From: Entomortierella parvispora E1425
Taxonomy: Eukaryota > Fungi > Mortierellomycota
Assembly: GCA_020891255.1 (NCBI GenBank)
Contig: BQFW01000010.1
Span: forward strand, 1-64,000
DNA length: 64,000 nt
Direction: 5' to 3'
The notes below the pieces were generated by a model. It worked only from the letters and a program-made list of their open reading frames with translations, searched no databases and was not told the DNA's origin. Both the position numbers and the translations under genes were made by a program. Position 1 is the stretch's first letter, and each line of letters starts with the position of its first letter. Shown here piece by piece: positions 1 through 64,000 of this stretch.

Positions 1-329
1 GGGCAACAGGGCCAACAGAGGCAACGAGACAAGAGACAAGCGACAGCGGCTGAGACCGACAACAGCTGCCACAAACGAGCCTGATCTGTCCAAGCGGACA
101 ACCTTTTTTTTTGTCGGTAGCCGCTGCAAAGTACGCATCCCAAGATCAGATCACCCCTCCCTCGGAAGTGGATATGTACAACCTGTGGTGAAGCAGGCAG
201 GGCTGAAAGGGAAGGAGAGGAAGAGAGGGAAGAGAGAGGGAAGAGGAGGACAGACAAAATCAGAAGGACTCAGGGGCAATCAGCAGCGGGAGGGAAAAAA
301 GGACAGAGACATGGGCAAGGCCGTCCATA

Positions 330-860
330 TTCTTTCTTCTTCCTCGACCGTTCCATTTCATCTCCTACCTCGCTCTTCCATCTTGCAACCTGCATCCATG
401 CCATACGATTGCCTTATCATCGCTCTTGCGTCATCCATCTTGTCGCCTCCATCTTGTCGCCTCCATCTTGTCGCCTCCCATCTTGTCGCCTCCATCTTGT
501 CATCTTGTCGCCTCCCATCTTTCTCGACTCTTACATCCTCTCCGTCCTTGCATCCATCTCTCTTCTTTCATCGTCCATGTCCATGATGCTCTTCTCTCCT
601 ATTGCATCCACAACTCCCTCCTTCGCATCATCTCTTTGAAGGCTGAGGCGGGAAGGTCAGTGAGAGGGTCTCAAATAAGAAAGTAGATGACTCGATAAGA
701 AAAAGTGAATGGCGCGATGGCGCGAGAGAAAGAGTAGATGGCGCGATAAAAGAGAAAAGTAGATGGCGTGAGGAGAAAAGTAGATATGGCTAGAAAAAAA
801 ATAAATAGATACCGAAAGAGGAGAGAAGCGCAGATGAGTGGCTGCTAGAAGGATAGGATA
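330..860. repeat. Low-complexity repeat tract: (CCTCCATCTTGTCG)-like units at ~435-515 and AGTAGATGGCGCGA-like units at ~680-790
   Basis: Tandem units are directly visible. CTCGACTCTTACATCCT at ~524-540 matches the reverse complement of AGGATGTAAGAGTCGAG at ~16592-16608, so it belongs to the same family as the 16.3-17.0 kb tract. Confidence 0.7.
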
Positions 861-1532
861 CGGGTGAGTCGCGCCAGAGACGAGCGCGTTTTCATGGGTC
901 GCGTCAACATAAAAACCGCGGACAGGGAGGGCCCAGCACAGATTTTTTTACAGGGCCTAGCACAGACTATTTTACTGCCAATTGAAAACTGGTCAATATC
1001 CATTCTTGTCTCGTCCCCACTTCGTTCGAGTGCGTCTCGCCTGTTTACTCGGCGTTTCTATAACACTACCAAAGAGATTATTCTTGCCAAAGCATCCGCA
1101 AAGGAGGCCACAGCACAAGCTGCAAGAATAAAAAAAAAAAAAACAAAAAGTGTATAGGTATATGATATCCAGGATCTACATCGCAAACAACATCCCATTG
1201 CCGGGTTGCCCGGCCATTAGAGCTCTTCTATCGGAACCCTCTTTGTTTCAATGATGGGGTGATCGCGACGAGTTACAACAAGGGCACTTAGTCATGACTT
1301 CATAGGCAAGATGGAAGGGATTTATTCTTTGGACATTCGTCCCATGGCAGAACAAAAGGCGTGAGGGTTGACTTGTATAGTCTACTGTATTAATTGCGTG
1401 AGCAGGGGTCATTGAAGCCTCCATCAACTGAGTAGAGTAGTGTGTTCTCGACCATCCTACCATCCTAAGTGAATAGACAATTTGCAGAGGCCAATCTTTT
1501 GATTTACCTGTATTCAAGAGCTGCCCGACAGT

Positions 1533-1720
1533 GGTGGATGGATAAGATTGATCATGGAGCAACTGATGGGGCGGTGGATGGACAAGGTAGATTATGGAGC
1601 AACTGATGGTGCGGTGGATGGACAAGGTAGATCATGGAGCAATTGATGGGCGGAAGATGGACAAGGTAGATCATGGGGCAACTGATGGGCTGGTGAATGG
1701 ATTAAAGTTAATCAAGATCA
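1533..1720. repeat. 40-bp minisatellite, ~4.5 copies
   Basis: Unit GGTGGATGGACAAGGTAGATCATGGAGCAACTGATGGGGC starts at ~1533, 1573, 1613 and 1652, with a decayed copy at ~1692. Confidence 0.9.
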
Positions 1721-1780
1721 ACCAATGATAGTTCATCGCCAGCTCCCTCTGCTGCTGTCTCGTTCCAGCTTTGTTTGCGG

Positions 1781-2587
1781 TATAAATACATCCAGGTCGC
1801 CTCGATCGCGCCCACGCCCATTCTGCAGTTTCTGACTCAACTCTCTACCTTAAAACCTCCAGCACCATCATCTCTTCCCGAGCTTTCACCTGATTTTCCT
1901 TGATCTGAGTGCCAGTCTGACCCAAAGGCCGCTCTGAATCATATTTTGTCAGGTACGTGATGTGAGATATCTGTTCATCTACCAGCCTGCCTCAGAATTC
2001 TCTCTAACATCAATATTTTCTATCAGACCTGCTGTTGGTTTTCCCTGAGAAAAGTGCCATCTACCTCAAAGACCCTCTCGAAGACCAGATCCTCTCTTTG
2101 ATCTCCAAGTACGTCTACTAAGAGTATCCATCTGTTCTTCTATCTACATGTATCTACCAGCTTCGGAACTAATACTAAAAAAACACTTCTTTATCTTCAA
2201 GTTCGACCTCGATTTTAGTGCTTGGTTCCTCCTTCGCAGAGTACCGGTCTGCCTCAAAGGCCTCCCTTCTGAAGACCAAGGAATCTACCTATTGATCGTC
2301 AGAGGTATGTAACTACAGGGTGCTTCTTCATCTATCTACTTGCTTCTGGACCCTCCCTAAACCAAACTTTTATCCACAGGTTCATGCCGAGCAATTGTTC
2401 TTGAGTAACTGTCCGCTTCAAAAAAACCTTCCCAAACCCCAAAAAAACACGAGATTCCTTCCAACTGTCCAGTATTCCTTGTCGGGTATGCAGCACAAAA
2501 TCAAAATATCAAAAAATAAAAAAAAGGTCGAAAGTCCTGAATACTGACAGATGATCCTTTTCAACAATATAGAGCAAGCCTCTCGCC
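1781..2587 (+). promoter_or_regulatory. TATA box plus non-coding 5' leader with four predicted introns upstream of the retroelement ORF1
   Basis: TATAAATA at 1781. Introns: 1953-2026 (GTACGT..CTAAC..CAG), 2109-2201 or 2218 (GTACGT..CTAAT..AAG/TAG), 2305-2379 (GTATGT..CTAAAC..CAG), 2486-2572 (GTATGC..CTGAC..TAG). ATG in GCCATGG context at 2588. Confidence 0.65.
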
Positions 2588-4978
2588 ATGGCCCCACCTT
2601 TACCTTGGAACGAAAACGTGAATCGACTAGAGGCTGAGGAACTCGTCCAGAGATTTGGCAGACTCTGGCCTACACGCTGTGAGAATGCCGATTGCAATAA
2701 GCGTTTCCCACGGTCCTTCTACAAGGATCAAGTGTGCTCGCAGGGCTCAAACATCCGCCGCTTCCGTTGTGGCGGTTGTAAAAGTACCTTTAAAGTCCAA
2801 AAAATGCTGGAGACTCTGCGTGTCGTTAGTCGTGATCCCGCAAAAGCTGAACGAGTAGTCCGTAGAAATGCGGAAGCGTATAGGAGGGAGGCGACGACAG
2901 GGGTCCTTATTAATGTTGTACACCCTACTACCCACGCTGTATGCTCCGTTGACAATATGGAACTCCCTGCCCCTCAAGATGGGGCCTCTATGGACCATGC
3001 GGAACACCCTGCCACTCAAGATGGAGCCTCTGCGGACCATGCGGTACATCCTGCCACTGAAGATGGGGCCTCTGTGGACCATGCAGAACACCCTGCCACT
3101 CAAGATGGGGCCTCTGCGGATCATAATGGTACCCCATGGCACTTGATCGGTCATAGCCTGCTGTCAGACACCGAATCAGTGCACGAGCTTGACGATTACG
3201 ATTCTGGCACAATGGTGATTTCCTCGACCCCGCTGCAACCTGCTTTGGGTACCCAAATTTCTCGCCTTGGATCTCCCCTGACACAGCAGCACCGGCACTC
3301 CCAGTACCCGCACTGGTCGCCTGACTCTCTGCAGCCCTCTCAGTCAGTTGCCAACAGTCAGTCATCGTTAAGCTTCATCGTTGATGATCAGTCACAAATT
3401 GATCCACAAGCAAGCCAGATGGGCTCCTCATCCCCCACTTTGAGCCTCCACCCCTCACAGTGGACACCGATGTCAGGGGAACTCCGATACAGACTGTAGC
3501 CTTGGCATCTGGATCCACTCTGCCAGCCTTCCAAAGTTCTCCTCTCAGGGCGGGTCAAGAGCTCTCGCACACACACAGTTCCTCTCCCAGGCCATCATCT
3601 GTTGCATTGGGGAAACGTCGTCGCGCGGAGACTCCTGAATCTACTGAGCCAGATTCGCAGAGTTTTCCGCCTGGGGCGGATCAAGAGCTCTCGCGTCAGC
3701 ACATGTCCCCTCCCAGACTATCATCTGCTGCATTGGGAATACGACGCCACGCGGAGGGCTGCATGGAGGAAACTACCTGTCAAAAGGAGCAGCCACAGCG
3801 TACTGAGGGTCAACCTTTATTCCGAGAGCAGGCTGTCGAGCTATTTACAGCCCAATTGGCGCAATTGGAAGCTCGACTCGAAGTCCAACTTGCAACCCAA
3901 CTTCAAGCCGTCATCCAAGCAGAAGTGACAGAGCTCTTCCGTCTGCAACGCGAGTCCAACCAAGCACCACTGACAGCGGAGGCAGACTCCCGGCCACCTG
4001 TCATTCCCGCAACTCGAGTCCAGGCCGGTCTAGCAAAGCCTGTTCGAGTTCGTATCGACTCTGTTCGGCCGCGCCAAGCTCAGCCTGCCTCTCCTCGGTC
4101 CCATTCTGCAGCCAGATCACCGGCAGCAGTTTCTGCTGTTGCCTCGCAGTCCAATTCGCCTGCCAAAGCAAGAACCAAGGCAACAGTTAACGCTGGTGCT
4201 GCTCGCCAAGGTCCTAGTAAGGCTCAGATGGACATTGTCAAGTCCATGAAGCCTCCAAGACCTTTCAGAGCACGCAAAACTGCTGCCGAGGCCGCAAGAC
4301 CAACGATTGCTCCTGTCCGAGTATATTTTTCTGGTGTTCAGTCCGGGCCTCTCAAGGTTTTCAAGGCAAAGTTGCGTGGTTTGAGAATTTGTACCTCACT
4401 GATTTACAACATCTCATTTGTTGGGAAGTCTATGTGCGAATTTTTGGTCGATGCTGCCTACCGAGCCAAGTTCATTGAGTCTATGAAAAGCTTCACTTTC
4501 AGACACTTGCCCAACTATGACCCAGCCGTTCCTCAAGATCCCAATGTCACTGGAAGAGACTGCAGAGCTTCTGAGAGGGGCGTACATTCGCCGCCTTGAA
4601 ACAACGGCTTCAACGACCAACCGCGATTTCGTGCGAGATGATTTCCTGAGCATGCTTGCTGCAGCAGATCCCACAGCTCCCACATCTGCCACAGATCTCC
4701 CTGATCTCTCTGGACCGATGGACACTGGCACTGTTGCCGCGACGGCCTCTGCTTCTTCCGGGCTGGTGGAAACTGATATCCCTCTGACTGGTGCTGCTTC
4801 TGAAGCCGCCTCTGCTGCAATGGATATTGATCCCCCCCTGGCTGCTACTGCAACCGCCTCTGATTCTGAGCTAGTTGACACTCATACGCATCCCGCTGCC
4901 GAAGACACAGCTGGTGCCAGTGCTGACGCTCTAAGCGCTAATGAGGAACCCACACGCCCCGCTTCCTCTCATGAATAA
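2588..4978 (+). pseudogene. LINE ORF1 remnant in three frames (2588-3499, 3460-4599, 4517-4978)
   Basis: Overlapping ORFs joined by two apparent frameshifts (~3490, ~4560). N-terminal C-x4-C...RRFRCGGCKSTF zinc ribbon, coiled-coil-like segment (QLAQLEARLEVQL) and a globular block (VRVYFSGV...NISFVGKSMCEFLV...NYDP). The stop overlaps the ORF2 ATG (ATGAATAA, 4971-4978). Confidence 0.75.
2965..3125 (+). repeat. 42-bp coding tandem repeat inside ORF1, ~4 copies
   Basis: CCCTGCC(A/C)CTCAAGATGGGGCCTCT.. recurs at 2965, 3007, 3049 and 3091 and encodes PATQDGASADHAEH-like 14-mers. Confidence 0.9.
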
Positions 4979-7900
4979 TCAGGTCCTCCGTACTGGTTAC
5001 TTGAACTGCCGCGGTCTTCAGGCAGGTTCATTTGACAGAATCGTTTCTTTCGTTTCTGGCCCATCCCCCCCCTTCGATATCATCTTCTTATCAGAGACAT
5101 GGTATATCTGCCCTGACTATTACAGTCGCCATCCTCTCTTCCTTTGTTCTACGCCCATACCTGGAAGTCGACCAGTTAATGGCCGGCTTTATGGTGGTAT
5201 CATCTGTGTTGTCTCCCACCAACTCAAGCGATCACACTGCACCTTTTCAGTCACTCGGCACTCAATTGACGTGTCCATCTTTGGCACCAACATCCGCGCC
5301 TTATATCTTCCTCCTTCTCTCAAGAACCCCAGCTTCCGTTCAGCTTTGTTCGATCCCGTCGCCCACCTTTCTTCGAGATCTCGTCCAGATATTCTTCTCG
5401 GAGACATCAACACCAAGCTAGGAGAACCAAACCTTCCCCCCCCTATCGGTGAACGTGTCACCATAGTTCAGGAGCTGGTCCATCATTACCATTACAACCG
5501 AGTTTTCCCTCTTCTGTCTACGCCAAGAACCATCATGTATTGGCTCGCTTTCACCCAGACTTCTCTTGGAGGTATGAACGGGTTGACCCCTCAGTATGGA
5601 CAGATACGGACCACAGTCTCATGTCTTGCAAGTTCACGCCTCGTGATATACATGATACTGGCACTACCGACGAGTGTTACCGTATCAGTCTGAAGTACTT
5701 GGAACTAAAAGCAGTTCGTTCTCTCTGCTGTGGTTACTACATGGAACTGGCCAACCAATTCGACAAGTTTATCATGGACACTGTATCGCGCGTACGGCGA
5801 CTCTCTGACGCGCGTTCTTTGGATGGAGTTTCCCTCCAAGACAGACAAGCAGTGGTGGATCATCTTGACGATTGTCTTTCTTCAGCTATCTTGACAGCGG
5901 CTGAAGAAGCATGCGGCTCTTATGTCCCCAGCGTCATTCGTACTACTCCAGACAAGCTCTCTGATTCTTTGTCTTCGGTCCCGAAGATGAATGACGCCAT
6001 CCGTATCTTCAAACGAGCGTGTCGCAGCCAGGTGGTGGCTCTGAAATCTCGGGACCCTACCATCTCTCCAGTGGCAGATGTTGTCTCGCACTACAGGTCT
6101 GTTTTCACTCAGCCCGATCCACGATTCCTACCTGCGGCTCGATCCCCTTACCGTGGCATCTCCTTTGAGCCTGATCCTGGCTTGGACGATATGTTTACGA
6201 AGGATAACATGCAAGCAATCTGGAAGAAATACCCGACCAACGCCTCTGGTGGAGAGGATGGGATCCATGTCCAACTCCTACGAGCACTTCAAGGCACCGA
6301 GCTTCCAGAACACATTGCTGGCCTTTTCAGGATTTGCTGTTTGCTCGGTGTCACGCCATCATCATGGAATGTCTCCGTAATCAATCCTATTCCGAAGACA
6401 GAGGGTGCTACGACCATTGACAAATTCCGGCCAATTTCCCTTACATTGATGATTCGGCGGACCTTCGAAAAGTTCTTTTTGGGACATCTTTTGGAGTCTG
6501 ATGCCTCCAAGCTTCATCACACTCAAGCTGGCTTCCGTAACGGATTTTCAACTTTGACTCATGCATTGGTTGCTGACGACTGTGCTATCCGCGGACAAAA
6601 GTATCGTGTCTTTTACGATTTTGCCCAAGCATATGATACAGTCCCAGTGCCTCTGCTACTTTCAAAGATGAAAACCCGAGAGCATCCGCTCAGATTTTGT
6701 CGCTCGTAGACGCCCTCTTTGTCGGCACATCTACTAAGGTTATCGTCAATGGGAGGCAGACAGAGTCTATTCCCCTGAGCCGAGGCCTGCTCCAAGGCTC
6801 CATCTTGTCTCCTCTATTGTTTGACATCTTTATCGACGACCTGGCTCACAAGCTTAACAAGGATACTCCGGACCCGAAGAAAATACCGCGAGCGCTGTTG
6901 TACGCCGACGATATAACAGCTGGATCCCATGCACTGCACCACTTGCAAGTTACTTCCAATGACTTGGTCGACTGGTGCCACGAGAACGGTATGACGATCA
7001 ATCTCGCTAAATGCGGGGTGGTTGGTCTGACCCATGGTGATCGTGACTTGGTCCTTCGCGGTATTGGCCCAATCCCTCGGGTTGAATGCTACAACTACCT
7101 TGGATTCCCATACAAATCCAGAGGGATCGACTGGGCTGAACACTTGAAATCCATGGCTTTAAAAGCATCAAAGACTCTGAAGTTCTGCGAAGCCAGGGGT
7201 AATTCCAAGTGGTCTGCAGGTCTACGGCTAGCTTTGTATCGCGCGTTTGTCCGCTCTAGAATGGAATATGGTGCAGGCATCATGTACCACTGGATCCAGA
7301 ATGACAGCAAGTCTAGGACAGAGCACTTGAAGGCTATAGCGACAGTCCAAGACGCGGCCCTGAAATGGATTTTGGAGTTCAAGGACCCTACAAAGGTTAC
7401 TCACTCATTTCTTGCCTTGCCAACTATCTACGTGCGATTCTCCGACTTGGCCTGCCTCCTTACGGACCACTTTATTGGAATGGATGGGAACAACCCAGCA
7501 AGAACCCTCCGTGATGTCCTCTTCGGCAATGTTGGCCGAAATAAGGACCGGATTCTTCCAAAGTGCCACAAGCACCCGGACCGCCTGTTGTATCAAAATT
7601 ATCTGGCAAGACTTAGAAGAGAAGAAAAAGTCGATTCATTGAAGGTCTGGCTGCGGAAGAGGTTCCTTGACGAGTGCTTCCGGACGCTGCGGCTTTGCAA
7701 GTATTTCGAGCCTCAGATGCGCACGAGAGGTATAGGGCCTGTTACCGCCATCTACTTCAAGTCACTCCGCCTACGCAAGAACGCAATTGCTTGGCACCTG
7801 AACAAATTCGCTTGTGGAGCGCGCTGTTCGGAATGCAACAACATTTTTCATCAAACCCATGTTGTCGATTGCGGCTGGCAAGAAAAAGCTCCTTGATCTT

Positions 7901-8071
7901 GCCCCTCCGAAAGTTGTTGCCACCTTCTTGGCTCTGCCCCCGCTTGCACCAAACAAGTGTCGTCCCAACTTCGTCGACTTCCTCCTCAAGGAGAGGCACC
8001 TTGCCTCCTTGGCCGAGGCATTTGGCTGGTTGGAATTCTGGATGCGTCCTCGGGAAAACTACGATGTATAG
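4971..8071 (+). pseudogene. LINE ORF2 (APE endonuclease - reverse transcriptase - Cys/His knuckle), about three frameshifts
   Basis: APE motifs YLNCRGL, IFLSETW, LYLPPS, ILLGDIN, TDH. RT motifs KFRPISLT, QAGFR, FYDFAQAYDTV, GLLQGSILSPLLF, LLYADD, YLG. C-terminal CSEC..HQTHVVDC. Frame switches at ~5530, ~6690 and ~7890. Confidence 0.92.
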
Positions 8072-8199
8072 TCTTGGATGTTGTCTGTCAGTCAGTCAGT
8101 CTTTTTTTTTTTTTTTTTTTTTTTTTTTTGTTCGTGCTCCCTCGCGCCAGAAAAAAAATAAAATAAAAAAATTGACTACAATTGCTGCCACCCTGCTCA

Positions 8200-11100
8200 G
8201 ATCGTTGCTGCCCCATGTCTTCTCTCCTAGTAAGTGTTGATCATTACGAAAGAAGATATCTCATTCTAACGACCTCCATGGTCTTTATTGTCCATATTGT
8301 CCAGCAATTAGTCCATCCAGTTGATGACATCTGCTCCTTTTTGCCCGTGTCCTCACACTTCTCGTATTCGCTCCCTTGGTAAGCATCTGCTCTTCACGCC
8401 TACAATACCCCTTTCAATGGAAGAGAGATAGAAAGAAAGAGCAATCGTTCTAACCATTTCAACTGCTTTGTCCATAGAGTTAAGAATGTCAATGGTATAT
8501 ATCTCCTCGGTCCTTTGAATCCTTGCTGTCAATTCAAGCGGCTGTCTCCTTTTCGCCTACTCTGCTCCCTGCTTCCGTGGCGGCGCCTTGCGGCCTTGAC
8601 ATGATCTGAACTGACAGGGGTTCTGGGGTCGAGACTGGGCCTCTTTTTTTTTTTTTTTTTTTTTTTGCTCCAAAAAAAAAAACATTCAGCTCTCCAAGCT
8701 GCAGATGGCGGCTGTTCCTGCCCGGTTGTTATATCTGCTCTAGTTTCAGTAAGTGCAGCCTACAATTCATACATTCGATGTTCCCTACTGAGGAAGATAA
8801 ACGGAGAAAGTATTTCAACTGACGGCTTTAGTTGATTTTATATCCTACGTAGTCTGACCCAGCGTCTGGTCTTCGGTCCTCCATTCAGGTGAGATGTTTC
8901 CATTCTTCCGCCTCTTCCTTGCAGACCGTTGCCACATTGTCATTGTGATTGCTCCTACCATGTCAAAGGCGCCCTTTTCTGGTCTTCTCTCCGGACTTCC
9001 ATCCTGGCCAATTGGTCTTTTTCAGCCCACTCATACCTGCTTACTCCTCTTGTAGCGGCAACTTGCGGTCTTGACTCAACTTTACGGTTTCCTGGGAGTA
9101 GACGTCGTAATTTCATCATGGCATGGACCACAGGAGCTTTGTTACATGGTTTGGACACATCCTTTCTGTCTTGCTTCCATGTCTATTCCCTGCGGTGAGT
9201 GAAGTTGGCTTGTATGGAAGAGAGATAAAGAAAACTTATTCTAACGCCCCCTCTTGTTTCATCGTCCATGTAGTCGGGCATGTTGACAGCGTCTGCTCGC
9301 CTCGGCTCTAGCCAGTTCCATGTTCCTTGCGATCATTGCCCTAAGTTTTTGACTGACCGGAACTCTGGATCGGGCGCTGGTTCTTTTTGATGGCGAGGTC
9401 CGTCTCCGCTCAAAAAAGAAAGGAGGGGCAGCCGTCACAGTTCTGTTGTCCCATGTCTGGTCCGGTCCATGTCTTCCGCTGAATCGTTGAATACCAACTT
9501 TATGCTGGCCAGAAATCCCTCCTGCCCCTGTCGGGTCGGGGCACCAAGGGGATGAAACCACATTCACGATTCGCATGCGTGAGTCCTGGATCTGGGTTAA
9601 GGTCTGCCCTCGTTGTCGTCTATGGCTGCTTCCTGGAGTCCTTCAGTCGAAATGCCTATCGTTGCCTGTCGACTCCATGCTGGCTCTTTCAATCAAGCTG
9701 TTGCATGTGTCATTACATGTCATCTCCAAGCCGCTCTTTCGATGAGGTTGATCTGCCCACCTTTGAAGAACCTCTCCTACTACTCCGAGGACTGGGTGTT
9801 CAAAGGCTGAACCCAAAGCCCGCCCATATGGGTCTTGAGTTTTTGGCATGAAAGACTGGCATTGTTCCTGCTGCTCCGCGGTCTCGACTCAAGTTTCTGG
9901 TTTTCTGAAGCGCTGGGAGCTACATCTTGGGTCTGTTTCGTGAACCATATTCGCAAAAAAGAAACAAACTGGCTGTATCCTGCCGTTCCTACCGTTCCTG
10001 CAGTCCTGGAAGTTGCATCCGTTCGTATGGTAAGTTTTTTGGGGCGTGTCGTTGAAAAGAGACAAAGACGGATGGGCAGCTCCAACGAGGACGAGAATCG
10101 AGTACGAGATGGTTGACGCACGTGATGTGCCTTTTTTTCGTTTTTTTTTTTTTTTTTTTTTGTCCGCAGCCAAGCATGTTCAGGAAGACAGGGTATCCTC
10201 AGCCTCAGACCTCACAGCACTGGTCTAGTCGACAGGAGTTCGGAGGAGGGGTCCTTGATTGTGTGGTTCGTTGCCCGCTTAGAAAAAAAGAGTTCCTGGC
10301 CTGCTTTGTTGCAAATCCCACTTGTTCAATCCGCTTCTATGGTAAGTGTTGTTCCTCACGCGTTTGAAAGCCTCTCGTGCAAAAAGACAAATGGAGGGAC
10401 AATCGTTCTAACCCTTCCCATGTTGTCGATATAATCAAGCAGGCTACTTATCTTTGTTCACACCGCCGTTTTATTCGCTCCTTTGGTAAGTGTCTGCCAC
10501 GCCTGTGATACTGTGATATCCCTTTCGAGGGATAGAAAAAAAAAAAGCAATCGTTCTAACGACTTTAGCTGATTTTATTGTCGATATAGTCAAGAGCGTC
10601 AACGGTATCCATTCTCCTCGATCCTTGAGCTCCTTGCCGTCAATCCAAGTGGGCTGATTCTTTTTCGCCTACTACGATTCCTGCTTTAGAGACGGCGCCT
10701 AGTGGCTTTTGCATGAGTCCTAGACAAACTCGCACACTTGACTAGGTGTGGTCTGATTCCACGCAAAATAGCAAGAGGAGAGGGCCGTTGCTGGGTCGTC
10801 GTCGATAAGTTCGTTCCAGTATTCCTTGGGGTCGAGCCGTTGAATATTGCCTCCGTGATGATTTCTCAGTCAAGTTTATCACCCTCATCGATACCAAGGC
10901 GATGAAGGGTGAATCCATCACCCAATCGGTACTCAAGAATCCTGGATCTCCGTTGAGAATTGCTACCGTTGTCGCCTGTGGCCGCTTCCTGGAGTCTTTC
11001 GGTCGAACTGATGCCTGTCGTTACCTGTCAACCACATGTTGGCCCACTCAGTCACATTGTTGCCTGTCGCTGCCTGTCAACTCCATGCTGGTCTGCTTAG

Positions 11101-11650
11101 TCAAGTTGTTGCCAGGCGTTGCTTGTCGACTCCTGCCTGGTCTATTCAGTCAAGTTGCTGCATGTGACATACATGTCATCATCATGCTGTCCATCCAGCC
11201 AAGCTGGATTGCCCTCCTTTGACCCTCCGCTCCTGCTCCTTCCGAGGACCGGATGTCAGAAGGATGAGCCCATAACCTGCACCTGTGGGTCTTGAGGTTT
11301 TGCATGAAAACCTGCGTTGTCCTGCTTCTGCACGGTCTCGATTCAAGTTTCTGGTTTTCTAAAACGCCGGAGCCATGCCTCGAGTCTAGTACTTTTTTGT
11401 TGCATGGGTCCACATTCGCACAGAAGACATAGACTGGTTGCACCCTGCTGTCCTTGCTGTCCTGGATGTTGCATCCGTTCGTACGGTAAGTTTGAGAAGA
11501 GTATCTTTTGAAGAACGGGGAAAGAGTGATTTCTCAGAGCCGCAAAGGCAAAAAGAAAGAAAAGTGCTGCGAAAAGTCACGGACAGCGGAAAGGGAAAAA
11601 AAAACGAAATGCATTCTAACGTGGTCTCTTCTTGCTGTTGCCAACCTAGC
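8200..11650 (+). repeat. Decayed, internally duplicated exon-intron modules (non-coding or pseudogenic)
   Basis: 8367-8600 resembles 10473-10715, and 9610-10035 resembles 10967-11495. GCGGTCT(T/C)GA(C/T)TCAA recurs at ~9065, 9878 and 11332. Repeated GTAAG...TTCTAAC...AG introns; no long ORF. Confidence 0.65.
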
Positions 11651-11720
11651 CAGTGACCTTGACCTTGGTTCTGAGTCGACTGAAGTTTCGGATCAGGTCG
11701 AGGTCGGGGGTTTTCTTCTT

Positions 11721-12062
11721 GGTCCTGGCCCTCTTCCTGGTCCTGGCCCTCTTCCTGGTCCTGGCCCTCTTCCTGGTCCTGGCCCTCTTCCTGGTCCTGG
11801 CCCTCTTCCTAGTCCTGGCCCTCTTCCTATTCCTGGCCCTCTTCTTGGTCCTGGCCCTCTTCCTGGTCCTGGCCCTCTTCTTGGTCCTGGCCCTCTTCCT
11901 GGTCCTGGCCCTCTTCCTGGTCCTGGCCCTCTTCCTGGTCCTGGCCCTCTTCCTGGTCCTGGCCCTCTTCCTGGTCCTGGCCCTCTTCCTGGTCCTGGCC
12001 ATCTTCTTGGTCCTGGCCCTCTTCCTAGTCCTGGCCCTCTTCTTGGTCCTGGCTCTTCCTAG
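11721..12062. repeat. 18-bp minisatellite (GGTCCTGGCCCTCTTCCT)n, ~19 copies
   Basis: Directly visible near-perfect array that reads (GPGPLP)n on + and (RKRART)n on -. Confidence 0.97.
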
Positions 12063-12487
12063 CCCTGGTCCTCCTCTTGGCTCATTATTCTTGGCCAAAC
12101 CCTCCTGACTGGATCTGACAATGGACGGACTTTTCGCTTCCCTGCATAGTTGCTATTCACTTCTGTCCTGCGGGCTTGATCTTTTTTTTTTTTTTTTTGC
12201 GGAAACAAAAAAAAAGCTTCACTCCAGCGTGTTGTTCTGTCCACTTCTGCAGTAGGTGTTGCTTCTCAAGCGCTTGGTGTTGCTCTCTTCTTGGAAAAAG
12301 AATCCATGCTGATGTCCTTTTTGTTTTCTTGTTCACATAGACCACAGCCAGCCGGGCTTCTCGCTTCAGTGGTCTTTTTGGTTGGGCCTTCTCTCCCTTT
12401 GGAGACTGAGCTAGGAGGTCGATCTTGGTCTTTGCCTCTATTTGCTCTAGTTGTCACTGGTTGGCGCTCCATTCAATTATGACCATC

Positions 12488-13330
12488 ATGTCACTGCATG
12501 TCGATTCCCTGTGGCCAAGTTGTTGATCTCGGCGCGGATCTTCCCCCCTGGCCGGCCCCCACCCACTCCCCCCGAGGGACTGGGGGCCAGGGGGGTTTTC
12601 TCCACCTGCCCATCCCTTTTGTGTGAGGGATGGGAGTTGGGATTGGGGGCTGATTCTGCAGCAGCAGCATCTGTGCTATTGCCCCAGATGTCACCGATGG
12701 ACGCTTCCTGCGCGCCATCCACTCAAGCCCGTCGCATGTCGCTGCATGCTGATTCCCTTCAGCCAAGTTGTTGATCTCGGCGCGGATCCTCCCCCTCTGG
12801 CCGGCTCCTGCCCACTCCCCCCCGAGGGACTGGGGGCCAGGGGGTTTTCTCCCCACTTGCCCATCCCTTTTGTGTGAGGGATGGGAGTTGGGACTGGGAG
12901 CTGATTCTGCTGCAGCAGCCTCTATTGCTGTTGCCCCAGATATCACCGATGGACGCTTCCTGCGCGCCATCCACTCAAGCCCGTCGCATGTCGCTGCATG
13001 CTGATTCCCTTCGGTCAAGTTGTTGATCTCGACGTGGATCTTCCCCCCTGGCCGGACTCGCCACCCCACTCCCTTCTGAGGGAATGGAGTCCAGGAGGGG
13101 GGTTCTTTTCTCTTCTCTCCCCACTTGCTCATCTTCCTCACCTGTGAGAAATGAGATTTGGGGCTGACTCTGCTGCTGCTGCCCTCTGCCGCGGCTGCCC
13201 CAGATGCCACCGATGGACGCTCCCTGCGGTCCATCCTTCAAGCCCATGCAGACTGACTGCTCCAAGTTGGTCTGTTTTGCCCCCCCTCTGGCCGGCTTCC
13301 TCCCACTTCCCCCGGGGACTGGGGGCCAGA
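12488..13330. repeat. ~250-bp GC-rich tandem repeat, ~3 copies
   Basis: ACTCAAGCCCGTCGCATGTCGCTGCATGCTGATTCCCTTC at 12721 and 12973 (period 252). Related unit starts at 12488; the third copy is diverged. Many C5-6 and G5-6 tracts. Confidence 0.9.
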
Positions 13331-13925
13331 GGAGGTTTTAGCAGCCCTATCCATAGCCCACTCGTGAGCCGTGGCAATGGGGCTCGGGAGGCCACTCGCC
13401 ATCAGCTATCCCATTAGCTTGCACTTGCAGCTTCTTCTTGCGCCTTTCTGCTCACCGTTGCCGTTCAAGACTCTGCCAGCTTGCGCATCCCAGCTCGCCC
13501 ATGCGAGCGCGCAAGCAAGAGACTCCCCATTCCCCGCTCACCCCTACTTGGGGTGACATGGGCGGGCTTTCCTCCCATGCAGGCAGACAAGACAAGACAA
13601 GGACACCCTACTTTCCCCACCTTGCACCCTAACTTGGGTGCCCTGGGCATGGCTCACCCCAATCTGGGGTGTCCCCAGCGTAGGGTCTCCCCATTGCAGG
13701 GTTTCCCCATTGTAGGGTTTCTTCACCCTAAAGTCCGTCCACCCAGTCTCCCCCCAGAGACCCCAACTTTCCCCTGACCCCCACTCAGGGGGTCATTTGG
13801 GTGTGACCAAGAGACCAAGAGTTGGAGAATGCCCTCATGCATCTTGTCAGGGTCGTGGATGCATGCGATTGGTCCGATCGGGTTCCATCGATCACGCCAT
13901 CGTCAGGGTGGATTGAGATGGTAAG

Positions 13926-14880
13926 ATGGAGCAAGATGGAAAAGATGAAAGAGATGCCCAACCTAATTTGGACCTCTTTCTCTTCTCTCCATTCTCTCCA
14001 TTCCTCCATTCACCCACCCACCCCCACCAACAACAGCACTCCCACCATGAACCGCCACGCTGCCCCCAGCACTCCCCAGTGAGCTTCAAGACAGTTGTCC
14101 AAACCCCCAAGAAGGTCACCATCGACGACTTTGTTGGCGAGAATGGCCTGGTTCCCTTAACACAGGCCCACAGCCACCTTAAGGGCTCCATGATGAGTCC
14201 TAGACCCATGAACCTCCGCCCCCGCCAGAGGCAGTGGCCTCCCCTACCCACACCGTCTTCGGCGGGTCCGATGACGAGGGGCAGGGGAGCGAGGACTCAA
14301 GGAGGACAACCACCAAGATGACGACGCCGAGATAACGGACCCTCCCTCGGGACAGGGAGGACGAGACGGGGCAAGGCCATCACGTTGCTGACACCACGTA
14401 CGTGGCTGATGCGGACGATGAGGCTACCCAACCATTGCCGGCGCTCGAGCAAGAACAAGACCTGTTGGAGATGGTGCCACAGAGCCCGCTGGAGACAATG
14501 GGGGTGGACTCCCCCCCTGTCACAGGCAGCGACTGGCACTGTCGACCAGGCGCCCGTGGTTGACGTTCACCAACCACAAGACGCCCCAACCCCTATGCAT
14601 CCGAGGCAATATACCCAGGCCCTGGAGACCTTCGTTCAGACTCTCCAAAGGCGCTTCGAGTATGTCGAAGCGCGCCTCAGATACACGAGCAAGCCCAAGT
14701 AGGCGAACATTCGGCGATGCAAGGCTTGGATGACCTGGAGGACCAGTTCATGGATTTGAGTGATCAGATCTCTCATCACCTCTTCCGCCTCAGGCCACAG
14801 GCCCATCCCAAGCCCAAGCGTGCCCACTCCCGCCCCAAACCATACCACTCCCGCCCCGCCTCCAGGCGTGGCCCCAGATA
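13926..14880 (+). pseudogene. Possible decayed ORF of unknown type
   Basis: Successive ORF pieces interrupted by stops, with a coiled-coil-like stretch (ALETFVQTLQRRFEYVEARL...LDDLEDQFMDLSDQI). No family recognised. Confidence 0.25.
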
Positions 14881-14936
14881 ACCCCGTAAACCATCAAGCA
14901 TTGAGCCGACTGGCATACCCCATTAAAGAATTAAAA

Positions 14937-15005
14937 CCTAAAAAAACCCTAAAAAACCCTAAAAAACCCCTAAAAAACCCTAAAAAAACCCTAAAAACCC
15001 TAAAC
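14937..15005. repeat. Interstitial telomere-like array (AAAAAACCCT)n, ~6 units
   Basis: CCCT units separated by A5-7, followed by TTTTTAGGGTTT and CCCTAAAC at 15010-15034. Confidence 0.8.
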
Positions 15006-16289
15006 CTTATTTTTAGGGTTTATTCGCCCTAAACTCGCATATTTGAACTGTTTAACAACGTTCTGGAGCGTCTGTGCATCGTTTGCGCCATTCAGATCGA
15101 CCGTGAGATACGTTTTTCTGTTATTTCCTAAAAAGGAAATGTGTAGATTTTTGGTGGCTTAGACTTTCTGGATCATTAGGTATTCCTTTTGTTTACTTTT
15201 GCTCCCGGGTTCGAATTCGGCTTTGGCCTCGCTTTTCTTGAATATATAAAAACAAGGTGTTTTTTTTCCTTCGTAGAGATATAAGATACGGTGCATTAGA
15301 GAGCTCTCCTCATAAGTATTCCACCAAGCTAATAAAATCGTCAATCCATAAGGTGGATCTTGAGCAATTGCATTTTTTAATCTGGTTTTTTATGAAAATC
15401 GAACGCTTACTCCTTGATATCTACGTTGACGACTAAGGTGATTTTCATATGGGGAGGTGCCTATTCATCAGAGGTCTTCATTCATGAAGAAAAACTGGCG
15501 AGTGACAAGGAGGTTGATGTGTAATTGCTGTTCTTAGAGTTCATTTTTTTTTGAAAAAAAATTCTCTCTTAAGATGGAGGAGTGAAGTGGTGACAGGAGC
15601 CGAGAGCGAGCCACTTACAACACTTTGTAGTTGGATTTCATAAAGAAAGGCGATACGAGAACGGGTAAGAGCAAAGTCTGCACTTTTGGGTGAGAGAACC
15701 ACTGTTGGGCGCTTAAAAGGACAATCCAGTAGCAACAGGAGATCGAGTGTGAACCGTACACATGCTTGCCCTCTCTTGAGTTCAGCAAGGAACTTCTAGC
15801 TCTCTCAAACAGTTTTCAGTCTCCTCATCGTGCATGCAGACAAGAACATCAGCTTGTGCAGTTGTCATTTAGTTTTTTTATTAAAAGTAGGAAAAAGATG
15901 GCAGAGACGTGGGAGCAAAACATACGAGACAGCGGTGACTTTGCCCTGGATCCTCGCTACTGCATGCTCTGCCTGAGAGCCAGAGAAATCTAGCAGTTGA
16001 TGGTGGAGAGGACTTACCTGAGAAGTGCGCGCCCCTGAATTAAGGACTTCATGTTTCCTGCATGCCTCCCGTTTGCCGCATGTCCACTCTGGTTCATGGC
16101 TAAGTGGAATGAGCCTTCTCCGTATGGTTAGATCTAAAAGTTGTGGTTGACGACAAAGGGAAGGAATAGCGAGTAACGCGTGAGAAAGGAAGGAGAAAGT
16201 GAGAGGAAACACTCAAGCTTGCGAAAACACGAAGAGAAGAGTGCGAAAACACGAAGAGAAGAGAGCGAAAACAAAGACAGGGGCACAAA

Positions 16290-17000
16290 AGACCCGCTGA
16301 TGTTTGATGCAAGAGTCGAGTTGGATGTATTGGGTCGGTTGAGACGACGGCTGCAAAAGGTGAAAGATGTGAGTTCGATTCATGAGAGGAGAAGGATGCA
16401 CGAAATGAAATGTAACAGAGAAGAGAGATGCAACAGAGAAGAGAGATGCAACAGAAGAGAGAGATGCAACAGCGAAGAGAGATGCAACAGAGAAGAGAGA
16501 TACAAAAAGGAAAAGGGATGCAGGAGACGAGAGATGCAAGAGAGGAGAAAGATCCAAAAAAGAAGACGGATGCAAGACACGGGAGGACAGGGTAAGGATG
16601 TAAGAGTCGAGGAGAAAGGAAGGACGCAGGAATCGAGACGAGAGAGACGAGAGAGACGAGAGGAAAGGGATGCAAAAAACGACACAAGAGAGAGAGGGAT
16701 GCAGAGACAAGAGAGAGGCATGCGAGAATTGTGGAATGCAGGAGACGAGAAGGTCGAACGATGCAAGAGACAAGATGAATACAAGAGACAACATGAATGC
16801 AAGGGAAGAGATGGATGCAAGGGACGAGATGGATGCAAGGGACGAGAGGGAGAGGACGTGATGAATGCAAGAGACGAGAGGGATGCAGGGGACGAGATGG
16901 GGAGGACGAGATGAATGCAAGAGACAAGAGGGATGTAAGAGATGAGAAGGAGAGGACGAGATGAATGCAAGAGACGAGAGGGATGCAAGGAGGATGGGTT
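16290..17000. repeat. Purine-rich degenerate ~18-bp minisatellite built on GATGCAA
   Basis: GATGCAACAGAGAAGAGA units at ~16427-16500 and GATGCAAGGGACGAGATG units at ~16800-16850. Strong strand asymmetry. Confidence 0.75.
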
Positions 17001-19786
17001 GAGATGGTAAGAGAAGGGAGGGAGACAGAAGGTAGAAAAAGACACAAGTACAGGGACACTCCATCCAACAAGCAAGGCAAAACCACCCGTTTCTCCCTCA
17101 CCCTTCGGCCTTTTTTTTTTTTGGACAAATGGAGGCTGCACTGGCCCCATCCAAAAGAACAGTGGTCTTGGGAAGGAAGAGGACAGGAGGAAAGAGAACA
17201 AGAGGGAGGAGAAGAGGAGGAACAGGAGGAAGAGAAGAGGAGGAAAAGAAGAGATGGACAAGAGGGATGAGAAGAGACGAACAACCCGGAACATGGACAC
17301 GGGCGTCTTTCCGTATGGCGGTGGCCCACAGCAGCAGCGAATCCAACAACAACTGAGACAAAGTTCGATCAGCAGATGCGGCGGCGGCTCATGCACGCGG
17401 AGGATCCCCGATTTTTAGATTTTTTTTTTTTTTTTTTTTTTTGTTGGCGCCACCAGCAGCGTCTTCATCCCAAGACTTCATATTATCATTCATCCCTTGG
17501 GTGGTCACGCACAGCCCGTGGGGATGCAGGCAGGGCTATCACAATCTCACAGACGAAGAGCTTGAAGGGCAAGAGGGGATAGATCAAACAGACAAGTTCA
17601 AGAGAGAGGATGAAAAGCAGAGAAGAAAGAAAGGAAACGATGAAGACTGAGAAAGAAACGATCAGTCCATGCGACAACAAACAAAAAGGTGGTAAACTGC
17701 TCCTCCAAGAATTACTCCTCCTTTGGATGGACATGTCCAGTCTGTTGCGGAGATAGATGCCACAGTCGGCAGTGCAATATCTTCCTCCAGTTCTCTTCGT
17801 TATCGCGCCGCAGGGAATGGACTGGATCGACGTGTCAGAACATGAGGACATTTGTCCACTTTTTTTTTTTTTTTGAAGTTTCCTCTGCTGCATGAGCTGA
17901 AGGGCATTTGTTTCCATCAAGTCAAGGTCGAGTTAGCACCCATCTGTGCGGCATGAGTGAATGCTGTAAATGGAAGAGAAAGAGGTATGGAAGAGACGAG
18001 ATGGCAAGCCTGGAAGGTAGGAGACAAAGAGAGATGGAGAGAAGGAAGAGAAAAAGAAACTAGTTCAGGAATGATCAGTCCCAACGGCGGCAAACAACAA
18101 CGCGCATTTCTTCCCCTTGACAATGGTCTTGGGATGATTGTCGAGGGGGAATGGATGTGAAGAGAAGGTAGGGACAAGAGGACAGAGAAGAGAAGGGCAA
18201 GAGAGTTCAGGAAGGATCAGTCCATGCGATGCGGACAACAAACGAAAACACAGTGAAGAGTCGTTTGACTTTTTTTTTTTTTTTGTGCCAGCGGCTGCAA
18301 AGTGCTTCTCCAAGATTGCTCCTTCTTTAGACCTTGGATGGACATGTGCATCCCGATGTAGGCACGGAGCGAGAGTTGTTACAGTGGATGGTGCGACCTC
18401 TTCCTCCAAAAGTCCTTCGGTTTGTTGTGCTCTGGCGGTGAGGACTGGATTCAAGCGCGTCAAGACGCGATTTTTTTTTGGAGGTTTCCGCGTCCTGTTT
18501 CCTCATAAGCCAGCGGGAATTTGGTTTTAAGTCAAGGACAAGCGGGTCTCCATTAATCCGACCATGAACGAATGCTCTGAATCTACCTCATAGTCTCTTC
18601 CTGCGCTGTCACTCATGATTGAACCCTACCATTAGACATGTTTCTGTGCTGCTTCCAGAAGGCAATCGCGAAACGCAGTTCCTCCGCTTTTTCTTCTAAA
18701 TGAGATCGATCAGTCCCGCAAGAGCAGATAACTGCAGCACAGGATCGTGTACTTTTCTCCTCCTCACTGTTCTTGCCCTGCTTATGGCACTCGCCTGCCT
18801 CAATATGAAACGATCTTGATTTAGGCAGTGGTGCTCCAATAGAGAAGCTAGAAGAGGACAAAGTAGATGAACATTTGGGTTTGGCGGTCTATCAACAGAA
18901 GAGATGGGCTCCACGCGAAACGCGGCACATCAACAACCAAGACTGTAAACCGAAGATAGGCGGTCGAACCTTGGCTTAATCAATGGGTATGTAGTTCATA
19001 TCCCAGTTAGTTCACGCGTACTTGCAGGTGTTGCTTTTGACTGTTGGATCTACAGCCAGCTCTGAAGCGTTGGCACTATGGCCGACTTTCAGCTTCATTT
19101 GTTTCCTTGCATTCTGCTGGAGTGGCGTGGTGTCTGGTGATTATCAAGGAGAAGGAAGCGCAAAGGCATGGTTAACCGTGACCTCAAAGGCCATATCTTG
19201 TCATTATTGTTCTTCAGTCAGTCGGCAAAGCAAGATGATCCATCGATATTTAGTGCCGTAGTCCATGAAGTGGAGTTCAAGTATGTAGAGGGGAACGAGG
19301 AAGACAAAGGTCGATGCTGAACACACAAAAAAAAAAGTAAGTGCCGGTGCAGGCAGGCATGGTCTCTTTATTTCCCTGCAGAGTAGGAAATAACGACAGC
19401 ATGCTGATGCTTCTGATGCCTCTCTCCATCTCCCTCCAACACACATCGGAGACCCACACATCGTCCTCTTGGTCCTCCTTCTTCCACGCCATTCTCGTAT
19501 CGGCGCTGTTTCCTAGCTCCTACTTCTCTCATCTCGAGCCTCCATTCCAATTTCCCCCTTGCGGCGCTTGCGATGTTTCTTCATCTCAAGAGACGCGCGC
19601 AACTTGCTGCTTTGTTTCGTGGAAAGCCAGCCATTCCCGTCGAAATGCACTCTGCCATTACAATTGGACCCTCAATGTTTCAATCATTGTCAAGAAAATC
19701 AACAGACTTGCAAGCCTCGAACACATATACCAATATACACCCTTTCTATGGTGCCTCTCCAATCCTGATGCCAATCAGGGCTCAAT

Positions 19787-19819
<33 letters not shown>

Positions 19820-19979
19820 AACGCCCTTGGAGTGAAGACCAAGCTGAGCAAACAGAACAGACGAATGTTTCCCGAGAATCTCGACTCCATTGCCCAAGGA
19901 CCACCATCAGGTAATGTCTGCATTTTTCGTTAATACTGCGAAAACTCTTGTACATGCGCTCATACATACTACTCTTGCT

Positions 19980-21728
19980 TCTAGGCGTAATGGTTGGGCA
20001 TAATTGCGTCAGCGTAACCGTGGCAGCAGCGCTTCCGATGTCCATACTCCAATATCTGCTCATTTCTCTCCAAGGTCTCCCAGCTTCCCCTTCTCCATAC
20101 TCAGATGCACCTGGTAAGACAATCGCGCGTGTCCTGCTCAGCTGCATCTATTACCGTTGTGCTCATCTCTTCAAAATTATCGCACTGACTAACCTTAGCA
20201 ACAGCACTTATCGCATGGGGCAGGATCTCAGGAGCAGCGAAGCGCTGGCAAGTGAGGGCTCAAGAGGCTCCATCGCCCTTATTTTCGACTTGACAAAATC
20301 TGCACATTCTGGAAACCCAACAAGTGGCGCAGATGACATCCCGACCAACTATCCGTGGGTCCATCAGCGTCCCGAGATGCAGCCGAAAACGAGAGGCCTC
20401 TACTTCAAGGCCAGTGAAAAGGATCCAGGACTGAACGACATGCGCCCGTTAGACGTACCTTTTCAGATTCCCCAAACATACATTCAACGAACAGAAAACA
20501 ACAAATCACAGACCGCGTGCGAGATTTGACAGTCGGCCTTCTGTTTTTGATTCCGGAGTACAGAGTGCGCATCCATCACGTTCTCATGCAGAAGGTGGAT
20601 GCTCCTGCGAGATGCAGCACTAGCCTTCCTGTAGATTTTTGAGGGCCTTTTCAGGGATGTCAGCTCACGGCTTCCGACTCGTGGAACCTCAACATCACCA
20701 ACCCTGTGCGCGGACTTGCATGAGAGAGACTCTAAGGCGACTTCTTGAACGTGCACCACAGACACTGCCAGGTTTATTTTGATCCTGGATGATGTTCAAG
20801 TTCTGGGAAGGCTCCCGATGGACTGCCTCACAACATTGACCATACAACCATTCCGCCCATAGTGGTTTAACGCCACAAATTGCAGCGAGTTTCAACAATG
20901 TAGGACGAGGTCAATATTCGCATCCATACCTTGAGATGCGGGATTGAGCTACTACGAGCTGGAATGGTCTAGTGGGTAGATCTTCATCAGGTACCAAATT
21001 TTCAGTAAATGAACTTGATACTGCGAAAACTGCCAGCAAACTTTCCAGATGCACGAATAACAAAAATTCGCTAGTCTTCTTCATCAGGATGTGGTCAAAG
21101 GCTCTGTTGCGACTTGCGTCGCCAATCCGCCCACCGTATATATTAATGAAGACTTTCTTTGGAACAACAATCTGACGACGTGGACGAAGCGCCTCAACGA
21201 CTTTATGTATCGAATGATAACACATTTATCCCAGTCAGCACTATTAACAAGGAACTCACCCACGATGACCTCCGTGCCAAACTCGTCGGTGCTCGCCCTC
21301 GACCGATTCCAACGTATCAAGGACATATTGGCTTTTATCATTCAGGGCGGGCTCTGGACGTAGAAGGAAGGGCTCCTGGAGTAGTTGGCAGTTGCATTTG
21401 ACCTGATTCGAGGATGCGTGGACTCAGGCTACTCAGTAAGTGATCTATGGGTGGTCATGCTCATGGTGGCAGACTTTTTTTTTTTTTTTTTGGAGAACGG
21501 ATCCTGAGTACTTTCGGCTTGGCACCAGCGTTACATACAGGCAACATTGTTCTCGGGGAGGCTGTTCGAAGGTGGAATCGGGATTTCATTATGTCAGCAA
21601 ACTTGAAAGGGATACTCCATGACAAGGTCGTCTCAAAAGACATTTTCAACGGCGCGATTCATCTACAAGAGATGTCCCTCGCAAATGAGATATCATTGGA
21701 TTTGCACGGTACGGACTCCCAGGATTGA
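19980..21728 (+). pseudogene. Decayed multi-exon gene, possibly of the P-loop/Crinkler-associated type
   Basis: Protein-like fragments (RFILILDDVQVLG, Walker-B-like; VYINEDFLWNN; HGGRLFF..ERIL) broken by stops and frameshifts, plus intron-like signals at ~19911-19983 and 20114-20197. Confidence 0.3.
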
Positions 21729-24175
21729 AGTCATGAGATTGGGACAGATTATGAATGTTCATTTCTGTCATGACTTGGGAACGACGGAGCTACTGTGCCG
21801 CTGTGGTGTAGTGGATGTGGAGTCCCGGTGTGGTGTAGTAGATGTGGAGTCCCGATCCACATCAATCGGAGTAGATATACATTTTCAGTAGCATTTATTA
21901 TTTTGTTTAGTTTCAGTTTTTTTTTTCTATAAAGAAGGGAGCAAAATCCATTTTGCTCCTGGTTGCCTTTTTCCTTTACGATTCCTGCCAGTACACTTTT
22001 GTTGAACCCTTCAGAACACAAACATACATCCCCCCCTTCCTGCCCGATATCCCCTTTGCAGCAGCAGCAAGCTCGACGCCTTAATTCCGATTGCTGAGAC
22101 TATTAGTAGCTAGTCTAAACCTCCTCCCCCCCCCCCCCTTTGGATATCACAGACCTATTGCGTTCTGTTGATCGACCTTGTACACTCACAAGTTACGATC
22201 CTCCCCGTCCTCGACAAGTCCCGTCAAGAACCTCGGCCAACCAGTTCTCCGTGTCCTTGCTCACTTACGAGGTACCAACAATGTCTTGTCTCTTTTGAGT
22301 GGACTTGTACGATCTTGGCATCCCATCCTGAGGCCTTAACTGGCGCTTGGGCATCCTGAGGCCTTAACTGGTGCTTGGGAACCTCCCTTATCTTCTCGTC
22401 GCCTTCCCTCGAGTCCCTCCTGAACCCTCAGTTAGGCGGCCTTGTCCCCTTTCCCTGGATAGAATATTTCTGGCCGTGCTCTTACTGATTAGATCCCTTC
22501 AATCCTCCCTTGTTGTTGTTATTAGTTAGTATAGTACCTAGTGTTCGCCTCCGTAGTTGTTTATTCTCCTGTTTGGTTACCATTAGGACGTGCTTAGCTC
22601 ATTGGTATGTCCTTATTAGTCTCCTTTCAGTTTCGTTCCTGCTTATATCGTGATCCTGTTGCTCATTCTCCTCCTCCTGTCTATCCATTTCATTCTCTCG
22701 AGATTGTATCTGATCATATAGCTGTGCTGTGCTTGATCCTTGTGGCACAGAGAGCAAAGTCCCTATCATATGTAAGCAGCGAGCTTTGTTCGTTATTATT
22801 CTTTTCGTTATCATTTTCACCTCCAGCCTTTGCTGACGTTACACTATACTTACTTTAGACAACATCACACCGCCACGCTTTCTAAGGTATGCGAGTCTCG
22901 CTCCGATCTTACTTTCATAGTAGTGCGCACAGATCCAGGAACTGGTGCTCCAGACATCATGTTTGTATTGTTGAGCAAGGCTTTGAAGCAAACTGTACGC
23001 ACTAACTGAAGGAAGACATGCTAAAGAGTTCAAGCGACGAATCAAACGGCCATAGACTTCGACATGCATGAGGCTGAAAATCACTGTGTCAGCTGCATTG
23101 TGTCGCTCTCAGATGATAGAAAAGCTAGAGTGCACTCAATGTTCCTAGGACCTAACTCATACAGCGCTACTTGAGCTTTTCTCGACGTGATAATAAACAC
23201 TGCACCTTGCCATTGGACTGTAAACCAACACCATGTTTTCAAGCCTAGTAACCGAAAAGGCAGAAGAACGAATCGGCAGTTGGGACAGATTTTGGGGATT
23301 GACAGAGGGAGAAAGCAAGAAGAGAGGAACAAGAGGCACTACTCAGGAACGATCAGTCCTTGCGGACAACAAAAAAACACGGTGCAGCAGGCTCTTTGCT
23401 TTTCTAGGTTGTAGGGTGCTTCTCGGTTACATCTCCCGAAGGCGGGCATGTGCATCCTGCAGTGGGCTAGTAGAAAGAGTTGCCAGCTCCTTCGTTTTTT
23501 TGCGCGGGGAGAGGGCAGCAGACGAGTTGAACGCAAGAGATGAAAAAGAGAGAAGAGGGAAGAAAGCAAGAGGGAAGAGAGGAGACGAGACAGAGGGGAA
23601 GAACAGAGAGGAAGACGAGATGTAATAAGAGGGCACATCCTAGGAACGATCATCCAAGCGGACAACAAACACGATGCACGTCCTTGGTTTTATCCTGATC
23701 GGAAACGGTGAAGTCAGCTACAACACTGTTGGGTGTTTGGACGGGAAGGGTGCAAGACGGAGGAGTTCAGGGGAATTCGGAGTTCAAGGACGCGCGAAAG
23801 AGAAGAGGGTTGCTTCCGCTAGGTCTGCACCCTTTCATTCGCCCGACTCACCGTGGGGAGCACTACATGCATGTCATCTATGCATGAGGGCTGACATTTA
23901 TAACGAAAAGCACATGCAGTGATTGGATCAGGAACTCGAAATCAGACGACGCTGAGGCGGATCACAGCTGCATTGATTGACGTGTGGACATCAGTGGCTC
24001 ATGCGCTTGCGGGATGCAAGGCGACTTCGGCAAAAGAGGCCTGCGTGGGAATTTTTTGTTCCTCTCATTCCTTCCCCATTCTTGTCTTCTCTCATCCATC
24101 GGGCCACACATACTCGCATTCGACTATTCGCCATTGTCTTCAGCTCTCCTCTACCCCAACAGTCTTACCTCCACA

Positions 24176-25207
24176 ATGTCTCCGAACGCATCAACGACAC
24201 CGACAACTAGCCTGCCGCTCATTGACCTCGCGAACTTCACCAACAGCAGTCGAGAATCACGTCTAAAGACAGCCAAACAACTCGTATCTGCTTGCCGGAC
24301 AACCGGTTTCGTTTACATCGTCAACCACGGCGTCCCAAAGCATGAACTGGACCGCGCCTTTGCCATCTCCTCAAAATTCTTCGCCCTCCCACAAGAGGAA
24401 AAGATGAAGGCGCCACATCCACCCGGATGGTCTATTCACCGCGGCTACTCATGGCCGGGGTTTGAGAAGGTCTCGAACGCCACTAGCAGCACGGATGATG
24501 AGGCAGCAGTTCAGAAATTGCGGGAGGTTCAGGATGTGAAGGAGAGCTATGAAGTCGGCAGCGAGTTGAACCCCGAAATGCCGAATATTTGGCCGCCAGA
24601 GGAGGTACTGCCAGAGTGGCGTCCTTTCATGTCGAAATTCTACTGGACATGCTTCGAGACCGCAAAGACAGTGCTGAGAGCGCTAGCGTTGGGTATTGGG
24701 CTTGAGGAGGACACCCTGGTGAAGCTTCACAGTGGGCACTATAATCAGCTTAGGTTGCTGAACTACCCGGCTATCCCGGCACAGGTGCTGGAGGAAGGGA
24801 CGTGTGAGAGAATGCCGGCGCACACTGACTGGAGCACAATGACAATGCTCTGGCAGGATGATTGTGGGGGATTGCAAGTTGAGGATCCAAACCACGTTGG
24901 GAGGTTCATTGATGTCGAGCCCGTGGAAGGAGCGCTTGTAATGAACATCGGAGATCTGATGATGCGGTGGAGCAATGATGTACTGCGTTCAACAATGCAT
25001 CGTGTCACATTGCCGCCGTTACAAGATCGCATCAAAGGAGAAAGAAGGATAACGAGACCGCGGAAAAGCATTGTTTATTTCTTGGCGACGGACCCAGATA
25101 GGTTGATTGAGGTTATGAGCAGCTGCGTGGATGAGAACCGACCAGCAAAGTATGAGCCAATTACACAGAGGGATTACGCGTCCATGAGGGCAAGGATGCA
25201 ATACTAG
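24176..25207 (+). CDS. 2-oxoglutarate/Fe(II)-dependent dioxygenase, isopenicillin N synthase family (343 aa, intronless)
   Basis: LPLIDL N-terminus, GFVYIVNHGV, LRLLNYP, HxD (AHTDW), GGLQV, NIGDLMMRWSND, distal His (MHRV) and RxS (RKS). ATG at 24176 in ACAATG context. Confidence 0.93.
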   Translation: MSPNASTTPTTSLPLIDLANFTNSSRESRLKTAKQLVSACRTTGFVYIVNHGVPKHELDRAFAISSKFFALPQEEKMKAPHPPGWSIHRGYSWPGFEKVSNATSSTDDEAAVQKLREVQDVKESYEVGSELNPEMPNIWPPEEVLPEWRPFMSKFYWTCFETAKTVLRALALGIGLEEDTLVKLHSGHYNQLRLLNYPAIPAQVLEEGTCERMPAHTDWSTMTMLWQDDCGGLQVEDPNHVGRFIDVEPVEGALVMNIGDLMMRWSNDVLRSTMHRVTLPPLQDRIKGERRITRPRKSIVYFLATDPDRLIEVMSSCVDENRPAKYEPITQRDYASMRARMQY

Positions 25208-26448
25208 GAACAGACTGGCACCGTTTGTAGTATCGACCTTCCTCAACATATCATCCAATAAAGGCGCAAAAGCACCTCAATTTTTTTTTTTTTTTGTTGA
25301 TCCACCTTTTGTTTCTCGTCACGATCATCTTCGAGAGAATGCAGCAATCAAAGTGCAATCTCTATTCCACACTCCACACCCAGTTACCTCAACCCTCTCA
25401 GACTCGAAAGTGAAGCACAGATGTAACCCAAAAGGATGCCCCGTGAGAGCATCCTCTCACCACGATACTTTGGAAAGGCGCAAGAGCAGAGGGTCTTGTC
25501 AAGCAAGTTCTCTTTTTCAGCCCTTCCATGCAGTTAGCGCAGCAGAGGGTACAAGTCGCGAATGCACTAGCGTCTCTTGGAAACGCGAACACGGTAATAC
25601 AGCGCAAAATGAGCCCTCCCTCGCAGCACGATATCACCTCCTTCAAAAGATACACCAAATCTCAAATCGTCCTGAACAGCCCAGTCAGAACATTTGCCTC
25701 AGCCCCACCCTTTCGTCTCGAGAAAAAAATGGCGCCAGGCTCGCATGTCACGGTTGTTTTCGAGGCTCGAGCACATCGCGACACAAGCCTGCGCCTTCCG
25801 CCCGCAAGACCCATATTCTCACAATTTCAGACCCGAAGGAAGACATTGCATGCTTGCCCGTTATCTGTATTCCCCCTGTTATTTGTCGTTGACAAAGATG
25901 AAACTGTCAATGCAGGCGCATCTTGTGACCAGAGATTAAACTAGTTACATCTCCTCAAAATATCTCCTGTTTATGTCCACTTGACGATCGATATGGACTT
26001 CACAAAAGCAACGAATTTTTCAATCGTGGACCACTGCAGAATGCTTGGGTGACCGGAACAAACAGGATGAGCGTCCACTCCATTATTTTCCCAAGTAAAA
26101 ATATCTCTTATCGATCCTTGTCAGTCTATGGCGGGATTGGAGGTGAAGGGACTGGCTATCCTCAGTTATATGCCAAGACTTTAATGGATGACATTACACG
26201 GTAGTCTTGTTGTAGATATGTGTACGCACAAGAGCTAGCCGCCGTAGCTAATGGTATAGTCATAGTTTACCAAGTCGGCCTGGGTCCTCGGTCTGGAGGC
26301 ATGATGACTAAACAAGTCGTGAGAATGCTTTTTTTCTTGCACTATAAAGAGAGGGCAGACAAAAAAAAAAAAAAAAAAAAAAAAAAAGACATATCCGCAC
26401 GCTTTCCTTCCTACGCACAAAACCCCATCCTTGAACAAATCTACCATA

Positions 26449-26865
26449 ATGGCCACCCTTGCTCAAAACATTGTCAGTTACGCTTCCTTGGCATCCTTCG
26501 AGCCAATTGACCCACAGGAGCGGGAGACTACACGCGGCACTGGCAAATCCCTCCAGTACTATTGGCCAATCGAATCTAGCGAGCATTTGCGCCTCTGTGA
26601 GGTTTTTGGCCTCGACGCGGTTGCAATGAACGGTACTTGGACCTCCCGTGGCCGCTCCAACTGCTCCACCTGCGGCAAGCGCGAAGAGTTCCTGGATCAA
26701 ATCTACACCGCGGCCAAGATGAACGTTCATGACACTGACTTTTTCAAGGGTGTTGTTTCTGGTGAGATCCCTCGAATTGGCACCGGCGCCGAGCACTCTA
26801 TGCACTGTGCCAACTGTGACACGCAGCTGGACAGCTACTTCTGGCTCGGGGAAGGCATTTGGTGA
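26449..26865 (+). CDS. Small putative Zn-binding protein (138 aa, intronless)
   Basis: Clean ORF with two CxxC pairs (CSTC, CANC) and a spaced His (VHDTDF). ATAATG start context and coding-like composition. Confidence 0.65.
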   Translation: MATLAQNIVSYASLASFEPIDPQERETTRGTGKSLQYYWPIESSEHLRLCEVFGLDAVAMNGTWTSRGRSNCSTCGKREEFLDQIYTAAKMNVHDTDFFKGVVSGEIPRIGTGAEHSMHCANCDTQLDSYFWLGEGIW

Positions 26866-27500
26866 AAAAAAATGACCAAATCTCTGGCGGCCCCCACAAA
26901 AAACTGGCTCTTGCAGACACATACGTATTTTTCATCCTCTGAAGAAGTTCTCTGTTTTGAAGATGGTAATAAAAATATTCAACTTTGTGGCCGATATACC
27001 TTGAAGTTCTGCGAGGAGGGACGATTCACCAGTGTACCGCTCAATGCAACATCTGTGGGATATCCGATGGAAAGGAGCTGCGGGAAACAAATGGTGCAAA
27101 AGAAAAGATAAGACCAACGGAAGCTCTCCTAGTTGAGTTTCCAATGATTTTCACGAGGTAGCCCCCGCCAAATAGCTGAAGATATCCCTGACACGCGTCT
27201 CGAAAACTCAGTAAGCGGTATTCCTGAGACGATGGACTTTATGATATAGCCACCGATGAGCTTGACCCACCACTTGTCGCAATCCTAATTGCAAACTACG
27301 ATGAGGTGCCGGATAATGAGGTAGAAACGCACAGTATTAAAAAAAAACACAGGAGAGACCAAAAACAAAGAGATGAGGCAGGCATATATTACAAGGGTGG
27401 ACTCCCCTCGGAGTTAGTTCAAGCGTAAATGTCAGAGGTATATTCATGGTATTCATAATAGGTCGCTACAAAATGGTATCTTGGGTACTAAAGGTATCTT

Positions 27501-28126
27501 TTAAAACTTGGCAATGACGGCGACAGAAGCAACCAGACCAATGGAAGCGAGAACTCGCCAAATAGTGTATGGACGTTTCCGTTGGAGACCGAAAAACTGG
27601 AAGTGATCGGCGATGCACGAGAATACAAGCTTAGAACTAATGACAATCGCGCTTGTGGTGCCAGATCCGAGCGTTGGGATCGAAAGAATTGTGACAATGA
27701 CATAGCAGGCACCCAACACGCCACCGATCCAAGCCCACCAAGGAGCTTTCGCAACCATAGCCCCAAGGTTCGTTGGAGGACGGCCCCTGACCTCAATTAG
27801 AAAGTAGACGAAGGACGACAAAGCTCCTAAATGTTGATAATATGGGGAAGACATTGGGTCGAGGATTGCAGAAATATGGAACATAGGGCAAGATGAAAGA
27901 CGAGAAACAAAGATTTGAAACCGTGTCAGCCCACTGTGCGAATGTACATGACATTGTATCGTTTTTTACAGTTTGTTCTCATACCAATACAGAAAACGAT
28001 GGCGGAAGAGAACCCCTTTGTGGAATATTGGCCCAATTTGGCGTTGATAACTCCCTGGGAGGAGGCAGCAACACCACCAAAGACACAAAGAAGGGCGCAA
28101 AGAAAGACATTGTCCAGGATGGACAT
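27501..28126 (-). CDS. DMT-superfamily transporter, YdcZ/DUF606-like (155 aa; exons 28126-27985 and 27826-27501)
   Basis: GG..AS.Q..IN.KL, PWWAWIGGVLGA.YV, P.LG, IADHF.FFG motifs with hydrophobic helices. A GT-AG intron restores the frame. Confidence 0.85.
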
Positions 28127-28981
28127 TTTTTTTGGTTGAATCGAACGAATAGAGGCCTGTCTGGAAACTACTTTGACATCAGAGAGCTCTGCGACGTGAG
28201 GTCCATTTTCGTGATTCATATTGAGAGGAGGGCGGAAAGAGGTTGCGTAGAAAGGAGGCCTTTTGAGGTGAGAATATGTGGGCTCGTAGGATAAGGTGTA
28301 GGGGATGAAAATTTAGAAGGAAAGTTGAAGGGTAGAAAGGTGAGAACTGGGAGCAGAAAGATGTGAAGATGGAGTGGGGTGATTGCTTGTTTTTTGACTG
28401 TCAGAAAAAAAAGCCCGATTGCCAGGAGCGGAGATCGAGTATTTATACCAAATCATGCACTTTGGTCCTCTCAAAGGTTGATCGAGACTGCATTCAGGGT
28501 TGGCCGTGTCGCAAAGCGAATGCAAATACCGGGGAAACGCTGCGGGCATGTTCCAAACTTTCCAAGAAGTCATAATAATCTTAAAAACACGGGCAGCTCG
28601 AACCCTGGTAAAAAAGACGACTGCTCTTTGTCTCCTGTGATCATTTCCCCGTGCATGAAGTCTCTTTGTATCTGTTGCTGGTCCCCGCATTCTCATTTCC
28701 GGAAAGAGCAAGGTTCTGGAGAGAGGATTCACAAAAAAAAAGCGGGGAAGATCCACTTTTTTTTTTTTTTCCGATTTTTAGAAACTTTATTGTATGCCAT
28801 CGGGAAAGGTTTTGGGGTCTTGATGGATGCTAGCCACGAACAAATTGCAGTGTGGCTAAGTGCCCTCTGTAGGAAGAACGGGAAACCATGTTGGGAAGAA
28901 AAAGATGCAAATGAAGGCCTCTGAAGAGATGTCCACTTTCCAAATGCAGTTATGGGATTGTTATATCTTCCATATGCTCTT

Positions 28982-29760
28982 TCACTCTCCTTCCTCGCTC
29001 ACAAAGATGGGAAACAGTTGATACACCTGGCATATTGTTGCTTTATTAGAAAAAACCTCACGGAGGAGTTGCCTGATGACAGCAATGGATTTGTGGCCGA
29101 GACCGGCATGGATATAACCCCGATCTAGCAACGGGCTAACAGACGGGCCAACAGACAGGCTAGCAGACGGGCTAGCAGACGCAGCAGACGCAGCAGAGTC
29201 CAACGATCCAATGCGAGAATTGACTGGCCAAGTAGAGAAGGCGCGAAGCTGCTTACCTTACCGGACAGCAAGACGTTGCCGATCGCGAGATTAATAATGT
29301 CTATGAAGCTGATACTACCGTTTTCAGGTAATTTCACGGTATCTTGACTCTCATCGGGTATCGCAGGTTCACTCAATGATCCAGCTTGGCTCATGAATCT
29401 GGCTTTGGCCAGTGTTGCCTACATAGTTGTTCCCGTATGGGTGGCCAATACAAATAGCAGCGGAAGTCAGTCATGGCGACGCTTTGTACTTTCAAAGAAC
29501 GGATCAGACAAGATTACCCGGTTGCTGAATCTAAGGGAGAAGCACGAGGATCAGCCTCATATCATAAAGGTAGACCAATACTCCTAATTCATTACCTTGA
29601 ATGAGAACTCAACAATGTTGTAAACTGTTCCCTCAAGTAGATTTCCCCCAGAGTCCTCAGAGACTGTGTCTGTCTCATCGAATGTCTTCTCGACATGATC
29701 GTACGCTGGTTCACAAATTGACGCAAGTTCATTTGTGGGCATGACCGAGATTGAGACCAT
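28982..29760 (-). pseudogene. Possible decayed gene fragments with an internal 12-bp repeat (~29132-29200)
   Basis: Protein-like pieces (TVYNIVEFSFK; IDIINLAIGNVLLSGK; GYIHAGLGHKSIAVIRQLL) with intron-like signals and stops. No family recognised. Confidence 0.2.
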
Positions 29761-30372
29761 CCAGGAGTGGTGTTTCTGCCTGGTCGAAGTCGGGGCCTAG
29801 CCTAGTCCTGATTGCATCCTTGATTCCTTGATTCTATCCATTGCTGGGTCTTGTTCGACATGGACTAGGTTGTACATGGAAGGAAAAGCATGAGACGAAA
29901 GCTGGCTGGCCCCGAGAGCACAAAAATTCGTTATTTCCTGCTCGGCTGGGAAATAATGCACGCTCCCTCCCGCCCGCGTGCTTCTTCCCTCCTCCCTTCG
30001 CATACATTGCCGCCCTGTCCCCCTCTTGACTCTCCTTTCTTTCCTTTCGGTGCATCGTTTCTTTCAACCTTCACCTTGTTTCACTTCATCCTCGCCTCCC
30101 TGCTCTTCCGCATGAGCCTACTTCGAAACTACCACACGAGACATGCCCCTCACCAGAAGATGAGAACAAGTCAACTTGAGTCTGGTCTAGAGTTGGCATA
30201 GAATAGTCGTTCGACCAATTCTTCTTGCGAACCGGACATTGGTGAAGACTCAGGCGCCAAGCATTTTCCACAAGATGCATGATGCAGCGTTTCCCAGTGA
30301 GATATCATGAAGGAGCTTCGCACGAATAGTGCGGAATACATTAAAGGATTTTATTTAAAAGAAAAAAAACTA

Positions 30373-33300
30373 CTACATCCGCGCCGCCTTTTCCTCACCT
30401 ACTCCTTCATTCAATATGAGGGGCTCGCTTCGACAAAGAACTAACTCTGTGTTGTCTTCAGTGACCATGCGGATTGCGCGTCCCAGTACTCTGATACCTG
30501 TCCCTGGAAGTGTTGTTGTACAGGCAGACGTGATAGGGCTATTGAAGAAGGCGCTAGTCGAGTGAAGAAAGAAATCTGAAGGGTGGAGTCCTGTTTCTGC
30601 CAAGCCAATAGTGCTAACTGGTTCATCGTGATCGCCCGAATCCTCTGTGTCGAATGAATGAATCGACGCTTCGGACCGCGTGGGTTCAGATTCGTGGTGG
30701 GAATGACTTCGGAATAAATTCGTGGGATGCGTGACAACTGGAGAGCTATCAGGGCCGATATCTTCAACCGTTGCCGATAGTGCTGAAGAGCTGAGCAGCG
30801 GTTCAGTATTGGGTGTATGCAGCCCTGTAGAAAGATCTCCGGCCGAAAAACTTCTTCGGCCCGCCGATTCTGCTGGTGTGGAAGATTGGTAGGGGTGACT
30901 TAAAGAGGATGTCGATGTTGAGGTTTCGAACGACTCCTCAGAATGTGACCCGGATAGCGCAATCCGTACTGTAGAGTTCTGATGGCATCCAGTGCAACTG
31001 CCACGAGGTTTCTGGTCCTGCACGGTGGTCGTGGCGATAGCTGCCTGAATAACAGAAGACGGCGATTGTGGTCGCAAAATAGAGCGCGTCTTTTTGTGAT
31101 TTCTCTCGACCTCGGCTCGTGCAATACTCATAGTAGCTGCAATTGACGTTTGGGCTGATGATTTGGACAAATCCTTGACCGGTGGCGAGGAAGGGGATCC
31201 AGATGAGACCAAAAAGGTACCATCCATTGTTGGAAATGCCAGTAGTGGTAGAATGAAGGGCGGCGGAGCTGTTGAACAATCCGTTGCTGTTGTTGAGTTT
31301 GACCAAGTATCAATGAGGTTTGGAGTGACCACAGATTTGCCCTTGTCTTGTTTTTTTTCTTTCCTGGATGCCGAATAGTCGCTGTGTCTTTTAAAATGAG
31401 TCGCAGACGTGCCAGATGATGGGTTCTCTGTCATAGAAGTCGACTGATCATGGTATTTTTTTTTCCTTATCCGACTAAATCTCGACATGCCACGCACCCC
31501 GATTAGTTTCGAGTCGCTGATCCTGTTTGAACTTTCCTTTGATCCGAGCGCAGGGTCATCTAGAACGGATGATAGTGACAAACTGGAGGATGACGAAGCC
31601 AGAGACGCGGAGGAACTAGAGGTGCGCCTTAGAGGTAATGTCGTTCTTGAAGTAGATGTTGCATCTTGTCTTGGACCCTCCTTGTACTTTGCTCTAGGAT
31701 CCCCCATAGAAGACACGGTGGGCTTAGGACTTATTGACTCCAGTCCAAAGTAAACGGGGCTCGGTGAAACTGCCTGCATCGATGCAGGAGAGGCTTGGCA
31801 AGCATAGGATGGGGACATGGTGTCTTGTCGATACTCGGGAGTTGACATGTCAAGAGGGACACAAAAGGGCGTCTTTGATCGCGGCGGGGTCGATTCCAGC
31901 TGACAAAGAGGTGAAGTTCCAGACAACGACAGCCCTCCAGGGTTAAATCTTGAGTGCCTATTGAGGTGAACTGGCCCGTATCTAGTCTCGATTTCCACTT
32001 CTTCGTCATCGGTAGTTGTCCTTCTCGCAGGAGTGACACCTGAACGCGTGATTACATTGGCTACGCCAGGAAGTACATTCAGAGCCGAACTCGATCCATT
32101 TCTGTTCCAGTCCGCTTGGGCAGGGTATGAGGCTCGTTTGCCCATAGACCGTTGACTCTGACCAAGGGTGCCGTTGTTCGATACAGGCGTCCGCGGCCGA
32201 CAAGTTAGAGTTGATTTTGAAATGCCTGCCATGCTTGTGCTGAAAAAAGTTTGCCCTGTTTGTATCGACAAATTCCTACAGCTCTGTCCCCTATAATCAT
32301 ATTTGCTTTGCTGAGCAGTACATGCAGCTCCTGCTCCCGAGCCATTTGCAATTTCGTCGTGGTCATCACCACTGCTTTCTGAGGAATCCGAGTCCGACTC
32401 TGTAGAACGATGTCTCTTCCTCTCGCAATCCTGGTCGCTTTCTTGAAAATCACTAATGCCATTCTCCTCCTCCCCCGTGTCTGTATCGACGGTTTGTGTT
32501 TTGGAGGAACTACCTTGGAGTCTCGGGCCCTTAACTCCAAGGTTAGCAATGCCTTGCTCCATCTGGTCGGGCCTCGTATTCAAATCCTGCTCTAGATCCT
32601 TTGATACTGAGGCTCCTGGTGCTTTTCCGGTTTTGTTCCGGTCTTTCCTTTGCAAGGTCGATCCCTTAGTGTGCTCAAACTTTGCACCTTTGTAGACTTT
32701 CTTTTGAGGGTGCAGTCGAAGCATCATCAGCTCTACGATGATATTGGCAACCTTGAACAGGGCCACAGCAGCCACCAAGTTTGTTAACAGGGTCATGAAC
32801 GAAAACTGTCCAAGCTGGCCGGTCTGAGAAAAAACTATCCGCACTCTACAAGGCGATCATTCATTAATTAGTAAACCGTGCTTGTCTAGGAAAGTAGAAA
32901 AACTTTGCCTCTCAGAAAATTCTGGTCAATCTTACCCATGTCTATTGATCTCCACCCTGCTCCCGCCTTTGAAGTCACGGATGGTCTCAATGACCTTGTA
33001 TTCCTGGTCTGGAATGGCCTTTGGTAGATACTCGTAACTGATTCTGTTTGGGTTCCATCCTTTGGCTGCGTACTGGATCACGACAATGACCACGACACCG
33101 GATGACCGTACAGTCTCGTTGGCGGATGCTGTTGGGGATCCAGAGAGCTCGTCCAAGTCGACGCCTGCCGCCTTTAAGAACTCACCCACTGTCATCACAT
33201 CTCCAGCAAGGTGAATTGTATTCCCTTCTACGGAGGAGACGGTCGCGTTACTGCTGCTGGAGTTGGTTCCTGGTCGCGTGGCCGCAGGAACGTAACGCGA

Positions 33301-34240
33301 TTGATCTGTGAAGGTTCTGAGCACCTGTCCGGTAGCCGAGTCTCTCAGAATCCCGGACTCCATGTTGCCTGATCGAATCTGCACTCCTGTTGCCTGGCCA
33401 CGAATCGAATGTTCCAGCATCAGTGTGAATCTTTCAACATCAGCAACCAGCGAGGTAGGCAACAGAAGTGTTGAAGGCGCTTTGTAAGGGTCGCATCCTG
33501 GGACAGTTGCAATGTTGACATCACATGCGTTGAGTGGTTGTGAGCGATCCGAATCTGCTTTCAGGGTCTCATTGACAAAGGGTCCGTATTGGGTGATCTG
33601 CGTCCTGGTCGTGATCAGGGCGCCATCAATGCCCGGCTCGTACAAAATATCGTTTTCGCTCCAATAGAGACAGTCGGGGGGAGTTGTTTTGCAATAGTCA
33701 GGGGTCGTAATGCCGTCTGCTGGTGCCTTCAGGGTCACTCTCACAGCACCTGGTGTAGTTTGAAAGTAGGGAACTATTAGAATCAGGATTATCAAGCGAA
33801 GGATCTCGTTTCAGGTAAACAACGAGTACGACAAACTATTGTTACCGTTAATCACATTCTCAGTTTTGAGGTATCGTCGCTGAATGATGATAGATGAAGC
33901 AATGTAGACGAGAATCGTTGCTTGGAAGAGCCTGTACAGTCCTCCCAGCCGGCGACTAAGGGGAGGGAGTTGGGGATGAAAGATCAGTCCCAGTTCGAGG
34001 AGGCCCAAAGCGATAGCACGCTCAAAGATGGACGACTTACTCGCGCACTCTCAACACTTTGAAAGTCTCGTAGCTAATGTAAAAGATTGAGATGTGATGC
34101 AATGAGAATGAATGAATGAATTACGCAATGCGAATGGATCCTGGTAGAATGAACGAATTGAAGAGTTGAATAGTCTGTGCTTTGTACCTGAAAAATCTAT
34201 CTGAGAACGACATGCCTCCTGCTCCACCCGCTGGGGCCAT
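30373..34240 (-). CDS. P2X purinoceptor-like ion channel with very long C-terminal tail (~1160 aa; exons 34240-34188, 34073-34041, 33955-33846, 33749-32936, 32845-30373)
   Basis: Spliced protein has YETFK (YxTxK), TM1 LGGLYRLFQATILVYIASSIII, an ectodomain ending HGVRIVFSQTGQLGQFS, TM2 LLTNLVAAVALFKVANIIVELMML and YKGAK (YxxxK). All four introns are GT-AG and keep the frame. Confidence 0.88.
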
Positions 34241-35523
34241 GGTTAGTGACAAGGAGGGGAAGGAAGGTGGGCTACGGTCCTGCAGTAGTTGTGTTGAGCA
34301 CCGAGGTTGATGGAGGGCAGACGGGGGAGAATGGTGTCGTTGGGAAAGAGGGAAGAAGGCGCCAAGTGCGGAGAAGCGTGTGGAGGCAAATGTAGTGATC
34401 CGGAGGAAAGGGATCGGTGGAGAGGAAGGTGGGGAGCCCAAAGGATGCAGTCAACGAATGACAGAATGAGATAAGGAACAAGCGACAGGTAGCTGGAGAA
34501 ATAGCGACAAGAGAGAAGAGAGAGAAGGAGCGAGAGCAAGAGAGAGCGAGAGAGGGAGAAAGACAGAGGAGAAAAAGAAAGAAAGGAAGAGCTCAACCAC
34601 AAGGAAGCCAGCCGGTGCATCCTTGCTCCAATGTGCATCTGCGCGGTCTGTCGTTCTGGCCATGGTGCATGGTGTGGAGAAAAGTGTCTCTGTCCATCAC
34701 CACAGAGATCCGCCACAGCTGTGGAGGTGTGCCCTGTCCTGCACTGTTCCTCTTCAGTCGCACCAGCATCGACTGGTGTAGTCCACCCCTATTTCTATCT
34801 GTGCCAGCGTCGAACCCTGGTCCATGAATCGAGCTTTTCAGCCGTTAACTGTCCAGACATGTCAAGTAATCCTCAAAAGCTGACGAACATGCCCTGTTGC
34901 ACAACCCAGGGCGACGCCATGAGGTGGGAATAAAAATAACGATTCTAATCCCATTCCGACAAAGGTCACTATTACCAGGTTGTCCCCTCCCTCGCCCTTG
35001 ACCCCTTGGTTTGTATAAGGAGACAAGAAAAGAAGTGCAAGAGAGCACATTAAGATCAAGGAGGAGACAGGAGGAAAGAAGGGGGTATGTTTTCTGTGCT
35101 GTTTCTTACCGGCTCTTTGGACTTGGTTCGATGTCAGCCGCTCCTAGCTGACCCATTCTCCCTGCCTCTCTTTTGCAAGTCGGTTGTCGAGGAAACGCGT
35201 CATGCACGCGACGCTGACAACTTTGACAACATTATCGAAGAATGGCCGCTTGAGGAACGCGGCCCTTTGCCCACTCAAAACAAGATTGGCTCAGGACCAT
35301 CGCGTTCTCAGTGTGCCAAGGAACGAAGCGCAGACCCTGGATGTTGATTCAGTGCCTCCTCGTTCCGTGGACATGCACCTCCGCCGCGCACGACTGCAAG
35401 GTTGCTCAGACAATTTTTTTCATTCACGCGCCAGCCATAGTTGGCTCAATTTTTGTGCTGCTTGCCCGTTCGAGTCATCCGCATCACCAGACCACTGACT
35501 CGCCCAGACAAAAAAGGGATAAT

Positions 35524-35558
<35 letters not shown>

Positions 35559-35670
35559 GTTGCCGAGATGTCATCGACATTTTGGTCGCCCTCTTTTCTC
35601 TTCTCTTTTCGATCCTTCCCATCTTATCTCTCATCACCTTCTCTTCTGGAACAACAGTCAACGATTCAGG

Positions 35671-36507
35671 ATGGTGCAGTACTTCGACTCTATCAGCGAC
35701 GACCTCGCAGAGTGGATCAAGCATCAAAAAATATTCGTCGTTGCAACTGCCCCAGCAAATCTCAAGGGGACTGTCAACACCTCTCCTAAGGGCCATGACA
35801 GTCTGCGAGTTTTGGGACCCAATCAAGTCTGTTACCTGGAACTGTCAGGTAAGCGGATGTTAACTTCAAAGAGTCGGATCGTACTCAGGAATGGACACAA
35901 GCACTTTGATTGACCACCAGTGATTTACACCCACTGAACAGGATCGGGTATCGAGACACAGAGCCATCTAGAGGAAAATGGCAGAATAACAATTATGATG
36001 ATGGCTTTACAGGGTGCGCCTAGGATCCTTCGGCTCATGGGTCGAGGTCGAGTGGTTCGTGTTGACTCTCCAGAGTACAAGGAGTTAATCGCAAAGCACT
36101 ACCAAAACGAAGAGTCTCAACCTCTTGCACAGTCGCCTGGAAGGCGTGGGATCATTGTGATGGACGTGCGAAAAGTTGGAACAAGCTGTGGATACGCTGT
36201 ACCATACTTTGAGTACAAAGGTCCCCGACCAACCCTGATCAACTTTTTCTCCAAGAAGGATGATGATCAAGTGACAGAGTACTGGCGAGTCAAGAATGCC
36301 GTGAGCTTGGATGGTCTTCCAGGGATGCGTCATGAACGTTTGGGACCTGGATGGCTTGGGTCAAACAGAACTGCGTTGACAATTGATGACATTGGGATCC
36401 CAGGGACGGCAAAATGGTCAGAGTGGCTACGACCTCGAATGAAGGATGTGGCGGTGCTGACAACAGGGATCTGCATTGGACTCCTTGCAGCCCGACATCG
36501 ACGATAA
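35671..36507 (+). CDS. Pyridoxamine 5'-phosphate oxidase-like FMN-binding protein (247 aa; exons 35671-35848 and 35942-36507)
   Basis: FVVATAP..G.VNTSPKG, LELSGSGIET.SHL.ENGRITIM, PRILRL.G.G and TSCGYAVP motifs. C-terminal hydrophobic anchor. Confidence 0.88.
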
Positions 36508-36994
36508 AGGAGTTCACGCAGCTGCCCCATCTGGATGGAGCGGTTGCTCTCTTAAGCGGCGACGGGAGAAGCTTTCGTGCAAAACTGTGCGTTGCTCGCA
36601 AACTACACTCGGGGAACCAAAGGTCCAAGAACCCTGTTTGCCCCAAAAATAAAGATCGAGAGCATTTCGGCAGCGATGAGCAGTGAGGCTCTTGTTTGTT
36701 GGTTCGTTGGTGCGACAGACAGGGGTCATTTTACTTGCCGATGATTGTCACCAGTACTGTTGCCGACTGCCGAAGGACTGCAATACGAAGACGCGCTTTC
36801 TGGTGCCACGTTGGTTGTGGCGCAGGACGGACACGTCGGTGAAGGTGGCGGGGCTTCTCTTCTACTACAAGAGGATGGCCCCTCGGCCTGTTCGAGCATC
36901 TCTTTCTTCTCTTCATTAGCCCATTCACTCTTCTCCTCCCCTTCCTACCCTGTCACTCTCATTCATTCTCATTCATTCTCATTCACTTCCAGTC

Positions 36995-38758
36995 ATGCCT
37001 ACAATCACATCACTCCCTTTAGAGAGCTTTCAGCTTATTTGTTCCTTCTGTCCGCTGCATGTCCTCGCTTGTCTACGACTAGTTTCCAAGGACATTCGAG
37101 ACCGTGTCGATGGATCCCTGACTGCCCGACGTGCGCACGCCTCGCCCTCCGCCATCGAAGTCAAGAACAAGCACGATCGCAAGGCCTGCTATGTTTGGGT
37201 GACGCTTAAAGCCCACGGAAAGCCCATCACAGCGGTCTTTGATCGATACGAACCCGAGCACAACTTTCTCGAGTTTGTGCATCTTGCAGAGCCAACAACT
37301 ATTGTTGTCGACAGGGCTGCAAACGCTTTTCCCGAGTCGACCCTTGGGAGACTAGACCTCAATCTTTGGGAGGAGCAGCACGAGGAATTCACTTCTCTTT
37401 CAAAAGGCAAGGGACAACTGCCTCCAACGGACTACAGCAATGCCAGCGGACCAACCCCCAGACGCGCACGTCGGTCAAGCATCACCGATGCAGGAGTCAT
37501 CCGCACTATTGACCACCAAATGGGACAGGAACTCGCTCGACCTGGTCCAATTCCTTCACTTTCTCTGTTCCGACCCGTTCGTGCAGCCATGACAACCTCG
37601 CTTGGATCCTCAGCTGGACCATCAATTGCAATCCCCCCGAATCCCACTATCAACCCCTCGCCTCAAGGCGAAAACTACATGGCGAAGTTTGCACGAATGG
37701 TTCTTGAATCAACAGGAGCTGTTTCGTCTATGACTCACACACATCCTGGAATGTCGGCCGCCGAGCTCGCAGAGGAGGCCCAGAGGTTGTTTCACACCAA
37801 GGAGCCAGAGGTCTTGTCTTCCAAAAAAGAGTACAAGTTTCTACTGAGCGAGGGATCGCATTTCGTGGGCGACAATGACTTTGTGATGCGTTACACCATC
37901 TCCTTTGGTGAACCAGAGACGTTGTCATCCGACGGCGGCCAAAATGGACACCCTACACAAGGAACAGGCATTCCACAGCCGCCCCATCATAGAGTAATAC
38001 TGTTCAAAGTGGACTATGTTCGCGTCTCTTGGAAATGGATCTCATCTGGGGCACTTCCAACCAGGATTATGCCACAGCGTGCAGGAGATCATCTGGCCGA
38101 CTCTCTCGCTGACCCAATGACTGTGGCAGATCCACGACCAGAGCTGCGCACCGGTCGCATCTACTCTGCTCGACTCAATCGCGTCTTGAAGGAGGTGCAA
38201 CAACAACAAGTCAGCGTAAAAGTTCGAGCCGAACTCGCTATGCTCGGTTATGATGCGTCGATTATTCCGCGCGAGTTTATCTCAGTGAACCTACGATCGG
38301 AGACAGTTCTAGAGTGGATCACTCGCGGGAGGAATACAATCGAAGTGCATCAACATGATGAGCGATATTTGTCGACACTTCCTTCAGTCCAAACAAGGAA
38401 GCCATTGTGCGAGGCCGAGGAAAGCGAGGATCCATGGCAGTTTGTGGAATCAGCTTGGTCGATAAAGCAGAAGAGTGTGCTTGCCAACATGCCGCCTATA
38501 TCACCATTTGAACAGGAGAATGAAGGAGATTCGGAGGATCAAGAGGCACTGATGAATATGGTCCTTGGGCTGAAACAAAGCATGGGTCAGCTCACAGGTC
38601 GTGACATCCTGGAGGAGATGCTCATCAACCGAGGTTTCTCTCGAGAATTGATCTGGAAATATGGATTTGCAAGGCGCACTGTTATGGATCCTGTTCCAGA
38701 CAAGGACACAGCCATTCTCCTGCTACAAAAGATCATTACCAGCGAGCAAGCCCGTTAG
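36995..38758 (+). CDS. F-box domain protein (587 aa, single exon)
   Basis: N-terminal ITSLPLESFQLICSFCPLHVLACLRLVSK F-box pattern in a long clean ORF. Confidence 0.8.
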   Translation: MPTITSLPLESFQLICSFCPLHVLACLRLVSKDIRDRVDGSLTARRAHASPSAIEVKNKHDRKACYVWVTLKAHGKPITAVFDRYEPEHNFLEFVHLAEPTTIVVDRAANAFPESTLGRLDLNLWEEQHEEFTSLSKGKGQLPPTDYSNASGPTPRRARRSSITDAGVIRTIDHQMGQELARPGPIPSLSLFRPVRAAMTTSLGSSAGPSIAIPPNPTINPSPQGENYMAKFARMVLESTGAVSSMTHTHPGMSAAELAEEAQRLFHTKEPEVLSSKKEYKFLLSEGSHFVGDNDFVMRYTISFGEPETLSSDGGQNGHPTQGTGIPQPPHHRVILFKVDYVRVSWKWISSGALPTRIMPQRAGDHLADSLADPMTVADPRPELRTGRIYSARLNRVLKEVQQQQVSVKVRAELAMLGYDASIIPREFISVNLRSETVLEWITRGRNTIEVHQHDERYLSTLPSVQTRKPLCEAEESEDPWQFVESAWSIKQKSVLANMPPISPFEQENEGDSEDQEALMNMVLGLKQSMGQLTGRDILEEMLINRGFSRELIWKYGFARRTVMDPVPDKDTAILLLQKIITSEQAR

Positions 38759-38833
38759 AGCAAGAAGTTTTACTAGGCTTTGATGTGGTGTTGTGCCAGA
38801 CTATGCTGTGCACAGGTATAATATCTAGTTTTT

Positions 38834-40497
38834 CTACAGTCTAGCGCGAGGAGTCTCCGCTGTCTCCTTACGGGAGGCCCAGAATCTGTCCAGGAATGTC
38901 GAGATGAGATTGGCTATGGGTGGGAAAGCGATGAGCCCTAGTGATCTTCTCACATCAACCAAAGAAAATAAAAATAAAGATACGTTACCTGTCTTCTCTG
39001 GCTGTTCAAGACTCACGAGATGTCCTGCTCCTTCGACGACGTCCAATGATCCTTTCTGAATAAGAGCCATCTTCGCGTCTACAAGCTCAGAGGGGCTATG
39101 AGGGATAGTTACGTTATGTAAAGAAGAAGGCCCGAGAGTTTGTCAGTGGAAAGTCAGCCTTAAAAACTCACATCTGAATGTGTACTTACTTGATATCAGA
39201 GGTTCCTCCAACAATGAGATGGATGGGGATTTTAACCTTGTCCAGGTTCTCAAAGGCATCGGCGAGGCCGGTTCCGACCATAGCGAACGTAATTGCTTCT
39301 TGGAACTTTGGGCACTTGAGTGTCACTTGAGGAGATCCATCCTTCCCAACCGCATCAACAAGACCATGCTCCTAGAGAGTTATCAAACAATAAAGTTCAA
39401 CATCATGGTCCCTTCGTAGATCCCATTTTCATCATTAAAGAAGCAAGTTATGACATCCTTACAATGTAAATGTCCATAGCTTCCTTGTGCCATGCTTGAA
39501 AGAATGGTTTTTTGAGAAGTTGTGCCTTTGCCTCCTCCCTAAATAACACAATGAACATCGCAAGTAAGTGTTTGGACAAGGGCATATTTTCTTGTGGAGA
39601 CCATTGATACGTTCCAATCAAGTTTACCTGTCCTTCCATGTGTCGCGTCGTCGAAGGGTGATTTGGGCCATAGGATGATCGTCAACAGGAACGCTCATCT
39701 TGATCGCAGCAGGGAACATAGTGGGATCTACAGCCACAATGGCAGAGAAAGTGCCTGGTCTGATGAGTTCTGCCAGGATACTAAAAGGCAAGTTAGGGTT
39801 GATAGATGTTAGTCAGCTCCTAGAGTGCCTACGTATCCTGTTAACATGTCCATGATACTTACAAAGCACTGGCGCCGAAGCTATATGCGTCCGATCCATG
39901 TAGAAGATACTTGATTAGCAACGGCTTGGAGATAGCGTTTTTGCGATGCAGGCTCATCAGGGGCCTAGCAAGATTCCAAAAGAGCTTCTTTACCTGTGGC
40001 CAACGCCGATGGGCTTCTTGAGGCCAAAAGTGTCAACACACTGCAAGATATCCCTGGCGTATGAGTACCAGTCGACTAGAAGAGATAGAGCAGTGGGGAG
40101 CGGGTTTATGATCTCAATTCGATTCCAATTGTCCCATTCGATCGGGGAAAAAGTAAAACATGCATTCAGAAAACGTACAAGTGTTCTCAAGGACATCTTT
40201 GTTAAGAACAGCACTGTCGCCCTGGTTACGACAGTCAAAGGCATACATATCCCCGGTCCCCCATGGTGGTGTCAATCGGGCCATGACGGGCTCCCATATC
40301 TCTTTGTGGAAGCCGTTGGCGTGAGTGAAGAGCAAAGGAGGAGTAGCCTCAGAGAAAGTGCTAGGGAGCGCAGCCGGCGACGAGTCTCCGGGGATACGTT
40401 TGTAGTGGTTGCATGCTAATGAGAAAGAGGGGGTAGATGCACGAATGACATGGGGCACAATGTTGAATCGAGCACGCAATGCGGCGGTGGAGGACAT
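38834..40497 (-). CDS. Alpha/beta hydrolase, multi-exon
   Basis: LLFTHANGFHKEIWEP, YAFDCRNQGDS, nucleophile motif GHSFG formed across an intron, and AGHLVSLEQPEK catalytic-His motif. Confidence 0.88.
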
Positions 40498-41880
40498 TGA
40501 GTAGATGATAATAAAGGATGGATGAGAAGAGAGACGGGAAGGATGGAACGGACTGAAGGAATGGAGGAAGGAAAGGAGTGTAGAGAACAGAAACGCAGCA
40601 GGTCGTCGCTTTAAGATTCGTTTCTCGGGTCCGGATCGAGCGGGCGATGCGGCTCTTTTTTCGATTGGATCGACTGACACGCGCGGCTGCTGGAGGGAGA
40701 AAGAGGGAAAGTGCAACGAACCCCTTCTTCGCCGGCTGAATAGACCCGCTTGGTTCTTTGGCTACCTCTGATCCATTGTCTGATCGTGCGTTTGGCAGGG
40801 CAGAGATGGCGTGCTTGTCAGTTGTGCTTCCCACGGCAGCGCGCAGGCTGAGGTGCAATGTGGCCTGGCATACCCAACTAAACTCAGGTGTTTCGAGTAG
40901 ATCTCAGTGCAAGTTTTGATGGCACGCTTTGCCACCTGCGGCCATGCAGTTTTGCACTTTGATCCGCGATCTTGGGCGCAGTCAAGGATGCAGTTGCCTG
41001 ACCGTTGCGTTACTTGAAGGGTGGGAATGTGGAAATGTGTCTACGCACTTAGATCTAGCGTACCGAATTTGAGAGGCGAAGCTAGAGCAGGCAGATAGCA
41101 GGGAGGGGAGGGTGCAAGAAGATTGGCCGCTCAGCTCTTCTAGTCGCTTCTAGTCGTCAAAGGACTGCATCCCAGATGGGGTCTTGCCTGCTGCAGCAGA
41201 CAGGAGACAGAGACAGATGAACAGGCCGAGTCAAAGAGAAGAAAGATCCGCGGATCGACACGGACCGAAGGGTGTTCCGGGGGAGAGAATAGGAGTAGGA
41301 AAGAGAGAAGGAAGCACGGAAGGAAGGAAGAGAGGCACACAGCCGCTGTACGGTGCGGTCATAATATTGTCATCCTGCCTGTGAGTTTTGGCTGTTTTGA
41401 TCTGGCTGTTTGTTCTGTCCGTTTCATTCTCGACCGGCAGAGAGGAGCAGACAGGAAGGAGACAGGCAGGAACAAGCAGAGAGAGAGGGAGAGAGGCACA
41501 AACAGCAGAGAGGCACAAACAGCAGACATCCAGAACAACCGAACACACATACATATCCCACAAGACAGCCCCGCCCACGTCTGACTGGCCACCAAAATAG
41601 ATTGCAGCATGAACCTTGTCCCTTTTTTTTTGTTCCTTCTCTGTCTTCTCTTTTTCTCTCTGTCCTTGACTTCTCTCCTCCTGTCAACCCTTCGGTCCCC
41701 CTTGTCTGTTCACTTCTCCTCTCTCTTTCTCTCCACCCTGCTCTTCTTTGTCTCTTGCTCTTCCACCCCTACTCGTCTGTCTTTCTCTCTCGCTCTTGCT
41801 CTCTGGGCCCTCTCTCTTCTCATCGCCCACTCTTCTGAACCACCCCATTCAAACTACAAACAGAAAGAACCCCTCTGCAA

Positions 41881-44800
41881 ATGCACGACCTTGAGGCTGA
41901 TGCATCTGCTGCTGATCCGTCTCCCTTGCACCCACCGCTAGGACTCACATCAACGTCTCTGCACCCAGAACCTGACCAGTCCAGTATCCCCTTGAACGAA
42001 GCCAAGGTAACGGATTACAGTTTCATTGCCGTTGGCTCTTCCTCCAGTCATGTGGTCAGTCCACCAACTCATCCCTTTTTTTTTCTTTTTTTTTTTTTTT
42101 TTCTCTTATAGCATGAGGTCGAATCTGCCAGCATGTCCACCGCAACAAGGACAACCTCCGCAACTGCAGATCTAAAAACAGACGCCATCCCTGCTGCTAC
42201 AGTCTCGACAGCGGAAGTGGAGAACTCGATGCTCTTTTACATGGACAACACCCCACGACAGGTTGCTGTTGCAAAGAACAGCGAGCTTGCAGGCGACGAT
42301 GACGACGATGACGACAGTGTGGACTCGGACAGTGAGGACAGTGAGGACAGGGGTCCAGGCACAGCGCGTCATAACGCCCTCACGGACAACAACAACAACA
42401 ACAAGTCTCTCGCGTCGGTAGCTGGAACTGCGATTGAGACCCTAGTGGGATTGGCCATGATTGTTCCAGACACCCTAATCTCACCCAATAATGGTGGTGC
42501 AAGCACAGCAGGGACCATGCAGGATCTTCATCAGGACACCGTTGACTGCGAGTCAGAGGTCGTCTATATGGACGAGGACAGTGTTGGACATAATCATGCT
42601 CCAATGTTGACAACACCCTCACCACAAGAGCCTCTTTTTTCAGGACTTGAAGCTTGCACTACCCCGCTGGACATCAACAATGAGAGCATTTCCGCTCCAC
42701 AGTCAGCAGCAGTGACTTCAACAACAACTGGACCCGTTGCACACGAGGAAGCAACAATAAACAAGCTGGACGCTGACTCAGACACATTGCCGACCGATGT
42801 CAAGGAATCATCCTCTCAGTCTGCGCCATCTTCATCGTCTCTTGGGTCCAAACCCTGTGAGATTGGTGCATCCAAGGATATATTAACAGAGGGGCAAGCA
42901 TTCGCGTATGTTGGCCTCTGTCTTGTTACTGCAAACTCTCTCTTCCAGGCCCTGGAGGGTACAGAGAATGCCCACGCAAAGGAGAGCCTGGAGAGCTTTG
43001 TCTCCAAGCTCATCAACCGCCTCTATCGCCATTTGGATATTGATGCAGCCAGTAAGTATTTCTCGCGATGTGGCCTTGTGGCTATATCTCCCTTTTGCTC
43101 TATCCCGAGGCATGGTCTCCATTTTATATTCCAGTGGATGCTTCCATGGATGTTATTTCAATTTCGCATGTTGTTAATATCATCCTTGAAATCAAAAACA
43201 AGTGCTCTTTATCCTCCCGCTCAATGACCACAACTCAATTTGCTCTTTTTTCAGTACTCGTAATATTGACCATTTTCTAATTGTTCCGTCCATAGCACAA
43301 AAAACGATCGCTCAGCTGCCGATGATGATGATCCAACCAGAGGATTTACTGGAAACCTTTATCGCGGATGGAACTCAGCGTGTTGTTTCCTCACAGCAAG
43401 TGGACCAGGCTGGCCTGTCCATGAGTGGGCCATCCTCACCTGTGGTATCCAGGCATAGTCGACAGTTCTCTGTAACAAGTGTCAGCAGTAGTACCAGCTT
43501 GGGCAACGGTTTACCTAATCGTTCAGTTACCCCAACGCCGGTTTCCAGCAACCTCGTCAAGAGTGATTCTTTCTCTACCCTCACCAATGACCCAGTCAAG
43601 AATAGCAGCATCTCTGCCTCATCTTCCTCCACGACGTCCATCTCCAGCCTTCCCAGAGAGTCCGTGTCCTCCCGAACAAGTGACACATCTTTCAGCAGTA
43701 CTTCCTTGGAGGCAGGCCCTACTGACGGGACGCCAAAAGTTTCTTCAGAAGATATGGCATCTACTGCCACCGACAACAGGTCGACTCTTGTATCCGACTC
43801 ACGATCTCAATCCACTTTTTCACTGGCAAGTCAGAAGGCCATTACGGTAGATCTTCGTTGGACCATGATTGCCGATCTGTTTTTGATTTCCATTTCGGAT
43901 TCAGTCTACGATTCTCGGGCAAGGATCCTGCTCAAGACTGTGGGTCGCCATTTGGGCTTGGAGTGGCAAGAAATTGTTCTGTTCGAAAAGGGCATCATGA
44001 AGCAGCTCCAACAATCGACCACAAGCGATGGACTCCTGAAACCCGATACAAAGTCCAGGAACGACGAGTCAAGGAAACGACGTATGATTATGATGGGGCT
44101 AGCCACGGTCGGGGGTGGACTTGTTCTGGGGCTGTCGGCAGGTCTGTTTGCTCCCGTCATTGGCGCAGGTATCGGTGCTGCCCTAGCAGGTGCCCACATC
44201 ACAGGAGCCACCGCCACAGCGGCCTCGGCATTCTTGGCAGGGAGCGGTGGAATTGCAGTCATCACGAGTGGAGCAGCTGTGACAGGATCTGGATTAGCCA
44301 TGAAGAAGATGGCCCGTCGAACTGCAGGAATAGACACGTTTGAGTTTTTGTCCATCCAAGACAACAAGCGAGTGAACGTCATTTTGACCATTGCTGGTTG
44401 GCTCGATATTGGAGACGAGGACGCGTCGTTGCCGTTCTCCACTCTTGATCCAGTGAATGGTGACCACTTTGCTCTCTTTTGGGAGCCAGAGATGTTGATG
44501 CAGTGTAAGATGTCCCCTCATCCCAGATAGCAGATGCTCCGCCTTATTTCAAACTAACATGTCTTTATCATTTTTTTTAGTGGGAAATGCTCTTGGGTTG
44601 CTGGCGACCGAAGTCATTACTCTGACAGCTCAAGAGATTCTCAAGCATACCCTTTTATCAGCTCTCCTGTCGGCTCTGGCTTGGCCCATGGCCCTCACTC
44701 GACTGGGATATTTGATCGATAATCCATGGAGCATTGCCCTCGATCGCGCCAAACTTGCGGGTCTCGTATTGGCGGACTCGCTTTTGATGAGATCGTATCT

Positions 44801-45587
44801 TGGCTTCCGCCCTGTGACATTGGTAATTGGCGGCACCTGAGTTTGCTAATCCAGATCTGTCTTATTATTGTTCTAATGTCTCCATGATGTTCTACCATAG
44901 GTTGGGTATAGTCTTGGCGCTCGAGTCATCTTTTACTGTTTATTAGAACTCGGAAGACTGGATGCTTTTGGAATTGTCGAGGATGCTTACCTCTTTGGCA
45001 CCCCTGTCACAGCTTCAGAAAGCCAATGGCGGCAGGCAAAAAGTGCCGTTGCTGGTGAATTTGTGAACGGTTACCTTCGAAACGATTGGGTCCTTGGGTT
45101 CCTGTTCCGTGCTACCACTGGAGGATTGGGCACGGTGGCAGGACTTCGACCGATCAAAAACGTGCCAGGATTAGACAACATGGACCTGACAGACCATGTC
45201 GAGGGTCACTTGGACTACCGAGTCAAGATTCCGCTGTTGATGAAGCTGATGGGTCTGAAGGTCACATCCGAGTCGTTCCTGGACAAGGAGGAGGCGATCT
45301 TGTACCAGCGATCGCTGAAGATTAACCCCAGTGAAACTCTCAAGGCACCAAAACCCATGATGCCCTCCAAAGCAGAACTTGCAAACTCTGCGTCACTGAC
45401 AGAAAAGGAAAAGGCGCAACTTGAAGCTGCCTTCCGTAGGCCAGCACCAAAAGCCAAGATACCCGACCTGGACTCATTAACAGGTCTGACCCCAGAAGAG
45501 AAGGCAGCATTGAAGGAGGCGTTGGATGCCGCAGCCGCAGCCAATGGTCCAGGCGGTTCACCCGTAGACACTTGGAATCGGAAATAA
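41881..45587 (+). CDS. TMCO4/DUF726 family protein (yeast Mil1/YFL034W-like), multi-exon
   Basis: DLRWTMIADLFLISI..SVYDSRARILL, MMGLATVGGGLVLGLSAGLFAPVIG, LFWEPEML, VTLVGYSLGARV and VNGYLRNDWVLGFLFR. Long acidic Ser-rich N-terminus. Confidence 0.88.
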
Positions 45588-45641
45588 CGAAATAGCGAGA
45601 ATAGATCGTTAATACATGATATTGTCGTCGTCGTCGCCACC

Positions 45642-45673
<32 letters not shown>

Positions 45674-45777
45674 TGTTTGGGGGGCAGTGCCCTAAATTGA
45701 AGAATGGGGTCGATGGTGCAGCGCTCTTCCCTTTTCGTTCCCTCTTTGCCCTTGCGCCCTTTATTGTTCATTTCCAC

Positions 45778-47631
45778 ATGTCGTCCGACAAGAATGCATG
45801 CTTACGGATGATGGCTATTCAAGAGCTGCAGGACATGCTCTGTTCGTTCCTCGACAATGTCAGCCTAAAGTCGCTCTCGGTTTGCTGCAAGGAGTGGCAC
45901 GAGTAATTCCTTTGCATTCGCAGTTGTCATTTCCTTGCATTGCATTGTGCTCACTCCACATCTTTCACTAACGGGAATCAATCGACGTACTTGGGTAGAA
46001 ACCTGGCGCCCAAAGTTTGGACGCGGCTGCATCTTTATGACCATGACCGCAGCAAAATGGCCATCCTTACTCGATATGGGCACCTAATATTTAATGTCAA
46101 CCTCTCCTTGACAGACAAGACAATGCTCCGAGCTGTTCGAGAGAGCTGTCCTCGTCTCGAGATCCTGTCCATGATACTCGACGACAGGTCACTTTGGATT
46201 GACTATCCTTTCCTGAGGTCATTCTTTGGCGCCATGAGCTCCTTATCCAGTCTCCGAATTCGCGTCGATATATTTCGGTTCAGTCCTGCTATGTTCTGGA
46301 GTCTTTCCAGTGCAGTGAATCTCAAGTCACTCCACCTGGATGCATTCTACGCGCAATACTATACGTCCAAGCATTATCATCCCGATGCGTACATGTCAAT
46401 TCTCGACTGCTGTCCACAACTCGAGAATCTCCAGGTTCGTGGGGCGGTCTTTGAACCTGCGGATGTTTCAGCCTACCACAACAAGAACTCGTTCATTCAG
46501 AGCCTGCGCAAAACCTTTCGACCTTCAAGAGAGAACACGCCAAAGGAGCCGTCTCTTGGCAACTCTGGGTCACACCACTCTCGATCCTCGTCATCCAACT
46601 TGCCACTCACTTCTCATTCTCGTCTAAAAGGAACAAACACAAGGTCAGCAAAAGATGACAGCTACGCCAAACCAAATTACAGGATTAAAAAGCTGCATCT
46701 CAGCCCCATCAGGATGGACAACGAAGTCTTTCGGAATCTAGTATGCAGGTGCTCGGATCTGGAGGATCTCTACCTGGATGGAGTCTGGATCCGATTTACT
46801 GTCCAAAGCTGGCATGATATGGCAGAGGTTTGCACCAAGCTCAGACATCTTCATGTCCGATACACTGGCACGATTGAATACATGCCCAATGTTCAGACCC
46901 TTGTCAAACTGTTTCCAAAGTTGCAGACAGTAGCCTTACAGTCACTCGCCTTGACAGAAGATCCAGACCTTTCGAACCTTGGAGAGCAATTGGCCGCGAT
47001 AGAGCAACAGAGTGGACAGAAGCACCCTCTCCGAAGGATGGAAATCACAGGATCCGTTCGTCATCCTCTCAGGATGTTGCTGCATGCAGTCACACAAGTC
47101 CCCACGATCGAGGTTTTGATCATGGGGACAACAATGGAGTGTGAGCGCACTGCTGTACCAGAATCCGACATGGCGACAGCAACCCTTTACAAAATGAAGG
47201 CTGACTGGAAATGTGTGGACCATCTCAAGCTCTTGGATCTGACCAATATTTTGATGCCCAATGCAAAGACGTTTGGCCGGCTGATGAACCATATCCAGAG
47301 ACTTCCCAAACTGGAGACGTTGTACCTGTCTATCTCACAGTCCCGTCATTTGTTGGCTTGGACAGAGGGTGAAGATGGCATTTTGGTTTATGGGTCCCAC
47401 GACCCGATCAAGGAGCCGATTTGTTTGAGCTCGTTACGCACGTTGGGTATTGGAAAGGCGTATCGTCGAGAGCGCGGTCGAGGTGATCTACCAGCAAGAC
47501 TGGACGAAGTTCAGTCAATGATTGATATGTGTCCTGCCTTACGGACCTTGAGTCTGACACATCCCTCTGAGGCAGGGGTAACGCGTCAGCTTTCAGCCGA
47601 GTTTCCTGGGATTACATTCGTTTCCTCTTGA
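45778..47631 (+). CDS. F-box/leucine-rich-repeat (RNI-like) protein, 2 exons
   Basis: Exon 1 has IQELQDMLCSFLDNVSLKSLSVCCKEWHE. After one intron there are repeated CPxLExL / LxxLxL motifs. Confidence 0.8.
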
Positions 47632-48181
47632 CGCGAGCTGTATTCGCTTACAGGACAGACTGGCTCCACTAAAAGGTATTGAAAAGTAAAGAGGAGGGCA
47701 GCATCGGACTTGTGTAGCCTTCTCAGGGATCTACAAAAGTCCAAGTCTCATTCTCGGACAGCGAGCGAGGGGCTCTCTTGCTTTCATTAGCACCGCCATG
47801 GCCATGACGTCGGACTTTTTTTTTTTTAGCATGAGTGAAAGCAAAAATGCGGCACTAGATATGAAATAAAAAGAATCGTTTACAGTTTTTTCCACAATGT
47901 ATTGCGCCCATTGTGTCATTACGCTTGTTTCCATGCAAATCAGTGCTCGTTTTCCATTTTCAGACTCTTCCCCTTGAAGGACTTTTAATTGTTTGCTTCT
48001 TGAATCTATTTACAAAGTGGAGGTAGGGTTGCACCAGCACTGTATGTGGTTGAGTACATTTGGAGTTGTGTTTTGGAGGCGTGGAGATGAGATGAGGTGA
48101 GGCGTTGTTCTGAGAACTTGAAATGGCATTCACGATAGATCGAGGGGTTTTGAGAGCAATAACGAGTTTCAATTACGTTTC

Positions 48182-49058
48182 TCATGCCCGATCTCCCATG
48201 TAAATCATTCCAGGACTGCGATACGGCTGTCGACGAGGCGCCGGGAGGATGGTAAAAGATTCACTTGTGTGTCCGTTGTAGTCGTAGAGGTGAAATTTAC
48301 CCCTGGAGAGTTGCAAGTCCAGGGTTGTGGGGATGGTCCAGCGATGGGAATCTGCTCCAAAGGGCAATTGACCAAACGCCGTGACCTTGGTCGCCCGATT
48401 GTCACAGTAACGCTCGTCGTCCGGCCGAGATCCTTGACAGGCTCGAGTTGTGTATTCGAGATAGAGCATGGTGTTGTTGCTGTCTTTCTGGGAAAGCGCT
48501 CGACCTGGGAGAGAGAAAAGATGAGAGCACACGTTGTGTGAGATGAGAAACATCGTGGACTCTGTGTGGACAGCCCTGCAAACGCCAATAACAAAAGAGA
48601 CAAGACACCCCCTTTTCTTGATCCTCCTCTCTTCTTTCTCCCTGGTAACCGCTTTTTGGTTTCAACCGGCATTCCTAGTCGAAACAGGGCTCTGCACAAC
48701 AGAAAACATCGTTCTCACTTGGGGCAACACAAGGGTCATCCTAACGGCGATCCTTCCTGGCCTTTTGTACTACCCCTCTGCTGATCCCGTTTCCTTTTGT
48801 GCGACGTGAAGCTCTTCTGTGATGGGAAAAGGACTTACTGAATTTGATCTGAACAGTGTCTCCGAGGTGCCACTCGGTGTTCTTGTTCGGATTGTAGAAA
48901 AAGTCAGACCCCGAACTTTGGGCATGGACAGGGGTTGTGGAAAAGACAGCAAGGAGAACAATGGCCAAGAGTGTGATAATAGGGGGCGAGCGAGTCCATG
49001 GGTTGCACGACGAACGGGCGGAACATGTCCGTGAGGATGTGGCGCTGAATTGTGTCAT
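48182..49058 (-). CDS. Small secreted beta-rich protein (~180 aa; exons 49058-48839 and 48504-48182)
   Basis: Hydrophobic signal (IITLLAIVLLAVFSTTPVHA|QS), then FFYNP...W.LG.TV.I, WTIPTTL and SESFTI. This resembles the Kre9/Ser-Thr-rich GPI-family N-domain. The intron keeps the frame. Confidence 0.65.
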
Positions 49059-50504
49059 TGTTTGTGAGGGGCGAAGGGTAGGAGGGAAGGGGTGTTTGCG
49101 TGGACAGGGTGGTGAGGATTAAAGGTGATGGAGATGAAAGGTGATGGAGATGAAAGATGAGGGAAAGGAAGATGAGGGAAAGGAAGAGGATGAAAGAGAG
49201 GAGATGAGAGAAAGAAAAACGAGGAGAGAAGAAAAGAAGAGAAAGAGAAAAGAAGAGTTTGGCCTTTTGTTCCGTACTTTAGAAACGGTTGGGGAACGAA
49301 GAGCGCACACGACAAGTGGCGGTGGTTGCATGAGCGAAACCATCATCATGATGATGCTGCTGCCTACTACTGCTGCTGCCTTCGCGCAAAGGGGAAATAA
49401 ACTTGAGTGAACTTGACTGGCTGCTGCTCAATCGTCAAACAATCATCATCGCCATCGACCCAATTGGGCACCGGCCAGGTGAAAACAGTACTAGTGCAAA
49501 AGTACCGGCGCTTTGTTTCCAGTCAGTCTGTTAGTCTTGTTCGGCTGGCATGTCTCTCTCTCTTGCTCTTCTCTCTCTCATACATAGAGCTCAGCTCAGC
49601 TCAACTCGGAGACTCTTTTGTGCAACATCGTCGTCATCATTGCCCACGGCGCTGACTTCTATTCCTGGATCGAATGCAATTCCTCCAACAAACACCCTTT
49701 TGGGGGGGAACTTTGTGGACCAGCATCTCGGCGTACTGTATGCACAAACAGCCATTGACCCGATCAAAGAAGGGTTGGCGTTTCTCTTGAGAATCGACTG
49801 CTTCTCTTTCTTTTCATTGTCCCCTCCCCTCGTTGTTTCTTTTCTCAATGATTGCCTGCATCATCTCAAGCACACATCACAAGGATTATCCTTTCCCTCC
49901 CTCTCTGTCCCTCCTTCAATTTTTTTTTTTTTTTTTTTTAACCAAGGAGGCGTCGGGAGGCGGGAGCAAGGAGGGTTGAGCAAATCCGGTCATAGTATCG
50001 GCATTAGCACTTGGTGAATGTTCCTCTCCTGTTCGATGGCCTTCTTCGTCAACCCCAACTCTGCCAACAAAAAAAAAAAAAAAAAAAAAAGAAAAATCTT
50101 TCAGTGGGATTCACCTGATCTGGATTGGCTGCCCTGAGGAACATTTTTTTTTTTTTTTGCTTCTGGTGGCAATAATTGACTACAAAACAGCCCAGCCTCG
50201 CTGGAGAAAACGAGGCGCTGCATACCAAGGCTCACAAGTCAAATGCCAGGAGGGGAGTTCAGCCCCGAAAGTCAAGCTCATCAAACGTATGACTGCATCT
50301 GTTTATTGCATCCAGGATAAGCAAACTGGTTACATGTACAATTCGGTCGCCACTCAAATGGAAGCAATAGTGATAATGATACAACGAGATAGGGGCAGGA
50401 ATCAAGTGAAAGTGTCCTGTCGTGGGCCTTCGTCCCTAGGTCAAAGAGAAGGGGGTTTAAAGATGGATGCTCGTCGCGATGCATAAAAGGAGTCAATCCT
50501 GGAG

Positions 50505-51818
50505 TCAAAGAGTTTGCACTGTCCCTTCATGTCGCAAGCCACGCACTTCTTCGCGAATACTGAGATCGGCGACGATCCGCACAGGCTCAACATTGTACGT
50601 GCCCCTTGTCCAGGCTGCTTTAAGCGGCTTCCGCCTGCCACTGCCAGAGAGTTTTGACATGGTGTTCATGACAGCTGCTCGGGCTGCAAGAAGAGGTGGG
50701 CACACTGCATGCAGCGCACCGAAGTAGTATCGTGAGAGGATCATATCGAAAGAGCCAATATGAGTGGGCAGGTACAACGCCTCATATGGAAGCGTCATAA
50801 CCCACACTTCAACGCGGTGGCGTTGAACCAGGAGTCCAACCACTGGACCATCCACGCCTTTCGATAGAAGGCCATCAAGGGACCTCTTCATCTCCACATA
50901 CAGCTTGAGTCGATCGCGATCGCACTCCTGCTGGGTCGCTTCAAATTTCTTGACCTCAGCCACCAACACCGTCTGCTGAGGGTATTTGGTTGTAGAAACC
51001 ATACAATCGGGGTAAAGAAGTTCCCCGGCGTCCTCAATTCCAGTCTGGAGCGCATCTCTGGTCCTATTTGTTGAAGACAGACCCAAAACATAGTGTGAGA
51101 TGAGAAAGAGTTACCATGAGATTGGCATGTATGTCAAATGAAGGTTTACCAGGAGAGTTTTGTTCCTTCAATGTTTCCCAAGAAGGCGCTGACTAAGGGC
51201 TTAAAAAAGCGGTCGATAATAGAGTCCTCGTTGTCATGGATCAAGACCATCTCCGCCCAAAGAGCATTTGTCTCCATCAGGCTTCTCGCTGCTCGGAAAA
51301 CCAGTGATGTCATTAAAGACTCCTTCATTGCCAGTGAAAACAATGCCTGTTCGGCTTGATCTCTCTCCTGCTCCATGCATACAAGAGCGACATCCGTGAT
51401 AAACTTATTCTCCTTCTCGCTGCATCCAGTTAACCATAATGCGCGTTCCCTCTCTTGTAAAGGGTTGACCAGCGGATGATTGAAAATAAAGCTCAGCGAG
51501 AGGATTTCCGGAATATCGTGGTCAGTCAGGAAGGATTGGTCGTCTACCTGCTCATGTCGCCATTCCATCAACATTTTGGAGACATTCACGCTCTCTTCCC
51601 AATAGTTACTTTCGCCCGATAAGTGGTTGCTTAATGTACCTGGCCCAACCATGCGATCAATGCGAATGGGTACAGGCTCCTCCAAACTGCCCATTGAAAA
51701 TGATTCGCTGCATATCGATTGGTCCAGAGGATCCGAAGACAGAAAATCCGGACCGTGCACGCCTAGAAATCGAGAAGTCAGTGAGTCGCCAGAAATTTCA
51801 GAGTATTTCATTAATCTT

Positions 51819-51856
<38 letters not shown>

Positions 51857-52888
51857 ATCGGATATTGCATACATTGCCTGCTTAGAGCGCGCCCTTCATC
51901 CTCATCGCCATTGCCTTCGTCGACGTCCGGTGTTGCATAACATTCTTGTAAAGTCTCGCTGTTCAGAGAGTCTGAACAATAATTCAATGGAAAGGAATAA
52001 ATTTAGTTTAGTTACACTCCTAATGGTACGAGTCGCTCGCATCTTACCCCGGTCTCCCCATGTTTCAGACGCGGTATCTAGTTCATCAATACATCCAAGA
52101 ACCTCCAACTCGGGTTCAGATCCATTGGGCAAGAGAAAATCTTCAGTGTTCGCGTCGTCTTTGTTGCCATCATCGGATATACCATCATCGTTTTTGCAGC
52201 CATCTTCGTTTTTGCTATCACCATCGGATTCGCCATCGTCACCTTTGAAGAATTCATTGGGTTCGCCATCATCGTCTTCGTTGCCGTCATCGGATTTGCC
52301 ATCGTCGGATTTGCCATCGTCGGATTTGCCATCGTCGGATCTGCCATCGTCGGATCTGCCATCGTCGGATCTGCCATCGTCGGATCTGCCATCGTCGAGT
52401 TTGCATTCGTCGGATTTCGAGTCATCCAATTCTTCTGAGATAGTACGGACCAACGACAATTCGGAATTTTCCTTACCCAGAGAGGTCTTCGACGATGGGG
52501 CGGATTGAGAGAGCTTTGGCCGCTTTCGAAAGTCTTCTTCTGCAATTGCTCGGTTAATGGTGAGCCGTCTTTTATACTCAAGCTTCGATTGCTCATATCC
52601 AGCGCTCATGGATCCCACTGATGCCTTCAAGAGAAGGATGCTGGCCTTGTCATCTGTTGAACGCCTGGCCCAAAAGCCGTTCGCACCGTTGGTCTTGAAT
52701 TTGTGGAAATCCTTCAGAAGCTGCACCCGACGGGGCTTTAAGATTTCGTTACTTGATATCATATGTTGGTAAGCCTCCTCTGCATCCCCTCTGTTGATAT
52801 AGTTGAATTTTTCAGAAAACGACTTAATAGATACATGCTCCACACTGCCGTCTTGAATGGCCAGGGCCCAGTCGAGGTGGTGTCTCAT
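50505..52888 (-). CDS. Multi-exon protein with acidic repeat linker and C-terminal PD-(D/E)XK (REase-like) domain
   Basis: Exons join in frame through GT-AG introns. C-terminus has YPDCMVS...VLVAEVKK...DRLKLYVEMKRSLD...VVGLLVQ. Start codon uncertain. Confidence 0.7.
52283..52417 (-). repeat. 15-bp coding tandem repeat (DDG(K/R)S)n, ~9 copies
   Basis: GCCATCGTCGGAT(T/C)T units on the + strand. Confidence 0.92.
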
Positions 52889-53054
52889 TGCAAAGATACT
52901 AGAAAAGGTTAGTGTCAGCTCAAATAATATTCGTGGTAAACTTTCAATATCAGCTGCAAAACGTATATTCGCGTTGGGAAAACTAAAGTAGGATATTAAC
53001 AGAACGAAAAGCACAGGGAACATCGATCACTAATTGCACCATTTTAAAACGTTA

Positions 53055-54310
53055 TCAGGCACCGAGATTCCCAGGGCGACGGTACGCTTGTCTGGGCCAA
53101 ACGATGGCTGACCACCAGACCACATCCCAGCTGCACAGGCGACCCAACATGACTCGTAAATCGCCCACGTCGAGAAGGTAATGTATTGGCAAGGTGTTTA
53201 CGCTTCTCTTGCACACATCAGACGCCGAGATTCCCAGGGCGACGGTACGCTTGTCTGGGCCAAACGACGGCTGACCACCAGACCACATCCCAGCTGCACA
53301 GGCGACCCAACATGACTCGTAAATCGCCCACGTCGAGAAGGTAATGTATTGGCAAGGTGTTGTGCAGCAAGACACGAAAGGAAGTTTAAAAACGATTGCG
53401 AGAAGATGGCAAGGTGTTGTGCAGCAAGACACGAAAGGAAGTTTAAAAACGATTGCGAGAAGAGAAAATCAAGAAGTGAAGGCATTGTTTTCAAAATTGC
53501 ACTGATTTCTTTGGTAAAAACTGTCAAGATATCCCGAGGATCAATGAACGTGTGAACAAATGTCATAGAGAACAATTACCTGAAAGAGATGATGTACTAA
53601 CGGATGCCGAGAGGTGTGTGAGATTGGTGAAGATGAACGCGCGATTGTTCTGAGCATTTGTGCGCGCCTCGCATTTACATTTGCGATTTTCAGAAATACA
53701 GAGATGATTTTAATGCTTGGAAATAACGTTTCCGCTCATGCGCGTTCATCACCAACACGCTTCTCAATTGCACCATCTCCTCCAGGTAATTGTTCTCTAT
53801 GACATTTGTTCACACGTTCATTGATCCTCGGGATATCTTGACAGTTTTTATCAAAGAAATCAGTGCAATTTTGAAAACAATGCCTTCACTTCTTGATTTT
53901 CTCTTCTCGCAATCGTTTTTAAACTTCCTTTCGTGTCTTGCTGCACAACACCTTGCCATCTTCTCGCAATCGTTTTTAAACTTCCTTTCGTGTCTTGCTG
54001 CACAACACCTTGCCAATACATTACCTTCTCGACGTGGGCGATTTACGAGTCATGTTGGGTCGCCTGTGCAGCTGGGATGTGGTCTGGTGGTCAGCCGTCG
54101 TTTGGCCCAGACAAGCGTACCGTCGCCCTGGGAATCTCGGCGTCTGATGTGTGCAAGAGAAGCGTAAACACCTTGCCAATACATTACCTTCTCGACGTAG
54201 GCGATTTACGAGTCATGTTGGGTCGCTTGTGCAGCTGGGATGTGGTCTGGTGGTCGGCCATCGTTTGGCCCAGACAAGCGTGTCGTCGCCCTGGGAATCT
54301 CGGTGCCTGA
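53055..54310. mobile_element. Non-autonomous foldback/MITE-like element with ~528-bp inverted arms, TA-flanked (Tc1/mariner-like ends)
   Basis: 53055-53582 is a near-perfect reverse complement of 53783-54310. TA at 53053-54 and 54311-12, with ends TA|TCAGGC...GCCTGA|TA. Each arm has 163-bp and 57-bp internal duplications. No transposase. Confidence 0.88.
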
Positions 54311-54465
54311 TAACGCTCTTGATGGCTCTCGATTTTATAGCCACTTTCCCTTAGGATCAAGCGACTCTGGATATCTCAAATTGCCTTGGAAAGTCACGGT
54401 TCTTATCGCAGTGGACAGTTTGACCAAGATGAGGATGAGCTGATCTGTGTACTTTGCCGGCTAAA

Positions 54466-54808
54466 GGTTCCCTTCATCCAGGAGTCTCTTTGAGCTGCCG
54501 ATGAGCCCTGGTGGGGCCTGTAACTGCTGAGATGAGCGCCCTTACTGGACCTTGGTAGAGGGGGAGCAAGGGGTCGAATCGTCAAGGTAGGCTGACATGT
54601 ATTGAGTCCTTCGCGCGGTCATGGTGCAGTGAGCAGGTAGACCAGAATGAGGCTGAGCGCAGCTGTGCACTTGTGCCTGCTGAGAGCTCCCTTCATTCAA
54701 GCTACGAGTCTCTTTGAGCTGCCGATGAGCCCTGGCGGGGGCCTGCAACAGCTAGGATGGGCGGCCTTGCTAGACCTTGGTGGAAGGGGGGGGGAGGGGG
54801 TCGAACCA
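54466..54808. repeat. Diverged direct repeat, 2 copies of ~115 bp about 220 bp apart
   Basis: GAGTCTCTTTGAGCTGCCGATGAGCCCTGG(T/C)GGGGCCTG at ~54482 and ~54706, each followed by a similar GACCTTGGT..GGGGTCGAA. Confidence 0.8.
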
Positions 54809-55458
54809 TACAATCATGACGCCAAGTATTGGTTGACAAAAGAGGGACACCACTCTCACAGGAAAGTGTTTCTCTCATGTGCCCCGACATGCATATCAGA
54901 AACTCGAACTTTGTATGATGGCTAACCGCTCTTTATGTATCTCATTCAACACAACTTCTTGTACTGTACAAGTAGAAAGGGGTGGGAAGCACGGATGAAG
55001 GATATGGACCATGCTACTGCGAGATGACAATAAATAGCCTGTATTGCCTGGACTTTTACGCAGCCACTTGAAGATATGGTGTTCCTTGTTCACTGGCTCT
55101 GACAAACACCTGGTGCCATGCTGGAGCATGCACAGAAAGCTAGACGTAAACTTGATTTATAATAAAAATCCAGAGATCGGGTGGTCTTCTGGTTTCGACT
55201 TGACAGGAAGCGGACTACTGAACGTGAGATGGCTCAGAAGATTGAACATGGTACTGCCACTAACAGTGTGTTTGAAAGAAATGAATTATTGTTAAAAAAA
55301 AGACGAAGAAAAAGGTTCTTGATGACCTTGTGGTCTATCATCACAAAGATCAGAAGAAACTTAAAGCAGAGTAAGCATGCATGCGATTCGAAGTTGTCCA
55401 AAAGGGCGATGGAGAGCCTTTGCTTACAGAAGAACAGTGATTTTATTTTTTGTTCACT

Positions 55459-56670
55459 CTATGGCGTGCAGCTCTTGTCCACAGTCTTGGTCTCGGTACC
55501 CATGGCCTCAGCTTCAGTCTTAGCAGTGGCAGCAGCAGCGGCAGCAGCAGCTTTCTTTTCGAGTCCTTCTCTCCGCTTTCTTTCCCTTCTCGCGTCCTTG
55601 TCTTCCCAGGCGCCCTGATCTCCTGTCTTTGCCTCAGCATGGGTATCGCCACCCTGACCGTCTTTCAAGAGATGCTCTTTCAGTCGAATCTCAAATCGCG
55701 CCATCTGGGCCACGTTGGATACAAACTTGTCGTTGCTCAAATGGAGGAGAACTCTAAGATATGACAGGGTGACCATCAGCTGAATCTTGGCCGCTGAATC
55801 GGAAGCGGATGATGAAGTCGAGTTCCCGGGTATAATATAAGCGATTGGGGCATCCAGCTTCAAGGTACTACGGATCGCGAGCATTGTTCGTTTAGCCGAA
55901 GGCAAGATTCCTGAGTTGCGGTATCCAGAGAATAGAGAATGGTTCAAGAAGATCTTGGCAGCAGCTGGGGTAGATGATTCAATATGCAGAATCTAAATAG
56001 AATATAAAGGCAATATTAGAGGAAATTGTCAATATTGTGAACATTGACGCCATGATGATAATACAATCGATCCTTTTCCTTTTGTTACCATAGGTTCAAA
56101 CTTGAAGTATACTAACTGCGCCTTGGCAATATCGTCCTGATCGTCTCCTTGAATTTGTGTCTTCTCATTTTCGTCACTCTCCGGGTCACCCTTCATCAAA
56201 ACTACGCGATGAGCCTCTGGTCCAAAAAGAGTCTCAATGATCCATTTCCGTTCGGAGGACTTTTGGTCGGCAGGGAATGATGGCCATTCCACAGGGTCAT
56301 GACTGACATAGAGCCATTGTCCACCTTTGGCTCGCTTGGCAGCTTCGACGGCAGCCAAGGAGGTATTCTCGGCATATCCTTTGACATCCTGCTCCTCGGT
56401 ATCATCCTTGCCATCATCATCCGACTGCTTTTTGTGGTCGTCCTCATCTCCTTCTTCCATGCCCTCGAGATAGGTGCAGATGCGACCAGAGCAAGACGAA
56501 GTGGTGACATAGTCTGGGTGGTTGTTGATAAGGACGATCAGCGGCAAAAGAGGTTCGTCCACATAACCCTTGGGAGACTTGTCAGGCGTGTCCGAGTTCA
56601 AAGCGACGAGGATAGCCTTCTTCCTGCCGTGAAACCCAGCGGCCAAGGCGCGTTGTTGCTGCAGCGACAT
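55459..56670 (-). CDS. TYW3: tRNA wybutosine-synthesizing protein 3 (371 aa; exons 56670-56089 and 55992-55459)
   Basis: DKSPKGYVD, INNHPDYVTTSSCSGRI, GGQWLYVSH, FKFEPMILH, SGYRNSG and LAIRSTLKLDAPI motifs. Confidence 0.93.
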
Positions 56671-56781
56671 TGGATGATGAATGCGGAGGTAATGGGGAGC
56701 AGCGATCAATGCGTAAGAGTGTTTTTCGCTTTGTTTCCTGGGCGAAGCAGATCGGGACGGTGGCTTGTGTCACGTGGACTG

Positions 56782-56826
<45 letters not shown>

Positions 56827-57690
56827 GGATATGTGGGGAGGAGGGAGGACAAAGTCGACACGGATGGAGAGTGAAGGGGGTTGTGTGGTCAGTTTTGAAG
56901 ATGGACAGGAACGGTGCTTGGTTGTTGGTCGTTTTGAAGATATTCGGTCTCACTGTCATACACACGTCCCGTCAGGTAGGCATGGCACTCGTTCCTGATA
57001 GCGCTGTTGCTAAAAGGAGAAAAGAGAACACGAATCGCGTCTCGACTTTGCCTTGTCTTGGGCGAAGGATTTGTTCTCCGAGGAGGACCTGTTCCTCCCA
57101 GGCACAGACGCGATTAGGCGAGTCCAAAGATCCACAGAGGGCTGGCTGATGAGCTTTTGGGTGGTCACCAGCAGCTGTGTGGCATGCAACAACAACAACA
57201 ACAACAGCAGCAGCAACAACAGGAACAACAAGACAGACAGACAGACAGACAGAGAAGGTTCGTCCACAAGGGAACCCAAAAAAAGAGAGAGCGCTGCTCG
57301 CCCGTCTCCACGTCTCCACCACGGTCGAGTCGCCCCTCTTCCTCCACGGTCCCCACCTCTCTGTCGTTCTTTCCTGTTTCCCTTTCCCTCGTCTCTTTTC
57401 CCCCCATCCGTTCTTCCGTTCTTGGCTCCTTCTTCCTTCCTTCTGTGCCCCCTTCTTCCTTCCTTGCCATTGGATGTGATTCAACCTGATCCACCCATTC
57501 CTCTTCTGCTCTTTCTTTTGTTGTGTGTTCTTGCTCATACCTCGCTGTTCCACTGCTGGACCCTATCCTCTCTTACTCAGCACGCTCAGTCCGCATCCCA
57601 TTGTTGCTCTCTGTCTTTCCTCTGTGCATGCACAACGCACATTGAGCTGCTGCACCTTCTCTGTCCCCTGCCTATCGACCCTTGCCCGCC

Positions 57691-60600
57691 ATGCTCTCGA
57701 CCGTCTCGCTCATTGATCCCACGACCCTCAATCCATCCTTCTCAGGACCAGACACGAGCAGGATGGGTCGGCCCGGCGTGATCATCACGCGCGCAGACCA
57801 GCAGACCGCTGTCGACCAGTTCCAACTCCTCCTCACCTCCGCAAAGGCGTACCGTCTCCAGATGCTGGCCCTCTCCAAGGCTGCTGCTGGCTTTGGATAT
57901 GCTCTCGAGAAAATTGCCCACTCCAAGGCCTCCGTGAGGGATCCGACTAACGTTTGTAAGTCTGGTGCCTTTCTCCTTCTCTCTGACCCGCCTCGCTGTC
58001 TGTTGTTCTCATTCGCAACTTGCTCACTGACATGACGCTATCCCTTCCTTTCCTTTCCCTTCCTTGCGTCAGGCTCGAGCCTGCAGGCCGCTGCAGGATT
58101 GCACTATCTGATGTCGAATCACCATCAGATCCTCAGCGACACTCTGTACAAGCAGTTCGAGATCCCTCTTCTTCAGCACCTGGATACCCACAAAGCCAAC
58201 ATCGAAGCTAGTGAGGCCCAATACGAGCGTTCAATGCGAGACATGAGCCAAAAGATCAAAGAAACCGAGGCAACCTCGCTCCAGAATGGACGGAAACGTC
58301 AAAGAGGCAAGTGTGTTTTTGTTTTATCCTGTATTTTCCTTTGCGACGTCTCCCGTATCTTTTTCTATTTCTTTTTGGCATGCATGGTCGGATCTGTCAA
58401 TTCTTTCCCAGAGAAGCCAGGGAGGGAAAGAAAACCTTCTTCTGCTTATGTGATCGTCCATGGATGGGCCAGGCACCGATCAGCAGATGCATGGCCGTAT
58501 TCCAAGGCCGCGGTAACCACACTCGCAACTCAGATATTTTGTTCCGCCTGCTTGTCCATTCTTCATTCTGTTCCCTTTCTGAGGACAGGAGTGGCTACTC
58601 TACTGTCTGCTCTTTTTGCTATCGTCTCTATCCCGTCCCCAAGTCGCCGACCGTCAAGGTCATCGACTAACAGTCAGACGGTTCAGACTCCCTTTTTCAT
58701 TACACTGGACTTGCACCCCTCTTTTCCCGCATGTCCTGATCATATGAGCAGCGATTGCACAGAGCGGACACACAAACGATGGGCAAACAGCCGATTTCAT
58801 GGCGTTTCTTTGTGCACCCTCGTTGTGTTGTTTGTGGCACTCTATTTTTTTTTTTTTTTTGTTTCCCCTCCTTCACCAGTTCGATTGCACTCCTTTTTGG
58901 GCCAACAAACCTCACCCATTACCTCGATCGTGCAAGTGAGGCTCCTGTGCAGAATGCTTGCTCCTGGAGCCCTACCAGCGTTTCATGACTCGGAAGATAT
59001 TGGACCTTGGTGCTATCGGGTCTACTTCCTTACCCCTCTCGTTGTTACAGCCAGGGACTATCCCGCAATAATTCAGCATGATGTGCATCTGCGCTTTAGT
59101 TAGAGTGGACATGACCCCCACCTCACTAAATCATGCACCCGCAGCCCACCCCCCTAGTTTGCATCCAATTGTTGATTTCCATCACTGCAAAGAGTTCTTC
59201 CGCGACGTTCCTTGCAACTGTGGAATGAAAAGGCCACAACAAAAACACAAACACAGAGAAAAAACCACAACTCCTCTGCCATGTCATGCCATATATGCAT
59301 GGTATGACAAGGCCCTGATATTTACAAAACAATGGATCAAAGAACAAAAAAGTGGTCGAGATTTATCCCTTTTGGGCTTTTTATTAACTGCGTAATGAAT
59401 GGATTTTGCTGCATTCCCGATTTTCAATAGACCTGCTGCAGTTCCGACAAGCCTTGACGACATTGACTATGCAGGTGGATGAGCTGGAGCGGATCAAGCT
59501 TGGTTACTACTTTAGTAACCTGGAGAGCGAGCAAGCAAACCTGCAACTGATCCTGCAAAAAACATCCACAATTGTCCGCGCCGAGGTCGACATTTACGAG
59601 AGAATCGCCAACAAAGGACTGAACGACACCATTCTAGAGCCTGTACGTCCCCAACACATTCAGTGAGTATCATTCTCTATCGGAAAAGTTCCGGCGATGA
59701 CTAACTTACCCCATTTTTTTTTTCAATGTTGGGACAACATAGATGACAACACAAGGCCCTGATCCTTACTGCACATACCCAACCACCGATGAATTTTCCT
59801 CCATATTTTCTATTTTACCACCGACGCCCATCATTGCCACCGCCGGCGCTTCTACAACCACGACACCGCAGCCAGAGTCGACCATGTCCAACTTTTATGG
59901 ATACCATGAAGTCAACCCTTTTTCGACAGCAAGGAACCAAACCAACAATCCTCCTCGTGACAGACATTTGTTTGGAGATATTTCCTCTGTGGAATCAAAG
60001 GCGTCTATGATGCATCAAGCAGCAACGATACTTTCTAAGGATGGAAATGCAGGCGATGCTGCCACAGCAGCAGCCACCTCTGTGGAACCTACGACGTCCA
60101 AGGAAAGTCGACATGCTGCATATGATAAGGCGACAGGCGATGAAAGCGAGCACGATGAGCAGAGGGCTGAGACAGCTGTCGATTCATTGGGGGCTCAGGA
60201 GTCGGGAGAGGAGCACGATGAAAATTCGCAACTTCAGACTGTACCAGAGGAAGCGACACCAGACTCTCCTTCTTCATCGACCCAAAATCGGGAAGAGGAA
60301 ACGACTGCTAGTCAGGGAGTGGATCTGCGAACTGGAGAGAATCATCACCGCCGTCAGCAGGCGCTGGACGATAGTCCGCAACCAGCTTCAAGCACCAGCT
60401 TCGAGCAGGCCTCGTCCTCTGTGCAGTCCTACAGCCTCCGCTCCCGTTCCGGATCCCGCAGTCATCGAATGCTAGGCACGACTCCAGATTCACCACCCGT
60501 GGGAGCTTCTATTCACATCTCCAAGGATTCAGAACTCTTGAACAACCGCGACTTTTCATTCTCATACGAACCCAGGGAACTGCTGGAGCAGAGGAATCAG

Positions 60601-61233
60601 CATTCGCAACTGAATCTCAGCAACCACCGACAACAACGCTTCAGCAACGGATTCGAGGACATGGATCATGATTCATCCCTGGAGGACTTTCGAGCCACCA
60701 CCTCTCTGACCTCGCAGCAATTGTCCTCGACCGTCACTGTTCCTGCTCATGGACTGTTGCATCGATCCAGCCATGGCCATTTGAGCCACAGCTCATCCTC
60801 CAACCTGAGCAGTATTGGGAGCACGAGCAGTGGATCCATGGGAAGTCTTCATCATCGCCGGAGCACGGGGATGATCAAGTCCCTTCCAGGTGAGAGCGGT
60901 GGTCATCTGGAAACATCTTCTTCAATGCTCTTTGGAACGTCGATGGAAGAGCCATTCTTGCCCTTGATGAAGCAACGAGTGGAGATGGCGGATCATATTC
61001 GGGAATTGGGACGTGGACTGGATGATGGCATGCCCGCGTTCTTTGCAGACGATCTGGACGGGGGCGAAGACATGAGCCCCACCCGGTCGCTGAAGAGACA
61101 GGACAGTGAAGGCAATGTGTGCTTGTTGGCCTCACGTCTGCAGGGCTCCAACTCAAGCTTGGATTCCGTTCGCATGGCGGATGGAAGCAGCAAGGAAATG
61201 AGCTCACCCGCCGCCGGGGTGGCCGTGATTTAG
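57691..61233 (+). CDS. Ivy1-like I-BAR/IMD domain protein with long disordered C-terminus, multi-exon
   Basis: IITRADQQ..VDQFQLLL.SAKAYR..M..LSKAAAGFG.ALE, AAAGLHYLMSNH.QILSD.LYK.FE.PLL and IYERIA.KG. Exons ~57691-57955, 58073-58306, 59431-59641 and 59743-61233. Confidence 0.75.
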
Positions 61234-61475
61234 TGGAAGCGGCTCCCTTGCTTCAATCCCCCTTTTGTTGTCGTTGTTGTTATTGCTTTCGCCCTTCCCC
61301 ATTGTTGTTTCCTGTGGAGGGAGGCTTCAAATTTGTATATTATCTTGACAGGAATACATAAAAAGAAAAAAAAGAGGTGGTAAAAGAATATAATTTTCAA
61401 AAATATTTAGATGTTTATTCTTGCCCCAGCTTCATCTGGGAGGACAATTGCTTGCTTTCTTGAAGGAAAGCTGAT

Positions 61476-63369
61476 TTAACGGTTCATAACAACGAGCTCG
61501 AGGAACTATGGCGTCAAAGAGAGCAAAAATGAGAAAAGGATTGTTCCGAATGAGTGAGGACATTCTTTAGGGTGAAAACTCTTTGTTTCTTTTTTCTGGT
61601 AGTTTTTTGTCTTACCTGCTCGTATCCAATGGTGGCATAGCCCTTTCCTTCCCGGTCAATTCTCATGAATGCATCTGTCAATGACTTGACAGTAACGGCA
61701 ATCTGCACAAAGTTGTCAAAAGACACATCGCCACGACCTGCAGGGGTTTTACCTAGCAATGGTCAGAATCAGTGGATCAAACGTAATTCCAAGGGTACCA
61801 AAGATGCCACTGCACCTGGGCCTCTGAGGATCATCCCTTTTTTTCGTTCTTTTTTCTTTAGTTTCTTGAACTCACCTCTCTTGTCGTATTTCTTGATGAT
61901 CAATCTCAAAAAGTCGTCCGATAGGTTGTAACGGAAGGAACGCATCGCCGTCTTGAGCTCGTTAAAGTCAATGGAGCCGCTCTTGTCCTGATCAAAAGCA
62001 CTGAAGCATGCGCGCCACTCCTCAATGTACTTCCACAAGCCCGAGAACTCTGCAAAATTGATCAATCCCGAGTTGTCTAAAAAGAAGGAGAGAGAGAAGA
62101 GAAAAAGAAAGTTAGTCCCATGTGTGGCCAAGGGGGTGACACTATTCTCTCTACTGCTATGATCTAAAGAATCACCACTTGCCTGTGTCGAACATGTTCA
62201 TCATCAAGCGCACGGTCTCGATGTTGAAAGGACTCCAGTCACCTAATGATGATCAATTAAATAACATATTAGGGCTGTTCAGTTCCAGGGCCTTGATTCA
62301 TCGTCATCATTCGCTGGCAAAGAAAGCTAAGAATAGCAGCGAGCGATAAAGACGCGCTTTGCAAAAAAAGGATGAAAGCCCCCAAGTTGGGGTCCTCTTT
62401 TTTTTTTACTTTGCCAAGCCATGCTTGTTCAAATAAAACGTCCAAGCACAGCCTGCCGAGTCCACATGGACAAAGAAGACAGCCGAAATTTGCGTGGGAG
62501 GAAAGATGCTTTTTTGAAGATCCTGTGACGATGGTTCATTCTACTCCCTTCTCTTTGCAGACATTACCGTTAATGAGAGCACGCTGGAGCTCCTCAGTGC
62601 TCAGCTGGCCAGAGCGATCCGAGTCCACGGCGTCGAACCAATAACGGAGGTTGGCCTCATTAGACGCAGGAGGGGCTGTGGCGTGGGGTTGAGGATTCGA
62701 ACGAGTTCACCAAGGCGTACACAGCACAGCGCAGCATCGGTGAACAAAGACAAGTTCAGGAAGGTCAGCCATAGGTGGAGAAAAAGGTGGTTAATTAGAC
62801 AGAACGAGAAAGCAGATAAAAAAAAACCTCGAAGACACGACGCCAGTGGGGAAAATCCATGTTCCTCTCCTTCTGCATTGACCCAGCCCAGGTCCTGTCC
62901 CGAGTCATAAAAACAGCGCTTTGCTTGCTTCCTTGTGGCCCTGCTCGCGGTAGACAGCGAATGACTCTTTCTTGCTGATGCCCTGAAGATGCCATTGCTG
63001 CAGGTTGGATGGAATGCGTTTTCTCTTCTTGGTCATCTTTGTGAAGTCTGAGGTTGCCCCTCTTGCGCCCTTCCACTTGTCGACAGGTGCCTGCCAATAG
63101 AAACGCGGTCCTTTGGTCCATACTTTTTTTCGTTGTCGGTGGTTGGGAACAAGGAAGAGTGGATAAAGAAAAGTACCTTGGGGTGGTGCCTGGTAGCCTC
63201 CTGTGTATCCTGGCTGGGCAGCGGCAGCAGCAGCGGCGGGGGCCTGGTACTGGCCGTAGACGCCCTGCTGCTGAGGAGGAGGGGCCTGGTACTGGCCGTA
63301 CTGCTGCTGCTGTCCGTACTGCTGCTGGGGTGGTGGTTGTTGCTGGTAGTTGTACTGGTTGTAAGCCAT
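61476..63369 (-). CDS. PEF1: Penta-EF-hand Ca2+-binding protein (peflin/ALG-2/Pef1 family), multi-exon
   Basis: Gln/Gly/Tyr/Pro-rich N-terminus, then WFDAVDSDRSGQLSTEELQRAL, DNSGLINFAEFSGLWKYI, AFDQDKSGSIDFNEL and YEQFLELV. Confidence 0.9.
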
Positions 63370-63674
63370 TGCGATAGAAAGTGGCTGGTTTCTTGAAAGA
63401 GCAGGGCTGAGTGAAGGATGGATGAAAGAAGAAAGAGGAGCAGGGGGTGAAGGTGCAGCAGAAGGACAAAAGGGAGCGCTTTTATACTGCACCGAGGCAC
63501 AAATGGCGAAGGAGCGAAAGAAGGGGGACATCAAAAGACAGTCCTTCTGACGGTGCTCTGTTCTTCTGGAACAGGAAAAAGGAACGATTCGCTGATCGCC
63601 ATGTCGCTCCGCCTTCTGCTCATTCTTCCCTCAGGATCGACGCTTAAGGCACCCCTCGCATCGCCATCGGAACC

Positions 63675-64000
63675 ATGTCCTTCACACGCGCCCTCTCCTT
63701 CACAGGCGCAGCCGTGGCACAGTCCTCGCGCCGCCACCCTCTCACGAAAAGAAACCTCGCCAGCGCATTCCATACCTCTGCATGGCGCAACAAGTCATGT
63801 GTGGTTGAGTGGGGTTATGGCTCAACTGACCGCAAGGTCTTTGAGAGCGACTCTGTCATCCCTACGGTAGGTGGCAATACGCGACATACTTCTTTGGCTG
63901 TGCCTTCTAGATCAGATCCCTGACAAGACTCATGATCGTTTTTGAACCCGCCTGTCCTGAATAGGGTCCTAACAAGACATGGATCGCAGCAGGAGCTTCT
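63675..64000 (+). CDS. 5' part of a probable mitochondrial RCC1-repeat protein (RCC1L/Fmp25-like), truncated by the window end
   Basis: Arg/Ser-rich presequence-like N-terminus, VVEWGYG, an intron, then WIAAGAS, which is typical of RCC1 blades. Confidence 0.5.

Follow-up and report, generated by a model that had tools for sequence, protein, structure and literature searches.

The DNA analyzed here (the window) is the first 64,000 nucleotides of a 1,814,996 bp contig (C10) of the soil fungus Entomortierella parvispora. Close to the contig start, a LINE sits inside a 13.5 kb unit (1481–14936), all of whose features lie on the plus strand: a promoter-like 5′ region, a leader made of tandem units, the two LINE open reading frames, a long trailer and a short 3′ terminal motif that abuts an interstitial tract of telomere repeats. 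The flank outside the unit (284–1480) is an ordinary subtelomeric repeat; C15 carries two paralogues of it and C6 another, all about 85% identical. These paralogues all stop aligning exactly at 1480 and then diverge in different ways, whereas the sequence from 1481 onward (promoter region, leader and trailer) occurs within the assembly only in the terminal blocks described below.

The unit-specific 5′ region (1481–1795) has the appearance of a promoter. It contains 4.3 copies of a 40-nt tandem repeat (1533–1701), a CCAAT element (1722–1726) and a TATA box, TATAAATA, read directly in the window at 1781–1788; a CAG/GT motif, CAGGTCGC (1793–1800), lies just 3′ of the box. ATG triplets are numerous in this region by eye, for example within the 40-nt repeats. 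The leader proper (1796–2587) consists of five tandem units of ∼150–195 nt that start at 1796, 1953, 2109, 2305 and 2486 (units 0–4). A repeat search returned six families of direct repeats, five of which (D2–D6) fall in the leader with a spacing of 145–332 nt, and units 0–3 align in register. Units 1–4 each open with GTAYGY, and conservation between units is best in the exon-like parts.

Four intron-like segments of 74–93 nt lie between the TATA box and ORF1: 1953–2026 (74 nt, GTACGT..CTAAC..CAG), 2109–2201 (93 nt, GTACGT..CTAAT..AAG), 2305–2379 (75 nt, GTATGT..CTAAA..CAG) and 2486–2572 (87 nt, GTATGC..CTGAC..TAG). ORF1 begins with an ATG at 2588, in the context GCCATGG and 15 nt beyond the last acceptor. 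The original prediction had listed the TATA box at 1781, the four segments with fungal splice signals, this ORF1 start, the mutual similarity of the exon–intron cassettes and the LINE nature of the downstream element; each of these points was borne out at the positions given here. All four segments have a T-rich tract and end in YAG or AAG. A strict CTRAY branch motif is present in three, 19–29 nt before the acceptor; the candidate branch site of segment 3 (CTAAA) departs from the consensus and the acceptor of segment 2 is AAG. When donor, branch site and acceptor must all fit a strict pattern, only two of the four segments qualify. Since the units are homologous (clearly so for units 1–3), the four segments are not independent observations, and the intron-like part of unit 4 hardly aligns with those of the other units. 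The GC content of the intron-like parts is 30–43%, against 44–50% in the exon-like parts. A single ATG occurs in the latter, where 4.8 are expected (P = 0.03), and five occur in the intron-like parts; the sole exon-like ATG opens a 6-codon uORF at 2384. In length and donor type the segments resemble likely gene introns elsewhere in the window. Searches with the leader used both the whole region and the individual segments as references, and no processed or LINE-free copy of it was found in the assembly at the DNA level. A reading of the cassettes as a snoRNA host gene was unsupported, as positions 1–16000 of the window gave no match to snoRNAs, ribozymes or other Rfam families.

ORF1 (2588–4978) specifies an N-terminal Cys motif, a coiled coil and a conserved C-terminal domain. 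ORF2 (4971–8071), whose start overlaps the ORF1 stop through ATGAATAA, specifies an APE endonuclease and a reverse transcriptase and is colinear with an intact relative. Two pieces of the window ORF2 matched RVT_1 (E values of 6e-9 and 1.6e-16), as did the intact relative (5e-30), and the best PDB match was human L1 ORF2p (2e-18). The Pfam match to Exo_endo_phos was weak (E value of 0.002) and below the cut-off. The APE motifs YLNCRGL, SETW and GDINT are invariant in nine sequences, and STDHKLM is conserved (with TDH invariant) in the eight sequences that reach that far. Judged by its reverse transcriptase and these APE motifs, the element is an APE-type non-LTR retrotransposon. No GIY-YIG domain was found, and the reverse transcriptase is of the LINE type and not of the PLE type. 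No LINE coding remnants were detected in the trailer or the rest of the window. ORF1 matches the annotated gene model EMPS_07226 on the same contig. Neither this model nor EMPS_10680 is colinear with the LINE frames; their DNA matches skip or overlap at frame breaks. Exact-protein look-ups with the annotated model and with an intact ORF1 returned no match.

The window copy carries five frame breaks, in ORF1 near 3478 and 4552 and in ORF2 near 5506, 6679 and 7883. The first reflects a run of four rather than five G residues and the second an extra G; those near 4552, 6679 and 7883 are seen in the window copy only, and at 5506 two of seven copies have one more C. An internal copy on C15 has an intact ORF1 of 796 aa; it has G5 where four copies have G4, and G5 restores the conserved MSGGTP. 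Throughout 2588–8071 the differences between copies are mostly single-base homopolymer indels, mainly shortened runs. The genome was assembled from nanopore reads with SMARTdenovo, and both Nanopolish and Pilon were used for polishing; a stranded RNA-seq set, DRA013164, accompanies the genome (PMC8759367). Because most breaks are single-base homopolymer indels in a nanopore assembly, three are private to the window copy and ORF1 is intact in one copy, the breaks for the most part probably represent assembly error, and we rejected the reading of the LINE as a decayed pseudogene on the same grounds. Subtelomeric repeats are poorly polished in this assembly.

A trailer of 6.8 kb (8072–14904) separates the ORF2 stop from the family 3′ terminus and is found only in these units. 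It contains at least eight intron-like segments (8230–8304, 8379–8477, 8749–8831, 9195–9273, ∼10030–10169, 10342–10442, 10486–10568 and ∼11486–11649) with very canonical signals (GTAAGT..TTCTAAC..YAG), and its longer exon-like parts are closed in all frames. Further along are an 18-nt array of 20 copies (11714–12073), which would read as Pro/Gly-rich in several frames, and 2.4 copies of a 252-nt repeat (12487–13100), and ∼2 kb of the trailer is internally duplicated. Long T runs followed by A runs within 10–25 nt recur (8102–8170, 8644–8690 and 12183–12225; e.g., T28..A8TA4TA7). At 11345–11652 the window lacks ∼1.5 kb that is present in other copies (C15:10703–12210) and includes a second 18-nt array. 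Comparison of the leader with the trailer revealed no similarity. The portion from 8072 to 12400 resembles either a non-coding trailer with several introns or a distinct lncRNA within the unit; it would be unusual for an mRNA that is translated efficiently to carry 6.8 kb of intron-rich trailer behind its ORF2 stop.

The 3′ end of the unit is a 32-nt terminal motif (14905–14936; GCCGACTGGCATA...ATTAAAGAATTAAAA) that aligns with the 3′ ends of related elements. A search of the window for its core pattern gave one occurrence, where 0.08 would be expected by chance, a comparison to be read with the knowledge that the pattern was chosen after seeing the data. Immediately downstream is an interstitial telomere tract (14937–15007) of CCTAAAAAAA followed by CCCTAAAAAA-type units, about seven in all; in different copies the tract has two to nine units. 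The telomere repeat of E. parvispora is the 10-nt sequence CCCTAAAAAA/TTTTTTAGGG. In about 17 contigs, repeats of the CCCTAAAAAA type reach the contig end or come to within ∼200 nt of it, on the plus strand at contig starts and on the minus strand at contig ends (position relative to the contig end was checked for C1 and C15). This terminal placement in the right orientation, together with the absence of TTAGGG arrays from the assembly, identifies TTTTTTAGGG as the telomere repeat; for the same lack of arrays, a canonical TTAGGG telomere was rejected. Repeats of the E. parvispora type also flank related LINEs in other Mortierellaceae contigs. In the E. parvispora unit and in the seven 3′ ends of relatives that were read, the junction has the form ...TTAAA(G/A) followed directly by CCTAAAAAA(A)CCC, in the orientation expected for target-primed reverse transcription on the G-rich strand. 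Judged by this fixed register and by its confinement to chromosome ends, the LINE is specific for the telomere repeat.

DNA and protein searches of the genome placed copies of the LINE at the starts of C10 (the window), C15, C16, C3 and C1, at the ends of C10 and C11, and at one internal position on C15. The trailer part of the block also occurs at the end of C2 and at the starts of C14 and C6. The unit is thus present at no fewer than ten chromosome ends and at the internal C15 site, and these searches found none outside the terminal blocks. Its orientation is constant, with the 5′ end toward the contig end. A block of no less than 15 kb surrounds every copy and is common to them all. From position 1 to about 14,950 the window is 98–99% identical between ends, and identity falls to 82–92% further in. 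The junction with ordinary subtelomeric DNA at 1480/1481 is common to all four copies that reach the 5′ edge (the window, both C15 copies and C11). The same distal and proximal junctions therefore recur at several ends, with an interstitial telomere tract at the inner edge, as in yeast Y′ elements. We found no 5′-truncated copies with independent flanks and no target-site duplications; every copy has the one context, and the truncations coincide with contig ends. On C15 (1–55000) two units lie 38.9 kb apart. Distal to the inner one are 22 kb of generic subtelomere capped by a nine-unit telomere tract, to which the outer one is attached; this layout suggests repeated end extension.

Related elements were recovered by ORF1 and ORF2 searches from Gryganskiella cystojenkinii, metagenomes and run assemblies and are 48–67% identical in ORF2 comparisons; scans of metagenome contigs by ORF1 alignment found no relative. 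We read eight contigs from these other sources (L036–L043), and the statements that follow apply to the element ends that those contigs hold. The order is consistent: the ORF2 stop is followed by a short 3′ UTR, telomere repeats and the 5′ UTR of the next element. The 3′ UTR is ∼60–300 nt long, often T-rich, and ends in the motif GGGGYCAYCTGRCA..AATAAA..CTTAAAG, after which come CCTAAAAAACCCTAAAAAA and a few variant units. The 5′ UTR is ∼65–300 nt long, and the start and N-terminus of ORF1 are conserved among relatives. L043 holds a complete element of 5,283 nt with telomere repeats on both sides, and elements are stacked head to tail in L036 and L039. The upstream member in L036 (3–860) is an ORF1-only element, in which the C-terminus of ORF1 is followed by a stop, ∼100 nt, the family 3′ motif and telomere repeats. 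The element on which it is stacked belongs to another subfamily and has both ORF1 and ORF2, so that the two may pair a non-autonomous with an autonomous element in the manner of HeT-A and TART. Two copies of a 5′ UTR in L041 (120–135 and 5615–5625) differ by a 9-nt indel, GTAATTTAG, exactly at the CAG/GT motif.

The relatives also bear on the origin of the promoter. Four of them have a TATA-like box, 8–18 nt and then CAG/GTACGC (GTAATT in L041), some 50–65 nt before the ATG; a fifth contig, L040, begins just upstream of the motif. Positions 1781–1800 of the window show the same arrangement, namely TATAAATA, CATC and CAG/GTCGCC. Given its homology to the arrangement in four relatives, the TATA–CAG/GT core is, on this comparison, the family's own and not a host promoter, which contradicts the suggestion that the reverse transcriptase locus had been captured under a host-type promoter. 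What differs is the sequence after the core, where the ∼60 nt of 5′ UTR in relatives are replaced in E. parvispora by ∼790 nt of tandem diverged units. The leader was found in none of the eight contigs of relatives. A search for it in other copies had been proposed as a check on the original prediction, and the outcome was divided: all E. parvispora copies that extend far enough carry the leader, but these are segmental duplicates, and related elements of other species are without it.

How the unit spreads decides whether introns in a retroelement need special explanation. The 5′ junction is the same in all four informative copies, and the 15 kb context is common to every copy, from which we infer that the present copies are DNA-level duplicates and that the unit spreads as DNA; independent reverse transcription would give independent 5′ ends. 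Such spread between ends would proceed, as with yeast Y′, through recombination or through break-induced replication that is primed in telomere repeats, and we propose that the same process accounts for the variable length of the telomere tract. Introns could persist in a retroelement whose unit is now copied as DNA, so that the expectation that they should be lost would no longer pose a paradox. We consider it improbable that the unit still moves through RNA, with a long unspliced transcript serving as the template for reverse transcription at telomeres while spliced RNA is translated. Retention of the family 3′ motif and of the telomere register would fit such movement, as would the variation in tract length. 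The intact ORF1 of one copy fits too, most breaks being homopolymer indels in a nanopore assembly and several, though not all, private to one copy. Penelope-like elements, in work cited by PMC6431247, offer an intron-bearing precedent. Against it stand the shared junction, the host-type DNA upstream of it in all four copies and the lack of any 5′-truncated or processed copy visible in the assembly. In addition, region 1481–1795, with its repeats and TATA box, would be absent from RNA started after the TATA box, which makes self-regeneration through RNA unlikely. The distal ends of the units lie beyond the nanopore contigs, and RNA-made copies (telomere-capped or processed) could exist there. 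The original suggestion that unspliced RNA is reverse-transcribed is accordingly not required, the copies being most simply DNA duplicates. Still less probable, in our estimation, is that the leader (and possibly the trailer too) comes from the host, the LINE having landed in or become fused to either a host promoter or a non-coding host gene that is spliced. Same-strand intron-like segments do occur on both sides of the LINE and the leader is absent from relatives. However, within the assembly neither leader nor trailer is found except in the units, and the homology of both the TATA–CAGGT core and the 3′ end to the termini of relatives means that the whole 13.5 kb lies between termini that belong to the LINE itself. 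Host DNA ends at 1480/1481, upstream of the promoter, and the family attaches 3′ end first to telomere repeats. These last two observations, together with the lack of a LINE-free leader in the assembly, also make the earlier idea of chance insertion behind an unrelated spliced lncRNA unlikely.

Whether the four leader segments are spliced is a separate matter. They have the GT-AG borders, donors and T-rich tracts of spliceosomal introns, with the branch motif in three of four, and their splicing is plausible and somewhat favored, the GC contrast, the scarcity of ATGs in the exon-like parts and the typical lengths and donors lending it indirect support. Pol II would start just 3′ of the TATA box, and removal of the four segments would leave a leader of ∼450 nt with the single 6-codon uORF ahead of the strong GCCATGG start of ORF1. 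The competing account, which we regard as rather unlikely, is that promoter monomers are arrayed in the leader as they are in the 5′ UTR of mouse L1: the units would all be duplicates of the TATA-like/CAG/GTACG start region, the GTAYGY sequences would be start-site motifs that resemble donors, and nothing would be spliced. CAG/GTACGC indeed follows a TATA-like box by 8–18 nt in four relatives, with the same layout at 1781–1800 here, L040 has tandem repeats in a 5′ region, and the 5′ UTRs of LINEs usually turn over rapidly. Tandem units and the start motif are likewise present in the window, but the TATA-like box is clear only in unit 0, weak in unit 1 and missing before the motif in units 2–4. 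Without splicing, the leader would also place six ATGs ahead of ORF1, or two if transcription began in the last unit, whereas the 5′ UTRs of relatives have none in the stretches read. Promoter monomers give no role to the T-rich tracts, the YAG/AAG ends and the three CTRAY motifs that accompany the GTAYGY motifs, with the ends 74–93 nt after each, even in the poorly aligning unit 4, and the lower GC content falls exactly in the intron-like parts. The donor-like motif is likely to have descended from the family CAG/GT motif that adjoins the TATA-like box, and its presence may reflect promoter duplication rather than splicing. Such an origin, in our view, does not settle function, because units 2–4 have no TATA-like box and because of the acceptor features, the GC contrast, the depletion of ATGs and the intron-typical lengths and donors. 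Taken together, we judge the chances slightly better than even that this is a 13.5 kb chromosome-end unit built around a telomere-targeting APE-type LINE, with the leader as its 5′ end, spliced and kept by DNA-level spread.

Several known systems share parts of this organization. Like TRAS1 and SART1 of Bombyx, the element is an APE-type LINE with ORF1, ORF2 and conserved APE catalytic motifs, its 3′ end lies on the telomere repeat in fixed orientation and register, and its copies are found only at chromosome ends. It differs from them in its fungal host and 10-nt telomere repeat, in the head-to-tail stacking of its relatives with only two to six repeat units between them, and in the 13.5 kb form of E. 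parvispora with its intron-like leader and trailer. The stacking at ends seen in relatives, with the 3′ end toward the centromere, is also a feature of HeT-A, TART and TAHRE in Drosophila, as is the combination of an ORF1-only with an ORF1+ORF2 element (L036), and in both systems the survival of the promoter through RNA copying is at issue (PMC5537684). Unlike in Drosophila, telomerase-type repeats cap most ends, and the elements therefore do not replace telomerase. The likeness to yeast Y′ lies in a unit present at a subset of ends and 98–99% identical between them, in an inner boundary formed by an interstitial telomere tract of variable length (with a second copy stacked further out on C15) and in a common distal junction that implies spread by recombination. 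In contrast to Y′, the E. parvispora unit encodes LINE ORF1 and ORF2 and not a helicase, and its retroelement origin is directly visible.

Rotifer Terminons are likewise giant retroelement units attached to telomeres, and intron-bearing Penelope elements set a precedent for introns within retroelements; unlike both, the E. parvispora element has a LINE-type reverse transcriptase and lacks both a GIY-YIG domain and any Rfam ribozyme, the hammerhead included. In Terminons, a conserved terminal fold is followed at the 3′ end by a short stretch of telomere sequence in reverse complement (PMC6431247). Among fungi, the MoTeR elements of Magnaporthe oryzae are non-LTR elements embedded in telomere repeats. 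They have variant telomere-like repeats at their 5′ ends, as do the relatives of the E. parvispora LINE. MoTeRs have a restriction-enzyme-like endonuclease and sit in TTAGGG repeats, whereas the family studied here has an APE domain. The chromosome ends of Magnaporthe have been described (PMC1635262).

A broader reading can be offered tentatively, as a possibility whose chances we put clearly below even. The LINE may be turning into a host-like chromosome-end gene, with its own TATA box, a spliced four-intron leader and an intron-rich non-coding trailer, that is kept near-identical at a third or more of the ends by recombination and not by retrotransposition. It would then be a living intermediate between telomeric retrotransposons (TRAS/SART and HeT-A/TART) on one side and Y′-type subtelomeric repeats on the other, in a fungus whose telomere repeat is 10 nt long.

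In the searchable literature we found no description of a fungal APE-type LINE family that targets telomere repeats, of the 10-nt telomere repeat of Mortierellaceae or a telomeric LINE in this group, or of a 13.5 kb LINE derivative that behaves like yeast Y′. Retroelements are expected to shed introns, and an intron-bearing LINE leader looked paradoxical; copying as DNA would be an ordinary way out. E. parvispora can be cultured, and RNA-seq and nanopore reads (the latter under DRA010776) exist already. If the leader is truly spliced, the unit would be a clear case of a LINE gaining host-gene architecture once free of RNA copying, and a tractable system for how telomeric retroelements become subtelomeric repeats.
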